Made by a program: the position numbers and the translations under genes. This document shows positions 1 through 64,000 of a stretch of 64,000 nt of DNA, piece by piece (position 1 is the stretch's first letter; every line of letters starts with the position of its first letter). The notes beneath the pieces are model-generated. The model worked only from the letters and a program-made list of their open reading frames with translations. It searched no databases and was not told the DNA's origin. The stretch comes from Ignavibacteriota bacterium (GTDB lineage Bacteria; Bacteroidota; Ignavibacteria; UBA10030): positions 512,001 through 576,000 of the forward strand of contig CAVSHO010000009.1 of the NCBI GenBank assembly GCA_963727825.1, given 5' to 3'.

Positions 1-879
1 ATATACACCGCCATGCCCCGGAATCAATTTAGAAGCATCTTTTAATCCGGCATCCCGCTTAAAACGGGATTCGATAAGATCACCCAATTGCCCGAATGTC
101 CCAATAAGCACGCCGATAACAATCGCATGGTAGAACGTAAGATAACCAATCACAAATATTTTTGCCACCACCATCGTCAATATTGAGAAGATAAAACCAA
201 AGACCGCACCTTCCCAGGTTTTTTTTGGGCTGACACTTTCGAACAATCGATGTTTTCCAAATGCCGATCCTCCAAAGTATGCCGCTGTATCGCACATCCA
301 AATTGATACAAAGACAGCGATTACCGTGTATCCGCCCCAGCGATTGATCTGAGCGAACTGAAGATCGTCCGCATAACCTAATGCAAAAAATTTGTATACA
401 GGGAACCCATATGGAAATAATTCTCGCAAGAAAATAAGTGTGCCAAAGCAGAGCGAGACGATCATCACACCTGATATTGTTGTTGAAATGTTGATTATCG
501 GCGAGCCTTTAGTACGGAACAGTTCTATCAGCATTGTCAGAAGTAAAAGCATCAGCAAAACAACTGTGAGAAGCTGATGCTGCGAGAACATTGAAAGATG
601 AATATTAAAATGATTAAGAACGAATTGATAGATATCAACCTGAAGCCGTTCGTAAACAAACACGGCGTTGATAATAACTCCGGCTACAAGCCCGATAGTT
701 TTCAGCGGCGCGGCGCCCTTGGCTTCTGCCAGTCCATAGAATTCAAACAAAGTAAGCGATGAGATGGCGGCGATAAGTAAGAAGAAGCAATATCCGCCGA
801 GCATTGTCAGCCATAAAATGATTGGAATTGCAATAAGCGCTACAAGCACGCGTATGAAGAGATTTTCAAATTTATGCAT
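1..879 (-). CDS. cdsA: Phosphatidate cytidylyltransferase (3' end runs off window)
   Basis: Absent from the ORF track; read by hand. ATG at 879 gives MHKFENLFIRVLVALIAIPIILWL..., hydrophobic throughout, and ends at the window edge with GQLGDLIESRFKRDAGLKDASKLIPGHGGVY, the CTP_transf_1 signature. Confidence 0.93.
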   Translation of the reverse strand, partial: MHKFENLFIRVLVALIAIPIILWLTMLGGYCFFLLIAAISSLTLFEFYGLAEAKGAAPLKTIGLVAGVIINAVFVYERLQVDIYQFVLNHFNIHLSMFSQHQLLTVVLLMLLLLTMLIELFRTKGSPIINISTTISGVMIVSLCFGTLIFLRELFPYGFPVYKFFALGYADDLQFAQINRWGGYTVIAVFVSIWMCDTAAYFGGSAFGKHRLFESVSPKKTWEGAVFGFIFSILTMVVAKIFVIGYLTFYHAIVIGVLIGTFGQLGDLIESRFKRDAGLKDASKLIPGHGGVY

Positions 880-910
880 TTTTTAACTATCAATTAAAGG
901 TGATATGTGA

Positions 911-1378
911 TTAATTATTATCGATAAGATTCAATTCTTTAAGAAGTGCTTTTGCCTTTTCAATTTCGGATTTCCTGATGAACAATAACACACGATTTTC
1001 GTTCAACCAATATGTCGTAATGTGGTCATGTAAAGAAAAAGTTTTTACTTCGATCCCGCCGTCCGCAAGATTACGCACGAGTGCTTCTGCTTCAAAATCT
1101 GAATCTGGCTGATACAATATACTCCACTCTTGAAACAATATCTTATGCTCAGGATTATTACATAAAATCTTTCCGTCGCTCTTCACCTCGCAATCAGAAC
1201 AAACCGGTTTACCGCAGATAACACAAAGCCCGACTGCACGATGATTTGGATGCGTTTCACATTCAATTTTAGGAATTCTATCTTCATTCGCGTCAAGCAG
1301 CGTGCCACACACAATACAAAACTTTTGTCCATCTTGAAGTTGTGTTGAGCAATTTTTACATGTGTTAATTGCTTTCAT
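911..1378 (-). CDS. Zinc-ribbon/B-box-like Cys-rich protein with C-terminal DUF2007-like domain
   Basis: CKNC..CIVC, CETHP..CVICGKPVCSDC motifs; C-terminal EAEALVRNLADGGIEV...EKAKALL resembles DUF2007. Confidence 0.65.
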   Translation of the reverse strand: MKAINTCKNCSTQLQDGQKFCIVCGTLLDANEDRIPKIECETHPNHRAVGLCVICGKPVCSDCEVKSDGKILCNNPEHKILFQEWSILYQPDSDFEAEALVRNLADGGIEVKTFSLHDHITTYWLNENRVLLFIRKSEIEKAKALLKELNLIDNN

Positions 1379-2322
1379 TAATGGATCCGCCGCGAAATAT
1401 CGTGCGTGAGACGAAGATAAAGTACAAATGTCAAAAAGAAGAGCGAAGCAAAACCGATTAATTCGAAAATCATTATAGGTGCATCGGATGTCGTTTGTGT
1501 GGCTGTCAATAGATTATCATCCTGCAAACCATAAAAGGAAGCGAGTACCGCCATAAGATTATTGAAAAAGTGCGCCGATATCGGCACCAACAAACTTTGC
1601 GAACGATACCTAAGCAATCCAAAGAATACGCCTAACCCGATGAGCGGAACAACTTCAAATGGATTAACATGAAACAAGCCGAAGATAGTCCCTGCCAGCA
1701 CTGCCGATACCATCGGAGACATCAATCGTTCAAATATTTTTTGTATGAGCCCGCGAAACAGCAGTTCTTCTACAACCGCCGGCACAACCGCAACCACCAA
1801 AATCACAGCCATCAGTTCTAAGGGCGAGTCAGCACGAAGTAGAACTTTTGTTAGTTCTTCAAACATTTTTTCTATCGGTTCGATGATTTCACGAAGTATT
1901 TCCGGCATCGGAACACGTTCTTGGAAATACATATATACTTCAAATACACGCTGCAATGAAAAAAGCGCTAAAAGTGCAAGAGTTGATTCGCGCAGTCCAG
2001 GAACTCTAAATTGAAATACTTCACGTAAACGCGTGACGAAAAGCCGAGCCAGCAGAAAGGTTGGAATGAGAATGAAACACAACTGTCCCGCGAGCGTAAG
2101 CCAGCGCATTGTCCAAACATTATCGCGTGTAACCGAAGCCGCGCCCATAATGAGATACGCCAACACACCGCCGCCGATTTGATAAAGAAAGAACACGAAA
2201 ACTAAAGATGCAAATGCAAAAAAAAGCGGATGGATCGAATGCCGATCAACAAAGGAAAGTTTGCCAGCAATTAACTGTTCATTATCTGCTGATTCTGGAA
2301 TGTGTCCGTTGGATTCTGTCAT
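1378..2322 (-). CDS. CPBP family intramembrane glutamic endopeptidase (CAAX/Abi)
   Basis: Multi-TM protein with EELLFRG, FGLFH and HFFNN motifs. Confidence 0.9.
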   Translation of the reverse strand: MTESNGHIPESADNEQLIAGKLSFVDRHSIHPLFFAFASLVFVFFLYQIGGGVLAYLIMGAASVTRDNVWTMRWLTLAGQLCFILIPTFLLARLFVTRLREVFQFRVPGLRESTLALLALFSLQRVFEVYMYFQERVPMPEILREIIEPIEKMFEELTKVLLRADSPLELMAVILVVAVVPAVVEELLFRGLIQKIFERLMSPMVSAVLAGTIFGLFHVNPFEVVPLIGLGVFFGLLRYRSQSLLVPISAHFFNNLMAVLASFYGLQDDNLLTATQTTSDAPIMIFELIGFASLFFLTFVLYLRLTHDISRRIH

Positions 2323-3278
2323 CTGGAAGAAAGCTGAGCCTTAATCATTGCGGCGAGCAGCGGAAACATGATTTCATGATGCCCTGTAAAGTTATAACCC
2401 CTCCCGAATTTTTGAGTCGGCCGTTCAACAACGTTCATTTGTGGTCGGTATTGGCGTATCATATCGAAGTTTGCAGTAGAGAATCCTTTCGCTTTGTAGC
2501 CGAGGTTACGCGCAACAGTAAGAGCTTTCAGAAAAACCTCCGGCATAATCACCGCAGATCCAAAGTTGAGCACAACACCGCCATTAATTAGATTCTTAAT
2601 GGAATTCACAAACACTTTGAAATCGCGATAACTCAACTCACCCGTCGCCGCGCCATCCATCGTAGCCTGCTGATGAATGATATCCGTACCAATCGCTGCA
2701 TGCACAGTTACCGGAACACCAAGTTCATAGCACTTGGCAAGAATACTTAAGTTTCGGTTTCGTGCCTTCACTGCAATAATTTTCTTCCCAAGCGTTTCGC
2801 CGTAACCCCCATTTGATTCTTTCATTCCTTTCGTAAGCGCGAGATTAATGAAGTCGCCGGTTTCTTTTGACATCCCAAATGTTCCATCCATCAAATTGGT
2901 TGCAACATCTTCCGAAGTCTTTCCCCATATCGCCGTCTCAACATCGTGAATTGAAGCCGCGCTATTCATCGCCACATGAGTAACAATACGAAGTTTGAGT
3001 AAATCAACAATGAGCGGTGAGAGTCCGACCTTAATTACATGCGCTCCCATCATCAGAATGACGGGTTTATTGTTTTTTCGAGCGCAGATGATATCGTTCA
3101 CCAAATCCCTCAATTCATCGGCAATAAGAATGTGAGGCAGTGAATTAGTAAAGTCTTTGAAGCTTGCACGCTTTGCGTTGAGTGGTTTAGCAAAATCCTT
3201 CGGCGTTACTTTGCTTTTACGCTTTTTAATGGAAATGGTTCTAACACCGGTGACATCTATTTGTTTGTATTTTGACAT
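2319..3278 (-). CDS. Deoxyhypusine-synthase-like uncharacterised protein
   Basis: Motifs MMGAHVIKVG, HAAIGTD, GSAVIMPEVFLKAL and GHHEIMFPLL, which I associate with a conserved DHS-like bacterial family. Confidence 0.6.
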   Translation of the reverse strand: MSKYKQIDVTGVRTISIKKRKSKVTPKDFAKPLNAKRASFKDFTNSLPHILIADELRDLVNDIICARKNNKPVILMMGAHVIKVGLSPLIVDLLKLRIVTHVAMNSAASIHDVETAIWGKTSEDVATNLMDGTFGMSKETGDFINLALTKGMKESNGGYGETLGKKIIAVKARNRNLSILAKCYELGVPVTVHAAIGTDIIHQQATMDGAATGELSYRDFKVFVNSIKNLINGGVVLNFGSAVIMPEVFLKALTVARNLGYKAKGFSTANFDMIRQYRPQMNVVERPTQKFGRGYNFTGHHEIMFPLLAAMIKAQLSSR

Positions 3279-3307
3279 AATTCTCTGTGCCTGTTTTGAT
3301 TTTTAAT

Positions 3308-4117
3308 TTATTCTACCTTTGCTTTAATCTGTCCATTGATGCCAGAATATTCTCGCAACTCTGCATCGATGGAACCAACAATGACTTTCGTACTCACTTT
3401 CACTGGAATCTTCCGTTCATCATTTGTCATCCAAATAATGATATGTCCTTCACTTTTAAATAATCCGCCTTCCATAATCAGCGGTTCCACTAATACACAA
3501 TTGAATTTCCCTGCGTCTACAGAAATTTGCTGATACCCAAGAAATTTTACCGCAAGCTGGTAAGTAGTGTCTTTAAAGAAATTCTGCAGGAGTATTTTTT
3601 CACCTGGACGGCACTTCGAATAATTTAAAGTTCGCACATAAAACATTGCTGAAACTACATCATGCACATATGGCGGAATCGGATAACTGCCGGCTTTTGT
3701 GGTCGCAATATTATTCAATTGATCGAATTCAGCGGCAAAATCGTTACTATACTTGCCCTCCCGAATTCGCTGCGTAAATCGCCACGGAAAAATTCCTTTC
3801 TTATCCAGTATAGTTTCATAGCGATCGTCAACCTTATAAAAAAAGGAAAATGTTGGCGTAGAGTTTACCGTAAAGACTACTTGATAGCATTCTCTTCCGT
3901 GCGTTGTGTCAATCGAAGGGATCGAAAACACAGCATCTCCTGCTTTAATAAAACTATAATCAACATCGTACACTAATCGTTCGCCAATTGCAAATGCGGA
4001 TTGGTCTATAGTACGGAGATCAACAAGGGATTTTGACCGGATCGTATCCTGCGCTTGTAAATAAGAAATAGTAAGGGAAAACAAAGAGAGAATCAGGATG
4101 TTCAAAATTTTCTTCAT
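3308..4117 (-). CDS. Secreted DUF3108-family protein
   Basis: Signal peptide; FAIGERLVYDVDY, FFYKVDD and IWMTNDERKIPVK motifs. Confidence 0.75.
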   Translation of the reverse strand: MKKILNILILSLFSLTISYLQAQDTIRSKSLVDLRTIDQSAFAIGERLVYDVDYSFIKAGDAVFSIPSIDTTHGRECYQVVFTVNSTPTFSFFYKVDDRYETILDKKGIFPWRFTQRIREGKYSNDFAAEFDQLNNIATTKAGSYPIPPYVHDVVSAMFYVRTLNYSKCRPGEKILLQNFFKDTTYQLAVKFLGYQQISVDAGKFNCVLVEPLIMEGGLFKSEGHIIIWMTNDERKIPVKVSTKVIVGSIDAELREYSGINGQIKAKVE

Positions 4118-4164
4118 TCACAAAACCTATATATATCAAACACTAATTTTCTACTTATCGATCA

Positions 4165-5190
4165 TTAATCGCTTGTTGCTAATTTTACCGCCGCTTCCAG
4201 AACTTGTTTCACGGTTATCTGTTCCATACAATCACTTCCCCGACACTTGCCGCCCTTGCAACGTGGACATTGTATTGGGTCGGGAACAAATATTGCTTTC
4301 TTGTTAGTCAGCGGGCCCCAGCGTTTAGGACTCATCACGTGTACTGGTGCAAAAAATCCCACAACCGGAGTTCCAACTGCTGCTGCAATATGCAACGGAC
4401 CGGTAGAATTTGCCACAAATAACTTTGCCGTTTGAATGAATGCTGCAAATTCTTTTAAACTCAAATCACTGACGAAAGACTTCACCCCTTCTCCAGCGTT
4501 GTGAGCTACAGTATACACCAATTCTGTTTCAGCTTTTCCGCCAGTAATAACAACATAAAATCCACGTTTCTTCAATTCAGAAGCAAGCAGCGCAAAGTTT
4601 TCCGGTTTCCAATCGTGCGCCGAACCACCGCTGCCGGGATGCAACAATACTAATCGGTCAGTATCCAAAATTCCAATTGATTTGCGTATTTCAGAAGCTG
4701 TTTCTCTTTCTTGTTCGGAAATTATGATCTTTACTTCAGGCTTCCACGATACTGTACATCCCAAACCTTTTAAAAGTGAAAGATTATATTCAGCTTCATG
4801 CTTCTCTACGGTTTTGCGATGCTCGAAAATTTTTCTGTTGAATAAAAACGAATACCATCGGTAACCGGTTCCGACGCGGATCGGGATTCGTGCCAACCAT
4901 AATAAAAGAGCAATTCGGAACCTTGGAAATGCGACTACAGCCGCATCAAACTGTGCGCGGCGAAGTTCCGTCAGCATCTCAAAGAATGGCTTTGGCGCCA
5001 CTTCTCTATTATAGTAAAGAACGTTTGCAATTCCTTCCACCAAGCTCTCTGTATATGAATTCAACAACATTGCAACGCGTGCACTGGGAAAATTCGACTT
5101 CAGCGCTTCGATTGTAGGGAGTGTAAGGATCACATCTCCGATGCGGTCGGTTCGAACGACTAAAATATTCTGCAAGAGCTGTTTTTTCAC
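4165..5190 (-). CDS. Glycosyltransferase family 9 (LPS heptosyltransferase-like)
   Basis: ILVVRTDRIGDVIL, LHPGSGG, ANSTGPLHIAAAVGTP motifs. Likely GTG start at 5190. Confidence 0.9.
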   Translation of the reverse strand: MKKQLLQNILVVRTDRIGDVILTLPTIEALKSNFPSARVAMLLNSYTESLVEGIANVLYYNREVAPKPFFEMLTELRRAQFDAAVVAFPRFRIALLLWLARIPIRVGTGYRWYSFLFNRKIFEHRKTVEKHEAEYNLSLLKGLGCTVSWKPEVKIIISEQERETASEIRKSIGILDTDRLVLLHPGSGGSAHDWKPENFALLASELKKRGFYVVITGGKAETELVYTVAHNAGEGVKSFVSDLSLKEFAAFIQTAKLFVANSTGPLHIAAAVGTPVVGFFAPVHVMSPKRWGPLTNKKAIFVPDPIQCPRCKGGKCRGSDCMEQITVKQVLEAAVKLATSD

Positions 5191-5420
5191 GCAATTAGTT
5201 GATGAATCTTGAATCAATATAATGAGCGATGGTGGGAGATGCAAGGAATGGGCGCCAAGAGCGTTGACTCTCCCCTAAACCTTTCCGATATTAAATTACT
5301 TATCTATAACAATCTGCATTTATCTCGCTCGTAAAAACAAGCGGGACTGCCCAGCTGTTCACACCGACATGAACGGCGGCAGCATTCGTTCAACAAAACA
5401 AAAAATACATAGGTGTCATT

Positions 5421-6752
5421 ATGAAACGTGCCAAAGTGATCATCATGGGCGCTGCGGGTCGGGATTTCCATAACTTCAACACCGTTTTCCGCAAAGACGA
5501 TCGCTACGAAGTCGTCGCTTTTACTGTAACACAAATTCCTAATATTGAAGAACGGAAATATCCCGCCGAACTATCGGGTGCGCTTTATCCCAACGGTATT
5601 CCAATTTTTCCGGAATCGGAATTACCACGCCTCATCAAAGAGTTAAATGTCGATGAAGTCGTCTTCGCATATTCGGATGTGCCGTTCAATTATGTAATGA
5701 GTAAAGCTGCTCTAGTAATAGCGTCTGGATCTGATTTTAAATTGCAGGGCGCTCGACCCACAATGTTGAAGAGTAAAGTTCCTGTCATCGCCGTGGTTGC
5801 TGTACGCACAGGCGCCGGGAAAAGTCAAACCTCACGCAAGGTGTGCAATTTGCTTCGCGCAGCCGGAAAGAAGGTCGTTGCTATCCGTCACCCGATGCCA
5901 TATGGCGATTTAGTAAAGCAAAAAGTACAGCGCTATTCTTCCATCGACGACTTAAAGAATTACGAATGTACAGTAGAAGAAATGGAGGAATACGAGCCGC
6001 ATATAGTCAATGGAACGATCATTTATGCCGGTGTTGATTACGAAGCGATCCTCCACGAAGCCGAAAAAGAGGCCGATGTTATTGTGTGGGATGGTGGAAA
6101 CAACGATATGTCATTCTATCAACCCGATCTCACCATCGTTGTCGCTGATCCGCACCGGGCAGGGCACGAAATATCTTATTATCCAGGCGCAGTCAACATT
6201 CATCTTGCCGACGTTGTCGTTATCAATAAAATAGATACGTCATCCAGAATAAATATTGATATTGTTCGGAAGAACATCGTCAGCGTTAATCCGAAAGCAA
6301 TAATAATCGAAGCGGCATCTCCAATAAGTGTGGAAGACGAATCGGTCATTCGTAATAAGCGCGTCCTTGTAGTGGAAGACGGCCCAACGCTAACACACGG
6401 CGAGATGACATACGGCGCCGGCCACGTTGCCGCTCGGAAGTACGGTGCAAAAGAGATTGTCGATCCGCGCCCATGGGTGGTCAATTCTATAGCTGAAACT
6501 TTTAAAAAATATCCACATATTGGAACGTTACTGCCGGCAATGGGGTATGGCGGAAAACAGATAAAAGATCTGGAAACAACTATTAACAGAGTTGAATGTG
6601 ATTCCGTCATTATCGGTACGCCGATTGATCTCCGCCGCATTATCAAGATCAAAAAACCAAGTACTCGTATTTATTACGAGCTGGAAGAAATCGCAAAACC
6701 GAATTTAAATGAGATTTTGACCGGCTTCATGAAGAAACATGGCTTGAAATAA
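5421..6752 (+). CDS. arcE: Arginine synthetase (ArcE)-like P-loop protein (often annotated GTPase or cyclic 2,3-diphosphoglycerate synthetase homolog)
   Basis: [12 protein letters not shown]-terminus, P-loop [41 protein letters not shown]; immediately upstream of OTC and carbamate kinase. Confidence 0.8.
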
Positions 6753-6759
6753 TATTCTC

Positions 6760-6789
6760 TGTAGAGACGCAGCATGCTGCGTCTCTACA
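6760..6789. repeat. Perfect 30-bp GTAG-type REP-like palindrome
   Basis: TGTAGAGACGCAGCATGCTGCGTCTCTACA is its own reverse complement; it lies between arcE and the OTC gene. Confidence 0.85.
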
Positions 6790-6814
6790 ATCGCATTAAC
6801 AGGAGAACAAAATT

Positions 6815-7828
6815 ATGAAACGAGATTTTCTTACTATCGCTGATTGGTCGGGGAAAGAGTTGCTCCAAATCCTCGACCTTTCAAAAAAAATGAAGGCAGA
6901 TCCAAAAAAGTTTGCCAAATCATTGGAAGGCAAATCGGTTGCATTGATTTTTGAAAAACAATCGCTCCGTACTCACGTCACGTTCGAAATCGGCATCAAA
7001 CAACTCGGCGCAAATACTGTTTATCTGACGAATGCAGATATCAGTCTTGGCAAACGCGAATCGGTTTACGACACAGCAAAGAATTTGGAGCGATGGGTCG
7101 ATGCAATCGTAATCAGAACGTTTGCTCATAAAAATATCATCGATTTAGCAGCCAATGCATCATCGTGTATTGTCAACGCGCTGACGGACTTTGAACATCC
7201 TTGTCAGGCGGTTGGAGATTTTCTCACTATTCAAGAGCATCTTGGCTCTTTTAAAGGTAAGAAATTTGCGTGGGTTGGCGACGGTAACAACGTATGCCAC
7301 TCGCTTATGCTATTGTCGGTAAAAGTCGGAATGAATTTTACTGCAATCACACCAGCTGGATTTCTGCCGGATGCAGGCGTAATAGAACTTGCTAAAGAAA
7401 TTGCAGCTTCGACTGGCGCAAAAATAGAAATCTCAACAAATCCTATTGAGGGTGTACGTGATGCCGATGTTATTTACACGGATGTATGGGTTAGTATGGG
7501 ACAAGAAACTGATCGCGAAACAAAAATGAAAGCTTTCGCCGGATTTCAGGTCAATGCAGAATTAATGGAAAAGGCAAAACCTACTGCTGTTTTTATGCAT
7601 TGCTTGCCAGCGCATCGCGGAGAAGAGGTGACAGATGAAGTGATGGACTCAACTCAGTCCATTGTGTTCGATGAAGCAGAGAATAGGCTTCACACACAAA
7701 AAGCAATCATCTACATGTTGTTGAAGGGACAGAGTCGTGAAAAACTCAATACTCGTAGCGGTCGGCGGAAACTCTCTCATTCGCGCGGGACAACGCGGAA
7801 CAATAGCAGAGCAGCGCGAAAACGCTAG
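6815..7828 (+). CDS. argF: Ornithine carbamoyltransferase
   Basis: FEKQSLRT, HPCQ, GDGNNV, DVWVSMG and HCLP motifs; AGGAG RBS upstream. The Arg-rich tail overlaps the next gene by 92 bp. Confidence 0.9.
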   Translation: MKRDFLTIADWSGKELLQILDLSKKMKADPKKFAKSLEGKSVALIFEKQSLRTHVTFEIGIKQLGANTVYLTNADISLGKRESVYDTAKNLERWVDAIVIRTFAHKNIIDLAANASSCIVNALTDFEHPCQAVGDFLTIQEHLGSFKGKKFAWVGDGNNVCHSLMLLSVKVGMNFTAITPAGFLPDAGVIELAKEIAASTGAKIEISTNPIEGVRDADVIYTDVWVSMGQETDRETKMKAFAGFQVNAELMEKAKPTAVFMHCLPAHRGEEVTDEVMDSTQSIVFDEAENRLHTQKAIIYMLLKGQSREKLNTRSGRRKLSHSRGTTRNNSRAARKR

Positions 7829-8675
7829 GATCACTACTGAGTTTATAGCTGGAATTGTTGGACGCGGATTTACGCTCGTCGTTACTCATGGAAACGGCCC
7901 GCAGGTCGGAGCACAGCTACTGCGCTCAGAAGCCGGTTCTTCTCAGACATATTCTCTCCCGTTAGATATCTGCGTGGCAATGACACAAGGTGAGATTGGT
8001 TTTGCCTTACAAAATTCCATGCAGATGGCGTTTCGGAAACATGGAATCAATCGTCAAGTAGTTACTATTGTTACACAGGTGGTTGTTGATAAGAACGATC
8101 CTGCATTTCAGCGTCCGACCAAACCGATTGGGCCATTCTATTCCAAAGAAACTGCAGAACGCAAACGAAAAGAGTTAGGATGGAGTATTATTGAAGATGC
8201 AGCTCGCGGTTATCGGCGCGTCGTTCCCTCTCCTCTACCGAAAGACATTGTCGAACTTGAAGTCATCAAAGGCTGTCTCGAAAGCAACATCGTTGTTGTT
8301 GCAGTCGGCGGTGGTGGTGTTCCTGTAATTTATGAAGATGGAGAAATGAAAGGTATTGAAGCAGTAATTGATAAAGATCGCGCATCTGCGATGCTCGCCG
8401 CTAAATTAGGCATTGAACATTTTATTATCTCCACCGAAGTATCTGAAGTATACATCAATTACAAAAGATCGAATCAGCAGATATTACGCAGCATCACAAT
8501 AGCGGAAGCAAAGAAGTATGTTGCCGATGGACAGTTTAGCGAAGGAAGTATGAAACCAAAGATTGAAGCTGCAATCGATTTTCTCAACAGTGGCGGCAAG
8601 GTTGTCACGATTACCGATCCGGAACATCTCATCGCCGCGCTCGATGGCGAAGCAGGAACGAGAATAACAAAATGA
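7737..8675 (+). CDS. arcC: Carbamate kinase
   Basis: VAVGGNSL, THGNGPQVG, PTKPIGPFY, GYRRVVPSP, EAVIDKD and GSMKPK motifs. Confidence 0.95.
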   Translation: MKNSILVAVGGNSLIRAGQRGTIAEQRENARITTEFIAGIVGRGFTLVVTHGNGPQVGAQLLRSEAGSSQTYSLPLDICVAMTQGEIGFALQNSMQMAFRKHGINRQVVTIVTQVVVDKNDPAFQRPTKPIGPFYSKETAERKRKELGWSIIEDAARGYRRVVPSPLPKDIVELEVIKGCLESNIVVVAVGGGGVPVIYEDGEMKGIEAVIDKDRASAMLAAKLGIEHFIISTEVSEVYINYKRSNQQILRSITIAEAKKYVADGQFSEGSMKPKIEAAIDFLNSGGKVVTITDPEHLIAALDGEAGTRITK

Positions 8676-8728
8676 ACATCGTAGAATAGGGTTAATTTGT
8701 CCTTATTAAGCCAAATCAAGGAACGAAC

Positions 8729-9646
8729 ATGAAGCTTCAACACATCATCGAATCCCAGCAATTTACACTTCCGATGCTTAACGAACTATTTAATCTTGCA
8801 GATCAAATGGGAAGTATTGTCATACGCGGGGGTACGTTAGATTATCAACATAGAATTATGGCATCGCTTTTTTATGAGCCTTCGACTCGGACACGATTCT
8901 CTTTTGAGTCCGCAATGTTACGACTTGGCGGCAAGATCATGTCCACTGAACATGCACAGGATTTTTCTTCTGTTTCGTACGGTGAATCACTGGAAGATAC
9001 AATTCGTGTGGTCGGCAATTACACAGACGTTATCGTCCTCAGACACAATCAGTTGGGAGGAGCTAAACGGGCAGCGGAGGTTTCTTCTGTTCCCATTATC
9101 AATGCCGGCGACGGCAAAGGCGGTCAGCATCCGACACAAGCGCTACTTGATTTATATACTATTTACAAAGAAATCAAAACGATTGACGGGGTCAAAGTAG
9201 CTCTCGTCGGAAATTTATTAGATGGGCGCACTGTTCGTTCGCTTGCTTATTTACTTGGAAAATACGAACGCGTAAAAATTTATTTCATTGCACCGCCGGC
9301 ACTTCAAATGAAACAAGATATTCTTGATTATTTAAATCGCCACAATGTTTGGTATACATTAGAGAGCGACTTCAAAAAAATATTGCCGGAAGTTGATGTC
9401 GTGTATATGACGCGCATCGAAGAACAAAAGATCTCCGCAGCTTCAATAGAGGGACCATTCAAACGTTATTTCATTGACGAAGAAGTAATGAGATTCATGC
9501 GATCCAATGCAATTCTTATGCATCCACTACCACGGCTCAATGAAATTTCACCGACTATAGATACCGATTCTCGTGCGGCGTACTTCCGCCAAACCAAGAA
9601 TGGTGTCTTAATACGAATGGCTCTGCTGGTTTCTACGCTGGATTGA
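8729..9646 (+). CDS. pyrB: Aspartate carbamoyltransferase-like transcarbamylase with a diverged aspartate site
   Basis: FYEPSTRTRFSF, INAGDG..QHPTQ, GRTVRSL and MHPLP are present; SSVSYGE and TRIEEQK replace the canonical ..KGE and TR.QKER. Confidence 0.7.
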   Translation: MKLQHIIESQQFTLPMLNELFNLADQMGSIVIRGGTLDYQHRIMASLFYEPSTRTRFSFESAMLRLGGKIMSTEHAQDFSSVSYGESLEDTIRVVGNYTDVIVLRHNQLGGAKRAAEVSSVPIINAGDGKGGQHPTQALLDLYTIYKEIKTIDGVKVALVGNLLDGRTVRSLAYLLGKYERVKIYFIAPPALQMKQDILDYLNRHNVWYTLESDFKKILPEVDVVYMTRIEEQKISAASIEGPFKRYFIDEEVMRFMRSNAILMHPLPRLNEISPTIDTDSRAAYFRQTKNGVLIRMALLVSTLD

Positions 9647-9676
9647 AGAATGTTGTAGTCGCCTACTTTGACTAAA

Positions 9677-12205
9677 CTATTTTCTAGTCTTATTATTACC
9701 TTTTTTACTTTTCACTATAATCATTGTCACATCATCATGCTGTTCGGCGGAACCGCGAAACTTTTCAACTTTTGTCAGAATTGCATGCTGGATACTTTCT
9801 GCAGACAGATGCCGCTTCACTTTCAACAAATCAACTATAGATTCTTCGCCTAATTGTTGTTTTTCCTCGTTCATCGCCTCAGTAACGCCATCCGTATAGA
9901 AGAGAAATAGGCTATCCGGTTTGATTGGAATCCGTATTTCTTCTATTGCGTCTTCGAACACCGGACCGCGCTCCAATCCTAATCCAATACCGCCGCCTTC
10001 AAGGAATCTAATTCTTCCGTTCAAGTTAAAAAGCGCCTTATTATGTCCAGCTCGGCAAATGCGCACTTCTTTCTTCTTCATGTCGAATAGCGCAAGAATC
10101 ATTGTGATGAATGATCTGCGATCCATGCCGTCGAAAATACGCCGATTAATATTTATAAGCATTTCTTTCGGAGTTTTGTAAATATGCGCCGCAAGCTGGA
10201 CCATTCCCTGGACCTTCGACATATACAAAGCGGCAGACATTCCTTTGCCGGAGACATCTGCTACTACAGCAAGAATTTTATTTGCGTCCAATTGAATGAA
10301 ATCATAGTAGTCGCCGCCAACGCTCAACGCAGGCACTGACACACCAGAAATATCGAGACTGGAAACCTTTGGATTCGCCTTTGGAAATAGGCCCTGTTGA
10401 ATTTTCCGTGCGAGATCCAGCTCTTCTTTAACACGTTGCTGATCTATTTCCGATTTATGCAAGCGCGAGTTTTCGATAGCAATTGCCGCTTGACCTGCAA
10501 CGGTTGCCAGCAAGTTAATATCTTCCTGAGAATAGACCTTACCGGACATTTTTGGCCCAACGTTTATAAATCCTACTAATCGATCCTGCAGAAACATCGG
10601 CACAGCTAGTACAATACCTGAGCGCAGCAACTTTTCCTTTTCTTCATCCTTTAAATCTGTAACGTCATATTCATCGCCAAGCAAATGAAGATCCACCGGT
10701 TTACGTGTTTTCTGCAGGAGCGCCATTAGCGTATAGTCGCCATCGCTAAATACACAATCTGCTTGATCCAGATTCTGTGAAGCCAAATTGCATCCTTCCT
10801 TCTCTCCACAAATAAATACAAATATTTTTTCAATATGCATTGTTGAAGAGAGTCGCGAGACAATTGAATTAAGAATGTGTTCCGTTTCCATCAAGCGTGG
10901 AAGCTCCTGTGTAAATTCCAACAACGCTTGTTGGTAATCGTACCGTTCATGGAAAAATATTCGGTCGATCCCGTTCTGAAAACGCTGCTTGATTGGATCA
11001 AACACAAAAGCGACAACAATAAGCGACGCAACAATGAATAATTGATTATTCTGCACACCAAAAAAGTAATTTACAAGTGTACCAATTCCATAGACGGAGA
11101 CCAGATAGATAGCCGCCAATGCTGCTGTAATAGTTCCATAAATCAAACTACGGCGAATAACAACATCCACATCCATCAATCTGTGCCGAAAGATTGCATA
11201 GCCAAAGAACACTGGCACTACCACAAGCAATAAGACCGGAAAAAGAATTGGTGGATTCAGAAATGCAGCAATAGGATTAATAGTCTGGAGGATAATCGCA
11301 TATGCAAAAATTAGCAAACAAATAGCTACCCCGATAAGCACGGGGCGAAGTTGTGCCCGCTGTTTATATGGTACGGAACTGAAATAACTATGAATAAAGA
11401 TTCCAAACCCAGTAAAGAAAAATCCATAACGGGAAAAGAAGGCAACATTGATCAACCACCGATTATCGATTCCTCTATTAGCTTTCCAAATGATAACTGT
11501 AAAGAGCAGACTTATAAGATAAAGTACAACTGCAAGTGTGATACTTTTGTGTCCTTTTCGTTTTACGGGAAAAAAAAGAAAAAAACGTACAAACAACGGT
11601 GGTCCAAAGATTGAAGCTGCAAGAAATGAGCCCCCCAAAAGTATCAATTGCCAGCGGGGATCTGTTTGAAGATTCTGATTCAATATAGAAAGTCCGAAGA
11701 ACAACATCGCAAGTATGCTAAAACGCGCAAACATACGCTGGATATTCCCTTGCGGTTTTGCCATCACCACAACATAACCGACAAGAAGGAAACCAAGCCC
11801 AAAAAGGAATTGTGCTAAAAATGGTAGGTTTATCAAATTGAGAATCAGAACACGTGCATCGAATTGCGCGCCATTTCGTTCTAAAGTGTACGTGACATAC
11901 GAACCCACTTTTGCATTGATCATTGCTTGAGCATCTAAGTCTTTGGTAAAATTTTTCCCGTCAACTCTTATCAGAATATCACCGTCCTTGATCCCCGCCT
12001 GTTGCGTAACACCGCCGCTTACAATATCTGTAATTAATAAACGGGACTCGCCTTTCGCCACCCAGCGGCATTGATCATTCCCGGTGAGTCGCTCGAACAT
12101 CAGAACTGAAAAATTGATTAGGCAAACACCAAGCACTACAATCGCTATCAGTGTATAGAGAATTCTGATAGATCTTGCTGATAAATTAGAAAATGGATTT
12201 ATCAT
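9677..12205 (-). CDS. Membrane-bound PP2C/SpoIIE (RsbU-like) phosphatase with PDZ and GAF domains
   Basis: PDZ-like segment (AGIKDGDILIRVDG), about 8 further TMs, GAF, then VGGDYYD, VADVSGKG, YTDGVTEA and QHDDVT. Confidence 0.88.
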   Translation of the reverse strand: MINPFSNLSARSIRILYTLIAIVVLGVCLINFSVLMFERLTGNDQCRWVAKGESRLLITDIVSGGVTQQAGIKDGDILIRVDGKNFTKDLDAQAMINAKVGSYVTYTLERNGAQFDARVLILNLINLPFLAQFLFGLGFLLVGYVVVMAKPQGNIQRMFARFSILAMLFFGLSILNQNLQTDPRWQLILLGGSFLAASIFGPPLFVRFFLFFPVKRKGHKSITLAVVLYLISLLFTVIIWKANRGIDNRWLINVAFFSRYGFFFTGFGIFIHSYFSSVPYKQRAQLRPVLIGVAICLLIFAYAIILQTINPIAAFLNPPILFPVLLLVVVPVFFGYAIFRHRLMDVDVVIRRSLIYGTITAALAAIYLVSVYGIGTLVNYFFGVQNNQLFIVASLIVVAFVFDPIKQRFQNGIDRIFFHERYDYQQALLEFTQELPRLMETEHILNSIVSRLSSTMHIEKIFVFICGEKEGCNLASQNLDQADCVFSDGDYTLMALLQKTRKPVDLHLLGDEYDVTDLKDEEKEKLLRSGIVLAVPMFLQDRLVGFINVGPKMSGKVYSQEDINLLATVAGQAAIAIENSRLHKSEIDQQRVKEELDLARKIQQGLFPKANPKVSSLDISGVSVPALSVGGDYYDFIQLDANKILAVVADVSGKGMSAALYMSKVQGMVQLAAHIYKTPKEMLININRRIFDGMDRRSFITMILALFDMKKKEVRICRAGHNKALFNLNGRIRFLEGGGIGLGLERGPVFEDAIEEIRIPIKPDSLFLFYTDGVTEAMNEEKQQLGEESIVDLLKVKRHLSAESIQHAILTKVEKFRGSAEQHDDVTMIIVKSKKGNNKTRK

Positions 12206-12328
12206 TGTTGATCCTGAGCAAAGTCTATAAATACATGCTATTTAAAGATACGGCAGAGCGGAGTAACAAGTTACTCATGCTTCGGCAAGAAAAACACAGA
12301 GTTAATTAAACATAACGTCCAATATATT

Positions 12329-15136
12329 TTAATTCCTCACGACTCCAAAAATCGGGTAGCCTATGCTGAAATATAAGACAAAAGGCCCAAAGCTCACCGG
12401 ATGATGCAACAAATCAGTTCGGAGATAGAAACTTCGACCCAAAGAAAAATCAGCAGGGCCAATCGGCGTATCTAACCCGAGAGTAATGCCAATGCCATGC
12501 TTAAAATCTTCTAAGCGCATTTCTTCTGTTTTTAACCACACCGCCCCCAAATCGTAGCGCGCTTTAAAGTAGGTATCGAAAAAGATCGAAAATGGAAGCT
12601 TGTACTGGTATTCCAAACTCGCTACCATTAACTGCCTGCCGCGCGCATTGTCTTCACGAAATCCAAAGAAATTTTCCTGCCCGCCAAGCGAGAACTCTTC
12701 GCTGATAGGCAGGGTCTCATCCGCAACACCAATCATAAACTTTGGATGAAGAGTAAGATTCTCGACGATGGTTTGATATCTTTCATATGAGAAAAACATT
12801 TTTGTAAATCCCACAGCATTTACCAATTTTATTAATGCCGATTCGTATGAAAAATTAATAACGATGCCATCTGTAGGGAATGGCAATTTATCTTGGGTAT
12901 CTATATTAGTTCCAAATCGGATAGATGAAATGTTGTATTCTTGATTTGCAAAAGGTTGATTGTCAACTTCAAACGCCTGATTGTAAATGTCATACACCCT
13001 GTGATGTTCTAATTTTCCTTCAATCGTAACACTTCCTAACCGTTCGAGTTGTGTTCCAAAGCTCGCTGAGCCGCCTTCACGCACCTCCCGATATTCTCCA
13101 ACTATTTCCCGTTCAAACAAATATGGATCGCTTGACGGCACATCATCATAAACATTCACATCTCGGCTGAGAGAATACACTTTAAGACCAAATGTCAAAT
13201 AGGAATTAAAGATTCGGGTCGCTTTCAATTCTCCAAGATAGGTCTGGTTATTAGTGCCTCCGCCAATTAGCAAGCCGAGTTCGGCGCCAGCCCCGAATAA
13301 ATTTTCATTCCGAATATCAATCGATGGTTGGATATTGCGTTCATTATCTATTCGCAAACCGAAGCGAATCAATTCCGTACTTCGCTCTCGCGCTTTGATA
13401 GTAGCTATATTGAGTTTTCCAGTGCTGTCTTCATAATGAGTAGTAACAAGTATCTGCTCAAAAAGACTGGTGCCATAGAGATTTGAGATTCCAGCGGCAA
13501 CTTTAGAAATATTGAAAAGACTCTGATTTTTAAACGGCAGTTCCCGCCAAATAATCCAATCGCGAGACTTCTTTGTGCCGACAATATCAATACGATATAT
13601 TGTACCTTCGTCAAGTGTTACCGTCGCTGTAGCGGATAAAGAATCGAGTTGTATATCAGTTACATGGGCAAGGGAATAGCCTGCAGTGCGGTAAATTGCG
13701 AGCAACCGTTCAATAGCTCGCTCTATCAACTGCGTGTTTATATATTTGCCGAGCAGTGGTTGAAACACAGTAAGCAGTGTGTCGGAACTAAAAACCTGAT
13801 TACCCAAGATTTTTACGTTATGAAGAATTGGATTATGTACGCTGCGGATTTTAATTATTGTAGAGTCGGCGTACTGTTCTACAATTCCATCCATAGAAGC
13901 GTACTCACCTCTGCTGTACAAATCGTTCATGAAACAGTGTAAGTCCATTTCTGTTATCCAACCGCGCGTCTCGTACATTTGAAGACTATCTTGAAATGCC
14001 GGCGGCAATGAGTCTGAGCAAGAAAACCGAGGCGACTTGTACCGCACGGTACTATCTGCGCGATACAACTTGAGAGTGCGATCATCTATAAGTTTCTTCA
14101 AAGCGGGAATTATTTTTTCGGCAGAAAATTCTCCAGCAGTAATCAACGAATCGGTACCGGTAAAATCAGAAGCCAGATGATCACCTAATCTCGGTGTAAT
14201 AACAATATCTGCTTTGGCTCGTGCAAGCTTATTTGCTTCTTGCATCATAATCGTTGTAATCTGATCTGCAACTTCCCAAGGCGCATTGAGTTTGCCCTTT
14301 GGCCTTAGCGAACTTGCCATATCAACAGCAATAATAATATCTGCTTTTTCCGCAATGGCAACATCTACTGGAAGATTATCTACTAAGCCTCCGTCAAGAA
14401 GCTGCATAGAATCGCGCGGCACACTGCTGAATATCAATGGTACTGACATGCTGGCACGCAATGCTTCCGTCATATCACCGCGATCTATCACGATCCTTTT
14501 TCCTGTGACAAGATCTGTGGTAACAGCACGGAATGGAATACGAAGATCGTCAAAACTAGGATTGGGATGGTAAAGTCCCTGCAGTGTAAGGAGGTTGAGA
14601 TAATTTGATAATCGTCGTCCTGTAGAAAACGCTTGTGGAATAACTGGCTCCAGACCTTCAAATCGCAAAACAAGAACGCTTTTATCGCGCGCAATTTTTT
14701 GATCAAGAAAGAGATCGCGGCGTTTCGATTCGTCACTATAACTTAGAAGATCGTCCCAATTTGTCGTATCTACTAAACGTTGAAGTTGATCGGTTGAATA
14801 TCCCATCGCGTATAAACCGCCTATTACACTGCCTATACTCGTGCCGACAATCAGATCGGCAGGGATATTGTTGTGTTCTAAAACTCGAATTACACCAATA
14901 GCTGCGATGCCGCGTGCGCCGCCGCCGCTAAGCACTAGTGCAATGCGCGGCCGCCGTACCAATTGGATAGGATTCAATTTAGGATATCGTGATTTAACTT
15001 CACGAATATCCGGCTTGATAAGGGTTATGCGAGTCTGCGGCGAGGTAATGTCTTGCGCGCGCGCCAATAATGGCACAACAGCGAACAAAATTATGATTAT
15101 TCTAGATATTTTTTGACGCACAGAGATAGGTACCAA
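12329..15136 (-). CDS. Patatin-like phospholipase fused to POTRA domains and an Omp85/BamA-type barrel
   Basis: Signal peptide; LSGGGARG, GTSIG, DGG; POTRA-like middle region; FSLGG..FFGF and LDTPIGP barrel motifs. Confidence 0.88.
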   Translation of the reverse strand: MVPISVRQKISRIIIILFAVVPLLARAQDITSPQTRITLIKPDIREVKSRYPKLNPIQLVRRPRIALVLSGGGARGIAAIGVIRVLEHNNIPADLIVGTSIGSVIGGLYAMGYSTDQLQRLVDTTNWDDLLSYSDESKRRDLFLDQKIARDKSVLVLRFEGLEPVIPQAFSTGRRLSNYLNLLTLQGLYHPNPSFDDLRIPFRAVTTDLVTGKRIVIDRGDMTEALRASMSVPLIFSSVPRDSMQLLDGGLVDNLPVDVAIAEKADIIIAVDMASSLRPKGKLNAPWEVADQITTIMMQEANKLARAKADIVITPRLGDHLASDFTGTDSLITAGEFSAEKIIPALKKLIDDRTLKLYRADSTVRYKSPRFSCSDSLPPAFQDSLQMYETRGWITEMDLHCFMNDLYSRGEYASMDGIVEQYADSTIIKIRSVHNPILHNVKILGNQVFSSDTLLTVFQPLLGKYINTQLIERAIERLLAIYRTAGYSLAHVTDIQLDSLSATATVTLDEGTIYRIDIVGTKKSRDWIIWRELPFKNQSLFNISKVAAGISNLYGTSLFEQILVTTHYEDSTGKLNIATIKARERSTELIRFGLRIDNERNIQPSIDIRNENLFGAGAELGLLIGGGTNNQTYLGELKATRIFNSYLTFGLKVYSLSRDVNVYDDVPSSDPYLFEREIVGEYREVREGGSASFGTQLERLGSVTIEGKLEHHRVYDIYNQAFEVDNQPFANQEYNISSIRFGTNIDTQDKLPFPTDGIVINFSYESALIKLVNAVGFTKMFFSYERYQTIVENLTLHPKFMIGVADETLPISEEFSLGGQENFFGFREDNARGRQLMVASLEYQYKLPFSIFFDTYFKARYDLGAVWLKTEEMRLEDFKHGIGITLGLDTPIGPADFSLGRSFYLRTDLLHHPVSFGPFVLYFSIGYPIFGVVRN

Positions 15137-15268
15137 ATATTTTTCTATAAAAGAGTACCAAAAAATACGTCGAATTGCAACGGCACTTTGTATGAAAAGT
15201 AGAAGGATGAAGGATTAGTGAGCAGGCGTGAAACAATCTCAGAGGGAGAATACTTAGGTTTTCTTACT

Positions 15269-15469
15269 TTACATTGCTCTATGTCCCTGAAGTACTCTGG
15301 TTGGCAGCATTATTAAAGCTTTAAGAAAAGCGAATAATCCGTTTACAGTTATACCGATTAATCGGAATGGCAAAGTTAGAAGCCAAACGAATGGATACAA
15401 CACCAACGCAATCAGTGCTAATGGCCAGCAAAAAATAAATAATATAATCCAGATTAGAAATGTAAACAT
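15269..15469 (-). CDS. Small membrane protein
   Basis: 66-aa hydrophobic ORF with GGAGGG RBS upstream. Confidence 0.65.
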   Translation of the reverse strand: MFTFLIWIILFIFCWPLALIALVLYPFVWLLTLPFRLIGITVNGLFAFLKALIMLPTRVLQGHRAM

Positions 15470-15697
15470 TGTATCCCTCCGTATCTTCCTATTTCTTTAC
15501 GATGATAAGCACTATTAAGTTGCGTCTGGTAAATCTTTTTCCATTACGGACAATTTAGCATTGTCCAATATATGCGTATTCATGAGGAGATAGAATTTAT
15601 CTTAGGTAATTTACGGACATCTGATTGTTAATGGATGAAACAATTTCCTTGTTGTGTATTGCTCAGGTAGAAGAACTCTATTAATAATTAAGAGTGT

Positions 15698-16036
15698 TTA
15701 GCTGCTTAGGTAGGTAATAGAAGTTTTTCCTGCTTGCGGCGAAGAAGGTATTTTAACCATTGTGGATTTTTCAGTTGTCAGCTGAAATACGTTAGCCGAT
15801 TTCACTTCTTTTGAATCCACGACAACTAGGATATTTCCAGTCCCTCTTAGGTTCATGGTAAGAGAATTTACCTCTTCTTTTCTGATGATGATATTTGATT
15901 TCCTTATTTCGAGGGAAATCGAAGGGATGACGGTTGCTGTGACAGTTGCTGTTGCTCTAATCTGTGCATGTACTTTTTGTGGCGTTGCTCCAAGAATTAT
16001 TATAACTACACTTACTATAATTATGATCGTTCTCAT
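15698..16036 (-). CDS. Small secreted protein with pilin-donor-strand-like N-terminus
   Basis: Signal peptide ending VHA, then QIRATATVTATVI; lies just downstream of the usher-like gene. Confidence 0.6.
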   Translation of the reverse strand: MRTIIIIVSVVIIILGATPQKVHAQIRATATVTATVIPSISLEIRKSNIIIRKEEVNSLTMNLRGTGNILVVVDSKEVKSANVFQLTTEKSTMVKIPSSPQAGKTSITYLSS

Positions 16037-16048
16037 ATTGCACAAAAA

Positions 16049-16064
16049 TGCGAGAACGATGCCA
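16049..16064 (-). promoter_or_regulatory. Candidate sigma54 (-24/-12) promoter
   Basis: Minus strand TGGCATCGTTCTCGCA has GG-N10-GC spacing, but would give a near-leaderless transcript. Confidence 0.3.
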
Positions 16065-16192
16065 AAAAATTATTTTACATATCTAAAATGCCTTATCCTT
16101 AACAGTATATATATCAAAGAATTACAGCGGGCTGAAAATCACCAGAAATGATTTTGCCAACAACTCATTGGTAATTTCTACAATAGCACAAT

Positions 16193-19100
16193 CTACTTAT
16201 TCGTGTGGAATCTGCGGAGGATAGCGAGGACTTCCTCTGCGTTTGAAAAGACTCCAATACGCACTGCGTATTTCGATTTTCCATTTGCAACAATTTCCTC
16301 CACCATCGTCTTGATTTCCAAATCTTGTTTGAACTTCCTTGCTTCAATTCGTGCACGCTGCTCTGTATCCCAAGAAGAGATATGAATTTTAAAGCCTTTC
16401 TGTTTTTCATACGTGCAGATTCCAATACGCACTGCATATTTTAATTTTCCTTTTACAACAACTTTCTCAACCATGGGTTTGATTTTCAAATTTTGTTCGA
16501 ACTTCTTTGCTTCGTCGCGCGCACGTTGCTCTGTACCCCAGGAAGAAATTTGAATTTCAAAACATTCTGGTTTTTCTTGTGTTACAATTTTCTGTTGAGG
16601 TACAATTTCGTGTTTTTGTTCAGGTGCGGTAATGGTAACGATGCGCTGTGGCTTGACGGTGTCTCTTTGTACCTGAACAGCTTTCTCTGATGGACGTTTC
16701 TTTAAGACGAAATTCATCCCCTCGACATAGTCTCCATTCGCCGTAATCTTCACTTCGAATGAGCGAATTGGAGGATCACAAGAAGCACCTAAAATGCTTA
16801 GTTGCGTTGAATCTACATAGGCAATATATTTACCCGGAGGAATACCCATTTCGTAGAAAGAGCCATCTGAAAATACGCGAATGTCTTTGTGATATTTCTC
16901 GTTGATTAACTTAATGTGGATTTCAATGCCCGGAACGGCTTCCTGCTTAGTGCCAATCTGCATTAATATCGAGCCCTCTAGCACACCTGTTGCATAAAAA
17001 GGAACATCGATCGGCTTGTAAATATTCGGTTCTGAGATCGCAGAGAAGGCATACGCTTTCGGCATCCAGAGCGGATTTGAGATCGATGATCCAACGATAT
17101 CAATATTATAGCGCGTGTAGGGCAACAACCGGCGTACCCGTGTTATGCCTGAGTCTCCAAAATCAATAACTGCCGCCTGTTCCAAGTTAAAGGCTACATC
17201 ATCAATTGTTTGCTCCCCAGGATCAAAAACTCCATTGCCATTTTTGTCAACGAACATGTGCATTGTGAGAGCAGATAGTCCGACTGATGCCAGGTTATGA
17301 TATTGGAAGGTCTTCTCTTGGCTGTCATACCCGACGGTTCCACTCACATTTTGTATGATAGTTGCATCATCGGCGTCTAAAGATGCGGTTGTCGTTGAGC
17401 GTGCAAACGGAAATTCATATACGAATTGTAAACTTGCCAGGTATTGATTTTGAACGAAGTTACGTGATGTACGAAAATTGTACCCTTCCCGATGAAGTGA
17501 CATTGCTGGAGAGATCAAGCCGTAATTCGGCAGCTTTTTTTTGTTCAAGATTGTATGTGAAAGAAGAACCGACCAGTATGTTCGTCATTAAAGAGAGTAG
17601 CTTCCTGTTTGGGCTGAGCGAATATAGAATCGATGAAGAGAGAATCGGTTCACGTGTTGTAGGTGTGAAATCTGATGTTGATTCCGAATAGCTGTACGCT
17701 ACTGTTCCATTGATCTGATTATACGATGCAGTCGCCCCTGTTGTCATTAATGTTGTCGCACTGTGTACATAATTTTGTCGATTAGCTAAAAACTGATACG
17801 TGATAAGCGCTGAAGAGAGCTTCAACGGAAGAGACATCGTCGTCTGTGCCTCCGTTAGGATGTGCGATGGATTGTAGTATTCATTTTCTTCATGCCTTGT
17901 GATAGAAAGTTCTACCGAAGCTTGCGAAGCGTACACCGCGCTCAGATCTGCGCGATACAATGCTCCCGGAGCGGCATCAATGGTAAAAATATAATTCTTA
18001 TCCAACCACGAAGAAAGCGAAAGAGAACTAATGGGTTTTGCAGAGAGCGTATCGTCAATATATTCTATACCGGCTGTCGCGGTTAGCCAGGAAGTGAGTC
18101 CTGCCATCACTGATGCTTGTGCGAAATGATCATTGTTTGCACGCAATTCCCCTGCGTTTATAGTATAATTGACTTCGCCCTCAGGAATAAATGAAAACGG
18201 AATTTGTATTCGTTGCCGGTCTTCGACCACTTCACCTGTCGGCCCATAGATACGCAAACTATAATATGTAGTCCCATAAGTTAACGGAACAGCGAAACGA
18301 TAATTGCCCAATTCATCCGCCTTGGTGAACACCGACAAGCCTTTCGTTGAGATAAAGTTCCACCGTCCATTGCGGAAATGTTTTTTGCTCGATCACGTAT
18401 GACTGAAACATTGTTCGTGTCTGCACTGGTTCATTCGATACCTGAATTCCTTTGAAACTACGTAAGAAAATGCCCGATGTATTTTCATAACCTGTGTTGA
18501 CATTTGTAATGAAAGGATTATCATCGATCACATACTTCCATTGCCCTTCCATGGTCCCCGATGACGGCAAGGAAGTAGAATAACCGCCGTTTGCAGTTAA
18601 TTCTAAATCGCCGCCTGCAACAATTCCCCCGCCTTGCAGATTATAGCCAAAACTTTTGTAATTTTTTGACGTTGATGCCGATAAAGAATAATCGAGGAAT
18701 CCGCCATTGAAGAGATCTTTTTCCCGGGGGTACAGAAGTGGATACTCTGCTTTTGTAGAGTTCTGCCTTTCGATTATACTTTGCTGCAGCTCCCGATTTC
18801 TCTCGGCAATAATTGGCAGTTCTTCGTCCGTTTCCAGCCATAATGATAAATGTGCCATATCTACAACGAAACGAAGTCCAAACAGACGCTCTAACACACT
18901 TGGCGTCACATAAATATCAAATGTGGAACTTATGAATTCATCAGGCCGAAGGATGAACGTTACTGTGTCTACGCTCGCCTTTCCTGTACGAAAATTGATT
19001 TCGTATTTGCGTGATTCTGTGATATAAAAACCATTCATGCTGTCTAACATTTTGTTGAATTTGTAGTTAATCTTCAAGAGACGAAAAATCTCACTCATTG

Positions 19101-19272
19101 GTAAATACGTAGTAGGTTCAACGTAGATAGCTGTGACAACCGTATTTACTAATCCTAACGAATAACTAAAGTTTAAATAGACTTCTTGAGATAGGGAGTC
19201 ACTAGATGCGTGAGATTGTGCGCAGAGTGGCTGCGCAAAAAAGAAAATGAGAGTTATTATGAATAACGGCAT
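16193..19272 (-). CDS. Usher-like outer-membrane pilus assembly protein with C-terminal Ig-like and tandem SPOR-like domains (split by two 1-bp frameshifts)
   Basis: Three track ORFs join if one extra base is removed near 18331 (LVG-FTKADELGNY) and near 17468 (QFSY-SRNFVQ). Signal peptide MPLFIITLIFFFAQPLCA; GGFLDYSL; TVELYLNERL..VPLTYG..LRIYGPTGE plug-like segment; FVDKNGNGVFDPGE. Confidence 0.72.
16253..16562 (-). repeat. Intragenic tandem duplication (168-bp period) encoding two SPOR-like units
   Basis: FEIQISSWGTEQRARDEAKKF..KYAVRIG versus FKIHISSWDTEQRARIEARKF..KYAVRIG; tccaatacgcactgc occurs at 16253 and 16421. Confidence 0.85.
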
Positions 19273-19451
19273 TATCTGATTGCGCTTTTCATAAGTGGTC
19301 GAACGCTGGGAATCAGCGACCATCACACGGTGACAAAGCGCAATGTGGCTTGACATCGAACGATAATGGTTTGCTGCGATGGCATAACGCGTTCTTTGTG
19401 GTAGGTAATCATAAAAACTTTCTATGATCTCTGCGGCTAATCGCCTTTCGC

Positions 19452-20270
19452 TCACTTTATCGTGAATGCAAACCTATTAACAATGGGTGACAATTGTATG
19501 AAGTTCTCAGACGCGATGTCGTTTCTTTCTGTGACAAACTTTATTTCCGCCGTATATTTTCCCGGCTTTAGCGTGTTTCGATCGAATGTTGCTTTTTTAT
19601 TCATCGTTACATAGATACTAAGTGTCTCAATGGTTTCATCAACGACATTTCCGATTTCATCGAAGACCTTAACATTTGCAGTTCCGAAATAAGGTGTATT
19701 TCCTTTTTTCACTGTCTTCCAGATAAGCCGCACGCTTGCAGAATCCTCCACGATATACGGATCTGCGATTTCGAGGCTCATATTGAGCGCTCCTTTGGTA
19801 TAAAGAACTGTAGTAACCTGCTCGAATACAAAGTTAAGCTGTGTTGTGATTCCTGTGCGCACCGTGTCGATGCGCTTTGTTTGCGGTTGAGCGCTGGTGA
19901 CGATACGGGACCAATACATTCCATCCGATAAATTTCCCGGAGGCTGTGCATTTAGCCGAACAATTTGTTGAGAACCCGAGGGGAGAACAAATTTACGAGG
20001 AAATCCTTTGATCCAGCCAGCCAGAGAGTGCTGAGCCTCTGCAATAGTGTCGTTATATTGCATCGACATATTACCGATGGAATCCGATACAGGATAACCG
20101 AAAATGAACTTAATCGAGACTTCCTGTGTCTCGGCGGTTTTGTTTTCAACTGTAAATGTACCAAAGCGATTAGTTGAATTTATAAACAATGCCGGCGGCG
20201 AAACAGAAACTTGCGCTCGTGCGTTAGCCATGAACAGTGCGAGCAGGAGATAAAAATAAAATGTGCGCAT
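19452..20270 (-). CDS. Periplasmic fimbrial chaperone (PapD-like)
   Basis: Signal peptide; VSVSPPALFI, FTVEN, WIKGFPRKFVLPSGSQQIVRL, YWSRI, GNTPY motifs. Confidence 0.75.
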   Translation of the reverse strand: MRTFYFYLLLALFMANARAQVSVSPPALFINSTNRFGTFTVENKTAETQEVSIKFIFGYPVSDSIGNMSMQYNDTIAEAQHSLAGWIKGFPRKFVLPSGSQQIVRLNAQPPGNLSDGMYWSRIVTSAQPQTKRIDTVRTGITTQLNFVFEQVTTVLYTKGALNMSLEIADPYIVEDSASVRLIWKTVKKGNTPYFGTANVKVFDEIGNVVDETIETLSIYVTMNKKATFDRNTLKPGKYTAEIKFVTERNDIASENFIQLSPIVNRFAFTIK

Positions 20271-20272
20271 AA

Positions 20273-20740
20273 TTAATTCTTTGGAATTGTGTGAACAGTG
20301 AGTGTTATACTGCCGGAATATTTACAGGCGCGCTGTGATTTGGAAGGATGTAGGGCGCCGCCGATCCAAATATAGACGGTCTGATTTTGTTTCAGTGGCA
20401 ATACCAATGGTTGCCGCGGATCGAACGATGTGCGGGAAGACACGTTATCTATTATGGACCATCCGGCGCTTCTTTCATTGAAACTTACAGGAATTTTCTC
20501 CGGTCCATCCGTGTTGGTGAAAAAGCTGGGAAGCATTATGGTAATAGTTGCATTTGTTTCAATTTTCGATTGAATTTGAAATTTCGCCGCTCCGACATCT
20601 GATTGATCAAGACGTTTTTCCCTTCCACCGAAATCCGTTCCGAACGAAATATCGTTTAACTTGACGACTATCAGGTCAGGCTGACAATAAAGCACTGCAC
20701 TTTGAAGCATTAAGAGAAATATAATGCAAAATGGTTTCAC
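20273..20740 (-). CDS. DUF4402-like pilus subunit lacking the N-terminal extension (possible tip subunit)
   Basis: Signal peptide; NDISFG; C-terminal VYIWIGGAL..Q...YSGSITLTV shared with the two neighbouring subunits. Confidence 0.68.
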   Translation of the reverse strand: MKPFCIIFLLMLQSAVLYCQPDLIVVKLNDISFGTDFGGREKRLDQSDVGAAKFQIQSKIETNATITIMLPSFFTNTDGPEKIPVSFNERSAGWSIIDNVSSRTSFDPRQPLVLPLKQNQTVYIWIGGALHPSKSQRACKYSGSITLTVHTIPKN

Positions 20741-21228
20741 AGCTGTACTACCACAATTTGTATAATTCCAGTATAACTTCCGGCTACCTGATTATTTGAC
20801 GTCGTTACTCTTCCGCCTGCCCATATATAAAGATTTCCATCAGCGCCGGTAGCCGCCGATCCGCCTGTTGTATGTTTAAATTGCGTTGCCGATGCCGCAT
20901 CCGGAATTGTGTTGTAAATAGGAGATATCGTATAAAAATTCATTGTGTTGCTTCCGCAAATCAATTCATTCGGGAAAGTTATGGTGACCTGCACATTTGT
21001 ATTAACATCACCATTGAATAAAAACTCTGCTGCATGTGCATCTGTCGGTAGGACTGTCGTGTTCATTCCTACGATCAAATTGCCAAAGTCAAGATCGGCA
21101 AGCTTTGTAATAGTAGCAAATCCTAATACCGAAAATGTGCCCATTGCTGTTGCCGATGCTGTCACCTGAGCAATGCTCATACTGCCGAAAAGAGAAATGA
21201 ACAACATTGTTTGTTTAATGTATTTCAT
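20737..21228 (-). CDS. DUF4402-like minor pilus subunit
   Basis: Signal peptide; ADLDFG; C-terminal LYIWAGGRV..QVAGSYTGIIQIVV. Confidence 0.72.
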   Translation of the reverse strand: MKYIKQTMLFISLFGSMSIAQVTASATAMGTFSVLGFATITKLADLDFGNLIVGMNTTVLPTDAHAAEFLFNGDVNTNVQVTITFPNELICGSNTMNFYTISPIYNTIPDAASATQFKHTTGGSAATGADGNLYIWAGGRVTTSNNQVAGSYTGIIQIVVVQL

Positions 21229-21281
21229 TATGACAATAAGGTATAAAAAGGATGTATGATTATCAACGAATGTACAAAACG

Positions 21282-21310
21282 AAGGGGCTACCGTTTTCCG
21301 GTAACCCCTT
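21282..21310 (-). terminator. Hairpin (terminator or mRNA-stabilising) after the major subunit gene
   Basis: Minus-strand AAGGGGTTACCG-GAAAA-CGGTAGCCCCTT followed by CGTTTTG. The single mismatch is a G-U pair only on the minus strand. Confidence 0.7.
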
Positions 21311-21337
21311 GCGAAAACTTACACTAATCTGATATCA

Positions 21338-21823
21338 TTATGGTTGTGTAACTGCAACTGTAATTTGACCAGTATACTGCCCTGCTACCTGTGCTGGATC
21401 TGCTGTAACTCCACCACCAGCATATATCCACAATTGACCTGCTCCGGTTGTGGTTGCTGCCCCGCCGGTCAACCCAGCTAATGCAGTAGATGTTGCAGGG
21501 TTCGCTACAGTATTTGTTCGCGGGATTTGCCCGGTGAACGTCATTGTGTTTGTGAGATAAGATAGTGTTGCAGGAAATGTAACCGTTATTGTTGATGAGG
21601 CATTTGCCGCTCCTGTGAACAGGAATGAAGCAGCATTAGCTACGTTTGATGCCCAGAATACTGTCTGCCCTTGAGTTGCAGTAAGGGCTGCCAAGTCAGT
21701 AAGTTTTCCCAATGTTAATGCTACATTAACATTGGCTGTTATATTTGCGTTCTGTGATACTTGCGCAAATGACACAACAGAAACAACCAACAATAAAACG
21801 ACGACTACGAGAAGCTTTTTCAT
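21338..21823 (-). CDS. DUF4402-like major pilus subunit
   Basis: Signal peptide; Ala/Thr/Gly/Val-rich mature chain; C-terminal LWIYAGGGV..QVAGQYTGQITVAV; first gene of the cluster and followed by a hairpin. Confidence 0.72.
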   Translation of the reverse strand: MKKLLVVVVLLLVVSVVSFAQVSQNANITANVNVALTLGKLTDLAALTATQGQTVFWASNVANAASFLFTGAANASSTITVTFPATLSYLTNTMTFTGQIPRTNTVANPATSTALAGLTGGAATTTGAGQLWIYAGGGVTADPAQVAGQYTGQITVAVTQP

Positions 21824-22249
21824 AAATTACCCTTTATATTGTATTAATGAATATGTGGTTTTACTAATTTACCCAATGAATTAATATAAAATACACTCTT
21901 ACTACTGGCAATAGGTATTTTCACTTATTCGCCATAGGTGTTTCCACCTATATAGAATTTATAACAAACTCAAGCAAAATTATCATTTTTCCCAATAACT
22001 ATCAAAAATGCTTATGATATACTTTCTTCCTGTTGGGATTAGAACATGGTATGCGGCACATAAGTTCCTACTATTTCTTGTCTCAGCAGTTTGAACAAAC
22101 AGTTAAAGAAAAATACCGTTGCTTAAATTTTGCAACAACCTAATTATACTTTTAACAAATAACTCACAAATATACATCCAATGGTAAGATGAATTTACTC
22201 TTCATCGAGCCAGCGATTTCATCTCATTTCTCGCATTTTCTTTTTTAAT

Positions 22250-22439
22250 TAGAACCTATCTCAAAAACAATAACGTAGTCAGTCTGAGTGAGCGCCTATG
22301 GCGCCGTCGCTTTCAGCGCCATCTCCGACATGGCGTAAAGCGCCACTTGTCGAATATTGACTATGTCCTGATTATTCACCCTTCGACGAGCTCAGGGGGA
22401 CATTTTTTATAGAATATTCTATTTTTGAGATGGCTTCTA
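22250..22439. mobile_element. MITE-like element with terminal inverted repeats and REP-like internal cargo
   Basis: TAGAACCTATCTCAAAAA (22250-22267) and TTTTTGAGATGGCTTCTA (22422-22439) are 16/18 inverted matches. No ORF inside; internal ttgtcgaa...cttcgacgagctcag pattern. Confidence 0.6.
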
Positions 22440-22529
22440 GTAACAATATACCTGTGGTTTGCTTGAGCAGGCAAAAAACATTATATTTTTCGCAGTCAAT
22501 TACTCATTATCAAAGAGCGCTAAGCTATC

Positions 22530-23340
22530 GTGGCAAAAATTATTGTCGTAGCAAATCAAAAAGGAGGCGTTGGCAAAACTACTACCGCTATTAATTTAGC
22601 AGCTTCATTGGCTGCAGCGGAGAAGCGGGTTCTGTTGGTTGATAATGATCCGCAGGCAAATGCCACAAGCGGTGTTGGCTCCGCCGGTATTGATGGAAAA
22701 ACAATTTACGAGGTGCTCATTGGAGGAGCAGAAGCGGCAGAAGTAATCCAACCGACACAAATGCCTTACTTATCCGTTCTTCCATCGCATATCAATCTTG
22801 TCGGTGCTGAAATTGAAATGGTAGAGATGGAAAATCGAGAACACCTGCTCACGAACGCACTTCTGCCGGTGCGCGAGCGCTTCGACTTTGTAGTTGTAGA
22901 TTGTCCGCCTTCACTTGGCTTGTTGACTTTAAATGCTTTGACGGCAGCGGATTCTGTTCTCATTCCCGTTCAGTGCGAATACTTTGCACTTGAAGGACTC
23001 GGTCAGCTTTTCAGTACTATCAATATGGTTAAGAAGACATTGAATCCCAAACTAGACATCGAAGGCGTATTGCTGACAATGTTCGATTCGCGCCTTCGGC
23101 TCTCAAACCAAATTGTTGAAGAAGTGAAACGTTACTTCGGCGATAAAGTTTTCGCCACGATTGTTTCACGCAATATCCGATTAAGCGAAGCGCCAAGTTT
23201 CGGCAAACCGATTATTCTTTACGATGCCATCTGCACCGGCACGACGAAATTATATGGAACTTGCAAAAGAAGTATTAAAGAACAACAAGTTCTTTGCCGT
23301 CGAACCTCTGTTAAATGAAAATACTTTCATCGGACCATAA
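22530..23340 (+). CDS. parA: Chromosome partitioning ATPase ParA/Soj (1-bp frameshift near 23248)
   Basis: [31 protein letters not shown]. Removing one A at 23247-23249 restores the normal ..[10 protein letters not shown].. ending, with TAA at 23340. Confidence 0.92.
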
Positions 23341-23344
23341 GCTT

Positions 23345-24253
23345 ATGAGTGATCAGAAAAAATCAGTTCTTGGACGCGGACTTAATGCGCTCATCCCGAA
23401 AAACCCGCGGATGGAAGTAAACGTGCGGGACGGTTCAGTAGGACACGACACAGGCGAGATGGGCATAATTGCCAGTATCGACATCGCCAAGATTCAGTCA
23501 AATCCATTCCAACCACGCATTGATTTCGATCAAGAATCGCTCAAAGAACTCACACATTCGATACAGGAAAAAGGCGTCATTCAGCCGATTACCGTGCGGC
23601 GGATTGATGCGGGGTATCAAATTATTTCCGGTGAACGGCGTCTTCGCGCAACTCAAGCGGCGCACCTGCGGCAAATTCCCGCATACATCATTGCAGTCGA
23701 AACCGACGAAGAAATGCTGGAGCTTGCCCTCATCGAAAACATTCAGCGCGAATATCTGAACTCGATGGAAATTGCCAACGCCTACCAGCGCCTCATCGAT
23801 GAATGCCACATGTCACAGGATGACATTGCGAAGCGCGTCGGCAAAGACCGAAGCACCGTTACTAATTTCATCCGCTTGCTGAAACTGCCGATGAAAATAC
23901 AGGATGGATTGCGGAAAGATAAAATTTCGATGGGGCATGCGCGCGCACTTATCGCGCTTCCAAATGAACGAATACAGCTACGGCTTTACGAAAAAATTGT
24001 AGATGGCGGACTATCCGTGCGGAAAGTGGAAGATATTGTCCGCGCCGCTCAACAACCTAAGAAAAAATCCGGGCCGCACAAAGAAAACAGCGGCGCATCG
24101 GCAAGCATTCAAAGTTTGGAAGAGCGATTGCGCCAGGCACTCGGCACAAAAGTTAAAGTAAAAACCAAAGGATCGGGACGCGGCGAGATTGTAGTGGAAT
24201 ACTATTCACTTGACGATTTTGACCGGTTGATGGATTTATTCACTGGAAAGTAA
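23345..24253 (+). CDS. parB: Chromosome partitioning protein ParB/Spo0J
   Basis: LGRGLNALI, NPFQPR, ISGERRLRA, LIENIQRE and HTH (VGKDRSTVTN). Start taken at the ATG at 23345. Confidence 0.95.
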   Translation: MSDQKKSVLGRGLNALIPKNPRMEVNVRDGSVGHDTGEMGIIASIDIAKIQSNPFQPRIDFDQESLKELTHSIQEKGVIQPITVRRIDAGYQIISGERRLRATQAAHLRQIPAYIIAVETDEEMLELALIENIQREYLNSMEIANAYQRLIDECHMSQDDIAKRVGKDRSTVTNFIRLLKLPMKIQDGLRKDKISMGHARALIALPNERIQLRLYEKIVDGGLSVRKVEDIVRAAQQPKKKSGPHKENSGASASIQSLEERLRQALGTKVKVKTKGSGRGEIVVEYYSLDDFDRLMDLFTGK

Positions 24254-24351
24254 TAATTAGGAATTTTGTATTAGGGGTTAGTGATTGTAAAATATATCAG
24301 AAATTTCGCTTTTGACTTTTTTCTTAACACAATAATAATACTGAATTAATC

Positions 24352-24741
24352 ATGTCAATTAAAAAAATTCTAACCGAAAAAGCTCCCGCACCAATTGGCC
24401 CTTACAGTCAGGCAATTCTGGTAGATGGAAAATTTCTTTACACTGCCGGACAGGTACCAATAGATCCTGCAACAGGCAAAATTGTTGAAGGTGACATTAG
24501 AGTGCAAACTCGACAAGTATTGAAAAATCTTGAAGCAATTCTTATTGCGGGAGGCGCTTCACTTAAGTCTGTCATAAAGACAACTGTTTTTTTAAAAAAT
24601 ATGAATGACTTTGCGGTAATGAATGAAGTGTACGCAGAATTTCTTGGCGACGCTTCCCCGGCGCGCAGTGCAGTGGAAGTAGCTCGCTTACCGCGCGATG
24701 TTAGTATAGAAATTGAAGCAATTGCTATTGTTGAGAAATGA
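24352..24741 (+). CDS. ridA: RidA/YjgF family enamine deaminase
   Basis: [24 protein letters not shown] and IEIEAIA motifs. Confidence 0.92.
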
Positions 24742-25343
24742 ACGCTGGCTTGAATATTTTCCCAATGAAAAACTATTCGGCATTACTTGTGATCACTTCG
24801 ATATTCTTTTTTATTTCATACACTAATACCGACGCACAAACCAAAGTCACATCGGCTTTAATAAAACCGGATACGGCAGAAGCTCAGTACCAATTAAACG
24901 ACTCACTCGGCATTCGAGGCGGAAAAATAAAACTCATCTCTGATGTGCATGCCAAATCCGGATCGTTAGCGATGTTGTTCTCCGCTTTGCTGCCGGGAGC
25001 CGGTCAGGTATATGCTCATCGGTACTATACAATTCCATTCATTTGGGGATTTAGCGCTTACTTTATTTCGGTGGCAATAAAAGCGAATAATCAATATATG
25101 GACTATCGTGGAAAATTCTCGGAATCGGTTAAGTTGGATATAATAAATAATTCTGGAGATCAAAACCTATTAAGTGCACGCGATTTCTATCACGATCAGC
25201 GAGACGAATATATTCTCTACTTTGGCCTGACATATTTTCTCAATATAATTGACGCCTACGTTGGTGCAACACTGTTCGACTTTGATGTTTCAGATGAACT
25301 TGGCGGCAGCGCAAAAATTCAGTTTCATGTTCCTCTTCGCTAA
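24738..25343 (+). CDS. DUF5683-like membrane protein
   Basis: [11 protein letters not shown] and [16 protein letters not shown] motifs. Confidence 0.7.
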
Positions 25344-25574
25344 GCAAGCAAATCTCGCAACGCACCTTCAAGTTTCAGAAATTGAAATTTAAATTCGACA
25401 TCAATCAGTTTTTGGGAAAGCATTGCGGTGGCGTCAGGAGTTGTCTCCTGACGCTGACATTGGTAATTTCCATGATTTTTACTTTACAGTGTCAGGACGA
25501 AAGTCCTGACACCAATCTTATACACCTCTTCGCTAAGCAAGCAGATCTTTCAATGTACTTTCAAACTTCGGAAA
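25332..25574 (+). repeat. Diverged 50-bp direct repeat (25332-25381 and 25525-25574)
   Basis: 41/50 identity, first 19 nt identical (cctcttcgctaagcaagca). Copy 1 includes the stop codon of the upstream gene. Confidence 0.8.
25429..25514. repeat. Inverted pair of related hairpins (REPIN-like)
   Basis: gcgtcaggag-ttgt-ctcctgacgc (25431-25454) and gtgtcaggac-gaaa-gtcctgacac (25489-25512), oriented as approximate reverse complements of each other. Confidence 0.7.
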
Positions 25575-25602
25575 TGGTTAGTGATGTCCCGACCGCATTA
25601 AA

Positions 25603-25838
25603 ATGGCAGACATGTGCAACGGGAAAGGATATGCGACCGAGGCTTCGATAAAAACGATTTATTACATTTTTAATGAGTTAAACAAGTACCGAATAATATC
25701 CTCAATTGAGCCAAGAAATAAAAAATCAATAGGATTGGTCGAGCGATTAGGTTTTAGGAAAGAGGCACATTTTAAGGAAAGTGTTTTGGTTCGTGAAGAG
25801 ATTTAGTCTATGCAATTCTTAAAGATGAATGGATGAAA
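25603..25838 (+). pseudogene. C-terminal remnant of a RimJ/RimL GNAT acetyltransferase
   Basis: GKGYATEA...N.KSIGLVERLGFRKEAHFKE, continuing in another frame as DLVYAILKDEW. The N-terminal half is missing. Confidence 0.7.
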
Positions 25839-25839
25839 G

Positions 25840-25897
25840 GTAGAGTCCGATCACCAGATCGGACAATATGAGAGTCCAGTCGGTGATTGGACTCTAC
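25840..25897. repeat. GTAG-type REP doublet
   Basis: gtagagtccgatcacc ... ggtgattggactctac (15/16 inverted match) with internal hairpins. Confidence 0.75.
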
Positions 25898-25973
25898 ACT
25901 GACTTCTGATTTCTACTTCGCTTTCTCTCACCTTGCTCTTCTGCGCATTTTCCGGTATATTTTCAATAGTTAG

Positions 25974-27880
<1,907 letters not shown>

Positions 27881-27942
27881 GAGATTCGATTAAATGATTT
27901 GGTGATTTTTTTGATTGAGATAACAATAAATTGGAAATAATT

Positions 27943-28850
27943 ATGAGCAACGACAAAAAACAGAAAAAAGAAGAGCCGCCAATAGCGACTACATTCAAAG
28001 AAAAAACACTGGCATTCCTAAAAGAAACAGGAATTGTCCTGGGTTTGTTTCTTCTCATCAATAATTTTGTAATTGCATCTTTCCTTGTTCCGACTGGTTC
28101 AATGGAAAATGAAGTGCTCACTGGCGAACTGCTCTTCGTCAACAAATTTATCTATGGCGGAACTTCGCCCCGGAATATTCCATTTCACAAATGTGCGTCT
28201 GCCATGGTTTCGCATTCCAGCATTCAGAGATGTGAAGCGCGGTGATGTGATTGTGTTTGTTTTCCCCGGTATGCGGGACGAAGTAGAATCACCGGATTTT
28301 ACTTTCTATCTGAAACGATGTGTTGGGAGTTTCAGGGGATACAATTCAGATACGCAACCGGGTATTATCTGTCAATGGACAAATGTTGCCTTTGCCGCGC
28401 AATGTGAAATTCGATCATGGGTGGTCAGTTCCAGCAACCGAACCAGATGATCGCATTTTCCCGGCCGGTTCTGGTTGGAATGAAGACAACTTCGGTCCAC
28501 TTGTGGTACCAAAACAAGGAATGATGATTGCATTAAATGCACAAAATATTTCCGCTTGGCAAATATTTATCCAACGGGAGGGACATACGGTAGAGTCTGT
28601 TGCAGGAACCGTGTTTGTGGATGGCAAACCGGCAACATCTTATACTGTACAGCGTGATTATCTGTTTGGTATGGGTGACCACCGCGACAATAGCCTTGAC
28701 GGCCGCTACTGGGGTTTTATTCCCAAAGAAAATATTGTCGGCACACCTATGATCGTCTATTGGTCATGGAACACCGATCTTCCTTTATACGATATTTTCG
28801 GAAGACTCGCTTCCGTGCGATGGGGCCGCATTGGGTCGCTCATTAAATAA
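27943..28850 (+). CDS. lepB: Signal peptidase I (two 1-bp frameshifts near 28184 and 28326)
   Basis: VPTGSMEN, RGDVIVF, YLKRC and MGDHRDNSLDGRYWGF boxes are spread over three frames. Confidence 0.88.
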
Positions 28851-29773
28851 TGCCGGAACAATCGAAGCATAACAAGATTACGAAAAAAACAGATCCTTCT
28901 CTGCTCAAAGAGAAAAATCTTGCCTTAACGCTGATCGAGTACGGCAAAACGATTCTAATCACTATGCTTGTGGCGCTGGTTCTGAAATTATTTGTGATTG
29001 ATGCATACCGCATTCCATCCAAGTCAATGGAAAACACACTTCAAGTCGGCGATTTTTTATTAGTGAACAAATTAGCCTACGGCATTCACACGCCTCGCCA
29101 TTTACCATTTACGGCGACCTCGCTCTTTTCATTTACTTTTTCCTTATTTCGGAATGTACATCGCGGTGACGTAGTAGTGTTCGAATTCCCCGGTGGCAAA
29201 AACGAAGTGGAACCAACAGAATCAGTGAATTACATTAAACGATGCATTGGATTACCCGGTGATACGATAGAAATTCGATATGGCAAAGTACTTGTTAATG
29301 GAATCGAAACAAGCTTTCCTATACAAGGCAAAAATACAATTCACTTAACCGACAATGCTTTTCGACGAAACGCAGAAATGTACCCGGAGGGTTCGGCATT
29401 CAGTGATGTCAATTATGGACCGGTGGTCGTGCCAAAACGAAATGACATTCTAAAAATTGATCCTGCAACATTTTCTCAATGGCGCATTTTTATCGAGCGC
29501 GAAGGGCATAGCGTTCAAATCAATGCCGATACGATTCTCATTGATGGTGCAGTGACTTCTAATTATCGCATACAGCAGAACTACTACTTTGTTCTTGGCG
29601 ACAATCGCGATAACAGTATGGACAGCCGCTATTGGGGATTTGTACCAAATGATCATTTAATCGGTGAAGCACTATTTATTTATTGGTCATGGGATCCAGA
29701 AATTCCGGTATATAGCATATCTGAAAAATATTCAACTATCAGATGGAATAGAATTGGAACGCTGATACGATAA
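28850..29773 (+). CDS. lepB: Signal peptidase I, second tandem paralog
   Basis: IPSKSMENTL, YIKRCIG and LGDNRDNSMDSRYWGF motifs. Confidence 0.93.
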   Translation: MPEQSKHNKITKKTDPSLLKEKNLALTLIEYGKTILITMLVALVLKLFVIDAYRIPSKSMENTLQVGDFLLVNKLAYGIHTPRHLPFTATSLFSFTFSLFRNVHRGDVVVFEFPGGKNEVEPTESVNYIKRCIGLPGDTIEIRYGKVLVNGIETSFPIQGKNTIHLTDNAFRRNAEMYPEGSAFSDVNYGPVVVPKRNDILKIDPATFSQWRIFIEREGHSVQINADTILIDGAVTSNYRIQQNYYFVLGDNRDNSMDSRYWGFVPNDHLIGEALFIYWSWDPEIPVYSISEKYSTIRWNRIGTLIR

Positions 29774-29856
29774 GAAGTGAAGTTTTAACCTATCATTTCC
29801 ACTGAACACTTGTCATTGCTTTCTTCAAACGCAATAAAAATCATAATGGTGCTATT

Positions 29857-29892
29857 AAAAAAGCCTACAAGTTGAATAAACCTGTAGGCTTT
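29857..29892 (-). terminator. Rho-independent terminator between convergent genes
   Basis: aaaaaagcctacaagtt...aacctgtaggcttt stem, with a T-run on the minus strand. Confidence 0.7.
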
Positions 29893-29914
29893 CCTTAAAA
29901 AAATGATCGTTTCT

Positions 29915-30766
29915 TTACATCAAATTAAAACTGATTCCCAATGCAAGGGTTTGTTTGATCTGCGTTCTTGCCTGCACTTGAGGATCGTTGATGAGCTGGA
30001 CATTTAAGTTCATAGAAATGAGTTTATTCACTTTTGCCGAAAGCGTATTATCACTTCGCACAGTCATACGATCGAATTGCTTCACGGGTGCGAATATTTC
30101 TAGTTTGGCATTCAGAACAATGTTCTCCATTATTGTCCAAGCAACTTCAGTAACCGATTCCAGACCGCCATCAACCTCTATTGTTTTTGTTGAATCGCCT
30201 ATATATGCCATTGCATATTTATTCACTACAATTTCACGCAAAGAAACACCTAATCTTGTCTTAACTACCGGGCCGGGCTGGTAACCAATACCAGCGGTTT
30301 GTGTAATATAAGCCGGATCAAAGAAATTCGAGACAGGCATTGCATTGCCAAGCGCATCATACTTGACGCCTTCTGTAAATTGCGTCTTTAGGGAAGCAGA
30401 CACAAACGGATTGATATATGTTTCAATTTTATAAGTAAAAACACTTTCCAGATCGATATCGTCATCCGTTTTGCGGATGCCCTGTGAACCAAGTTTTGCC
30501 TGTCCATATCCAAATTTATAGCTGTTTACCCAATTGACCACGTCAACTGCATATGTAGATTTCCCTTCTAAAAACAATGCATACGCAAGCGCATTTTCAC
30601 CTCCTTGCGCCCAATCTGTAAAAGATACCTGCGTAACATTTGCACTGATTATCATCGTGTGCTTCCACGATGTGTCGGTCAACGCCGTCGGTACTACGGG
30701 CTTGGATTCCTGTGCTACAGCAATGCTTGCTGTGAATAATAACAAAAATGATAGTATTGTTTTCAT
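29915..30766 (-). CDS. DUF3078-like outer-membrane beta-barrel protein
   Basis: Signal peptide; QVSFTDWAQGGEN, RKTDD, FFDPAY, KQTLALGISF motifs. Confidence 0.75.
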   Translation of the reverse strand: MKTILSFLLLFTASIAVAQESKPVVPTALTDTSWKHTMIISANVTQVSFTDWAQGGENALAYALFLEGKSTYAVDVVNWVNSYKFGYGQAKLGSQGIRKTDDDIDLESVFTYKIETYINPFVSASLKTQFTEGVKYDALGNAMPVSNFFDPAYITQTAGIGYQPGPVVKTRLGVSLREIVVNKYAMAYIGDSTKTIEVDGGLESVTEVAWTIMENIVLNAKLEIFAPVKQFDRMTVRSDNTLSAKVNKLISMNLNVQLINDPQVQARTQIKQTLALGISFNLM

Positions 30767-30797
30767 AACACTCCTCGTATGGTAATAAATGTTGATA

Positions 30798-31220
30798 CTA
30801 TTTTAGAACGGTCGTACAATATCCGCATCGCTTCGCTTTGATAGGAATTGCCATCAAGCATTCCGGACATTCTTTTGTTGTTGAAATTGCCGTTACGGTT
30901 TCCGGTTTTTTTACTAGCCGATTCATTGCCTGAATAATCATAAACATTGCGAAAGCAACTATAAGAAAGTCGATGAGAATATTGATAAACATTCCGTATT
31001 TAATCACAACGGCTGCATGATCCGCGGCAGCTTCTTTTATGGTAATACCAAGATTGCTAAAATCCATGCCGCCGATAAGCATACCTATTGGTGGCATTAT
31101 AATATCGCTAACAAGTGAACTGATGATTTTGCCAAATGCCGCACCAATAATAATACCAACTGCCATATCGACAACATTGCCGCGCATTGCAAACGATTTG
31201 AATTCTTTAAACAGTGACAT
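30798..31220 (-). CDS. mscL: Large-conductance mechanosensitive channel with C-terminal Zn-ribbon
   Basis: [24 protein letters not shown]; tail [18 protein letters not shown]. Confidence 0.93.
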
Positions 31221-31328
31221 GAATACCTCCTTTTATAGGTTAAAGAGATGCTCTACTCAAACTATTGACACGAATTAGAACAATGGTAATGAGTAAATGA
31301 ATTCCGGGGATTGATCAAACTATCGATT

Positions 31329-31709
31329 TTATTTTTTACTTTCCAATACTACTAACGCAACCACAGTTGTCTCGGTGTGAGAAAGCGACAGATGAACATT
31401 ACATTGCTCTAATGCTTTTGCTACTTCCCGCGACAGCAAAATGTGTGGTGCGCCGGACTGATCGTTCACAACTTCAATATCCCGCCAATGAAATGCTCCG
31501 CTCCATCCAGTTCGCATAGCTTTTGCCACCGCTTCTTTGGCAGCAAACCGTGCAGCAAAATGAATATATGGTTTCTTGCGAGTCTTACAGTATGTCACTT
31601 CCATATCACTGTAGACTTTATTGAGAAACGCTTTGCCCTGATTTTCCAGAACATCCCTCATCCGTTGAACATCCACTACATCTACACCAATACCTTGAAT
31701 TTTTCCCAT
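31329..31709 (-). CDS. acpS: Holo-ACP synthase
   Basis: GIGVDVV, ARFAAKEA and HLSLSH motifs. Confidence 0.93.
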   Translation of the reverse strand: MGKIQGIGVDVVDVQRMRDVLENQGKAFLNKVYSDMEVTYCKTRKKPYIHFAARFAAKEAVAKAMRTGWSGAFHWRDIEVVNDQSGAPHILLSREVAKALEQCNVHLSLSHTETTVVALVVLESKK

Positions 31710-31711
31710 AG

Positions 31712-32398
31712 CTACACTTTCTGATTTTGCTCTTTGACGATATCTATGACTTGCGAGATATCATCAATATCATAATCGGCATTTGAGATTTCTGTGCCGA
31801 AGGTGTTGCCGTACCGTGCAAATATAGTTTTCATTCCCACTTGTGCCGCGCCGACAACATCGCGCTCAGCCCAATCGCCCACCATCATTGCTTCAGATGG
31901 CTGCATTTGAAGCATATCTAAAATTTTCTTAAATGGTTCAGGATTAGGTTTTCGCCTGCCGGTATCTTCAAATGTTACAACTGCATCAAATAGATGATGG
32001 AAATTAAGATAACAAAGCCGGAGCCATGCCTCTTTTGCCGGTGCATCGGAAACAACACCAAGTTTGATATGCATCTTTGAAAGTTCGATAAGCGTCATTG
32101 TAACATGCGGATATGGAACAAGTGCCGTTTCTCTTGCGCGCCGGTAAGCAATTACACCGGCGGAAAGAATTTTATAATCAATTTTGCTGAACTCACGGTA
32201 TAGCAACTCATCAAAAACTTTTTGGAATTCTATTCCGCGCTCTTCGTAAATTTCATCTATGCCTTTGCGTATTTCTTCATTAGAAAGTTTCAGCCCGGCA
32301 TCGCGCATTGCGTTAATGGCGGCGTCGATTGCCTGCCGCTTCATCAACATAAAATCTACAAGTGTATTATCTAAATCAAAGATGACGGCTTTTATCAT
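31712..32398 (-). CDS. HAD-IA family hydrolase
   Basis: FDLDNTL, KPNP and MVGD..RD motifs. Confidence 0.9.
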   Translation of the reverse strand: MIKAVIFDLDNTLVDFMLMKRQAIDAAINAMRDAGLKLSNEEIRKGIDEIYEERGIEFQKVFDELLYREFSKIDYKILSAGVIAYRRARETALVPYPHVTMTLIELSKMHIKLGVVSDAPAKEAWLRLCYLNFHHLFDAVVTFEDTGRRKPNPEPFKKILDMLQMQPSEAMMVGDWAERDVVGAAQVGMKTIFARYGNTFGTEISNADYDIDDISQVIDIVKEQNQKV

Positions 32399-32502
32399 AA
32401 AAACAATAGTTATAGAACCTCAGTTTCAGCAAATGTTCTTCTATGGATAATGATAAGAATTTAACAAAACGGGTAATTGTAAACTGAATACCAACGACTT
32501 TC

Positions 32503-32928
32503 TCAACTCTGTTTAAGAATATATTCTACCGCTAGTTCATAGCCCCGCACACCAAAACCGGCAATGACGCCTTTGCACGCTGGAGCAATTACAGATTCAC
32601 GGCGGAATTCTTCCCGCGCGTGGACGTTGCTCAAATGCAATTCAATCACAGGTATTTTTAACGCAGCGACAGCATCGCGTATAGCATAAGAATAATGCGT
32701 GAACGCTCCAGGATTTAGAACTACGCCATCCGTAACGCCATCCAGCGCTTTATGAAGCGCATCGATAATAGGTCCTTCGCTGTTGGATTGGTAGAACTCC
32801 AATTTAACATTCGGAAATTTTTCCTTCAATCGGTTCTCAATATCCCACAATGACATAGTGCCGTAAATTTCCGGTTCACGCTTGCCAAGAATATCGAGAT
32901 TTGGTCCATTAATAATGAGAATACGCAT
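32503..32928 (-). CDS. aroQ: Type II 3-dehydroquinate dehydratase
   Basis: NGPNLDILGKREPEIYG, NPGAFTHYS and HLSNVHAREEFR motifs. Confidence 0.95.
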   Translation of the reverse strand: MRILIINGPNLDILGKREPEIYGTMSLWDIENRLKEKFPNVKLEFYQSNSEGPIIDALHKALDGVTDGVVLNPGAFTHYSYAIRDAVAALKIPVIELHLSNVHAREEFRRESVIAPACKGVIAGFGVRGYELAVEYILKQS

Positions 32929-33023
32929 TGTGATCTCCTTGTCTGAGTCTATAGAGAGAAATAAGAACCTGGAATACGATAAACAGAATAAGGTATTGCA
33001 GGCAAAAAGTCAAAAGTTAAATA

Positions 33024-35468
33024 TCACGAAGAAACGCTTTTTACTTTGATAACAACAATCGTCATATCGTCGTGCTGTTTGGTTTTGCCAACAAATGACT
33101 TTATTTCAGCAAAAACACCTTCCATAATCTCCGCGGCCGTACCTGATGCAAGCTTTTCCACTACTCGTGAGAGCCGCTCTTCTCCAAATTGCTCTTGATG
33201 AGCATTCATCGCTTCTGTAAATCCATCCGTATAAAATATGAAGAGGTCGCCCTGTTGATACTCGATCGTTGCCTCTCCAATCGATTGAGAAAACTTTGAA
33301 TCCCCATCAAGTCCAAGAGCAATACCGGTAGGATTCAAGATCTGCACATATTCTGTCGTGCGATTTCCGCATGATGACCGGATTGTGCCCTGCGCGAGCA
33401 AAACTCAGCGTTTTCTTCATCGTATCAAACACGCCATAAATCATACTTATAAATATTCCACGTTCAACATTTTCATAAAAGAGATGATTCACTTGAGTGA
33501 GAACTTTCGCCGGCGATTCCGATACATGTGCTAATGCACGCAAAAATCCTTTTGTTAATGTCATGAAAAATGCGGCCTGTGTACCTTTTCCCGATACATC
33601 TCCTATTGCAACAGCAAGCTTGTGTTCGCCTATTTCTATGAAATCATAGTAATCACCGCCAACCTCCTGCGCCGGCAAGCAGCGCGAACAAATATCGAAT
33701 TGCGGAATTGACGGATTGCTTTTTGGCAGGAAACTCATTTGAACTTTTCGGGCAATTTCCAGTTCTTGTTGAAGCCGCTGCCGCTCAGTGATGTGTTTTG
33801 CAAACGCCGGTGCAATCGCATCAAAATCATAGATGATACTTTTTCTGAAACAGAGAATAAGAGATGTGGCATATATGAGAGAACTGATAATGACAATAAA
33901 TAATCCGCTTTCTGTATACGAGGGATTGCCTGCACAGAAAAGACCTGCCGCTTCCGGTGTCGCTGTAGAGACAATCAGTGCAAGAAGAGCAGTCAATCCA
34001 TCATATTGATAGAATATCCACACCATAAAAAAGGCATAGACCGTCTGAATTATCAATGCGGCTCCAATAGGTTCCATGTGTTCAAGGCTGATAACCGCCA
34101 ATACTAGAGCTGAAAGCGTTATGAGAAGTGCTCTTGAAGAAATATATTTTCGCAGAAAAGAAATCAAGAAGAGCAATATGAATGCAAATACAAAGCATGA
34201 AATATAAATGGCATGTGAGAGAATCAGTAACCAAGGGGCGACTGCATCGAATGTGTGTATGGATGAATCGTCTATTAATGAAATTGAAACTGGAGTTATT
34301 CTGTTTCCCACCCACGTCAACAGTAAGGATAGAGCAAAGAGTCCTATGCCGAACGATATTCCTCGGATAAAACTCCAGCCAATATTCGGGTGCAATACAT
34401 GTCCTTGAGAGATTAGATCGAAGGGAATCATCTTTTCTCGCCAAACTTCACGTGTCATAGATTCAGCAATTGCCCAGAGTAATACAAGAGTACCGCCAAT
34501 TAATATCGGTACCAGCAACATCGGAAAGATAATTTCCCACGCGCTACTGTTGTTTTGGACATTGACATACAATTGAATCCCAAAGGCGACAGCAACAATA
34601 CTTCCCATCAAAAGCGCTTGCCGAAAACCCATTTCAAATGAACGTATACGTTTTATTGCAACAATCGCAATAAGTATTCCTCCGCCAATTATCAAAATGA
34701 TAAAGATAATCCCATAAATTGAATCAGAATTTGACCACTTATATTTCTCCGGCACAGCAATATCCGGCTCGTAGGATGTAAAAATATTTCCCGATACCTT
34801 CACTTTCACAGTTACGGGATCACCCAAAATGACCGATGGCAAACGCCAGGTGTATTCATAATCAATACGGTGTAACTGCTGGGTCACTTTTTCCGATACG
34901 GATTGTGAAGTATCGACCTTAAAAATTGACGACGAATAGGTCTTGAGAAATATCACTGCGAATCGCTTTGCTTCATAAGGCGAGAGACTGGGAAGCTGCA
35001 GTGTATCAGAAATATTTCTCGCGTACTCAAGCAGCCTTCCTTTCGTATCAAAGGTTAGCGTTATATCTCCGCGGATGAGATTTTCTACTTTCTCAACTTG
35101 TTCATTTTTTGTTTTCTCTTCATTCCCAAAACTAAACTGGAGATTATTATCTTTACGCCAGCGAATTTTCCATTTATAGACCGGAATGCTATCCCTGAAG
35201 AGAGAATTTGCCTCCGAAATACCAACCATTTTTTGTGCTTGTCTCATCAATGGACGATTCGCTATAAGAGATATTTCAGGCCAAAGGCCGTCACTCGTCA
35301 GTTTGAGGCTGTCCATCACACTGCGAGTTCTTTCTAAAATGAGCAGACCGATCCAGCGGAAGTGAAATACCACCATACGGATGCGATAGGGGGAAAAGGG
35401 TGATGATAATGAATAACGCTAACAGGGATTAATAACAAGAACGGCAAAAGTTGTTTTGATTTTTCCAT
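33024..35468 (-). CDS. Membrane-bound PP2C/SpoIIE phosphatase with extracytoplasmic domain (three 1-bp frameshifts)
   Basis: ATG at 35468 (MEKSKQLLPFLLLIP..). Frames join near 35420, 35341 and 33349. Many TMs; EVGGDYYD, GDVSGKG, YTDGFTEA, QHDDMT. Confidence 0.82.
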
Positions 35469-35519
35469 TGTGAAATCTTTTTTAATAACTCGAATAATCA
35501 GTTAAACAACAGGCCACTA

Positions 35520-35786
35520 CTAGGGTTTAGCAGTTCGAGCGAGTTCATCTTCGATATATTCCCTAATTGCTGGCTTTAGATACATTTCATCTATACCGAC
35601 TTCTGCTAATCCCTGCGCTAAAACGGGAGCTCGCCGCGCCGTAGCTAATCGTTTATTAATAACAATAAGCCGTTCTGCTTTCAGAACGCAATAGCCGCCA
35701 TCGAAGTCGCCTTTTTCATATCGAACGGCAATGCCGCAGTTGAATGCAAGCTGCTCAAGTTCAGATAAAATTTGTTCGTGCGTCAT
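35520..35786 (-). CDS. Conserved hypothetical protein
   Basis: 88-aa ORF with VRYEKGDFDGGYCVL motif. Confidence 0.7.
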   Translation of the reverse strand: MTHEQILSELEQLAFNCGIAVRYEKGDFDGGYCVLKAERLIVINKRLATARRAPVLAQGLAEVGIDEMYLKPAIREYIEDELARTAKP

Positions 35787-35877
35787 TTTTGGGTGTTGTA
35801 AATGAGTCTCAGATATAACTTATCTCATTTTAATATGAGTAGCAAGATGAGAGAATTTAACAGTTCTCATCACCCTT

Positions 35878-36807
35878 TTACCCTTTGTCATTTCCATTAC
35901 ATTCCCACCAAGTTTGAATCTTCTTTCCGCTCCATATCGTGAATAAGAAAAATATTGCGCCTCCGATAAGATCGACAACGTAATGATAACGCAGATAAAT
36001 CGTGCCTACTATAAGTAATCCGGCAAGAACTGTCATAACCCATCGCGTCTTGAGACGATATTGATGAGCAAGATAGACAATAATAAGCGTAAGTTGAGTA
36101 TGTCCACTTGGAAATACATCGCGCTGAACAAATTGTATCACGTTTGGAAGTGTCGAAGAAATTGATTCGCCCGCATTGATGAAATTGCGTATCGATGTCG
36201 TAAAAAACAAACCTGGCAAATCCTGCTCAAGCACATAAAAATTATGTAATGTAAAGCGTGGACCGACAGCCGGTAGTAGAAAATATCCCAGATAAGAAAG
36301 ATAGAATCCATACACAACGAGGAATGCGCCATGATCAAATTCATCAATGGTGTAATAGCAGTAGAGTTCGATGCCAAGCATAAGAAAGAGTATGTAATAA
36401 GAAAAATATGCTATTTGAAAAATCTCCGTTAGTATCGGATTTGCGAATTGCGCCATCCACTGAGTAGGATTGACTCCGAAGAGCCAATGATCGATGGAAA
36501 TAAAAAGCCAATCGTAATCCACAGGATGAATTGGTCGTACCATTAAATAGATTTCTTTGAAAATAAAAAAAACAAATAGATAACTATAAAAACGATGGAG
36601 ACCGATCAGCAATTTTGTTTTTTTTGTCTCCGCCAAATACGCCAACAAGAAGATGGCAGCAATAACAACAAGATCGATAACGATAATCTCCAACCATGCG
36701 GATACGCGTCCGAAGAAGACCAGATTCAATCCGATCAGAAAAAGCATGAAAACGATGGAAACAAAATCAACCGGGGCAAGATTGGATGTTAATTTTTTTA
36801 TATTCAT
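35878..36807 (-). CDS. PAP2-superfamily membrane protein (Aur1/IPC-synthase-like)
   Basis: LPAVGPR, DVFPSGH and YLRYHYVVDLIGG motifs; multi-TM. Confidence 0.8.
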   Translation of the reverse strand: MNIKKLTSNLAPVDFVSIVFMLFLIGLNLVFFGRVSAWLEIIVIDLVVIAAIFLLAYLAETKKTKLLIGLHRFYSYLFVFFIFKEIYLMVRPIHPVDYDWLFISIDHWLFGVNPTQWMAQFANPILTEIFQIAYFSYYILFLMLGIELYCYYTIDEFDHGAFLVVYGFYLSYLGYFLLPAVGPRFTLHNFYVLEQDLPGLFFTTSIRNFINAGESISSTLPNVIQFVQRDVFPSGHTQLTLIIVYLAHQYRLKTRWVMTVLAGLLIVGTIYLRYHYVVDLIGGAIFFLFTIWSGKKIQTWWECNGNDKG

Positions 36808-36825
36808 TATCTTAATTGAGCTACG

Positions 36826-37611
36826 CTAATTGTGATTTGAAATTATAGCAAGCATGCTTGTTAATAAAAGAAATTCTTCCACTCCTAATTCTTCTGGCCT
36901 TTTTTTCAAGTCAAACGATATTTGATCAAGTACATTCTCATCAAATCCCATAGACTTCAATCCATTCCGCAGCGTCTTTCGCCGCTGACCAAATGTAGAA
37001 CGCACAATTAATCGAAAAAGCTTTTCGTCGCAATTCGGCAATTGTTCCCTGAACTTAAACTGTACAACGGCAGAATCCACTTCCGGCTTAGGAAAAAAAC
37101 AATTGCGTGAAACTTTAAAGAGCATTTCACATTCGGTGTAGAATTGTGTAAAGATTGAAAGTATTCCGTATTCCTTATTCTTCGGCGGCGCAACAAGACG
37201 CCTCGCTACCTCAAATTGCACCATTAACATTGCATCAATAACTGCTGTTCGAGCATCAAAAAGCCAGAATAGGATTTCACTTGTAAGATAATACGGAATA
37301 TTGCCAACAATACGGACTTTTCTGCCATTGCGTTGTGCAAGTTCGTCAATGTCGACTTCGAGAACATCTCGGTGAATAAGTTCCAATTTTTCATCAAACC
37401 GTTCTTGAAGAAGCCTAACTGCCCTCTCATCCACTTCGATGCCGATAAGTTTTATCGGCTTTTCGGACAAATGTTTGGTAAGTGCACCTTGCCCGGAACC
37501 TATTTCAACGACAACATCGCCGCTCCGAAGATCAAGACTTTCCACAATCTTATGCAGAATGTTTTCATCCCGTAAAAAATTTTGGCCGAGTGATTTCTTG
37601 GGTTTTAACAC
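36826..37611 (-). CDS. rsmA: 16S rRNA adenine dimethyltransferase
   Basis: KKSLGQNFL, EIGSGQGALT, VGNIPYY and FGQRRKTLRN motifs. Confidence 0.95.
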   Translation of the reverse strand: MLKPKKSLGQNFLRDENILHKIVESLDLRSGDVVVEIGSGQGALTKHLSEKPIKLIGIEVDERAVRLLQERFDEKLELIHRDVLEVDIDELAQRNGRKVRIVGNIPYYLTSEILFWLFDARTAVIDAMLMVQFEVARRLVAPPKNKEYGILSIFTQFYTECEMLFKVSRNCFFPKPEVDSAVVQFKFREQLPNCDEKLFRLIVRSTFGQRRKTLRNGLKSMGFDENVLDQISFDLKKRPEELGVEEFLLLTSMLAIISNHN

Positions 37612-37722
37612 GCTTGGATTCGTCTCATTGATGTGCCAATATACTGAAGAGTATGAGGAAGTTCAACGAAGGATTACTAATGTCCCCTTGGTTTCTCGTA
37701 AGCAAGGCGATGCTTTGAAGCG

Positions 37723-39213
37723 CTAACTCGCCGCTCTAAATCCTTCCATCATAATGTAGCGTCTTTTCATAAATGCATGATACAACATTGCAAACCACTG
37801 TTTGTATAGTGCAATACCCGTAATTCCCATAATAAGGCAAAACATCATAGCAGCAATTTCAGAAACAAATCTTGTTATAATTGATAAAATTACCGGCACA
37901 ATAAAATATTCTGCAATAAAAATAATAAATATATACCATGGAGGAAATGTTGTTCCTTCATAGTTAAACCATGGACTTGTATCATTACGAAAACGAGTTT
38001 TATTGAATGTTGAAGAATATAATGTCAAATAAGAAGTTATTCCGATATGAAATATTACAAAAATGGATGCCCATACGACTAATAGATATTTTGATATCAT
38101 CAAAAGCAAAACAAGAAAGATCAGATAGTAAATTATTGTCACCACAGTACCAATTAAATAATTTCTTATAAAATAATTTTTCCACGAAAATTGTATAGTT
38201 ATTAATTTGTCAAAATAAACACTTTCTCTTAAAAAGACAGTTTGCTGCAAAATAATAAGGGGTACCGAAACCGCCACAAAGAGAAAAACAAAAGGAAGTA
38301 ACGTAGACATCCAACCCGACGTTTGTCTAAAAACCATAATATTATTCATCGTTACAAACGTGAATATAATGGTTTGAAAAAGAAACATGGTTTTAGTTCT
38401 TTTATTCCGCCAAAATTGTTTCCATTCAAATGACCAATAGGAAAAGAATTCATCTGAATAAATAGATGAAGTTGCACGTCTTAAAGAATATTCTGCGGTG
38501 ATTTCTTTGTAGGTCGCAGAAAGAATGACTTTCCATGTTTGTACTATCAGTACAAATAATAATGCAAGCGGAATAAGTATCAATACCTGATGCTCATATA
38601 CAGCCGAGTGAAGAAATATTATAATCACCTCGTCGAAATGAATGAAGCCAAAATAATTCGTTCCTCCAATCGTTAAAATTATTCCAAGAGTAGTAAGTGT
38701 TCCCCAAAGTCCATTCTCAAAAGAGTTTTTTAGAATTGTGATGAGGAGGGAATTGATAAGAAGAAACAGAAGAACACTTATCAGCCACCACACACAATTT
38801 AATGAAATGCCGAATTGTGAAACGCTAAACGAGCACCACAGTGTAAAACCAATTGTGGTTGGAATGTTGATAAATGTTTTCGTTAAGAGGAACGATACGA
38901 TCTTTTTCCGGGATATATTTAATACAAGATACTGTGTGATGATACCCGCTGGAATCTGCTGTAAAAATAAACGTATGAATAAGTCGGCGAGTAGATAGTA
39001 CACCATGATTCCGTTGATTATTTCTAACGGTGCTTGTCCAGTTTTTGCTTGTTTGAGAATAATCGGGAGAATATAACCTATGACGGCAAAATACGCAGCG
39101 ATCATCAATACGAGCACCAATAATATAATTTTCCCTACAAGCGTATCTATACCACTCGGCCGTCGTAAAAGGCTTTTAAATTCGTTTCGTATAAAATCGT
39201 TCCATGTAATCAT
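37723..39213 (-). CDS. ABC exporter permease (DUF5687-like)
   Basis: About 12 TMs; EWKQFWRNKR motif; adjacent to an ABC ATPase. Confidence 0.7.
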   Translation of the reverse strand: MITWNDFIRNEFKSLLRRPSGIDTLVGKIILLVLVLMIAAYFAVIGYILPIILKQAKTGQAPLEIINGIMVYYLLADLFIRLFLQQIPAGIITQYLVLNISRKKIVSFLLTKTFINIPTTIGFTLWCSFSVSQFGISLNCVWWLISVLLFLLINSLLITILKNSFENGLWGTLTTLGIILTIGGTNYFGFIHFDEVIIIFLHSAVYEHQVLILIPLALLFVLIVQTWKVILSATYKEITAEYSLRRATSSIYSDEFFSYWSFEWKQFWRNKRTKTMFLFQTIIFTFVTMNNIMVFRQTSGWMSTLLPFVFLFVAVSVPLIILQQTVFLRESVYFDKLITIQFSWKNYFIRNYLIGTVVTIIYYLIFLVLLLMISKYLLVVWASIFVIFHIGITSYLTLYSSTFNKTRFRNDTSPWFNYEGTTFPPWYIFIIFIAEYFIVPVILSIITRFVSEIAAMMFCLIMGITGIALYKQWFAMLYHAFMKRRYIMMEGFRAAS

Positions 39214-39215
39214 AG

Positions 39216-39917
39216 TTATGAGGCAAAATAGAGAGCCAACTCTTTTAACATTTCTTCATTTTGTCCGAGGTCTTTGATAATGATTCCCTTTTCGAGGAGT
39301 GCAATTCGTTCACATACTGAAGTAATATGGACAAGGTCGTGACTTGAGATGAGCATTGTCGTTGTCTTAGCTGCATGGATATCTTGTAAAAGTTTGCGGA
39401 GTTTCAATTGCGAAGATGGATCGAGATTAGCAAATGGCTCATCGAGTACAAGAACTTTGGGTTGTACAATCAGAGCTGCTACAATACCGATTTTGCGTTT
39501 GTTGCCGAGTGAAAAATCACGAATATATTTTTTCTGGCCGAGAATTTCTCCATTGAAAAAATCTTTGTAGTAATCCAATTGCAATCGCATTTCTGCAATC
39601 GTTATGGAATATGCTTTTGCTACAAAGGCAAAGTATTCTTCTGCCGTGAGAAATGGAATAAGAAAATTCTCGTCGAGATAAGAGCCAGTGTACGCTTTCC
39701 ATTCCTCCGATTGCGCAACATTGCTGCCGGAAGAAAGAACTGTTCCGCTCTCTGGCCGGATAAGGTCCAACACACAACGGAATAAAGTGGTTTTGCCCGC
39801 TCCATTGTTCCCAACCAGTCCGAAACACTGCCCATCAGGAATTTCTAAAGCATCAATATGAAGCACTTCTTTGTTATTATACGATTTGCAGAGATGTTCG
39901 ATTCGAATCATAGGCAA
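39216..39917 (-). CDS. ABC transporter ATP-binding protein
   Basis: GNNGAGKT, FSLGN, LVLDEP and SSH motifs. Confidence 0.92.
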   Translation of the reverse strand: MPMIRIEHLCKSYNNKEVLHIDALEIPDGQCFGLVGNNGAGKTTLFRCVLDLIRPESGTVLSSGSNVAQSEEWKAYTGSYLDENFLIPFLTAEEYFAFVAKAYSITIAEMRLQLDYYKDFFNGEILGQKKYIRDFSLGNKRKIGIVAALIVQPKVLVLDEPFANLDPSSQLKLRKLLQDIHAAKTTTMLISSHDLVHITSVCERIALLEKGIIIKDLGQNEEMLKELALYFAS

Positions 39918-40035
39918 TTTCTACTTGGAATTATTGGTGATGGCTGACGATGAATCTATAAAAATTTACTATATGATGAAGGAGAATGCAAGAACGAAAT
40001 GGAGTGAAAGGAAAATCCAGAAAATCGTGCATGTA

Positions 40036-40515
40036 TCAATCGAAGAATTCTTTTCGGTCCGCAGAAACGGCATGTGCGTAGAGGTGACGTGATCGATGAT
40101 CGACAATTCGCGTATCTAATACATAACCATTTACTTTGTTATACACTAATGCTTCTGAAAGCAGGCTTTCTTTAAAGAATCTTGAACGTTCCTTCCAAAG
40201 CTTACCCGCAACAAACAATACATTCCCTGATTGATTACACTCGTACTTCTTGATCAATCCGCGCCGCATCAACCCTGGCAAAGTATCTGCAACAAAATGC
40301 AATGCAATTTTACGTTCATCGCTTTCAAATTCCTTTTTCCATTGCATCGGGAATAAACCAATAGAACGATGATGATTGTTTTTTTCGTTTATATTTGTAT
40401 TTGATTGGCTTGTCCAAACATAAATGACGTAGACTAATCCCAACCCAATTGTCAATTTTATTATATTGCTCAAAAACCTTTGATAAAAGAAACATTTTTT
40501 ATTTTCAGGATTCAT
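40036..40515 (-). CDS. Hypothetical protein with N-terminal TM
   Basis: 159-aa ORF with one hydrophobic segment; no family recognised. Confidence 0.55.
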   Translation of the reverse strand: MNPENKKCFFYQRFLSNIIKLTIGLGLVYVIYVWTSQSNTNINEKNNHHRSIGLFPMQWKKEFESDERKIALHFVADTLPGLMRRGLIKKYECNQSGNVLFVAGKLWKERSRFFKESLLSEALVYNKVNGYVLDTRIVDHRSRHLYAHAVSADRKEFFD

Positions 40516-40714
40516 AGTTATAAATGATTAAAGTGCGAAACGTGTCAATTATTGGGGAACATTATAGATTTGGACGTGTAATACGCAGAAATGTTCACAT
40601 TGCAGGGTGCCACTTATAAATAAAATCTATCAATAAGAGATTGCTCAAGCTATGAAAGCATAGTTTATAGGCATTGCATCTCTTTAATCCAATTTGTACT
40701 ATTCTCGTGTTATC

Positions 40715-41221
40715 ATGAGATCACTCGTCCTAATAATTCTTTGCTTATTGCTCGCAGCGTGCGATGGTGGACTTGCACCTCCACCTCCTATTGAACTCGG
40801 GTTCAGCGGTACTGTGTACTTTACACCGGGTTCGTGGCCAACAGATAGTCTCATCAATCTATGGATTTTTGCTTCCCAAATTTACCCGCTCGATTCTGCA
40901 AAAGTCTATTCGGGCCTATTTACGAATCCCAACACAATCTTTTTGTATCCGAGTATGAATCAATCGCTTCCATTATCAGCTGTCGACTCAATTCCATATT
41001 CATTTCCTTTGCATTCTGGAACATATAAATATGTCGGAGTTATTCAACAAGTCAGTCCCGATTTGATAAATCTCGGCATTCGAGTTTTCAGAGTTGTCGG
41101 TTTCTACAAAGATTCAACCAACCGTTCACAACCCGGTACTGTGTTAGTCAACGACAACTATCAAGTAAAAGGAATCAATATCAATGTCGATTTCCGTAAT
41201 CCACCACTGCAACCGTTTTGA
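40715..41221 (+). CDS. Lipoprotein partnered with a TonB-dependent receptor
   Basis: MRSLVLIILCLLLAA-C lipobox; stop overlaps the receptor start. Confidence 0.75.
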   Translation: MRSLVLIILCLLLAACDGGLAPPPPIELGFSGTVYFTPGSWPTDSLINLWIFASQIYPLDSAKVYSGLFTNPNTIFLYPSMNQSLPLSAVDSIPYSFPLHSGTYKYVGVIQQVSPDLINLGIRVFRVVGFYKDSTNRSQPGTVLVNDNYQVKGININVDFRNPPLQPF

Positions 41222-43431
41222 AACATTATTCCCTCTATATCGCTCTTGTCTGTTTACTCCAAAGCACTACTGCACAACCGAATACTGGATCTATCACAGG
41301 ATCCATAAATGATACGAAAACACAAGAGCTGCTTACTGGAGTCAACGTTCTCCTTCGCGGCACTATTCGTGGTACAACAACAGACCTTAATGGGAAATAT
41401 AGATTGAATGGAATTCCGGCCGGAATGTACGACTTAACATTCTCAATGGTCGGGTATACTGCAGATACAGTTTATCAAATTTCGATTCAACGTGGTACAG
41501 AACTCCGACTTGATGCGCATCTCGTGCCGGCTCCCATTCAAGCAGATCAAGTGGTTGTCACCGCAGGCCGGCGAGAACAAAGCCTGCGCGAAGTTCCTGT
41601 GAGTGTAGCAACGGTAACATCCAAAATGATTGCCGATCATGTCTCTGTCACACTTGACGATGCACTGCGCTATGTTCCGGGTGTGAATATGATGGAAGAT
41701 CAAGTAAATATTCGCGGATCGTCCGGTTACAGCAGAGGTGTAGGCAGCCGTGTATTAATTTTGATTGACGGACTTCCGCTCATCACCGGTGATACCGGCG
41801 AAATCCCATGGGAAACAATTCCTATGTTTCAAATTGACCGGATTGAAGTTGTGAAAGGCGCCGGTTCCGCTCTGTACGGTTCGAGTGCACTTGGCGGAGT
41901 GATCAATGTCATTACGAAAGAGATCGGCGAGACACCGGAGATAAGATTTCGTTTGTTTTCAGGAATGTACGCTCGACCAAAATATGCGGAATGGGACTGG
42001 TCTCCCAATGCCCGATTTAACAGTGGCGGTTTTGTTAGCTACTCCAACCGAGTCGGTTCTTTCGGATATCTTGTGAGCGTCTCTCGGATGGTTGACGATA
42101 GCTATCGTGAAAATGACGTATATCACAGATGGGGCCTGTACTCAAAATTCAATTATAATTTTTCGCAATATCAGAGTGTAACACTTACGACTAATATTCA
42201 ATGGCGAGATCACGGCAATTTCTTCTGGTGGAAGAGCCTTAGTGACGCAACGAGGCCTGCAGATTCACAATTGGGTGGCGAAGTAAATTCAACGCGCGGA
42301 AACGTGAGTTTCGTCTATAAAGAAATTTTATCTGATAAGTTCTTTTATTCGCTCAAGGCAATCTATGTTGGCAACTTCTGGCAGGATAACATTTACGGGG
42401 TTGTCGGCAATACCGCAGCATCGCACACTACGCAGGTGGAAGCACAGGCGACATATGAGATTTCACCTGTTCAAACGGTAACCGGCGGTCTCGTTGCAAA
42501 CTATGATCGTATTTACACTAATATTTTTGGTTCTCATCCGGGCGTTGGCGCAGGATTCTATGCTCAGGATGAAATTGCTCTTCTCCAATCCCTCAAACTG
42601 ACTGCAGGAATCAGATACGACTGGCAAAGGATATGGAAAGAAATATTCGCAGCACCAATTTCTACTTCTCCTTCTCAATTAAATCCAAAAATCGGCTTTG
42701 TGTTTTCTCCAAATCCAACAGCAACGTTGCGAACTTCTTTTGGCGAAGGATTCCGCTATCCTTCGATGAGCGAATTATTTACCTCTGTAAATACAGGACT
42801 CAGCCAGATTACGGTAGCACCGAACGACAGCTTAAAACCGGAGCGCAGTGTTTCATTTGAAATTGGAGGTTCTCAATGGTTGAGTGAACGGATATTTCTC
42901 GACATAGCACTTTTCCAAAATAATTTCTACGATCTCATAGAAGCTGGTGTTATCCCGACACAATTCGTGATACAATTCAATAATGTTACGCGCGCAAGAA
43001 TTCGCGGCGTTGAAGTCGGAATCAAGGCAGATATGTTCAATCGATTTCTGACGACGGATATTAGCTATACATATATTGATCCTGTCGATTTAGACGATAA
43101 CACAATTCTCAAGTTTCGATCACGCAACTTATTTTATGCATCGCTGATTGCACAATACCGGCAGTGGCAAGCAAACCTGAATTACCGTTATGTGAGTCGC
43201 GTCGAAGCAATTGATGAAAACCTTGTTCGTCTTGCACCTATTGTCGACGGAGACTATCGTGTTGCGACCAACGTCGTAGATGCCGGCATCACCTATAACC
43301 TTAACAACCTCGGTATCCCGCTTACAGTTGGATTGACAATCAAGAATTTAACGAATTACTACTACGTAGAATTAATTGGCAATCTCGCTCCCGTTCGGAC
43401 GTATTACGTAAGCTTAGAAAGTGCTTGGTAA
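41218..43431 (+). CDS. TonB-dependent receptor with N-terminal carboxypeptidase-regulatory-like domain
   Basis: VVVTAGR, IRGSSG, IDRIEVVKGAGSALYGSSALGGVIN, LKPE motifs; terminal W. Confidence 0.93.
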   Translation: MKHYSLYIALVCLLQSTTAQPNTGSITGSINDTKTQELLTGVNVLLRGTIRGTTTDLNGKYRLNGIPAGMYDLTFSMVGYTADTVYQISIQRGTELRLDAHLVPAPIQADQVVVTAGRREQSLREVPVSVATVTSKMIADHVSVTLDDALRYVPGVNMMEDQVNIRGSSGYSRGVGSRVLILIDGLPLITGDTGEIPWETIPMFQIDRIEVVKGAGSALYGSSALGGVINVITKEIGETPEIRFRLFSGMYARPKYAEWDWSPNARFNSGGFVSYSNRVGSFGYLVSVSRMVDDSYRENDVYHRWGLYSKFNYNFSQYQSVTLTTNIQWRDHGNFFWWKSLSDATRPADSQLGGEVNSTRGNVSFVYKEILSDKFFYSLKAIYVGNFWQDNIYGVVGNTAASHTTQVEAQATYEISPVQTVTGGLVANYDRIYTNIFGSHPGVGAGFYAQDEIALLQSLKLTAGIRYDWQRIWKEIFAAPISTSPSQLNPKIGFVFSPNPTATLRTSFGEGFRYPSMSELFTSVNTGLSQITVAPNDSLKPERSVSFEIGGSQWLSERIFLDIALFQNNFYDLIEAGVIPTQFVIQFNNVTRARIRGVEVGIKADMFNRFLTTDISYTYIDPVDLDDNTILKFRSRNLFYASLIAQYRQWQANLNYRYVSRVEAIDENLVRLAPIVDGDYRVATNVVDAGITYNLNNLGIPLTVGLTIKNLTNYYYVELIGNLAPVRTYYVSLESAW

Positions 43432-43516
43432 AAGACTTCCATTTCCTTTTCGTCCCTCGCAAGACAAAATTGTATCACAAAGCATATAAGCCTCTGACAC
43501 GCAAATCGACATACTT

Positions 43517-44020
43517 TCACACCTGATCTATTTGTCGAATATGATGCTGCATATGTCCCAGATAATCTACAACAACATATCCGATTGTCACGAGTTCTCC
43601 TGAACCAAGTTTATATGGTACTCGTAAACATTCAACTGGCATATTTTGGATAATGTGGGCAAGATGGTAATTGTAAGACTTCCAAAAGGTCAATAATTCT
43701 TTCCATGGAAGAGAACCGTAGTTTTGTATTCTTACCCACTCGGTTTGCTCATACGGAGGAAAGCTAAAATCTTGCACATACTGCGCACGGACGAAACGCT
43801 GATGGTTGTTGGATGCAGAGTCTATCAGGTGTCCTAGAATTTCTTTTTTCGACCATTTATCCGGTTGCTGTTTCAGTGATGCTTTTGCATCATCCAAATT
43901 TTCGTGGCTCACACCTAAGTCTTCTACAGTCTTTCTGATTCCATCTGCAATCTTTTCTGGAATCTCTGATACGTTATCGATTTTATCAACGAATCGTTCA
44001 ATGGGATACTTAGTTTTCAT
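43517..44020 (-). CDS. DinB family protein
   Basis: KWSKKEILGHLIDSASNNHQRF and DYLGHMQHH motifs. Confidence 0.85.
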   Translation of the reverse strand: MKTKYPIERFVDKIDNVSEIPEKIADGIRKTVEDLGVSHENLDDAKASLKQQPDKWSKKEILGHLIDSASNNHQRFVRAQYVQDFSFPPYEQTEWVRIQNYGSLPWKELLTFWKSYNYHLAHIIQNMPVECLRVPYKLGSGELVTIGYVVVDYLGHMQHHIRQIDQV

Positions 44021-44151
44021 GTTAACTTTCAAATAAATAATGAAATTATTTTTCAAATCCTGTTAAAGAAACAGAAGTTTTCTACCCGTACTTCCTGTTA
44101 TTTATTTGCTTCACTGACCTTTTCTTCATAAAGGTAGCATTGTTGTTCAAA

Positions 44152-45855
44152 TCAGACTTCTGCTGTTGATAAAAATTTTGGAGTCTTGCGTGTGTGCGTT
44201 GCCTGCTCAAAGGCGTACGCAAACTTGAGCAACTTAGGTTCACTCCACGCACGGCCAAAGAACGATATCCCAATGGGCAATCCAAAAACAAATCCTGCAG
44301 GAACGGTGATGCTCGGATACCCTGCAACTGCGGCGATGGTTGAACTGCCGCCAAGAAAGTGATCACTATCGATCAAGTCTGTGAGCCATGCAGGGCTGTC
44401 GGTAGGTGCGACAAGTGCGTCTAATTTAAATTTTTTCATCGTTGCATCAATACCATCTTTGCGCGACATCCTGCGGCACAACTTCAATGCATCAAGATAT
44501 TCTTTACTTGTCAATGGACCCTTTGCTTCCGCCTTTAGAAAATTCTCTTGTCCAAAATACGGCATCTCCGATTTTGCATTCTTCTCATTGTATTCAATGA
44601 GCTCTTTCAATGAATGAACAGGTGTGCTTGCACCAAGGCGCGCAAAGTAAGCGTTCAGGTCTGCTTTAAGTTCGTACAATAAAACTGTTAGTTCAGCATC
44701 GTCGAATTTTCCAATTGTTGGTATATCTGCAGGGTCGACTACTGTCGCCCCTTGCTGTTTGAGGACAACCAATGCATTGTTGATTACTTTATCAACTTCA
44801 GGATGGAAACCAAAGTATTTTCGTACAACGCCAATTCTTGCTCTCTCCAGACCTTTTAGATCGAGATATTGAGTATAGTCGTTGAAGGATTTTCCTCGAC
44901 TGTCACCGGTCGCCTTATCTTCTGCATCGAAGCCAGCAAGAACACCAAGAACAATTGCAGCATCGCGCACAGTGCGTGCCATAGGTCCGGGAGTATCCTG
45001 TGTATGCGATATCGGTATCACTCCCGTGCGACTAACAAGTCCGACAGTCGGCTTAACACCCACTAATCCATTTATCGATGACGGGCTTACGATTGAGCCG
45101 TCAGTCTCCGTGCCAATCGCCGCTGCACAAAGATTGGCTGAAACAGCTGCGGCCGATCCGGAACTAGAACCCGATGTATTTCTATCTAATGCATACGGAT
45201 TTTTTGTCAACCCGCCTCTGCCGCTCCATCCACTTGTGGAACGGTTCGAGCGTATATTCGCCCATTCGCTCAAATTTGTTTTCCCAAAAATCAGTGCGCC
45301 TGCATTGCGTAGTTGCTGAACAAGGAACGCATCTTTCGGCGGCTTTGCTCCCACCAACGCCAAAGAGCCGGCAGTTGTCGCCATTCGATCTGCAGTGTCG
45401 ATATTGTCTTTGATTAAAATCGGAATCCCATGCAGCGGACTGCGTACCCCTTTTTCTTTTCGCTCCCTATCAAGTGCATCGGCAATGGAAAGCGCGTCAG
45501 GATTCAACTCGATCACACTTCGGAGTGTTGGACCTTGCCGGTCAAATACTTCGATGCGGGATAAATATTTTTCTGCTATAGATCGAGCAGTGTATTTTCC
45601 TGAAGCCATCCCTTCCGCAAGCTCGCCGATACTTTTCTCTTCCAGTTCAAAAGATGAACTGTCGATTTGAGGTGTAAGAGAGGCAACTTTTTTTTCTGCA
45701 AACCCAAAAGCAGGGAGAACTGCTGTAGTCAAGCTCGCGAGCAAACTTGATTTTACAAAACCTCTGCGGGATAAATTACCATTTCTGTTTGGGGATTCTT
45801 CTATTCGATCCATAGATTGTATCTCCTTATCGATTTTTTCAATTGGGTTCTTCAT
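44152..45855 (-). CDS. Tat-exported amidase-signature family amidase
   Basis: SRRGFVK Tat motif; IKDNID, GSSSGS and GTETDGSI motifs. Start uncertain (45855 or 45813). Confidence 0.9.
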   Translation of the reverse strand: MKNPIEKIDKEIQSMDRIEESPNRNGNLSRRGFVKSSLLASLTTAVLPAFGFAEKKVASLTPQIDSSSFELEEKSIGELAEGMASGKYTARSIAEKYLSRIEVFDRQGPTLRSVIELNPDALSIADALDRERKEKGVRSPLHGIPILIKDNIDTADRMATTAGSLALVGAKPPKDAFLVQQLRNAGALIFGKTNLSEWANIRSNRSTSGWSGRGGLTKNPYALDRNTSGSSSGSAAAVSANLCAAAIGTETDGSIVSPSSINGLVGVKPTVGLVSRTGVIPISHTQDTPGPMARTVRDAAIVLGVLAGFDAEDKATGDSRGKSFNDYTQYLDLKGLERARIGVVRKYFGFHPEVDKVINNALVVLKQQGATVVDPADIPTIGKFDDAELTVLLYELKADLNAYFARLGASTPVHSLKELIEYNEKNAKSEMPYFGQENFLKAEAKGPLTSKEYLDALKLCRRMSRKDGIDATMKKFKLDALVAPTDSPAWLTDLIDSDHFLGGSSTIAAVAGYPSITVPAGFVFGLPIGISFFGRAWSEPKLLKFAYAFEQATHTRKTPKFLSTAEV

Positions 45856-45942
45856 GTTATTCGGATGAGAAATTTTTTCCCCTGTATGCACAAATCTACT
45901 TCATGGGCAATACAAAAACAAGGGGTGTGGCTGGAGAAGACA

Positions 45943-45970
45943 GTAGAGGCAATTGATGAATCGCCTCTAC
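45943..45970. repeat. Degenerate GTAG-type REP palindrome
   Basis: gtagaggc-aattgatgaatc-gcctctac. Confidence 0.7.
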
Positions 45971-46071
45971 AAGTTCGGTGAAACCTTCTGTATGCTATTT
46001 GTTACATTTCTTTATTACATCTTGTTGAAGCCGTTCTAAATTAGTTTGGTCGAAATAACGACCGCGAAATA

Positions 46072-46431
46072 CTACGCTTTGTATCTGACGAGTGTTTCAA
46101 ATATCTTCAAGTGGAATGGAGCGTAATAGAACGAATGAAGCTGTGTTCCTTCTGCAACTGTTCCAAGACGACTGTCCACAGCCATGAACTTTACGGGAAT
46201 AATAGTGGCACTGCATAATATTTCCGCTGGAGAAATTCCTGCTTCCTGCCACAATACCATCTCTTTTTGTACAGAATACCCCGCTATCACTCCTTTTTCA
46301 GCATCTACTATTGTAACTCTGATGATAACGAGAGTTAATGGAGCAGTTTGTTCCTTTTGGCATAATGCAGTCACTGGCAATATGATAAATGAAATCAAAA
46401 TAAAAGCAAAAACCGATAAATAATTACTCAC
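46072..46431 (-). pseudogene. Internally deleted amidohydrolase remnant
   Basis: Signal peptide and first strands (LVIIRVTIVDAEKG) join directly to the C-terminal motif EAGISPAEILCSATIIP..RLGTVAEG. The catalytic barrel is missing. Confidence 0.6.
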
Positions 46432-46453
46432 AAATATTTTCCTTTACATAAAT

Positions 46454-47392
46454 TTATATCTTTTTAGTAAGCTGTTTTGCAACAACTAAAATGAGGCTTT
46501 TTATAAATTTTAAAACGACCACTATTGTGATAGTGAAAACAAATATCGTCGCAATAGTATTCAGATCGACGCCGGGGATTTTCGCAAAATCTGTTTTCAC
46601 CGGGCTATTGCAAACAAACTGGAGCAAAATTAGGATCGCAAAGTTTTTAATTAGGTCAGGCCAAAGGGACCGGCTTATGAAGCGCGCTGCGTAGCCGATG
46701 ACTTCACACCCCAGCATTGCCATGAAGAGAAGGGAATAATAGAACGAAGCACTCGTACCGAACATCGGCACCGGATTAAAGGGATTATTCATTGAAGCGA
46801 AGAAAATCGTGCCGAATCGTATAATAGAATACAAGAAAAATGAGAAAACAATGATTAAGAAAGTCATAAAAAAGATATTTGGCTTTTTCATTTCCTTTGT
46901 AGCTTCTATCTTTGAAAAAAGTCTCGGCCAGGGGAGATGAGCATCCTTATTCTTCTGTGTCACTAAATAAAGAAATATTGCGACTAACCCGAGGTCATAG
47001 ATAAATGCCATCGGTACGTAAAACACGAACTGCCATATGCCCATAGCAGGAATATACAGGAAGGGGAATCCCAGCATATCGAAATGGAATAGAAAAGTAA
47101 TAAGGGTCAAGGCTAGGTGGCTGGCAAAAAGTATTCCCGTATAGAGAAAAAGATGTCGTATGAAAGTTGGTGAGATGATTTCAAATCCTTCCAGGTATTT
47201 TGCTGCAACCTGCTGCGGTTTGCCGTACTCGGAAATGATTTTATTTATACTATCCTCGGTTATTGTTTCATATTCATCTTCTGTTTTTTCAAGGATATGG
47301 CTTTTAATTTCAGCTAGTATCTCCTCTGTGCCATCCTTGACAGCAAGATAATGACTGATTTCCAGCAGATAATTTTCAAGATTTTGATACAT
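46454..47392 (-). CDS. HAAS-domain membrane protein (PadR partner)
   Basis: YLLEISHYL..EILAEIKSHILE..YGKPQQVA helical N-terminus followed by TMs. Confidence 0.72.
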   Translation of the reverse strand: MYQNLENYLLEISHYLAVKDGTEEILAEIKSHILEKTEDEYETITEDSINKIISEYGKPQQVAAKYLEGFEIISPTFIRHLFLYTGILFASHLALTLITFLFHFDMLGFPFLYIPAMGIWQFVFYVPMAFIYDLGLVAIFLYLVTQKNKDAHLPWPRLFSKIEATKEMKKPNIFFMTFLIIVFSFFLYSIIRFGTIFFASMNNPFNPVPMFGTSASFYYSLLFMAMLGCEVIGYAARFISRSLWPDLIKNFAILILLQFVCNSPVKTDFAKIPGVDLNTIATIFVFTITIVVVLKFIKSLILVVAKQLTKKI

Positions 47393-47396
47393 AAGA

Positions 47397-47723
47397 TTAG
47401 ACCTCCATTATTTTTTTTAAAATATCGTTTTGTTTCCCCCAGATAGAGAGGGCTTTTTTCCGCATCGACCGCCCCAGAGGGGTGATGAGGTAAAACTTCT
47501 TAGGCCTGTCATCGCTCACATCCCATTCACTCTTGATCACACCGTTCTTTTCAAGCCTGCGAAGAATGGGATAGAGCGTGTTCTCTTCCACCGCATAGCC
47601 GATCTGTTCGAGAAATCTGAGCATTTTATACCCATACATTTTTTGTTCAAGTGCCGCAAGAACAAGTATTTGCAGGAACCCCCTGTTCATTTCGGTCTCG
47701 AGATTTGTGATGTCTATTTCCAT
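47397..47723 (-). CDS. PadR family transcriptional regulator
   Basis: RGFLQILVL, YGY, TLYPILRRLEKNG and RPKKFYLITPLG motifs. Confidence 0.92.
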   Translation of the reverse strand: MEIDITNLETEMNRGFLQILVLAALEQKMYGYKMLRFLEQIGYAVEENTLYPILRRLEKNGVIKSEWDVSDDRPKKFYLITPLGRSMRKKALSIWGKQNDILKKIMEV

Positions 47724-47756
47724 TTCTTTTTCCTCTATATACTATACGATATTATT

Positions 47757-47777
47757 ATACTGTATGTTACACAGTAT
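47757..47777. promoter_or_regulatory. Probable PadR autoregulatory operator
   Basis: Perfect ATACTGT-N7-ACAGTAT inverted repeat 34 bp upstream of the padR start. Confidence 0.55.
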
Positions 47778-47855
47778 GTCAAGATTTTTTTTTATATCTT
47801 TTTTTTTCGATTAATAAGAAGCGGGGAAAGTAACGGTTAATGCAGGTGGGTTCTC

Positions 47856-47907
47856 GTAGGGGCGATTCACTTGTTCGCCGTAGTTTAGCGAAGGAGGATG
47901 AGCCGCC
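47856..47907. repeat. REP-like palindrome interrupted by a second short element
   Basis: gtaggggcgattca [cttgttcgccgtagtttagcgaaggagga] tgagccgcc. Confidence 0.5.
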
Positions 47908-47933
47908 ATATTAGTTGGGTCAATCGGTTAATC

Positions 47934-48545
47934 TTAAATTATAATAACATATATCCCTACGGCACTCATGACAAACCCGGCCGCTTGATTTATCCTTTTT
48001 TGTATTTTCTCGCTCATTTGTATTTTATGTGATAAGCTCGCGATATAGCTATACGTCCCCACCACACTGAATGACACCAATATAAGAATCGCCATCATCA
48101 GTAAAGCATCTGTGAATCTTATCTCGTTAAAATTGATGATTGTGGGAAGCACGCTTGCGTAAAATAATATCGGCTTGGGATTACCGAGTGTCAGGAGTAA
48201 ACCGCTCAAGCATGTCTGCCATTTATTTTTTCCCCCGTTTGTTTTTACATTTGTACTGAACTGACTGCTCTTGAACATTCTGATACCGAGGTATACCAGG
48301 TACAGGCCTCCGGCAATCCTGATGGCAAGGAACATGCCGCCTAACATTTTCGCAATTGCCGATAATCCCAATAATGCCAGATTAAAGAAAATAATATCGC
48401 CCAGTACCAGTCCTCCAATAAAGAACAGCGACATTTTAAATCCTTCGGCAACTGCCTTTGCCATAGACCCGAATACACCGGGGCCCGGGGTTGCTGCAAG
48501 TATTGTCATCCCTATAAAAAATGCAATTAATAAATTGATGTTCAT
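47934..48545 (-). CDS. LysE/RhtB family exporter
   Basis: TPGPG, GGLYLVYLG and GNPKPILFY motifs. Confidence 0.9.
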   Translation of the reverse strand: MNINLLIAFFIGMTILAATPGPGVFGSMAKAVAEGFKMSLFFIGGLVLGDIIFFNLALLGLSAIAKMLGGMFLAIRIAGGLYLVYLGIRMFKSSQFSTNVKTNGGKNKWQTCLSGLLLTLGNPKPILFYASVLPTIINFNEIRFTDALLMMAILILVSFSVVGTYSYIASLSHKIQMSEKIQKRINQAAGFVMSAVGIYVIII

Positions 48546-48555
48546 GATTTTTATG

Positions 48556-48861
48556 TTAGTGATGAATGTCTGTAAACCCATGACTTAACATAATGCTCAT
48601 AAGGAGGATGCCCACAAAAAAAATAATAACACTCCATATCCTGGAATTTGATATTTTCCCCGCTCTGAATAATACATACCCTACGATCAGGTTAAACAAG
48701 CCCCATAGCACATTCACTGTCGGGGATGATAAACCTTTACCGGGTGGATTAGAAAATGGTGTGGGGAACGCTACACCGGAAATACCGTTGATAAAGTGAG
48801 GGACCATATTTGCAATAAACATCCCTGCAAAGAAACAAGCAATGTAATGATACCATTTCAT
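48556..48861 (-). CDS. Small conserved membrane protein
   Basis: NMVPHFINGISG.FPTPFS.PPGKGLSSP..NVLWG motif; AGGAG RBS. Confidence 0.75.
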   Translation of the reverse strand: MKWYHYIACFFAGMFIANMVPHFINGISGVAFPTPFSNPPGKGLSSPTVNVLWGLFNLIVGYVLFRAGKISNSRIWSVIIFFVGILLMSIMLSHGFTDIHH

Positions 48862-49187
48862 GACAATATTCTCCTTTTTAAGTTTTTATATTGGGGACAA
48901 ACTTTTTCTCTGTTTGTACAAATCTACTTTATCGGCAATATAGAAGCAAGAGGCGGCGGAATAGCTGGTGCGGCTGGTTTGCGATTTTCCTATCAGTAAA
49001 TATATCATATTCCAGATTAGGCGGCAAGGAAGAACAGAAATGGAAGCCTTTTTTTACTTGGATTTTGACTAGAAAGCTATAAATTGGGTACAACATACTT
49101 TCGCAATATAAGAACATGCTATCGCATGGTATAACTTTATGTTAATTCTATTATTGCAGATAAAATTATTTCGGAGGGTGTTTCCCC

Positions 49188-50027
49188 ATGACAAACCAAT
49201 CAATAAAAGTAGTGCTTACAGCACCATATTTTGGCTCGCTTTTTCAAATCGCCATACTTGAACATTTTAAAAAGTTATTAAGTTCGGAAAACCTATCGTT
49301 CCGGTCTTCGACAAATGATTTGACTAAGCAAAGTGATTCTCTAAAAAAAATATTGATGGATAATAAACCCACTGTTATGATAGCTATTTCTATGAACCCA
49401 GATCCCGATATTATTTCGCTTTATAAATCGAATAATGTACCCATTGTACTGCTTGATGGAGAAGCGGCCGGGGCATCCACCTTAGCGACGGATAACTATA
49501 AGGGCGGACAAATTGCTGCAGAGCATTTTATCTCAAAAGGGAAAAAGAAAATTGCAATTGTGAATGGCAGACCTAATTCTGTAGGCGGTTTTGCCGGAAA
49601 TTATTGTGCAAAATTGCGATTGAAGGGATTTACTGATGCATTAAAACAAAGAGGACTTAGTATACCGGTTGGATGTAACATTGAGGTGCCAAATTACTCT
49701 CGTGAAGACGGAGTTGCGGCGATGCCAAAGCTCATAGATATAGGTGTTGACGCAATTTTCTGTGCAGCCGCAGACAACACTGCAGTGGGTCTTCTCTCGG
49801 TAGCTAAAGAACGAGGAGTTCGAATACCGGAGGATATAGCAGTCATCGGTTTTGATGATTTGCCAATTGCACAGCTTTCAACTCCAACGCTCACAACAAT
49901 CAAGCAACCTATGAAGGATATAGTGGAAGCAGCATTTAAAATGGCAACAGTACAACGAGAAGAAATTCTTAAAAACCCCAAAAAGGTTTTGTTTAAGCCC
50001 GAACTTATTATCCGACAGTCCGCATAA
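49188..50027 (+). CDS. LacI/GalR-type effector-binding domain without HTH
   Basis: TDNYKGG, RLKGF, IPEDIAVIGFDD, PTLTTIKQP, PELIIRQS; GGAGG RBS; no N-terminal HTH. Confidence 0.8.
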   Translation: MTNQSIKVVLTAPYFGSLFQIAILEHFKKLLSSENLSFRSSTNDLTKQSDSLKKILMDNKPTVMIAISMNPDPDIISLYKSNNVPIVLLDGEAAGASTLATDNYKGGQIAAEHFISKGKKKIAIVNGRPNSVGGFAGNYCAKLRLKGFTDALKQRGLSIPVGCNIEVPNYSREDGVAAMPKLIDIGVDAIFCAAADNTAVGLLSVAKERGVRIPEDIAVIGFDDLPIAQLSTPTLTTIKQPMKDIVEAAFKMATVQREEILKNPKKVLFKPELIIRQSA

Positions 50028-50088
50028 TATATAATTGACGGCAGGAATAAAATTTGGGTTGGATTTAAATCAGGTGTTTTAGTGCGGA

Positions 50089-50838
50089 TCAGGATTTATT
50101 TACAGAAGAATTCCGCAGATGCGCCATTGTATAGTATGCCCCGCCAAGACAAAGTCCAATTAGCGGCACTAATAAACCACACGCAATCCAATAGCCATAT
50201 TGAGTTTCCGGGGTTAGCCGGATAGCTACATACGATGGCAAGCCGCCCAAACAGAATGCCGCGATGAAAGTTACAATGCGGTTCTTCCGCGACAATCCAC
50301 GATAGAAAAAAAGACTCGCTACAAGTCCATCAAGAAACGGTACGTGCTTCGATTCGTTCTGGCTCCACGTATTCCATAACCATATCAAGTACATTGCAGT
50401 GACTATGCAAATGAGGCAGTACCAACCAAGAAAGAGAATCCAGTATATGTCGGTTGGCGTCTTAAAGTCGGGATCAAGCATTGCAAGATGAATTCGGTGT
50501 AAAAACAACACTCCTACTACCCATGCCGCTAAAAGCGCCATTGCAATGCGGGATCGTTCAACAGAACGTCCATGAAGCGCTGTTTTGAGATTATGGTATC
50601 GCTGAACAAGCCGCGGACATCGTCCATGTTTCATCAAATATATTTCAAGTACTCGTATTAGATAAAGCAAAAATATAACACAAATGACTAATGCCGCAAG
50701 GGTTCCCAAGACCCACAAGGACCGAGCAAAGAACACGATTAATCCGACAAGAATCACGAGCACTTGAAATTCTTCTCGATGATACCATTTAAACGAAAAT
50801 AAATGCTGGTCATCGTTCATTATCGGATTTTCATTCAT
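50089..50838 (-). CDS. Hypothetical multi-TM protein
   Basis: 249-aa ORF with about 6 TMs; overlaps the upstream gene's stop. Confidence 0.65.
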   Translation of the reverse strand: MNENPIMNDDQHLFSFKWYHREEFQVLVILVGLIVFFARSLWVLGTLAALVICVIFLLYLIRVLEIYLMKHGRCPRLVQRYHNLKTALHGRSVERSRIAMALLAAWVVGVLFLHRIHLAMLDPDFKTPTDIYWILFLGWYCLICIVTAMYLIWLWNTWSQNESKHVPFLDGLVASLFFYRGLSRKNRIVTFIAAFCLGGLPSYVAIRLTPETQYGYWIACGLLVPLIGLCLGGAYYTMAHLRNSSVNKS

Positions 50839-51836
50839 ACTTGTGCGCCTTGATTGAAGGCAACTGCTGCAATTTCGGAAAGTTTTCGTGGATTGAAATA
50901 GAAACCTTCTAATTTACGTAATTCAGAAATATTTATACCTACTTTCATAAAGGGATAGAACACTTCTGAGTTGTCTTTGTTAATGCGCGCAGCTCTGCAG
51001 ATCAGAAAGTAACTTTCGAAAAAAGGGGCATATGGTTTCAGCCAGGATTCTGCGTATATCGATTGGAAGAAATCATATACCTGGCGATTGAATCGTAAAA
51101 CCACCATATCATCTTTAAATTGTATTTCTTTGAATTCCGGAAAGTCGATGATAATGGAAAATCGTTTTCGATTTGATTCAATTCGCGCCTCCTTAACTTT
51201 TTCATAGAACGGATGTAGCGAATGTATCTTCGGTTGCATGAACCATATTTCGCTAATGTCTATCGTTGTTCCTTCCCGCAGCAAAGCGAGTTGTGCATCC
51301 AATTCCTTTACCTTGCTTAAGTTTGCTTGCAGACGTGCTCGCTGAAGTGTTTCAGGATCGTTACCACCTGAATGTCGAATTCGACGACGTCGCTCTTTTA
51401 TTAAAGAAATCAAATCCAGTCGACTTTGTGCTGAACGGCGAAACTGAACAGCTTCCTTTAAATAATCTTGTGTGTCTCTAGTACCAAGTCCAGATTTTGC
51501 TCGAAGATAAAAATCCAGACCATATCCCGTAACTAAGGCAGAAAAAATAACCATCCAGATGTCAAGTGAGTCATGCGAAGAGAAAAAATCAAGAACCATT
51601 AAAACTATCCCGACGAACCACGCTACTATCGAAACAAGAAACAGCCAAGCCGAAATACCAGAGATGATGGATTCAATAAAAGAGGGTGGCCTATCGATCC
51701 ATATGAGCGTGAACTTGCGCAGCAGGAGCCACGTAACGATAAAAACAGCGAGTGCTATGAGTAAGATTACGTACACAATAATGCCACGAAATGCTGTCGC
51801 TTCAGTTTGAGAACTGGGGTGAGCTTCCACGGACAT
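50835..51836 (-). CDS. Hypothetical membrane protein with C-terminal soluble domain
   Basis: Three N-terminal TMs; GGAGG RBS. Confidence 0.65.
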   Translation of the reverse strand: MSVEAHPSSQTEATAFRGIIVYVILLIALAVFIVTWLLLRKFTLIWIDRPPSFIESIISGISAWLFLVSIVAWFVGIVLMVLDFFSSHDSLDIWMVIFSALVTGYGLDFYLRAKSGLGTRDTQDYLKEAVQFRRSAQSRLDLISLIKERRRRIRHSGGNDPETLQRARLQANLSKVKELDAQLALLREGTTIDISEIWFMQPKIHSLHPFYEKVKEARIESNRKRFSIIIDFPEFKEIQFKDDMVVLRFNRQVYDFFQSIYAESWLKPYAPFFESYFLICRAARINKDNSEVFYPFMKVGINISELRKLEGFYFNPRKLSEIAAVAFNQGAQV

Positions 51837-51952
51837 CCTCTCCGCGGAAGAGATTATACCAATGTAAAAGCACGAATTCGTACATCACGAAATGCACAGA
51901 CGAATTGACTATACGGTGAGATCTGTGTTTGTTTCTTGTGTTTAAGAACATA

Positions 51953-52291
51953 TTATTTAAAACTTGCAACGGCGCGATCCACCGTTTCGTATGTCTTAAA
52001 TACTTTAACTAATTGAGTGATTGCAAACAGACTTTCTACTTTCTCGGTAATATTTGCCAGACGTAAATCGCCGGATTTATTTCGGACAGATGTCAACGCC
52101 GCAATAAGTGTTCCCAAACCGGAGCTGCTAATCCATCGCACACCTTTCATGTCCACTACAACTTTGTTAAAACCTTCTTGCAGCAAACTGTAAATCTTAT
52201 CCCGCAAGTTCTCTGTATCCGGTTCACCAATCAGGTTGCCTTTTAAGCTGATAACAGCAATAGTCCCATGCATCTTTTCTTTGATTGTCAT
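51953..52291 (-). CDS. STAS-domain anti-sigma factor antagonist (RsbV/SpoIIAA-like)
   Basis: VVVDMKGVRWISSSGLGTL and LFAITQL..VF motifs. Confidence 0.9.
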   Translation of the reverse strand: MTIKEKMHGTIAVISLKGNLIGEPDTENLRDKIYSLLQEGFNKVVVDMKGVRWISSSGLGTLIAALTSVRNKSGDLRLANITEKVESLFAITQLVKVFKTYETVDRAVASFK

Positions 52292-52419
52292 AGATATACC
52301 CTCGTTTAATACAGTTGTTTTTAATCAAATGAGTCCACATTAAAATGATACGTCCTTTTTAATGGAATGTCAACGCCGATGTATTTACCTTTTTGCTAAT
52401 TAATAGACCTGGGCTATAA

Positions 52420-55400
52420 TTACATTTGTTTTGACGGCGGTTGGGATAACAGCACTAATTTCTCCAAAAATGCTCTAACTGCATTTAATCGCTCTTTTTG
52501 ATTCCCGTTGAATTTGATTTTTGCCGTTAATATCAATTGTTTGCCAGTTTGATTCAAATGCGGGTGGAACGGCTTTAATTCGTGAATACGCTGCATAATA
52601 TTCTGAAATGGTGCTTCATCATCTTCATAATAGGCTTTCACTTCCGGCGGAGGAAAATGCAATGTAATAACCTCGCCCTCCAATTTCACTTTGATAAAAC
52701 TTGTTTTTAATGCAATTACCTTTAATTCGATTTGCTGAAACAAGTGTTCCACTTCTTCCGGATACTCGCCGAACCTATCTTTCAATTCTGCACGCATAAT
52801 ATTGACATCTTCTAACAATTCGCATCTATACAAACGGCGATAAATATCCAATCGCTCTGCGTCGTGTTCAATGTAGATGTCCGGAATGAGTGCCTCGATA
52901 TCGGTTTCAATAACTGTCTCTATTTTTATCTTTGTTCTGTCCCCAATTTTCTTTTCTACCAGATCGTTAAATTCATCTTCCTTTAACTCTGCAACAGCTT
53001 CCTCAACGACTCGTTGGTACATTTCAAATCCCATCTCTAAAATAAATCCTGATTGTTCGCCTCCAAGCAAATTGCCAGCGCCGCGGATTTCCAAATCTCG
53101 CATTGCAAGATTAAATCCAGATCCAAGTTCGGTGAATTCCTGAATTGCTTGAAGCCGGCGCAAAGTCACATGCGGCAGAATAGAAAGCGGCGGCGTAAGA
53201 AGATATGCGTATGCTTGAATGTTTGAACGCCCGACACGGCCACGCAGCTGGTACAATTCTGCTAATCCAAATCTATCCGCACGATTTATGATGATAGTGT
53301 TAACGCTGGGAATATCGATGCCTGATTCAATGATCTTTGTGCACAGCAAGACGTCGTACTTCTTTTCCAAAAAATCCATCATTGCTTTTTCTAATTCGTG
53401 CCCTTTCATCTGTCCGTGCGCAACATGAATGCGGGCCTTTGGCACGTGTTCTTCCAGCATTGTCCGGATAAGGTCGATGTTTTGTATGCGGTCATGCACA
53501 AAGTACACCTGCCCGCTGCGGTGTAATTCTTTCATAATTACTTCATGAATCAGTTGAAGATCGAACTGCGCGATTTCTGTTTGAATAGGAATACGGTTTC
53601 GAGGAGGAGTATTAATAAGCGATAAATCGCGCGCGCCCATTAATGAAAATTGCAGCGTACGCGGGATCGGCGTTGCAGTTAAGGTCAATGTATCGACACT
53701 CGCACGAAGCTGACGTAGTTTTTCTTTCGACGTCACACCAAAACGCTGCTCCTCATCGATAATTAACAAACCAAGATCTTTGAACACAACATCTTTAGAC
53801 AGCAATCGGTGTGTGCCGATAAGAATATCCACCTTTCCTTCTTTGAGCGCTTCTAACACTTTTTTTTGTTCGTTCTTTGGGCGAAACCGCGTAAGTGATT
53901 CTACACGCACCGAATACCGTCCGATGCGATCAAGGAATGTGTGAAAGTGCTGGTGCGCAAGAATCGTCGTCGGTACAAGCACGGCGACTTGCTTGCCGTT
54001 CATCACAGCTTTAAAGGCCGCGCGTACAGCAACTTCCGTTTTACCAAACCCGACATCGCCGCAAATAAGCCGATCCATTGGTGATGGCTGTTCCATATCC
54101 TGTTTCACGTCCAATGTGGACTTTGCCTGATCGGGCGTATCTTCATAGAGGAACGAAGCTTCCATTTCCTTCTGCCAGTGTGTATCAGATGCAAACGCAA
54201 AACCCTGCTCATGTTTACGCCGCGCATATAACTTTATGAGATCACGGGCAATGTCTTTAATTTTTTTTCGCGCACGCAATTTCAGCCGGTCCCAATCTGC
54301 ACCGCCCAGCTTGCTAAGTTTTGGCGTATGCCCTTCCTGCGACGAATATTTTTGCACGCGATTAATAAAATTTAAATGAACATAGAGCGCGTCATTTTCT
54401 TCATACACAAGTTTCATAACTTCTGTTTCTATACCGTGTACTTTTATTTTTTGCAGCCCAGCAAACCGCCCGATTCCATAATCCTGATGCACAACAAAAT
54501 CGCCGCGCTTGAGCTGCTGAAGTTCCTTTTGCGTAAAGCCCTTAAACATTTTCCGTTTTGCAGTGCCTCGTCGTTTCAATCTGCCGAAAATTTCGTGCTC
54601 AGTGAAGATGACAATATTAGCAGGGGGATAGATAAAACCTGAATGAAGTGCCTCAGGAAGAAGCTGATAGGTAATGGGAAGAACATTATTTTCATTTTGA
54701 CTTTTCTCTTTTTCGACGTTTTCTTGCATTTGGAAGATATCTTCCGATTCCTGATTTATAGCTTCTGTTTTCTGGTTTCCGGCCTCTAACTCATTCGGCG
54801 CCGTCAGTTCTTCTTCAATCAATCCGTCGAGCCGTTCGCCTTCTTCCTTTGTGTCACATGCAAGATAGACCTTGTTACCCTGATTGGAAAACTTACTAAC
54901 TTGCTCGATCAATCGCTTGATGCTTCCCGCAATTGGTGGTTGTGGATGACTCTGGAAGTCTATACAAATTTTGGATTGGAAATTTTGAATGATAGTATGA
55001 TCATATCTTACAAAAGCATTCGCATTTTTTTCAATCATCTTCCAATTGAAAATATTAGAATATCCTTCCTGCTGCAGTTCTTCAATTTCTTTTTCGATCA
55101 GCAATGGCTCATCAAAAAGAAGAAGAGCATCGCTTGATAAATACTCAAATACAGAAACCTGTGACTGGGATAAATCAGCGAAGTCATTATGGAGGCTCGC
55201 TACTATATTTGCTATCTGTAATTCACGGATGGAGCGTTGAGAAAGCACATCAAATTCCCGGATGGATTCCACCGTGTCACCCCAGAATTCCAACCGGATC
55301 GGATTATCACCTACAAACGGAAAGATATCGAGAATCCCTCCGCGCACTGCAAAATCACCGTACTCCTCAACGAAATCTTTCTTCGCAAAGCTCATTGTTG

Positions 55401-55875
55401 TAAGTTTTTGAATCAATTCTCCAAACGAATATTCTTTGTTGATTTCTAACTTGATTGCACGCTCGGCAAATTGTATTGTTGACGGAAGCTTCGTTGTCAA
55501 CGCCTCTGCGGATGCAACGACAAGCACACTCTCGGAACGCGAAAGTGACCGAAGAGTTTCCATTTGTGCAATTGGCGCGCTCATATCAAGATTTATTGCG
55601 GCGTGTGAGGGCCCTGAAACGTATAATCGAACTTGATCATCGCCAAGAAGAGTTGCGCAATCATCGCGGAGTTGTTCTGCGTGGTCTCTATCTCTCACCA
55701 CAAGCATCATTTGCGTTTTTCGCAATTCAAAAAGATGCGCGGCTGCAAACGCAATTAACGAACCACTAATGCCTTGCAGTTGAACAGAAATTCCCGGCTG
55801 AAGCAATTTCAAGGTTGCTGTCAATTGCCGGAATGGTTCACTATCAGTAATTCGTTTTCTGATTTGTTCAATCAC
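52420..55875 (-). CDS. mfd: Transcription-repair coupling factor
   Basis: FAVRGGILD, GDFVVH..YGIG, CGDVGFGKT, IIDEEQRFG, QLRGRVGR, MRDLEIRGAG motifs. Confidence 0.97.
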   Translation of the reverse strand: MIEQIRKRITDSEPFRQLTATLKLLQPGISVQLQGISGSLIAFAAAHLFELRKTQMMLVVRDRDHAEQLRDDCATLLGDDQVRLYVSGPSHAAINLDMSAPIAQMETLRSLSRSESVLVVASAEALTTKLPSTIQFAERAIKLEINKEYSFGELIQKLTTMSFAKKDFVEEYGDFAVRGGILDIFPFVGDNPIRLEFWGDTVESIREFDVLSQRSIRELQIANIVASLHNDFADLSQSQVSVFEYLSSDALLLFDEPLLIEKEIEELQQEGYSNIFNWKMIEKNANAFVRYDHTIIQNFQSKICIDFQSHPQPPIAGSIKRLIEQVSKFSNQGNKVYLACDTKEEGERLDGLIEEELTAPNELEAGNQKTEAINQESEDIFQMQENVEKEKSQNENNVLPITYQLLPEALHSGFIYPPANIVIFTEHEIFGRLKRRGTAKRKMFKGFTQKELQQLKRGDFVVHQDYGIGRFAGLQKIKVHGIETEVMKLVYEENDALYVHLNFINRVQKYSSQEGHTPKLSKLGGADWDRLKLRARKKIKDIARDLIKLYARRKHEQGFAFASDTHWQKEMEASFLYEDTPDQAKSTLDVKQDMEQPSPMDRLICGDVGFGKTEVAVRAAFKAVMNGKQVAVLVPTTILAHQHFHTFLDRIGRYSVRVESLTRFRPKNEQKKVLEALKEGKVDILIGTHRLLSKDVVFKDLGLLIIDEEQRFGVTSKEKLRQLRASVDTLTLTATPIPRTLQFSLMGARDLSLINTPPRNRIPIQTEIAQFDLQLIHEVIMKELHRSGQVYFVHDRIQNIDLIRTMLEEHVPKARIHVAHGQMKGHELEKAMMDFLEKKYDVLLCTKIIESGIDIPSVNTIIINRADRFGLAELYQLRGRVGRSNIQAYAYLLTPPLSILPHVTLRRLQAIQEFTELGSGFNLAMRDLEIRGAGNLLGGEQSGFILEMGFEMYQRVVEEAVAELKEDEFNDLVEKKIGDRTKIKIETVIETDIEALIPDIYIEHDAERLDIYRRLYRCELLEDVNIMRAELKDRFGEYPEEVEHLFQQIELKVIALKTSFIKVKLEGEVITLHFPPPEVKAYYEDDEAPFQNIMQRIHELKPFHPHLNQTGKQLILTAKIKFNGNQKERLNAVRAFLEKLVLLSQPPSKQM

Positions 55876-56011
55876 ATGGCAAGCTTTCCATTATCAACAT
55901 TTCAGCTTCTGTTCTTCCAGAATACACCTCACCCCGATCATCTCAGAATTTCCGGACAATCAGGGTCAATAAAAGCTACCGAAAAGTCGGGCGACATTCA
56001 AACACTACAAT

Positions 56012-56053
56012 AAAAAAGCCGTTCTTTCCGGTATTTATCGGATCAGAACGGTT
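56012..56053 (-). terminator. Rho-independent terminator upstream of mfd
   Basis: aaaaaagccgttct...agaacggtt stem, with a T-run on the minus strand. Confidence 0.55.
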
Positions 56054-56417
56054 CCGCATCTAACACACGTGACCGATTATTTCTTATCCTTTATATTTGT
56101 CTCTTCCTTAACGGTTTTCTTTTCTATACGTTTCTTCCTATCTTTTTTCACACTCTGCCGTGCTGTTCATAGCACATTTATCTTTTTTCTCCTGTTCACA
56201 TTTTGCGGTAAATGTTGCTTTCTTGTGAAGTCAAGTCTTCTTCAGCTTGTTATTAAGATAGAGGAAAACCTCTTAATCTCTAAAGTGATTTAATGATGCA
56301 TTTTGCTTTACTTTTTTGTAGATTTTCACAAAACAAACTCGCTTTGCTGTGGGGAGCACTATCATTTAGACATCCTAACACATCGCTTAAACAATATAAA
56401 TTTTTGAAAGCGATTAT

Positions 56418-57128
56418 ATGCCATCTTCTGATTCATCGAATGTATTGAGATTCCGATACAAGTTTCAATTTGAAAACGGAGAAGAGAAGTTGTTCGAGGT
56501 ATTGCTTAACGAGCAAACGCTTCACGTAATCCAAAGTTCAACTGTAAGCAATCCCGAATGGACCAAGCTTAAATATCACCAATGCACAAACTGTCCGCTG
56601 AAGGATGATGTTGTATACTGTCCGATAGCGGTAACCATAGCGCATCTCATCGACGAATTTAAGTTCTCAACTTCGTATGATAAAACGTGGGTAGTAGTGG
56701 AAACACCGGAACGCACGTATGCTCAGGAGACAACGGTGCAAAACGGTCTTAGCGCCATTCTCGGAATCTATATGGTTACAAGCGATTGTCCTGTTCTTGA
56801 TTATTTACGACCGATGGTGCGCTTTCATCTTCCGTTCGCAACGACAGATGAAACTGTATTCCGCGCTGTATCGATGTACTTGGTAGCGCAGTATTTTCGT
56901 GAACGCGAAGGACTTGAACCGAATTGGAATTTAGAAGGGCTCGTAAATATCTACAAGGAGATTGGAATCGTGAACAAAGGTATCTGGAACCGCCTTTCCA
57001 AGGCTTCCAGCTTCGACGCTAATGTGAATGCATTAATAGTACTGAGCACGTTTGGCGATGCTGTGCGGTTCTCACTAAAGAAAGACTTAGAAAATCTCTC
57101 TAAGCTATTTACTAAATACATGGAGTAA
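56418..57128 (+). CDS. DUF6901-like conserved hypothetical protein
   Basis: WTKLKYHQCTNCPL, VETPERTY, SDCP..LRPMVRFHLPFAT..ET motifs. Confidence 0.7.
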   Translation: MPSSDSSNVLRFRYKFQFENGEEKLFEVLLNEQTLHVIQSSTVSNPEWTKLKYHQCTNCPLKDDVVYCPIAVTIAHLIDEFKFSTSYDKTWVVVETPERTYAQETTVQNGLSAILGIYMVTSDCPVLDYLRPMVRFHLPFATTDETVFRAVSMYLVAQYFREREGLEPNWNLEGLVNIYKEIGIVNKGIWNRLSKASSFDANVNALIVLSTFGDAVRFSLKKDLENLSKLFTKYME

Positions 57129-57342
57129 CGATTTGTAATTGCGTATTTGTGATATTTTAGCGGCTTAATATGAGAAATATTCTTCGGTCGTGTACGGCAA
57201 AGCAGAAGTATTTTTGAATAACCATAAGTAAGTATTGCATCTCGAAATTCTTTACGTATATTTGCAGATATAGAAAACAAAATTCTTGAACACGAAATAC
57301 ATTGATAAATAATAATCGTTTACCCATATACAGGAGGTTTAA

Positions 57343-58479
57343 ATGAAATCCATTTTTCGATTTGCAGTAGCAGTCATCTTTGTGCTGGTACTCGCTAGCG
57401 GTATAACATTCGCACAGGATTTACAGCAACAAATATCAAAGTTAGGCCAACAAGCTGCAATCGGTTATGTTTCTCCAATTTTGAACGGTTGGGGTAATGA
57501 TTTGAATTCAGGGATTTATTACTCAGCAGATTTGCATGACGCTCTCGGTTTCGACATTGGAGTAAAGTTGGCCATGTCAAGGACCACTGATGCAGATAAA
57601 TCATATACTCTTAATCTTCCGGCTGCAATAAATATAGACAAGTCATCATTAACTTATACACAACCTGCTGGGGCTTCATTATATGAAAAAGTTGGGAATA
57701 ACTATGTGCTTTATACAAATAGTGAAGTTCAGGTAAAATCTGGCAACGCATATGACCCTTCAATAACTGCTCCAACAGCAATAGGCGATAAAAATAGTGT
57801 CGTTGTAAAAGGTAAATCCGGAACAACTGTCTATTCGGTCAATGGAAATCCGCTGTATGCTGGTGCGGGTGGAGTTTACACTCAATTACCCAATTTCAAT
57901 CTTAGCAATAATACACTTTTTGTACTCCCTGGTGGGTATAACTTGGGCTCATTGGGTGTACCTTTACCTATGCCACAATTAAATTTAGGTTTACCGTTTG
58001 GTTTAGAGGTTATGCTTCGTTATTTCCCAACAACCGCCTACCAAGATTATGGAAAATTTGCCTATATGGGTTTTGGGCTTCGATACGACATCGACCAGTG
58101 GATTCCTATGTGTCCAGTTGATATTGCCGTTCATTTCATGACACAAAAATTAACTTTCAAATCAAGCAGTGATCAAGATATTTTTACAGGCAAGGCGACT
58201 GCATACGGAGTTGAAGTGAGCAAGAAACTTTTCATTCTTACATTATATGGCGGCTTCCAAATGGAAAGTTCTACATTGACAGTTGCAGACTATGCATACT
58301 CAGGGAATGATCCAACCTTGCAGGGAGTAGATATACCTGGATTTGAGGTGAAGGGGAATGATAAATCACGCTTTACTGTCGGTGCTCGATTGTTGTTACT
58401 TTTCATTAATGTTCACGCAGATTATAGTTTTTCTTCAACTTCAGTCCTGACTCTTGGTGCCGGCATTACCATACGCTAA
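57343..58479 (+). CDS. DUF6588-like outer-membrane protein
   Basis: Signal peptide; P.PQLNLGLPFGLEVMLRYFP, GFGLRYDIDQW; beta-strand C-terminus; AGGAGG RBS. Confidence 0.72.
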   Translation: MKSIFRFAVAVIFVLVLASGITFAQDLQQQISKLGQQAAIGYVSPILNGWGNDLNSGIYYSADLHDALGFDIGVKLAMSRTTDADKSYTLNLPAAINIDKSSLTYTQPAGASLYEKVGNNYVLYTNSEVQVKSGNAYDPSITAPTAIGDKNSVVVKGKSGTTVYSVNGNPLYAGAGGVYTQLPNFNLSNNTLFVLPGGYNLGSLGVPLPMPQLNLGLPFGLEVMLRYFPTTAYQDYGKFAYMGFGLRYDIDQWIPMCPVDIAVHFMTQKLTFKSSSDQDIFTGKATAYGVEVSKKLFILTLYGGFQMESSTLTVADYAYSGNDPTLQGVDIPGFEVKGNDKSRFTVGARLLLLFINVHADYSFSSTSVLTLGAGITIR

Positions 58480-58501
58480 ATGTAATTCTGTTTATCTCAT
58501 T

Positions 58502-58535
58502 AAAAGCTGACCCTTCACGAGGATCAGCTTTTTTT
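58502..58535 (+). terminator. Rho-independent terminator
   Basis: aaaagctgaccct-tcacg-aggatcagc followed by a T-run. Confidence 0.75.
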
Positions 58536-58554
58536 ATTGCAAAAATGAACTTTG

Positions 58555-58604
58555 AACCTTCCGAAAGTTTTCTTTGTTTAGACGCTGGCAACTTTCGGAA
58601 GGGT
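58555..58604. repeat. REP-like inverted repeat
   Basis: aaccttccgaaagtt ... aactttcggaagggt (14/15 inverted match). Confidence 0.65.
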
Positions 58605-58728
58605 GGCTTTTTATTTCTCAAAAAAATTCCGTATCTTGTTATCGCCTCAGAAAGTAAGTAGAGACTGGGGCATTTTTATTTATTCAAGGTCGGGATCACA
58701 TCTCGACCTGCGCTTTTTGAAAGGTAAA

Positions 58729-60579
58729 ATGCAAGAAGTAACACATATACGCAACATAGCTATAATCGCACACGTTGATCACGGCAAGACAACGCTTGTG
58801 GATTTTATGCTGCGACAAACAGGAACATTCCGTGCCAACCAGGATATGGGCACGCGGGTAATGGATTCCAATGATTTAGAGCGCGAACGTGGCATTACAA
58901 TTTTAGCAAAGAATACTGCCGTGTTGTATAAAGAACCTAAATCCGGCGAGATTTATAAAATTAATATTGTAGACACACCAGGCCATTCTGATTTTGCAGG
59001 TGAAGTTGAACGCACATTAAAAATGGTTGATGGCGTTCTCTTGCTGGTAGATGCCGCCGAAGGTCCTTTGCCCGGAACAAAGTTCGTGCTTAAGAAATCG
59101 CTTGATCTCAATTTGCTTCCCATAGTTGTCATAAACAAAATTGATCGCAAAGATGCACGAGCGCATCAAGTATTAGATGAAGTGTTCGAGCTGTTTCTTT
59201 CACTCGGCGCACATGACCAACAGTTAGATTTTCCGACGATTTATTGTATTGCAAAGCAGGGAATCGCAAAAAACGAATTAGAAGATGAAAGCACAAATCT
59301 TGAACCGCTCTTTGAAGCAATTATAAAGTATATTCCTGCGCCCAGCGGCGATACACAAGGACCGTTCCAGATGCTGGTAACAACTATTGACTACAACGAC
59401 TATTTAGGTCGTCTTGGAATTGGAAGAGTTTCGCGCGGCAAAATTCGGCTCGGTTCTCCGATGAAAATCGTTCATCGTGATGGTTTGGTAGATGATGCAC
59501 GCGTAACAAAAATTTACACTTTTCAAGGATTGAAACGCACTGAAGTGGAAGAAGCAGGTACGGGCGAAATTATCGCTGTTGCAGGCATGGAAGATGTCGA
59601 TATTGGCGAAACTATTGCCGATGCTTCTGATCCGACGCCATTGTCTTTCGTTGCTATCGAAGAGCCAACGCTTTCGATGAATTTTATAGTCAACAACTCA
59701 CCTTTTGCAGGGTTGGATGGTAAGTATGTTACAACACGCCATCTTGGTGATCGTTTAGCGCGAGAACTTCGTTCAAATGTTAGTTTGCGTGTGGAATTGA
59801 CAGACTCGCCGGATATATTCAAAGTGAGCGGCAGAGGTGAATTGCATCTTGGTATTCTTATTGAAACCATGCGGCGTGAAGGATATGAATTTCAGGTCTC
59901 GCGCCCTGAAGTAATACTCAAACGCATTGCCGATGTCGTTTGCGAACCTATTGAGCACGTCATCATCGATGTACCCGACGAACACGTCGGGGTGGTAATC
60001 GAAAATCTTGGAAAGCGCAAAGGCGAAATGCGGCAAATGGTGCAGAGTCAGGGTAACACGCGGTTGGAATTTCTTGTGCCTTCGCGCGGACTGATTGGAT
60101 TCCGTTCAGAATTTATGACCCAAACCAAGGGTACCGGCATTATGCATCATATTTTTCACGGCTACGAACCGTTCAAAGGCGAATTGTCCCACCGAACACG
60201 CGGCGCATTGATTGTTTTAGAAGATGGCGAGTCGGTCGCGTATGGCATGTGGAAACTACAGGAACGTTCCACGTTCTTCATCGAACCTGGTGTTCGAGTC
60301 TATGCCGGAATGATTGTAGGTGAAAATTCCCGCGAGTACGATATGGTAGTTAATGTCTGCAAGACAAAACAATTGACAAATATGCGTGCTTCCGGTTCAG
60401 ACGAAGCAGTTCGTCTTGAGCCACCGCGGAATCTTACACTTGAACAGGCAATCGAATGGATTGGCGAAGACGAATATGTTGAAGTCACGCCCAAGTCTAT
60501 GCGTCTACGTAAAAAATATTTGGATCACAACGAGCGTAATCGTATGTCCAGGAAGAAAGCGGAAACGATAGAAGATTGA
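58729..60579 (+). CDS. typA: Translational GTPase TypA/BipA
   Basis: IRNIAIIAHVDHGKTT, ERGITILAK, SGRGELHL and KQLTNMRASG motifs. Confidence 0.96.
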   Translation: MQEVTHIRNIAIIAHVDHGKTTLVDFMLRQTGTFRANQDMGTRVMDSNDLERERGITILAKNTAVLYKEPKSGEIYKINIVDTPGHSDFAGEVERTLKMVDGVLLLVDAAEGPLPGTKFVLKKSLDLNLLPIVVINKIDRKDARAHQVLDEVFELFLSLGAHDQQLDFPTIYCIAKQGIAKNELEDESTNLEPLFEAIIKYIPAPSGDTQGPFQMLVTTIDYNDYLGRLGIGRVSRGKIRLGSPMKIVHRDGLVDDARVTKIYTFQGLKRTEVEEAGTGEIIAVAGMEDVDIGETIADASDPTPLSFVAIEEPTLSMNFIVNNSPFAGLDGKYVTTRHLGDRLARELRSNVSLRVELTDSPDIFKVSGRGELHLGILIETMRREGYEFQVSRPEVILKRIADVVCEPIEHVIIDVPDEHVGVVIENLGKRKGEMRQMVQSQGNTRLEFLVPSRGLIGFRSEFMTQTKGTGIMHHIFHGYEPFKGELSHRTRGALIVLEDGESVAYGMWKLQERSTFFIEPGVRVYAGMIVGENSREYDMVVNVCKTKQLTNMRASGSDEAVRLEPPRNLTLEQAIEWIGEDEYVEVTPKSMRLRKKYLDHNERNRMSRKKAETIED

Positions 60580-60695
60580 AGGTTAGAGATTTGGTGATTG
60601 CACAATTTGAAATTGTTTAATTGCCTGTTGTTCATTGCTGTCTTCTGTTTCTTGAATTCTATTTTCTAAATTTTGACTTCTGAGTTTCATCTAAA

Positions 60696-61865
60696 ATGTT
60701 CTCTTCCCGCACAAAGTGGAATATGGTTCCCAATCAACTCTCCGAATTGGTTGTGGCAAAACAACAACGCGGCGAGGTTATTACTGACCTGACAGAATCA
60801 AATCCTACTTGTTGCGGATTCTCCTATCCCGAAAAAGAAGTTCTCGCCGCTCTGGCCGATAAATCATCATTGTTGTATCAACCGGAGCCACACGGACTTC
60901 TCATTGCACGCGAGGCAATAGCAAAATACTACGCATCGTTTGGTGTCACAGTAAGACCAGAAAATATATTGCTTACTGCGAGCACAAGTGAAGCTTATTC
61001 GTTTCTTTTCAAACTCCTTTGTAATGCTGGCGATGCAATAATCGTTCCTCAACCAAGTTATCCGCTATTCGAATATCTTTGTCAGCTTAACGATGTCGTA
61101 CTACAACATTATTGTCTGGCGTATGATGGCGAGTGGCATATTGATTTCGAATCACTCCAATCGACTTTCACAGACCGTACACGCGCCATTGTTATCGTTC
61201 ATCCAAATAATCCAACTGGTTCATACTTAAAGCAAAACGAATTTGAGCTGGTGTGCACATTTGCCGCTGAACACAACTGCTCTATTATTGCTGATGAAGT
61301 ATTCGGACCTTATAATTTTTCCTCAGACCCTAACAGGGCAAGTATCTCAACATCGAATACTTCTATTCTATCTTTTTCGCTCAATGGTATCTCAAAACTT
61401 CTGGGACTTCCGCAATTAAAACTCTCCTGGATTGTTGTTCGTGGCAATTCTCAACAGACAGATGAAGCGCTGAGCCGGCTTGATATTATTGCCGATACGT
61501 TTCTCTCCGTCAACACGCCTGTTCAAGTAGCGCTGCCAAAACTTTTTGAGCACTCACAATTCATCAGAGAACAAATCCGCACGCGAGTACACTCTAATTA
61601 TCACTTACTCCAAAAAAATCTTAAAGATTCGGAGGTTTCGGTGTTTCATTCAGAGGGCGGATGGTATGCCATTCTTCAACTTCCACAATTCCAAACAGAC
61701 GAAGAATGGGCAGTTGAATTACTACGTCAACAAAATATTCTTGTTTATCCCGGGCATTTTTTTGATATAAAGCAAAAGTCCTGCATAGTAATTAGTTTGC
61801 TGCCTACTTCGGAACTCTTTACCAATGCTTTATTACAAATTCGATCGATTATCGAACAATTGTAG
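60696..61865 (+). CDS. PLP-dependent aminotransferase class I/II
   Basis: HPNNPTG, IIADEVF, NGISK and YPGHFF motifs. Confidence 0.9.
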   Translation: MFSSRTKWNMVPNQLSELVVAKQQRGEVITDLTESNPTCCGFSYPEKEVLAALADKSSLLYQPEPHGLLIAREAIAKYYASFGVTVRPENILLTASTSEAYSFLFKLLCNAGDAIIVPQPSYPLFEYLCQLNDVVLQHYCLAYDGEWHIDFESLQSTFTDRTRAIVIVHPNNPTGSYLKQNEFELVCTFAAEHNCSIIADEVFGPYNFSSDPNRASISTSNTSILSFSLNGISKLLGLPQLKLSWIVVRGNSQQTDEALSRLDIIADTFLSVNTPVQVALPKLFEHSQFIREQIRTRVHSNYHLLQKNLKDSEVSVFHSEGGWYAILQLPQFQTDEEWAVELLRQQNILVYPGHFFDIKQKSCIVISLLPTSELFTNALLQIRSIIEQL

Positions 61866-62051
61866 CCATCCACGAATAGCGTAAGCCACGTTATGTCGAA
61901 AGTCATCGATATTTTGCGATTTAATTTTCACTCCCTTGACAGCTCTAAAACAACAGTTGACCATCATACAAAACATTTTTAGACGGAGGTTGACTCTTTT
62001 GGTTTTTTCGTCTACTTTCGTATGGATGTTTTTCATATAGGAGAATTTCTT

Positions 62052-63449
62052 ATGCCTTTGCCATTGCTGAAACCCGAAGAACGAAATGCCCGTGTTTCCG
62101 CTTTACTACACCAGGTGGATGAAGCTGTGAGAGCACAAAAGCTTGATGAGGCGCTGGATCGTATCCGTAAAGTTTATGAATTTGACATTAAGAACATCTA
62201 CGCCCGCGCATATGAAGAACGTATTCTCGTAATGATGATGGAGAAAGAGCGCGAGGTCACAATGCGGGAAGTAAAGCAACAAGCCGCAGAACAAATAGAT
62301 CAAGAGGTAAAGAAACGACTTAAAGATTTCTACAAACAACAAGAACTTGAGTCACAGAAGCGCAAACAAGAAGAAAAGACGGAACAAGCTTTGGAAGATC
62401 GTGCGCGTAAAGCATCAGTGAATGAAGTGCAGGAGGTAGCGCACAAAGATATTAATGCTATTGAAAAAGATACTGCGCGAAGAATTGAAGAGCTTGAAAA
62501 AAGATTGATTGCGCAATTTCAGCAAACAGCCCCGGCAACGTCTTTTATCGCTGCTGGAGCTGGTACCGACAGTATACGGACAGAGTACGAAGCAAAACTT
62601 CAACAATATAAGACCGCTGAAGAAGAGCGAAAGAAAATTCAGGAAGAAGCGTTCCTCAGAATGAAAGAGGAGCAGAAGCGCGCACAAGACGAATTGATAC
62701 ATCATATGGAAGAAGAGCGAGATGCGCTGTTAGAGCGTGAGCGCGAAAAGTCAAAACAGCGAGAACTTGATTCATACCGAACAACGATGAAATTGATGAT
62801 GCAGTTGGCTGCTCCTGCAGAAATACAGTCTTCACTGTTACAATCGCTTAAAATTTCATTCTCCATAAGCGACACAGAACATATGGAAGCAGAACGCTCT
62901 GTACAGGTAAATGCTTATGTTGATGCAGTGCGCAAACTCTGGCAAAGCGGTAATCCACCCGAGGAAGATTTAATGCATCTCAAAAATCTGCAGCAATTTT
63001 TTAATATATCAGATGATGAACATGTTTCTATTACAAAACGTACAAAAAAAGAATTGGGTATACCGGACGATACAGCTGTCATCGTTGTTATCGATGACGA
63101 TCCATCTATCCGTAAATATGTAGAGCATATTCTCAAGAAAACGTACAAGACCGTTATAACTGCAGCCACAGCGGAGACCGCTTTGCCGGAGATACAGAAA
63201 GTTACACCGTCTTTGATTATCAGCGACGTCAACCTGGGTGTTGGTATGATGAGCGGTTTCTCTTTTTATGAAAAAATTGCTGCCGGTACATACGGCGCAG
63301 AATTAAAAATTGTTCCGTACGTATTGATAAGTTCCCTGGAAGACGAGTTCTTTGTGCGAAGCGCCAAACAAATGGGCGTCAAAGCGTACCTGGCAAAACC
63401 GTTCACGCGTGAATCATTAGAAGCAACGGTGAAAAACGCACTTGTATAA
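62052..63449 (+). CDS. Response regulator: long helical/coiled-coil N-terminus with C-terminal receiver domain
   Basis: VIDDD, IISD, LISS and AKPF receiver motifs; E/K/Q/R-rich N-terminal two thirds. Confidence 0.82.
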   Translation: MPLPLLKPEERNARVSALLHQVDEAVRAQKLDEALDRIRKVYEFDIKNIYARAYEERILVMMMEKEREVTMREVKQQAAEQIDQEVKKRLKDFYKQQELESQKRKQEEKTEQALEDRARKASVNEVQEVAHKDINAIEKDTARRIEELEKRLIAQFQQTAPATSFIAAGAGTDSIRTEYEAKLQQYKTAEEERKKIQEEAFLRMKEEQKRAQDELIHHMEEERDALLEREREKSKQRELDSYRTTMKLMMQLAAPAEIQSSLLQSLKISFSISDTEHMEAERSVQVNAYVDAVRKLWQSGNPPEEDLMHLKNLQQFFNISDDEHVSITKRTKKELGIPDDTAVIVVIDDDPSIRKYVEHILKKTYKTVITAATAETALPEIQKVTPSLIISDVNLGVGMMSGFSFYEKIAAGTYGAELKIVPYVLISSLEDEFFVRSAKQMGVKAYLAKPFTRESLEATVKNALV

Positions 63450-63467
63450 TGGAGAGTATTTTATTGC

Positions 63468-64000
63468 ATGAATATTCTCCATGTCCTCTCTCAGTTTGAG
63501 GTAACTGGTGCGGAGGTGTATGCAGTTACACTTGCTTCTGCACAGCGACGTCACGGGCATTCAGTCACTCTCATTTCTGACACATTACACTTTCCTTACG
63601 AAGGCTGTGTCATCTCGCAGGCAATCGGAAACAGATCATACCTTCAACGATTACGGAACATAGCATTTCTTATTCATCTAATTCGAGAAAAAGACATTCA
63701 CATTGTGCATGGGCACTCGAGGGCGGCAAGCTGGGTATGCAATCTCGCAACACTCTTCACCGACAGACCGTTTGTTTCCACAGTACATGGTAGGCAGCAT
63801 TTGCATTTGAGCAGCAAAGCTTGGAGAATATACGGAAAGAATATTATCATGGTAAGTGAAAGTTTGAAAGAACATCTTGTTCAAGAGCTTCATTTAAATC
63901 ATAAACATATTTCAACTATTCCAAATGGTTTTGATACTGAACGCTGGATTAGCACGGCATCTGCACAGTCGGATTTAAATGTTTTCGGAGTGCCCCCTGA
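63468..64000 (+). CDS. Glycosyltransferase family 4 (partial, runs off window)
   Basis: Read by hand: MNILHVLSQFEVTGAEVYAVTLA..GHSV..IVHGHSR..STVHG..VSE..IPNGFD. Confidence 0.85.
   Translation, partial: MNILHVLSQFEVTGAEVYAVTLASAQRRHGHSVTLISDTLHFPYEGCVISQAIGNRSYLQRLRNIAFLIHLIREKDIHIVHGHSRAASWVCNLATLFTDRPFVSTVHGRQHLHLSSKAWRIYGKNIIMVSESLKEHLVQELHLNHKHISTIPNGFDTERWISTASAQSDLNVFGVPP

Follow-up and report, generated by a model that had tools for sequence, protein, structure and literature searches.

An ATCase-derived paralogue that follows carbamate kinase in putative arginine synthetase operons keeps its carbamoyl phosphate site and has lost residues of the aspartate site

Results

The stretch of DNA analyzed here (the window, 64,000 nucleotides of an Ignavibacteriota genome) carries four consecutive genes of interest on its forward strand. 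The first gene of the operon (5421 to 6752) encodes P0002, an ArcE-like protein of 443 amino acids that is a putative arginine synthetase. Neither Pfam nor NCBIfam models matched P0002 at E ≤ 0.001, and the assignment comes from the names of its homologues ("predicted GTPase" or "cyclic 2,3-diphosphoglycerate synthase") and from a weak PDB match to the cyclic 2,3-DPG synthetase 9sxb (E = 6.2e-5). Both are consistent with the published description of ArcE (TK2200 family) homologues in PMC11032458. The second gene (6815 to 7828) encodes ornithine carbamoyltransferase (OTCase; ArcB/ArgF), which scores 402.9 bits with TIGR00658 (cutoff, 280.85); a search of the genome with the aspartate carbamoyltransferase (ATCase) model returned no other OTCase-like match. 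The third (7737 to 8675) encodes carbamate kinase (CK; ArcC), which overlaps the end of the OTCase open reading frame (ORF) by 92 nt and is the only TIGR00746 match above cutoff in the genome (384.3 bits over protein residues 4 to 312; cutoff, 358.25). The fourth, at 8729 to 9646, is the subject of this study, and we call its 305-amino-acid product (P0001) PyrBx. Downstream, on the opposite strand, lies a gene for a PDZ-GAF-SpoIIE phosphatase. No pyr gene adjoins the PyrBx ORF, in agreement with an earlier reading made from the sequence alone, which had found no pyrI, pyrC, or pyrR next to it.

The genome is 96.8% complete, and the arginine deiminase model TIGR01078 matched nothing in it. With OTCase and CK genes present and arcA absent, the cluster is a putative arginine synthetase operon, and it would hold the same three activities as ArcE-ArcB-ArcC of Thermococcus kodakarensis as described in PMC11032458 and PMC13260591. 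The main texts of these two papers make no mention of a fourth gene resembling ATCase: the terms "pyrB" and "aspartate carbamoyltransferase" are absent (0 occurrences) from the text of PMC11032458 (2024), and that of PMC13260591 (2026) has them only in a gene list in the methods. A promoter and terminator scan of positions 5000 to 10000 was uninformative on cotranscription (10 promoter-like hits versus 9.9 in shuffled sequence, and 4 terminator-like hits versus 4.2).

The fold of PyrBx is clear from its sequence. The ORF has a stop-free translation that makes a complete ATCase-type chain with both transcarbamylase domains (PF02729, 139.1 bits; PF00185, 95.3 bits), and it passes two NCBIfam equivalog cutoffs for ATCase, TIGR00670 (297.4 against 236.95) and NF002032 (269.9 against 263). 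The residues for carbamoyl phosphate (CP) are all intact, and the chain has STRT (residues 52 to 55), R105, HPTQ (134 to 137), GRT (166 to 168), R229, and HPLP (265 to 268). The sequence-only reading had reported STRT, HPTQ, HPLP, and GRT as intact, and the translation bears this out. In ATCases, Lys84 of the 80s loop is donated to CP and aspartate by the adjacent chain, and R167 and R229 are the two arginines that grip the carboxylates of aspartate. Read directly, codon 84 of PyrBx (8978 to 8980) is TAC, which places Tyr in the context FSSVSYGES, and codon 231 (9419 to 9421) is GAA, which places Glu in MTRIEEQKIS where ATCases have the Gln of RxQxER. The motif as a whole reads RIEEQK. Three further differences had escaped the sequence-only reading: R234 is replaced by Lys, D162 is Asn, and one additional residue (G131, in GDGKGGQHPTQ) stands ahead of HPTQ.

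Alignment to solved structures confirmed the positions of these changes. The best solved match, Arabidopsis ATCase 6YPO (E = 1.2e-95), aligns over residues 2 to 301 (300 residues) without gaps across both altered motifs; Tyr falls opposite the loop Lys, and RIEEQK opposite RIQRER. Residues 40 to 303 align to residues 40 to 303 of the Escherichia coli ATCase chains, so E. coli numbering is valid at these sites. Compared with the plant and bacterial ATC II type of ATCase (PyrB, EC 2.1.3.2), PyrBx has both domains and STRT, R105, HPTQ, R167, R229, and HPLP in common, and its CP loop likewise starts Phe-Ser-Ser (F79 corresponds to plant F161). It differs from that type in having Tyr for the loop Lys, RIEEQK, Asn162, the extra residue before HPTQ, and no linkage to pyr genes.

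Is PyrBx the only ATCase of its cell? The genome carries a canonical PyrR-PyrB-PyrC set on another contig (PyrR, 241.8 bits, cutoff 138; PyrB by NF002032, 408.5, cutoff 263; PyrC by TIGR00857, 419.5, cutoff 279). This PyrB has RIQLER, and its SSVSKGET aligns opposite SSVSYGES of PyrBx. A second, canonical pyrB was also present in all five other carrier genomes tested; three of these genes lie in pyrR-pyrB-pyrC, a fourth adjoins pyrC alone, and the fifth has neither gene within the stretch fetched. Because the window's own genome has a separate canonical pyrR-pyrB-pyrC, PyrBx is not the housekeeping pyrimidine ATCase of the cell. The ORF at 8729 to 9646 encodes an ATCase-derived paralogue that, judged from sequence, appears functional.

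We then placed PyrBx among its relatives. A clade containing it comprises 41 of 79 sampled relatives and occupies a single side of one branch (SH-aLRT, 97), a grouping that was unchanged after removal of 62 trait columns. The canonical PyrB of the window's genome served as outgroup in the first of these trees and was omitted from the second; two loci, L015 and L050, were excluded from every group count and tree because their matches were broken or partial. The clade is monophyletic and arose within canonical ATCases of the plant/Acidobacteria type; its members come from Ignavibacteriota, Bacteroidota, Acidobacteriota, and further phyla. It is marked by one extra residue before HPTQ and by lineage-specific replacements at E50, K84, D162, and Q231. 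Three groups differ at these sites: group A combines N162 and E231 with a variable residue 84; in group B the residues are E84, E162, and R or H at 231; and group C has K or E at 84, A162, and D231. The named sources for these proteins all say "aspartate carbamoyltransferase," and the literature searched contained no paper describing the clade.

Conservation around the two halves of the active site follows opposite patterns. Both K84 and Q231, which the sequence-only reading had taken to be strongly conserved in ATCases, are present in 38 of 38 relatives with canonical motifs. Among the best 150 representatives at 50% identity, 135 have both residues, 141 have K84, and 137 have Q231. The 120 close homologues of PyrBx have at position 84 Met (46), Ala (28), Tyr (24), His (7), Leu (6), Arg (3), Phe (2), or Lys (2), and at position 231 Glu in 115 and Asp in 4. 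More widely, E50, N75, K84, D162, Q231, K232, F235, and Y240 are identical in all 38 canonical relatives and replaced in the clade, as is G245, which 33 of the 38 share; the E50 replacement is found in subclades B and C. Loss of K84 and Q231 is a property of the whole clade and not a one-off mutation. The CP side has been kept: all 120 close homologues have S52, T53, R54, T55, F79, S80, R105, H134, Q137, and R167, 118 have R229, and 119 have L267. Across 32 sequences from subclades A, B, and C, the same residues are either invariant or conserved at 90% or more. The clade retains the CP-binding set (S52, T53, R54, T55, S80, R105, H134, Q137, and the P266/L267 loop), along with R167 and R229. 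What it has dismantled is the machinery for aspartate binding and domain closure (K84, Q231, D162, R234, and the 240s loop, with E50 in two subclades).

The gene also has a fixed position. Of the 38 clade loci whose upstream sequence extends for 1 kb or more, 36 have CK no more than 400 nt upstream, compared to 6 of 31 canonical loci. The loci are almost always ArcE-OTCase-CK operons with or without ornithine aminotransferase; many relatives add this enzyme, which fits the ornithine-to-proline/glutamate outlet of the pathway (PMC11032458). Of 121 sampled genomes of the class, 33 carried PyrBx, and 32 of these also had ArcE, which was at most 4 kb away on the same contig in 30 of 32 carriers (the window's genome not counted); 45 of the 77 genomes with ArcE had no PyrBx gene. 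The clade travels as the gene right after CK in CP-generating operons, chiefly the putative ArcE-OTCase-CK arginine synthetase operon, and the association with arcE-arcB-arcC that the earlier reading had proposed as a check proved strong. When the ORFs of 40 clade loci were clustered, the only clusters represented in five or more loci were OTCase/PyrBx, CK, ArcE, and ornithine aminotransferase, and no gene to make or import a second ureido substrate was conserved. In one locus (L008), panD lies directly downstream of PyrBx, a single case.

A sister subgroup, D, consists of three loci from different phyla. R54 is gone in all three and most of STRT in two; the genes nevertheless sit directly after CK, here inside a YgeW-YgeY-CK cluster. 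In subgroup D at least, a role without carbamoyl transfer exists. A subgroup D relative with broken STRT still scores 276.6 against the TIGR00670 cutoff of 236.95, which makes that cutoff nondiscriminating. PyrBx proteins pass equivalog cutoffs without the residues that define ATCase, and metabolic reconstructions of the carrier genomes therefore count a pyrB that probably is not one.

Discussion

It was not until 2024 that the arginine synthetase pathway was described, and in several phyla its bacterial operons include PyrBx as a conserved, constrained additional gene. What might it do? Depending on the answer, its role would lead to a new transcarbamylase substrate specificity with a new arginine/CP branch, or to a new CK partner derived from a pyrimidine enzyme.

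The explanation we rank first, while giving it somewhat less than an even chance, is that PyrBx is a CP-using transcarbamylase with a partner other than aspartate. The protein would still bind CP as a trimer, would shift the carbamoyl group between CP and this partner, and would act at the CP node that it shares with CK. It might drain citrulline-derived CP into an N-carbamoyl product or, alternatively, phosphorolyse an N-carbamoyl compound to feed CK. There is precedent in the pseudo-ATCases (Barba et al. 2013; PMC4016543), in which, by that account, ATCase-like paralogues beside CK turned out to be catabolic transcarbamylases, such as the ureidoglycine carbamoyltransferase (UGTCase) Rxyl_2847. 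Cotranscription with CK is taken as a mark of a catabolic transcarbamylase in PMC6022934.

The likeness to pseudo-ATCases is partial. As described in PMC4016543, these are ATCase-annotated paralogues that occur beside a genuine PyrB, retain STRT and HPTQ, and have lost RxQ, and their group 1 adjoins CK; PyrBx shares all of this, including the coexistence with a genuine PyrB and the adjacency to CK. Their group signatures (Table 1 of PMC4016543) are HPLA with AIA/AIS/SIA, H[ST]LP with GX[SC], and HSLP with VXP, whereas PyrBx keeps HPLP and R229 and reads R-I-E. The clade as a whole retains HPLP and R229, has R-I-E/D/R/H, and carries the extra residue before HPTQ. The same source places pseudo-ATCases at the ATC II root and in purine or hydantoin contexts; the PyrBx clade, in contrast, is nested inside canonical ATCases and occurs in ArcE operons.

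Several observations count against a transcarbamylase with a new acceptor. Groups A, B, and C differ at positions 84, 162, and 231 within the same operon, a poor fit with one shared acceptor; no supplier gene for a second ureido substrate is conserved across the 40 loci; subgroup D, with its dead CP site, still directly follows CK; and PyrBx is dispensable, having been deleted in both other genomes of the genus. The sequence-only reading had held that PyrBx may not be a normal ATCase and that it could carbamoylate another amine or phosphorolyse an N-carbamoyl compound to feed CK. The first part stands, given the separate canonical pyrR-pyrB-pyrC and the clade-wide loss of K84 and Q231, and the possibility that this was the genome's only pyrB is set aside by the second, canonical copy. 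The idea of a single new specificity is weakened by the varied residues at 84, 162, and 231, the missing supplier gene, and the R54-less subgroup.

In the main rival explanation, which we consider possible but less likely, PyrBx is a partner of CK that is noncatalytic, or at least no longer a transferase: an ATCase relic whose pocket just binds CP or a nucleotide (for example, UMP). Such a protein could serve the CK/OTCase node as a structural, channeling, or regulatory subunit, perhaps setting how much CP is burnt to ATP and how much is spared. The constant placement directly after CK (36 of 38 loci), the recurrence of the CK-PyrBx pair in two types of catabolic operon, ArcE and YgeW, and the retention of R54-less subgroup D after CK in different phyla all favor it, and a protein that reads no acceptor would be expected to vary among subclades at the acceptor-site residues, as these proteins do. 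According to PMC7878868, the plant ATCase residues that hold UMP correspond to R54, T55, R105, H134, R167, R229, and the PLP loop, and the loop Lys points away; the UMP-holding set is exactly the one that PyrBx retains. Physical association of CK with transcarbamylases also has precedent, since PMC6022934 describes Pyrococcus furiosus CK as channeling CP to OTCase and ATCase and binding OTCase, and the inactive PyrC' of Pseudomonas ATCase as a dead pyrimidine-enzyme paralogue that survives as a structural subunit. The proteins concerned there are transcarbamylases that are active (ATCase, OTCase) or a partner of the dihydroorotase type, whereas binding of PyrBx to CK is suggested by gene order and a weak prediction.

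That prediction paired the CK and PyrBx of the window and gave a score of 0.52 versus 0.00 for the best of three controls, with at least 92% contact agreement between runs and a partner pLDDT of at least 85. Of 80 solved complexes, 58 also reached the mark that it passed, as did 2 of 110 mismatched pairs; the counts are only rough here because custom alignments were used. Scores of 0.60 or less include 7 of those 80 solved complexes and both mismatches, so a pass in this weak band is more often wrong than right unless the pair was likely beforehand, and the support for the complex is weak. Other points argue against a partner subunit. In groups A to C, catalytic residues, and not just those that bind phosphate, are invariant (Q137 and H134, each 120 of 120). 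CK functions without PyrBx, as the two genomes of the genus that deleted pyrBx keep CKs of 88% and 82% identity. Weak evidence comes from fusions: no fusion of PyrBx to CK or to another partner was found among 584 longer proteins at E ≤ 1e-30, where the best match had 53% identity, the named matches among the 120 listed were plant or CAD-type proteins, and none belonged to the clade. The literature searched describes no transcarbamylase-derived accessory subunit of CK. That PyrBx is the first of that kind, with no aspartate catalysis, sensing CP (or UMP), binding CK, and gating CP, is a more specific proposal that we consider less likely still; such a gate may direct CP from citrulline or from YgeW substrates to ATP or leave it for biosynthesis.

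Could PyrBx instead be an ATCase isozyme of the arginine operon, passing arginine-derived CP to pyrimidines through a reshaped aspartate site? We regard this as improbable. PyrBx does pass both ATCase equivalog cutoffs and retains R167 and R229, the arginines for the aspartate carboxylates. In T. kodakarensis, CP for pyrimidines comes from the arginine synthetase pathway, according to PMC13260591. Canonical or near-canonical ATCases inside arcB-arcC(-arcE) clusters were the sole ATCase of all five genomes tested in one set (four having Desulfobacterales-type loci and one Terriglobia) and of all three genomes tested from two other families of the class, so an ATCase is a natural member of such neighborhoods. 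Passing the cutoffs is, however, uninformative, as the broken-STRT score of subgroup D illustrates, and every carrier genome tested (the five and the window's own) has a separate canonical pyrB. RIEEQK also departs from RxQxER, and K84, D162, and R234 are altered as well, with E50 in groups B and C. In E. coli ATCase, single replacements of K84, Q231, or R234 each cost orders of magnitude in activity. According to PMC4581275, all known ATCases contain the RxQxER motif, which serves there to define them.

Finally, we compared the divergence of PyrBx with that of its neighbors. For all relatives that keep PyrBx, the synonymous sites have reached saturation, which leaves dN, and not dN/dS, for comparison. 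Against four relatives, dN was 0.094, 0.188, 0.202, and 0.227 for PyrBx; 0.125, 0.275, 0.286, and 0.266 for OTCase; and 0.116, 0.314, 0.271, and 0.328 for CK. PyrBx was thus lower than both enzymes in all four comparisons, and by this measure it is as constrained as its enzyme neighbors. The two losses within the genus, both of which leave arcE-arcB-arcC in place, are separate deletions, one of which leaves a 3' relic of ∼193 nt with an internal TGA. Although these deletions and the 45 of 77 ArcE genomes without the gene would suit a decaying, functionless ATCase leftover that arrived with the operon, we find this very hard to credit, since the frame is intact, dN is lower than for OTCase and CK each of the four times, the CP-site residues are invariant across 120 close homologues, and the clade has been maintained over several phyla at a fixed gene position.

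PyrBx retains the carbamoyl phosphate site of an ATCase and has a dismantled aspartate site

The ATCase-type protein PyrBx (P0001; 8729-9646, + strand, an ORF of 305 aa) had been singled out in a sequence-only reading for Tyr84 and Glu231 beside intact carbamoyl phosphate (CP) motifs. Direct reading of the codons gave TAC for codon 84 (8978-8980, within FSSVSYGES) and GAA for codon 231 (9419-9421, within TRIEEQK). The closest solved structure, Arabidopsis ATCase 6YPO (E 1.2e-95), aligned without gaps over both motifs, with the Tyr opposite the loop Lys and RIEEQK matched to RIQRER. E. coli ATCase chains aligned 40-303 on 40-303, and the residue numbers of PyrBx are therefore those of the E. 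coli enzyme. K84 and Q231 were each present in 38/38 canonical-motif relatives and occurred together in 135 of the best 150 representatives at 50% identity. Codons, alignment and conservation thus bear out the earlier claim, and the departures at positions 84 and 231 are no chance variant. PyrBx keeps STRT, R105, HPTQ, GRT, R229 and HPLP. Beyond the changes listed earlier, D162 is replaced by Asn and R234 by Lys, and a single residue is inserted ahead of HPTQ (GDGKGGQHPTQ).

The best 120 homologues of PyrBx (identity 70-95%) are labelled "aspartate carbamoyltransferase" wherever a source gives them a name. S52, T53, R54, T55, F79, S80, R105, G131, H134, Q137 and R167 were each found in 120/120, R229 in 118/120 and L267 in 119/120. 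At position 231, E was counted 115 times and D 4 times; position 162 was N in 115. Position 84 was among the freest sites (M46, A28, Y24, H7, L6, R3, F2, K2). PyrBx has an intact CP site and a dismantled aspartate site.

The genome encodes a canonical PyrB elsewhere

Is PyrBx the pyrimidine enzyme of this organism? The key check on the earlier proposal was for a separate canonical pyrB with pyrC, and one is present: another contig carries a canonical PyrR-PyrB-PyrC operon, in which PyrB reads SSVSKGET and RIQLER. The genome also holds carB, argG and argH. The organism can therefore make its CP, arginine and pyrimidines along the ordinary pathways, and PyrBx is a surplus paralogue. The only carbamate kinase (CK, ArcC) and the only OTCase (ArcB) of the genome are both inside the window, a YgeW transcarbamylase is encoded elsewhere, and no arcA was found in the genome. 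The N and C halves of carB are two separate ORFs (G000:C11:447006-450943), and argG is in two pieces in overlapping frames (G000:C9:893023-894199), perhaps through a frameshift or an assembly error.

pyrBx is fixed behind the carbamate kinase gene

PyrBx is the last of four co-oriented genes. The first, P0002 (5421-6752, +, 443 aa), had no library match; annotations of its homologues read "predicted GTPase" or "cyclic 2,3-diphosphoglycerate synthase," and its match to a cDPG synthetase structure was weak (E 6.2e-5). Names of the same kind are given to ArcE homologues in the available text of Michimori et al. (PMC11032458), and from these names and the weak structural match we infer that P0002 is an ArcE member. 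OTCase (6815-7828, +; TIGR00658, 402.9 bits, cut-off 280.85) and CK (7737-8675, +; TIGR00746, 384.3 bits, cut-off 358.25) follow, and CK ends 53 nt before PyrBx starts. The OTCase ORF extends ~30 codons beyond its family model, and its last 92 nt (7737-7828) are shared with the start of the CK ORF; overlaps of ~55-100 nt (tblastn coordinates) also occur in L005-L009, L097 and L098. The operon is flanked by divergent genes. At one end these encode a heptosyltransferase and a DUF3108 protein; at the other, downstream of the operon, lies the gene of a PDZ-GAF-SpoIIE/PP2C phosphatase (842 aa, 9677-12205, -), and further downstream, at 12329-15136 (-), that of a 935-aa fusion of a patatin phospholipase with POTRA and Omp85 domains.

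A scan with one genome per species gave 80 homologous loci, of which 78 were usable after L015 and L050 were dropped. These two, outside all counts, have broken or partial matches to PyrBx and/or CK, maybe by frameshift, pseudogene formation or assembly error. The extra residue before HPTQ was present in 40/78 usable loci, which with the window make a 41-row clade. In quick trees supported by SH-aLRT only, with no bootstrap, the 41 rows formed one side of a branch (SH-aLRT 97), a split that persisted in a second tree from which the 62 columns surrounding the trait sites had been removed. The first tree nested the clade among canonical Terriglobia ATCases (SH-aLRT 98 for the enclosing set). E50, N75, K84, D162, Q231, K232, F235 and Y240, identical in 38/38 canonical relatives, and G245, present in 33/38, are all changed in the clade.

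Four groups were distinguished. Group A, which includes the window (Ignavibacteriota, Kryptoniota), has a variable position 84, N162 and E231 in the order arcE-arcB-arcC-pyrBx. At a single Kryptoniota locus, pyrBx is immediately followed by an ORF (L008:7092-7481) that may encode an aspartate 1-decarboxylase (panD), to judge by the start of its sequence. Group B, mostly Acidobacteriota, has E84, E162, R/H231 and P232, with rocD (ornithine aminotransferase) directly after pyrBx and arcE leading or following. Group C (Bacteroidota, Kapaibacteria, Ignavibacteriota and others) has K/E84, A162 and D231 in the order arcB-arcC-pyrBx-rocD-arcE. The 240s loop is three residues shorter in groups B and C. 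In E. coli ATCase, Q231 is positioned by D162, and the closed state is held by E50 and R234. If these residues do act in this way, N162/E231, E162/R231 and A162/D231-K84 look like re-pairings in a pocket where aspartate is no longer recognized. Group D, a sister subgroup (L016:6001-6921, L017:6055-6927 and L010:1824-2744), has lost R54 and, in two loci, most of STRT. Despite the loss of R54 it lies directly behind CK, in a purine-type cluster ordered YgeW, CysK-like PLP enzyme, YgeY, CK, PyrBx-D and MocA, and despite its broken CP motif it still scores above the TIGR00670 equivalog cut-off (276.6 versus 236.95).

Among the 38 clade loci with at least 1 kb of upstream sequence, CK ended within 400 nt upstream of pyrBx in 36 (the exceptions being L026 and L043); the same was true of 6/31 canonical loci. 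Co-occurrence with the arc operon, a check proposed in the earlier reading, proved strong. In a class sample of 121 genomes, 33 were carriers (a match with at least 59% identity) and 77 had ArcE, which was found in 32/33 carriers and, outside the window's genome, within 4 kb on the same contig in 30/32. Within catabolic operons that generate CP, the place of pyrBx behind CK is fixed.

PyrBx is constrained and can be lost

With synonymous sites saturated, dN of PyrBx against four relatives was 0.094, 0.188, 0.202 and 0.227, lower than that of OTCase (0.125-0.286) and of CK (0.116-0.328) in 4/4 comparisons. Both other genomes of the window's genus (L097, L098) keep arcE-arcB-arcC, with ArcE at 96% and 92% identity, as well as the phosphatase gene that flanks the operon. 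They lack pyrBx, which was deleted, with different end points, from the stretch between arcC, itself intact, and the SpoIIE-type phosphatase gene. A 3' relic of the last ~193 nt, with an internal TGA, remains at L097:4970-5164; around L098:5003-5115 the entire gene is gone. The low dN and the loss in both congeners therefore indicate that pyrBx is useful but dispensable. PyrBx is a constrained ATCase-derived paralogue, other than the housekeeping enzyme.

Possible functions of PyrBx

In the available text of PMC4581275, the RxQxER motif, stated there to occur in every known ATCase, serves ATCase annotation together with the 80s and 240s loops, and a catabolic ATCase or beta-alanine transcarbamylase is raised as an unproven idea. 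Barba et al. (PMC4016543, in the portion available) describe three pseudo-ATCase groups, set by HPLA, H[ST]LP or HSLP with loss of R229/Q231; one, adjoining CK, is ureidoglycine carbamoyltransferase. With HPLP and R229 retained and an insertion of its own, the PyrBx clade makes a fourth kind beside these three. Our literature search found no description of the clade. The main text of the 2024 ArcE paper contains neither "pyrB" nor "aspartate carbamoyltransferase," though its supplementary gene-cluster figures might show the gene (PMC11032458), and the 2026 ArcE paper has pyrB only in a methods survey (PMC13260591).

We tentatively favor the reading that PyrBx may still move a carbamoyl group between CP and a partner other than aspartate, because there is precedent, in the available text of two sources, for a transcarbamylase cotranscribed with CK being catabolic (PMC6022934; PMC4016543). 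It is possible, if rather doubtful, that PyrBx instead binds CP or a nucleotide and acts as a noncatalytic partner of CK. This is favored by group D, still behind CK after losing R54, by the subclade-specific pocket residues, and by UMP in plant ATCase being held by exactly the residues that PyrBx retains (PMC7878868, in the portion available). A weak complex score also favors it: the predicted complex of CK and PyrBx from the window scored 0.52 versus 0.00 for the best of 3 controls, with at least 92% of contacts in agreement between runs and partner pLDDT of at least 85. The mark used was passed by 58/80 solved complexes and 2/110 mismatched pairs, and at scores up to 0.60 by 7/80 solved complexes and both mismatches, figures that are rough here, where our own alignments were used. 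That PyrBx is still an ATCase, as its homologues are named, is improbable for a protein with a dismantled aspartate site, and that a gene with such low dN is a decaying relic is scarcely credible.

Canonical ATCases also occur beside arc genes

Canonical or near-canonical ATCases were found in arcB-arcC(-arcE) clusters at L063, L069, L070, L075, L077, L078 and L099-L101. Six canonical-motif ATCases lie directly after arcB-arcC, some with arcE, in five Desulfobacterales-type genomes and one labelled Pseudomonadota. The canonical-motif copy was the sole ATCase in 5/5 genomes tested, four with arcB-arcC-linked loci and one from Terriglobia, where arcB-arcC lies ~4 kb upstream of pyrB. An RIQDEY-type ATCase, with K84 and Q231 kept, occurs in two families of the window's class, where it adjoins arcE or arcB-arcC, and was the sole ATCase in 3/3 genomes tested. 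Thus, these are housekeeping pyrB genes embedded in an arginine/CP operon, and the link of ATCase to the CP hub therefore predates the clade and extends beyond it. Such linkage fits arginine-derived CP feeding pyrimidines, as in Thermococcus kodakarensis according to the available text of PMC13260591. Unlike the arc-linked canonical ATCases, the clade member was accompanied by a second, canonical pyrB in 5/5 other genomes tested and in the window's own.

Follow-up and report, generated by a model that had tools for sequence, protein, structure and literature searches.

Within the 64,000-nt stretch of DNA that was analysed (the window), positions 15698–21823 of the minus strand carry six genes in the order subunit 1, subunit 2, subunit 3, chaperone, usher and small secreted ORF. 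The cluster described here by the initial annotation is real: all of its reported parts were recovered, from the three DUF4402-type paralogs and the candidate chaperone to the usher-like gene and the short secreted ORF. The paralogs are minus-strand ORFs of 161, 163 and 155 aa (21338–21823, 20737–21228 and 20273–20740 for subunits 1, 2 and 3, respectively), each with a signal peptide, and the C-terminal motif ascribed to them, [LV]xIxxGGx7Qx4Y[TS]GxIxxxV, is found exactly three times when the whole window is translated in six frames, in each paralog once, versus 0 occurrences in 50 codon-shuffled windows. The 272-aa secreted ORF (19452–20270, minus strand) and the small secreted ORF are likewise present as claimed; the proposed usher-like ORF of ∼1000 aa, however, is not one ORF, as 16193–19356 is read in three frames in the assembly. 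The nearest public records are labelled Ignavibacteriae, Ignavibacteriales and Bacteroidota bacterium, in keeping with the Ignavibacteria-like host suggested earlier.

By sequence, the three subunits are of the DUF4402 type. DUF4402 (PF14352) was the sole Pfam match of all three in a scan at E≤0.1; only subunit 2 scored above the 25.2-bit gathering threshold (E 1.1e-6, 29.8 bits), while subunit 1 (E 1e-3, 20.1 bits) and subunit 3 (E 1.3e-4, 23.0 bits) fell under it, yet aligned with DUF4402 members despite these scores (alignment A5). The nearest ESM Atlas clusters of subunit 2 are DUF4402 (score 0.97), and precomputed PF14352 assignments were found on 16 of 45 homologs of subunit 1. A subunit profile searched against the PDB returned no significant pilin, the best rows being CooA (E 0.068), aligned at the C-terminal G-x-Y-x-G strand, and CsuA/B (E 0.8–1.1, not significant), the only whole-domain alignment.

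The sequence features of subunits 1 and 2 include an alternating-hydrophobic N-terminal strand, which in subunit 1 follows the signal peptide (cleavage between ..FA and Q), and a G-x-Y-[TS]-G strand was also seen at the C-terminus. Subunit 3 has a gap at the N-terminal strand position (alignment A5), with 10 residues from the mature Gln to the D-I-S-F-G motif versus 24–25 in most other subunits, i.e. it is a DUF4402-type pilin without the ∼14-residue N-terminal extension. This extension-less form adjoins the chaperone gene in 14 clear and 3 divergent cases among 24 loci (described below). Within the cassette, divergence is greatest for the subunit 1 gene (62% amino acid identity to the congeneric genome G009, dS 2.1). 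Subunit 1 is a candidate major subunit, subunit 2, which bears the extension, a candidate minor or adaptor subunit, and subunit 3 a candidate tip or initiator. None of the subunits at the locus has two domains, their lengths being 155–163 aa, which agrees with the earlier suggestion of no recognisable two-domain adhesin.

The 272-aa periplasmic chaperone candidate had no Pfam, NCBIfam or PDB match by sequence, PapD included. Its AF2 model (pLDDT 88) has a PapD-like fold of two Ig-like domains, as in chaperone-usher (CU) pathways, and its top Foldseek matches were CfaA (3.4e-10) followed by EcpB, CsuC (8e-9), PapD, FimC and Caf1M, ranging to 1e-7. By VIA, the model aligned with CU chaperones over both domains at Z 12.6–14.7: 14.7 for YadV (rmsd 3.5 over 187 residues), 13.8 for FimC, 13.6 for PapD (PapD/FimC range 13.3–13.8) and 13.2 for CsuC. 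The WxLIP protein of Enterococcus reached Z 15.3, level with the CU chaperones, so that the fold alone is no proof of pilus function. Among 36 sampled members of the chaperone family, 6 matched PapD_N (PF00345) at E 3e-4 to 4e-3, none reaching 23 bits, and a paralogous chaperone in the same genome matched at E 0.004.

The fold of the usher was examined on an intact 915-aa ortholog (84% identical); as for the chaperone, the evidence consists of predicted models from 25–28 sequences. DSSP assignment of the ortholog model (pLDDT 81.9) gave 6 long strands, 6 short inserted strands, 18 long strands and then sandwiches, a count read from the DSSP list rather than from coordinates. This corresponds to the architecture of CU ushers, a 24-strand barrel with a plug-like sandwich inserted after strand 6 and periplasmic C-terminal domains, in line with the plug-containing beta-barrel that the initial annotation had required of the large protein. 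In Foldseek, FimD/PapC entries filled ranks 1–19 (E 1.7e-28 to 7e-10, with as many as 920 columns aligned), and the first row thereafter was unrelated (3.8e-08). With VIA, 15 usher entries gave Z 21.1–24.9 versus 16.7 for the best non-usher barrel, and the barrel-plus-plug constructs 3ohn and 2vqi gave Z 23.0 and 22.8 (rmsd 4.1 and 4.3). The alignments span model residues 210–886, covering barrel, plug and both C-terminal domains; they begin at 200–219 and so leave uncovered a beta-rich N-terminal domain (residues 56–175). Thus, the proteins earlier called chaperone-like and usher-like do have the predicted folds of pilus chaperones and FimD/PapC ushers. At the sequence level, Pfam Usher (PF00577) matched the second usher piece at E 0.018 and 14.3 bits, short of the 27.1-bit threshold; the best Usher score in the genome was 19.4 bits, also below threshold, and one paralogous usher matched at E 9e-4. 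No component reached the curated thresholds of the CU families (PF00577, PF00345 and PapD_C), and profiles A3, A4, A5 and A6 retrieved no chaperone, usher or pilin at significant E from the PDB.

The periplasmic C-terminus of the usher carries two tandem SPOR-like repeats (16196–16561, minus strand). SPOR (PF05036) matched residues 383–448 of the third usher piece (E 8.2e-9, 36.1 bits versus a 21-bit gathering threshold); the first repeat, read from the translation, is shorter. Precomputed PF05036 was present on 17 of 38 usher homologs, and from their sequence the repeats are predicted to bind peptidoglycan.

The open frames of the usher gene run from 19455 to 18313, 18338 to 17460 and 17548 to 16193 on the minus strand; taken from 19356, the interrupted gene (16193–19356) would read through to a product of 1053 aa. 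Two 1-nt insertions split it, one at 18327 in the plug and one at 17468 in the barrel, and both are absent from the congeneric genomes G009 and G001. If these insertions are real, the usher is a pseudogene, the operon is dead in this genome and the cassette yields no fibre. Such a loss would be tolerable, because the genome has two further loci of this type on contig C11, both paralogous and each encoding an intact usher (1085 and 1094 aa); furthermore, of the at least four frameshifts in 64 kb, two lie within a single gene of 3.2 kb, and neither insertion falls in a long homopolymer. Against this, every one of the four shifts in the window is +1, including that in parA, which is frameshifted along with a SpoIIE-domain gene. 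The shifts aside, every usher piece is open across its full match to orthologs, and dN/dS of the three pieces is 0.16–0.26, like the intact neighbours (0.21 for the chaperone). Near-identical environmental contigs also lack the inserted bases (17468 in metagenome contigs of runs X1 and X4, 18327 in the X4 contig), albeit at depth 3–4, from one study, and with two of the three only about 95% identical. Since two other genes of the window have similar shifts and dN/dS gives no sign of decay, assembly errors are more likely than a true pseudogene, and we regard a dead operon as rather unlikely.

The initial annotation had called for a synteny survey, and the subunit–chaperone–usher order it reported recurred widely. 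Among 24 loci found with the chaperone profile, which include two orthologs from which the HMMs were built, at least one subunit-like ORF lay directly upstream of the chaperone gene in all 24 and an usher-like ORF directly downstream in 23. The related loci span Ignavibacteria, Balneolales, Rhodothermales, Gemmatimonadota and Cloacimonadota; in them, as in the window, the three gene types sit together in a single operon, an arrangement shared with CU systems. The chaperone family comprises 3360 cluster representatives at E≤1e-3. The claim of an uncharacterised pilus class thus holds in one respect, in that a literature search for a DUF4402 chaperone-usher system found no paper, but the locus is neither rare nor host-specific; this diverged CU version is common among environmental bacteria and, it appears, unstudied. 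In the genome itself, genes for type IX secretion cargo are interspersed among the paralogous loci, and of the paralogous ushers one has a SPOR tail and the other a TPR tail.

Overall, we consider it probable that the cluster is a fibre-assembly operon of the CU type, belonging to a deeply diverged and unannotated branch, and the product of the six genes in this Ignavibacteria-like soil bacterium is very probably a surface fibre.

A terminator-like hairpin (21282–21310, minus strand; 12-bp stem and T-rich tail) lies between subunit genes 1 and 2 and is kept 3′ of subunit gene 1 in G009, G001 and L028; 3 of its 14 predicted pairs show two-sided changes that preserve pairing, among four sequences only. 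It is likely an attenuator that raises the major pilin relative to the other products. Upstream of subunit gene 1, the 706-bp intergenic region shared with the divergent parA (21824–22529) has an AT-rich proximal part of ∼430 bp and a distal part that is not AT-rich. The AT-rich stretch reported earlier before the cluster is present, with a GC content of 0.295 at 21800–22199 versus about 0.40–0.46 in genes, and presumably holds the promoter and leader. Across the intergenic region, sigma-70-like sites were not in excess (22 versus 20.6 in shuffles), an Rfam search gave no family, and no DNA similarity was found to the upstream DNA of orthologous cassettes.

Downstream of the usher, the small secreted ORF (15698–16036, minus strand; 112–115 aa) is open from 16045, with the ATG at 16036 the likelier start, as in orthologs. 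It has a pilin-like N-terminal strand after the signal peptide (cleavage between ..HA and QIRATATVTATV..) and is kept in G009 and G001 (73% identity, dN/dS 0.37). A Pfam scan of the ORF gave no match and an ESM Atlas search leads only; alignment to the subunits (hhalign) covered the signal peptide and first strand at 16% probability, and the L028 copy matches the subunit HMM (E 2.3e-4). The product may be a mini-pilin serving as terminator or anchor of the fibre.

From the gene complement and the models we infer the following binding and assembly steps, subunit fold and subunit roles. All six products would be exported by Sec and cleaved before a Gln. In the periplasm, the PapD-like chaperone would capture the DUF4402 subunits, presumably lending a strand from a long flexible F1–G1-like loop region, and the usher, with its 24-strand barrel, plug and periplasmic C-terminal sandwiches, would polymerise them by strand exchange, each newly arriving subunit contributing its ∼14-residue N-terminal extension. 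Having no such extension, subunit 3 would be the first into the usher and would end up at the fibre tip. Subunit 1 would be the bulk subunit, given that its gene stands first, precedes the conserved attenuator hairpin and varies more than any other in the cassette; subunit 2 may be a minor or adaptor subunit, and the product of the small ORF downstream could serve as cap or anchor. With its SPOR-bearing tail, the usher would tie the pore to peptidoglycan.

The same machinery might instead yield a surface coat, a sheet or a very short polymer rather than a hair-like pilus. A precedent is the protein U spore coat of Myxococcus, for which a CU-like system serves as exporter. Relatives of the subunits are named ‘spore coat protein U-like’ in some sources (among them homologs of subunit 1), the locus has no adhesin-like two-domain subunit, and a wall-tethered SPOR usher would suit a cell-hugging structure as well as a pilus. 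However, none of the three subunits matched SCPU (PF05229) at E≤0.1 in the Pfam scan, and the pairing of extension-bearing with extension-less subunits and an attenuator after the first gene follows the logic of an ordered linear fibre, which leaves the coat improbable. PF05229 was also not found in a search of the genome itself, nor in 301 sampled genomes of the phylum, where the control likewise matched nowhere. It is far less probable still that the likeness ends at the fold, with a WxLIP-like binding protein, a plugged transporter for non-pilins and monomeric secreted Ig-like DUF4402 proteins, since the level Z of WxLIP, the absence of a significant sequence link to CU families and the type IX cargo genes among the paralogous loci are outweighed by an usher match that spans barrel, plug and both C-terminal domains at 4–8 Z units over all other barrels, by linkage of the three gene types in all but one of 24 loci from several phyla, and by the recurrence in relatives of sub-threshold PapD_N and (in one paralogous usher) Usher matches.

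Among known systems, the fibre operon invites comparison with the archaic (sigma) CU pili, the class described in one published source as found across a wide range of phyla (PMC9452303). Like Csu of Acinetobacter baumannii and CupE of Pseudomonas aeruginosa, it combines several small pilin paralogs with one chaperone and one usher, and the chaperone model matches CsuC. Unlike the Csu type, its subunits match DUF4402 rather than SCPU, and the usher is followed not by a CsuE-like two-domain tip adhesin but only by the 115-aa ORF without a Pfam match; unlike archaic pili, the usher has SPOR repeats and an extension-less pilin gene precedes the chaperone gene. The usher model finds its best structural matches in FimD/PapC of E. 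coli type 1 and P pili, and the chaperone model aligns with FimC/PapD over both domains. Sequence identity to FimD/FimC and PapC/PapD is only 12–16%, however, and the Pfam thresholds for Usher, PapD_N and PapD_C are missed; the pilins have no sequence relation to those of type 1 and P pili, the usher differs from FimD/PapC in its extra SPOR tail and in an N-terminal domain without a structural match, and the host lies outside Proteobacteria. Finally, the alternative CU pili CFA/I and CS1 (CfaA/CfaB/CfaC/CfaE) provide the top Foldseek match of the chaperone model, CfaA, and CooA heads the PDB rows for the subunit profile, though without significance, yet there is no significant sequence relation and no CfaE-like two-domain adhesin here.

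There is also a broader but tentative reading, which we hold to be possible and somewhat doubtful: the system may be a separate, ancient CU class of the FCB group and Gemmatimonadota, in which the pore is fastened to or positioned at the wall by exchangeable tails (SPOR, TPR), an extension-less single-domain starter pilin replaces the two-domain adhesin and, within the present lineage, the fibre is finished or anchored by a mini-pilin encoded after the usher. Because denuded septal glycan is what SPOR domains recognise, assembly could be targeted to division sites.

The cassette lies on the minus strand from 21823 to 15698 and comprises six reading units: ORFs of 161, 163, 155 and 272 aa, a long region spread over three frames, and an ORF of 115 aa. 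All six begin with an N-terminal signal peptide followed by Gln (e.g. FA/QV, IA/QV, YC/QP, RA/QV, CA/QS and HA/QI), consistent with the 'Q-rule', i.e. the Gln after the cleavage site in Bacteroidetes signal peptidase I substrates, as outlined in an excerpt of PMC5837995. At the DNA level, the window resembles the orthologous cassettes of G009 and G001, two congeneric genomes, from 15659 to ∼21618, inside the first pilin gene, and no further; none of the six proteins flanking the G009 locus was matched anywhere in the 64-kb window (0/6). The six genes thus behave like a cassette placed in differing genomic contexts, and the interval 15698..21823 proposed in the initial annotation corresponds essentially to its borders. 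Since the context differs from that of the congeneric loci (L021 and L022), the cassette may have changed position or been gained independently.

Several elements were noted next to the cassette. A GC-rich island (22270–22400) interrupts the otherwise AT-rich intergenic region; it folds only slightly more stably than its shuffles (z −2.1), matches no Rfam family and was dropped. The Rfam search over 15000–22700 returned a single sub-threshold chance match and nothing else. On the other side, a putative gene for a very hydrophobic 66-aa protein without a Pfam match (15269–15469, minus strand) separates the cassette from a gene outside it (12329–15136, minus strand), whose 935-aa product joins patatin-like phospholipase and POTRA domains to an Omp85 barrel, and which we take to resemble a PlpD-type (type Vd) secreted lipase.

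The usher gene (16193–19356) had been described as a single ORF of ∼1000 aa; instead, the region from 19356 to 16193 is read in three frames (piece 1, 19356–18313; piece 2, 18338–17460; piece 3, 17548–16193). Both orthologs, of 915 aa in G009 and 954 aa in G001 (one residue masked), are intact and 72–84% identical to the pieces in the window. Structural prediction was performed on the intact G009 ortholog using a 25-sequence alignment (pLDDT 81.9). DSSP assignments on the model gave an N-terminal beta domain (56–175), a helix (181–200), six long strands (216–307), six short strands (316–385), eighteen long strands (395–677) and C-terminal beta sandwiches (722–886). As modeled, the usher forms a barrel of 24 strands that carries an inserted domain behind strand 6 and is followed by C-terminal domains, an architecture also found in PapC and FimD. 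The first 19 Foldseek matches were all FimD or PapC (E 1.7e-28 to 7e-10, up to 920 aligned columns), with the first unrelated match at E 3.8e-08. VIA-align gave Z scores of 21.1–24.9 for 15 usher entries versus 16.7 for the best other barrel, and the barrel-plus-plug constructs 3ohn and 2vqi aligned with Z 23.0 and 22.8 (rmsd 4.1 and 4.3). The barrel, plug and both C-terminal domains of the ortholog model were matched to FimD/PapC; the N-terminal domain fell outside the aligned ranges. At the sequence level, the Pfam Usher score was only 14.3 bits for piece 2 and 18.7 bits for a paralog, no usher was found at significant E when the usher-family profile (A4) and the ortholog sequence were searched against the PDB, and none of 38 usher homologs carried a precomputed PF00577 domain; source databases name these homologs 'SPOR domain-containing protein' or 'hypothetical'.

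At its C-terminus, piece 3 carries a SPOR domain (E 8.2e-9, 36.1 bits), with a shorter copy of the repeat ahead of it. The number of SPOR copies differs among orthologs (one in G001, none in G009), and 17 of the 38 usher homologs have a precomputed SPOR domain. Two paralogous loci on contig C11 of the window's own genome (G000) encode intact ushers, one of 1085 aa ending in TPR repeats (L023, 170000–184000) and one of 1094 aa ending in a SPOR domain (L024, 56000–75500); each locus lies next to a very large gene whose product bears a type IX secretion sorting domain (1170 aa and 2928 aa). No description of an usher with a SPOR domain was found in the open literature searched, where the matching papers were unrelated judging by title and abstract. 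Such a tail would tether the usher to the cell wall.

The 272-aa chaperone candidate (19452–20270) matched no Pfam or NCBIfam family, and sequence searches against solved structures gave no match with either the single sequence or a 28-sequence profile (A3). None of its 54 close homologs bears a name or a precomputed Pfam domain. The AlphaFold2 model built on the profile alignment (mean pLDDT 88) contains two beta-sandwich domains, with a low-confidence loop at ∼130–148 followed by a strand at 149–159. When this model was compared with the PDB using Foldseek, as had been suggested for the chaperone-like ORF, pilus chaperones ranked at the top: CfaA (3.4e-10), EcpB (7.4e-10) and CsuC (8e-9), then PapD, FimC, Caf1M and SafB. 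VIA-align likewise placed pilus chaperones at Z 12.6–14.7 over both domains (YadV, Z 14.7, rmsd 3.5 over 187 residues), and together these matches identify the predicted fold as PapD-like. An Enterococcus WxL-interacting protein ties with them (Z 15.3, rmsd 6.5); the fold alone is insufficient to assign a pilus function, which the genomic context of the gene suggests. The chaperone also gave a Por_Secre_tail match (E 0.0076; 17 bits, cut-off 27), which we attribute to a fortuitous resemblance of Ig-like sandwiches. Among 36 chaperone-family representatives sampled from the best 150, PapD_N was matched in six at E 3e-4 to 4e-3, none at the 23-bit cut-off, and a PapD match was absent in the other 30.

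Upstream of the chaperone lie three paralogous subunit genes (21338–21823, 20737–21228 and 20273–20740; subunits 1–3). The C-terminal motif ascribed to them in the initial annotation is present without mismatch in each of them, has no further occurrence in the six-frame translation and appeared in none of 50 codon-shuffled windows. Their only Pfam matches are to DUF4402 (E 1e-3, 1.1e-6 and 1.3e-4, respectively), with the cut-off passed by subunit 2 alone, which also falls among DUF4402 clusters in the ESM Atlas (score 0.97). Precomputed PF14352 was present on 16 of 45 subunit 1 homologs, some of which are named 'DUF4402 domain-containing protein' or 'spore coat protein U-like protein' by their sources. 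The subunit profile (A5) detected no chaperone-usher (CU) protein among solved structures at significant E, and neither did a further profile (A6). Spore coat protein U (SCPU) sequences for a profile comparison with DUF4402 were matched in 0 of 301 genomes of the phylum, a search in which the control likewise matched nowhere.

An alignment of the three paralogs, their orthologs and the subunits of the two paralogous loci showed that, in subunits 1 and 2, an extra strand in which hydrophobic residues alternate separates the signal peptide from a conserved D-L-x-F-G motif, and that subunit 3 has nearly no residues there. Across 24 related loci, the spacing from the mature Gln to the motif is 24–25 residues in most subunits. 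In the subunit adjoining the chaperone it is 8–11 residues in 13 loci by script and in L030 by eye; a divergent short form occupies this position in three loci (L041, L042 and L045) and a long form in five (L029, L031, L043, L044 and L046), with L047, which is cut by a contig end, and L049 left unclassed. The motif search of the script misfired on several rows, and these were classed by eye from their N-terminal sequences. In the Fim, Pap and Csu CU pili, the subunit lacking a donor strand goes in first and ends up at the tip. By analogy, subunit 3, having no N-terminal extension, would be the tip subunit, and the proteins as a group are expected to share the fold, donor-strand binding and division of roles of CU pilins. 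The extension-less subunit adjoining the chaperone in locus L048 (4984–5961, from a record titled uncultured Bacteroidetes bacterium) is 325 aa long and may be a two-domain tip adhesin of a DUF4402 CU system.

The gap separating genes 1 and 2 holds a 12-bp hairpin followed by a T-rich tail (21310–21282); the hairpin is kept in G009 and G001, and its stem sequence differs in a locus of 65% identity (L028). RNAalifold predicted 14 pairs, three with compensatory changes, from four sequences only. Gene 1 (21338–21823) is 62% identical to its G009 ortholog at the amino acid level with a dS of 2.1, compared to 0.24–0.64 for the other cassette genes, a divergence for which replacement of the allele or diversifying selection on the major subunit may be responsible. 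Together, the hairpin and the divergence of gene 1 fit a role for its product as a highly expressed, variable major subunit.

The small ORF at the distal end (15698–16036/16045) is kept in G009 and G001 (73% identity, dN/dS 0.37) and in L028, and in no other of the 24 loci. A pilin-like alternating strand follows its signal peptide, and the L028 ortholog matches the subunit HMM (E 2.3e-4). Comparison with the subunit profile by hhalign gave a probability of 16% and aligned no more than the signal peptide and the first strand; ESM Atlas scores (DUF4402 0.79, SCPU 0.78, CS1 pilin 0.76) serve as leads only. We speculate that the product could be a terminating or anchoring mini-pilin.

The two usher frameshifts, the first inside the plug and the second inside the barrel, each correspond to one extra base in the window relative to G009 and G001 (18327 and 17468). 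Contigs bridging 17468 in metagenome runs X1 and X4 both lack that base. At the other junction, an X4 contig whose aligned part ends at 18328 continues with 13 unaligned bases that match window 18314–18326 exactly, so that 18327 is skipped and L-V-G-V-T-K-A-D is restored as in the orthologs. These contigs come from the four best-matching runs, all from one study, at depths of 3–4 and represent relatives (share 0.22–0.33); those at 17468 are only ∼95% identical to the window, none spans the whole 1.2 kb, and 18244–18327 is covered by the unaligned end only. No RNA data set was matched to the stretch. At least two further +1 shifts occur in the window. The C-terminus of parA (22530–23318) leaves frame near 23225 and its conserved ending resumes in the +1 frame, suggesting one surplus base in the sequence. 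A SpoIIE/PP2C phosphatase domain (33024–35376, minus strand) is split near 33350 over two overlapping ORFs covering Pfam model positions 2–97 and 95–192; the search for orthologs of this gene in three relatives yielded only ∼40% identical paralogs. Judging from these shifts, insertion errors seem to affect the assembly about once every 16 kb in the window. The usher pieces have dN/dS values of 0.23, 0.16 and 0.26, like that of the chaperone (0.21); a genome-wide heuristic for frameshift direction (392 vs 482) was uninformative. We consider a true, very recent pseudogene a rather unlikely explanation given the contigs lacking these bases, the other +1 shifts and the dN/dS values, all of which make assembly error the probable and favored source of the usher frameshifts.

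Related cassettes are widespread. The chaperone profile matched 3360 cluster representatives at E ≤1e-3 and 2087 at E ≤1e-10 among 1.84 billion, and was used to retrieve the 24 related loci, two of which are the G009 and G001 contigs themselves. Their record titles include Ignavibacteriae, Ignavibacteriales, Ignavibacteriaceae, Melioribacteraceae, Bacteroidota, Balneolales, Balneolaceae, Rhodothermales, Gemmatimonadota families and Cloacimonadota. A synteny survey, as recommended in the initial annotation, bore out the gene order: at least one subunit lies upstream of the chaperone in 24/24 loci, an usher downstream in 23/24 and the small ORF in 3/24, based on HMMs built on our own alignments and with only 1.7 kb left in the locus without an usher match (L035). 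Within the phylum, the chaperone was detected at E ≤1e-10 in 75 of 301 sampled genomes, including that of the window, and in 45 of 49 in one family, for which numerous complete genomes exist; the middle usher piece was matched in 14 of 41 relatives' genomes, again counting the window's own. The latter genome encodes three chaperones, three ushers and eight DUF4402 matches, with no canonical Usher or SCPU match.

Taken together, we consider it highly probable that the locus is a CU-type fiber operon belonging to a widespread, unannotated and apparently unstudied branch. By sequence, the cassette proteins do not qualify as members of the Usher, PapD or SCPU families, and the system was therefore filed as a CU-pilus-like variant rather than as a member of the Csu/sigma class. 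An NCBIfam scan of the cassette returned nothing useful. The type V (FimA/Mfa) pili of Bacteroidia, which use lipoprotein pilins and neither chaperone nor usher, were rejected because no such family was matched at E ≤0.1. In the literature searched, which excluded subscription journals, no paper was found on DUF4402 or on chaperone-usher systems in Ignavibacteria, and none of the papers listed that mention chaperone-usher and Gemmatimonadota together is on such a system; the survey PMC4793230 left the CU pathway out.

The biology of the cassette is a variation on a textbook theme: CU pili are classic adhesion organelles, and nearly all work on them concerns Proteobacteria. Standard annotation leaves this large and common family as 'hypothetical', 'DUF4402' or 'SPOR domain-containing protein'. 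To it the window adds a conserved hairpin that is a putative attenuator, an extension-less pilin, a putative downstream mini-pilin and a warning on probable frameshift errors in this assembly. If the fibers are confirmed, a predicted adhesion or biofilm organelle could be assigned to numerous Ignavibacteria, Balneolales and Gemmatimonadota of soils and sediments, DUF4402 would gain a function, and the wall-tethered usher would offer a new design for study.
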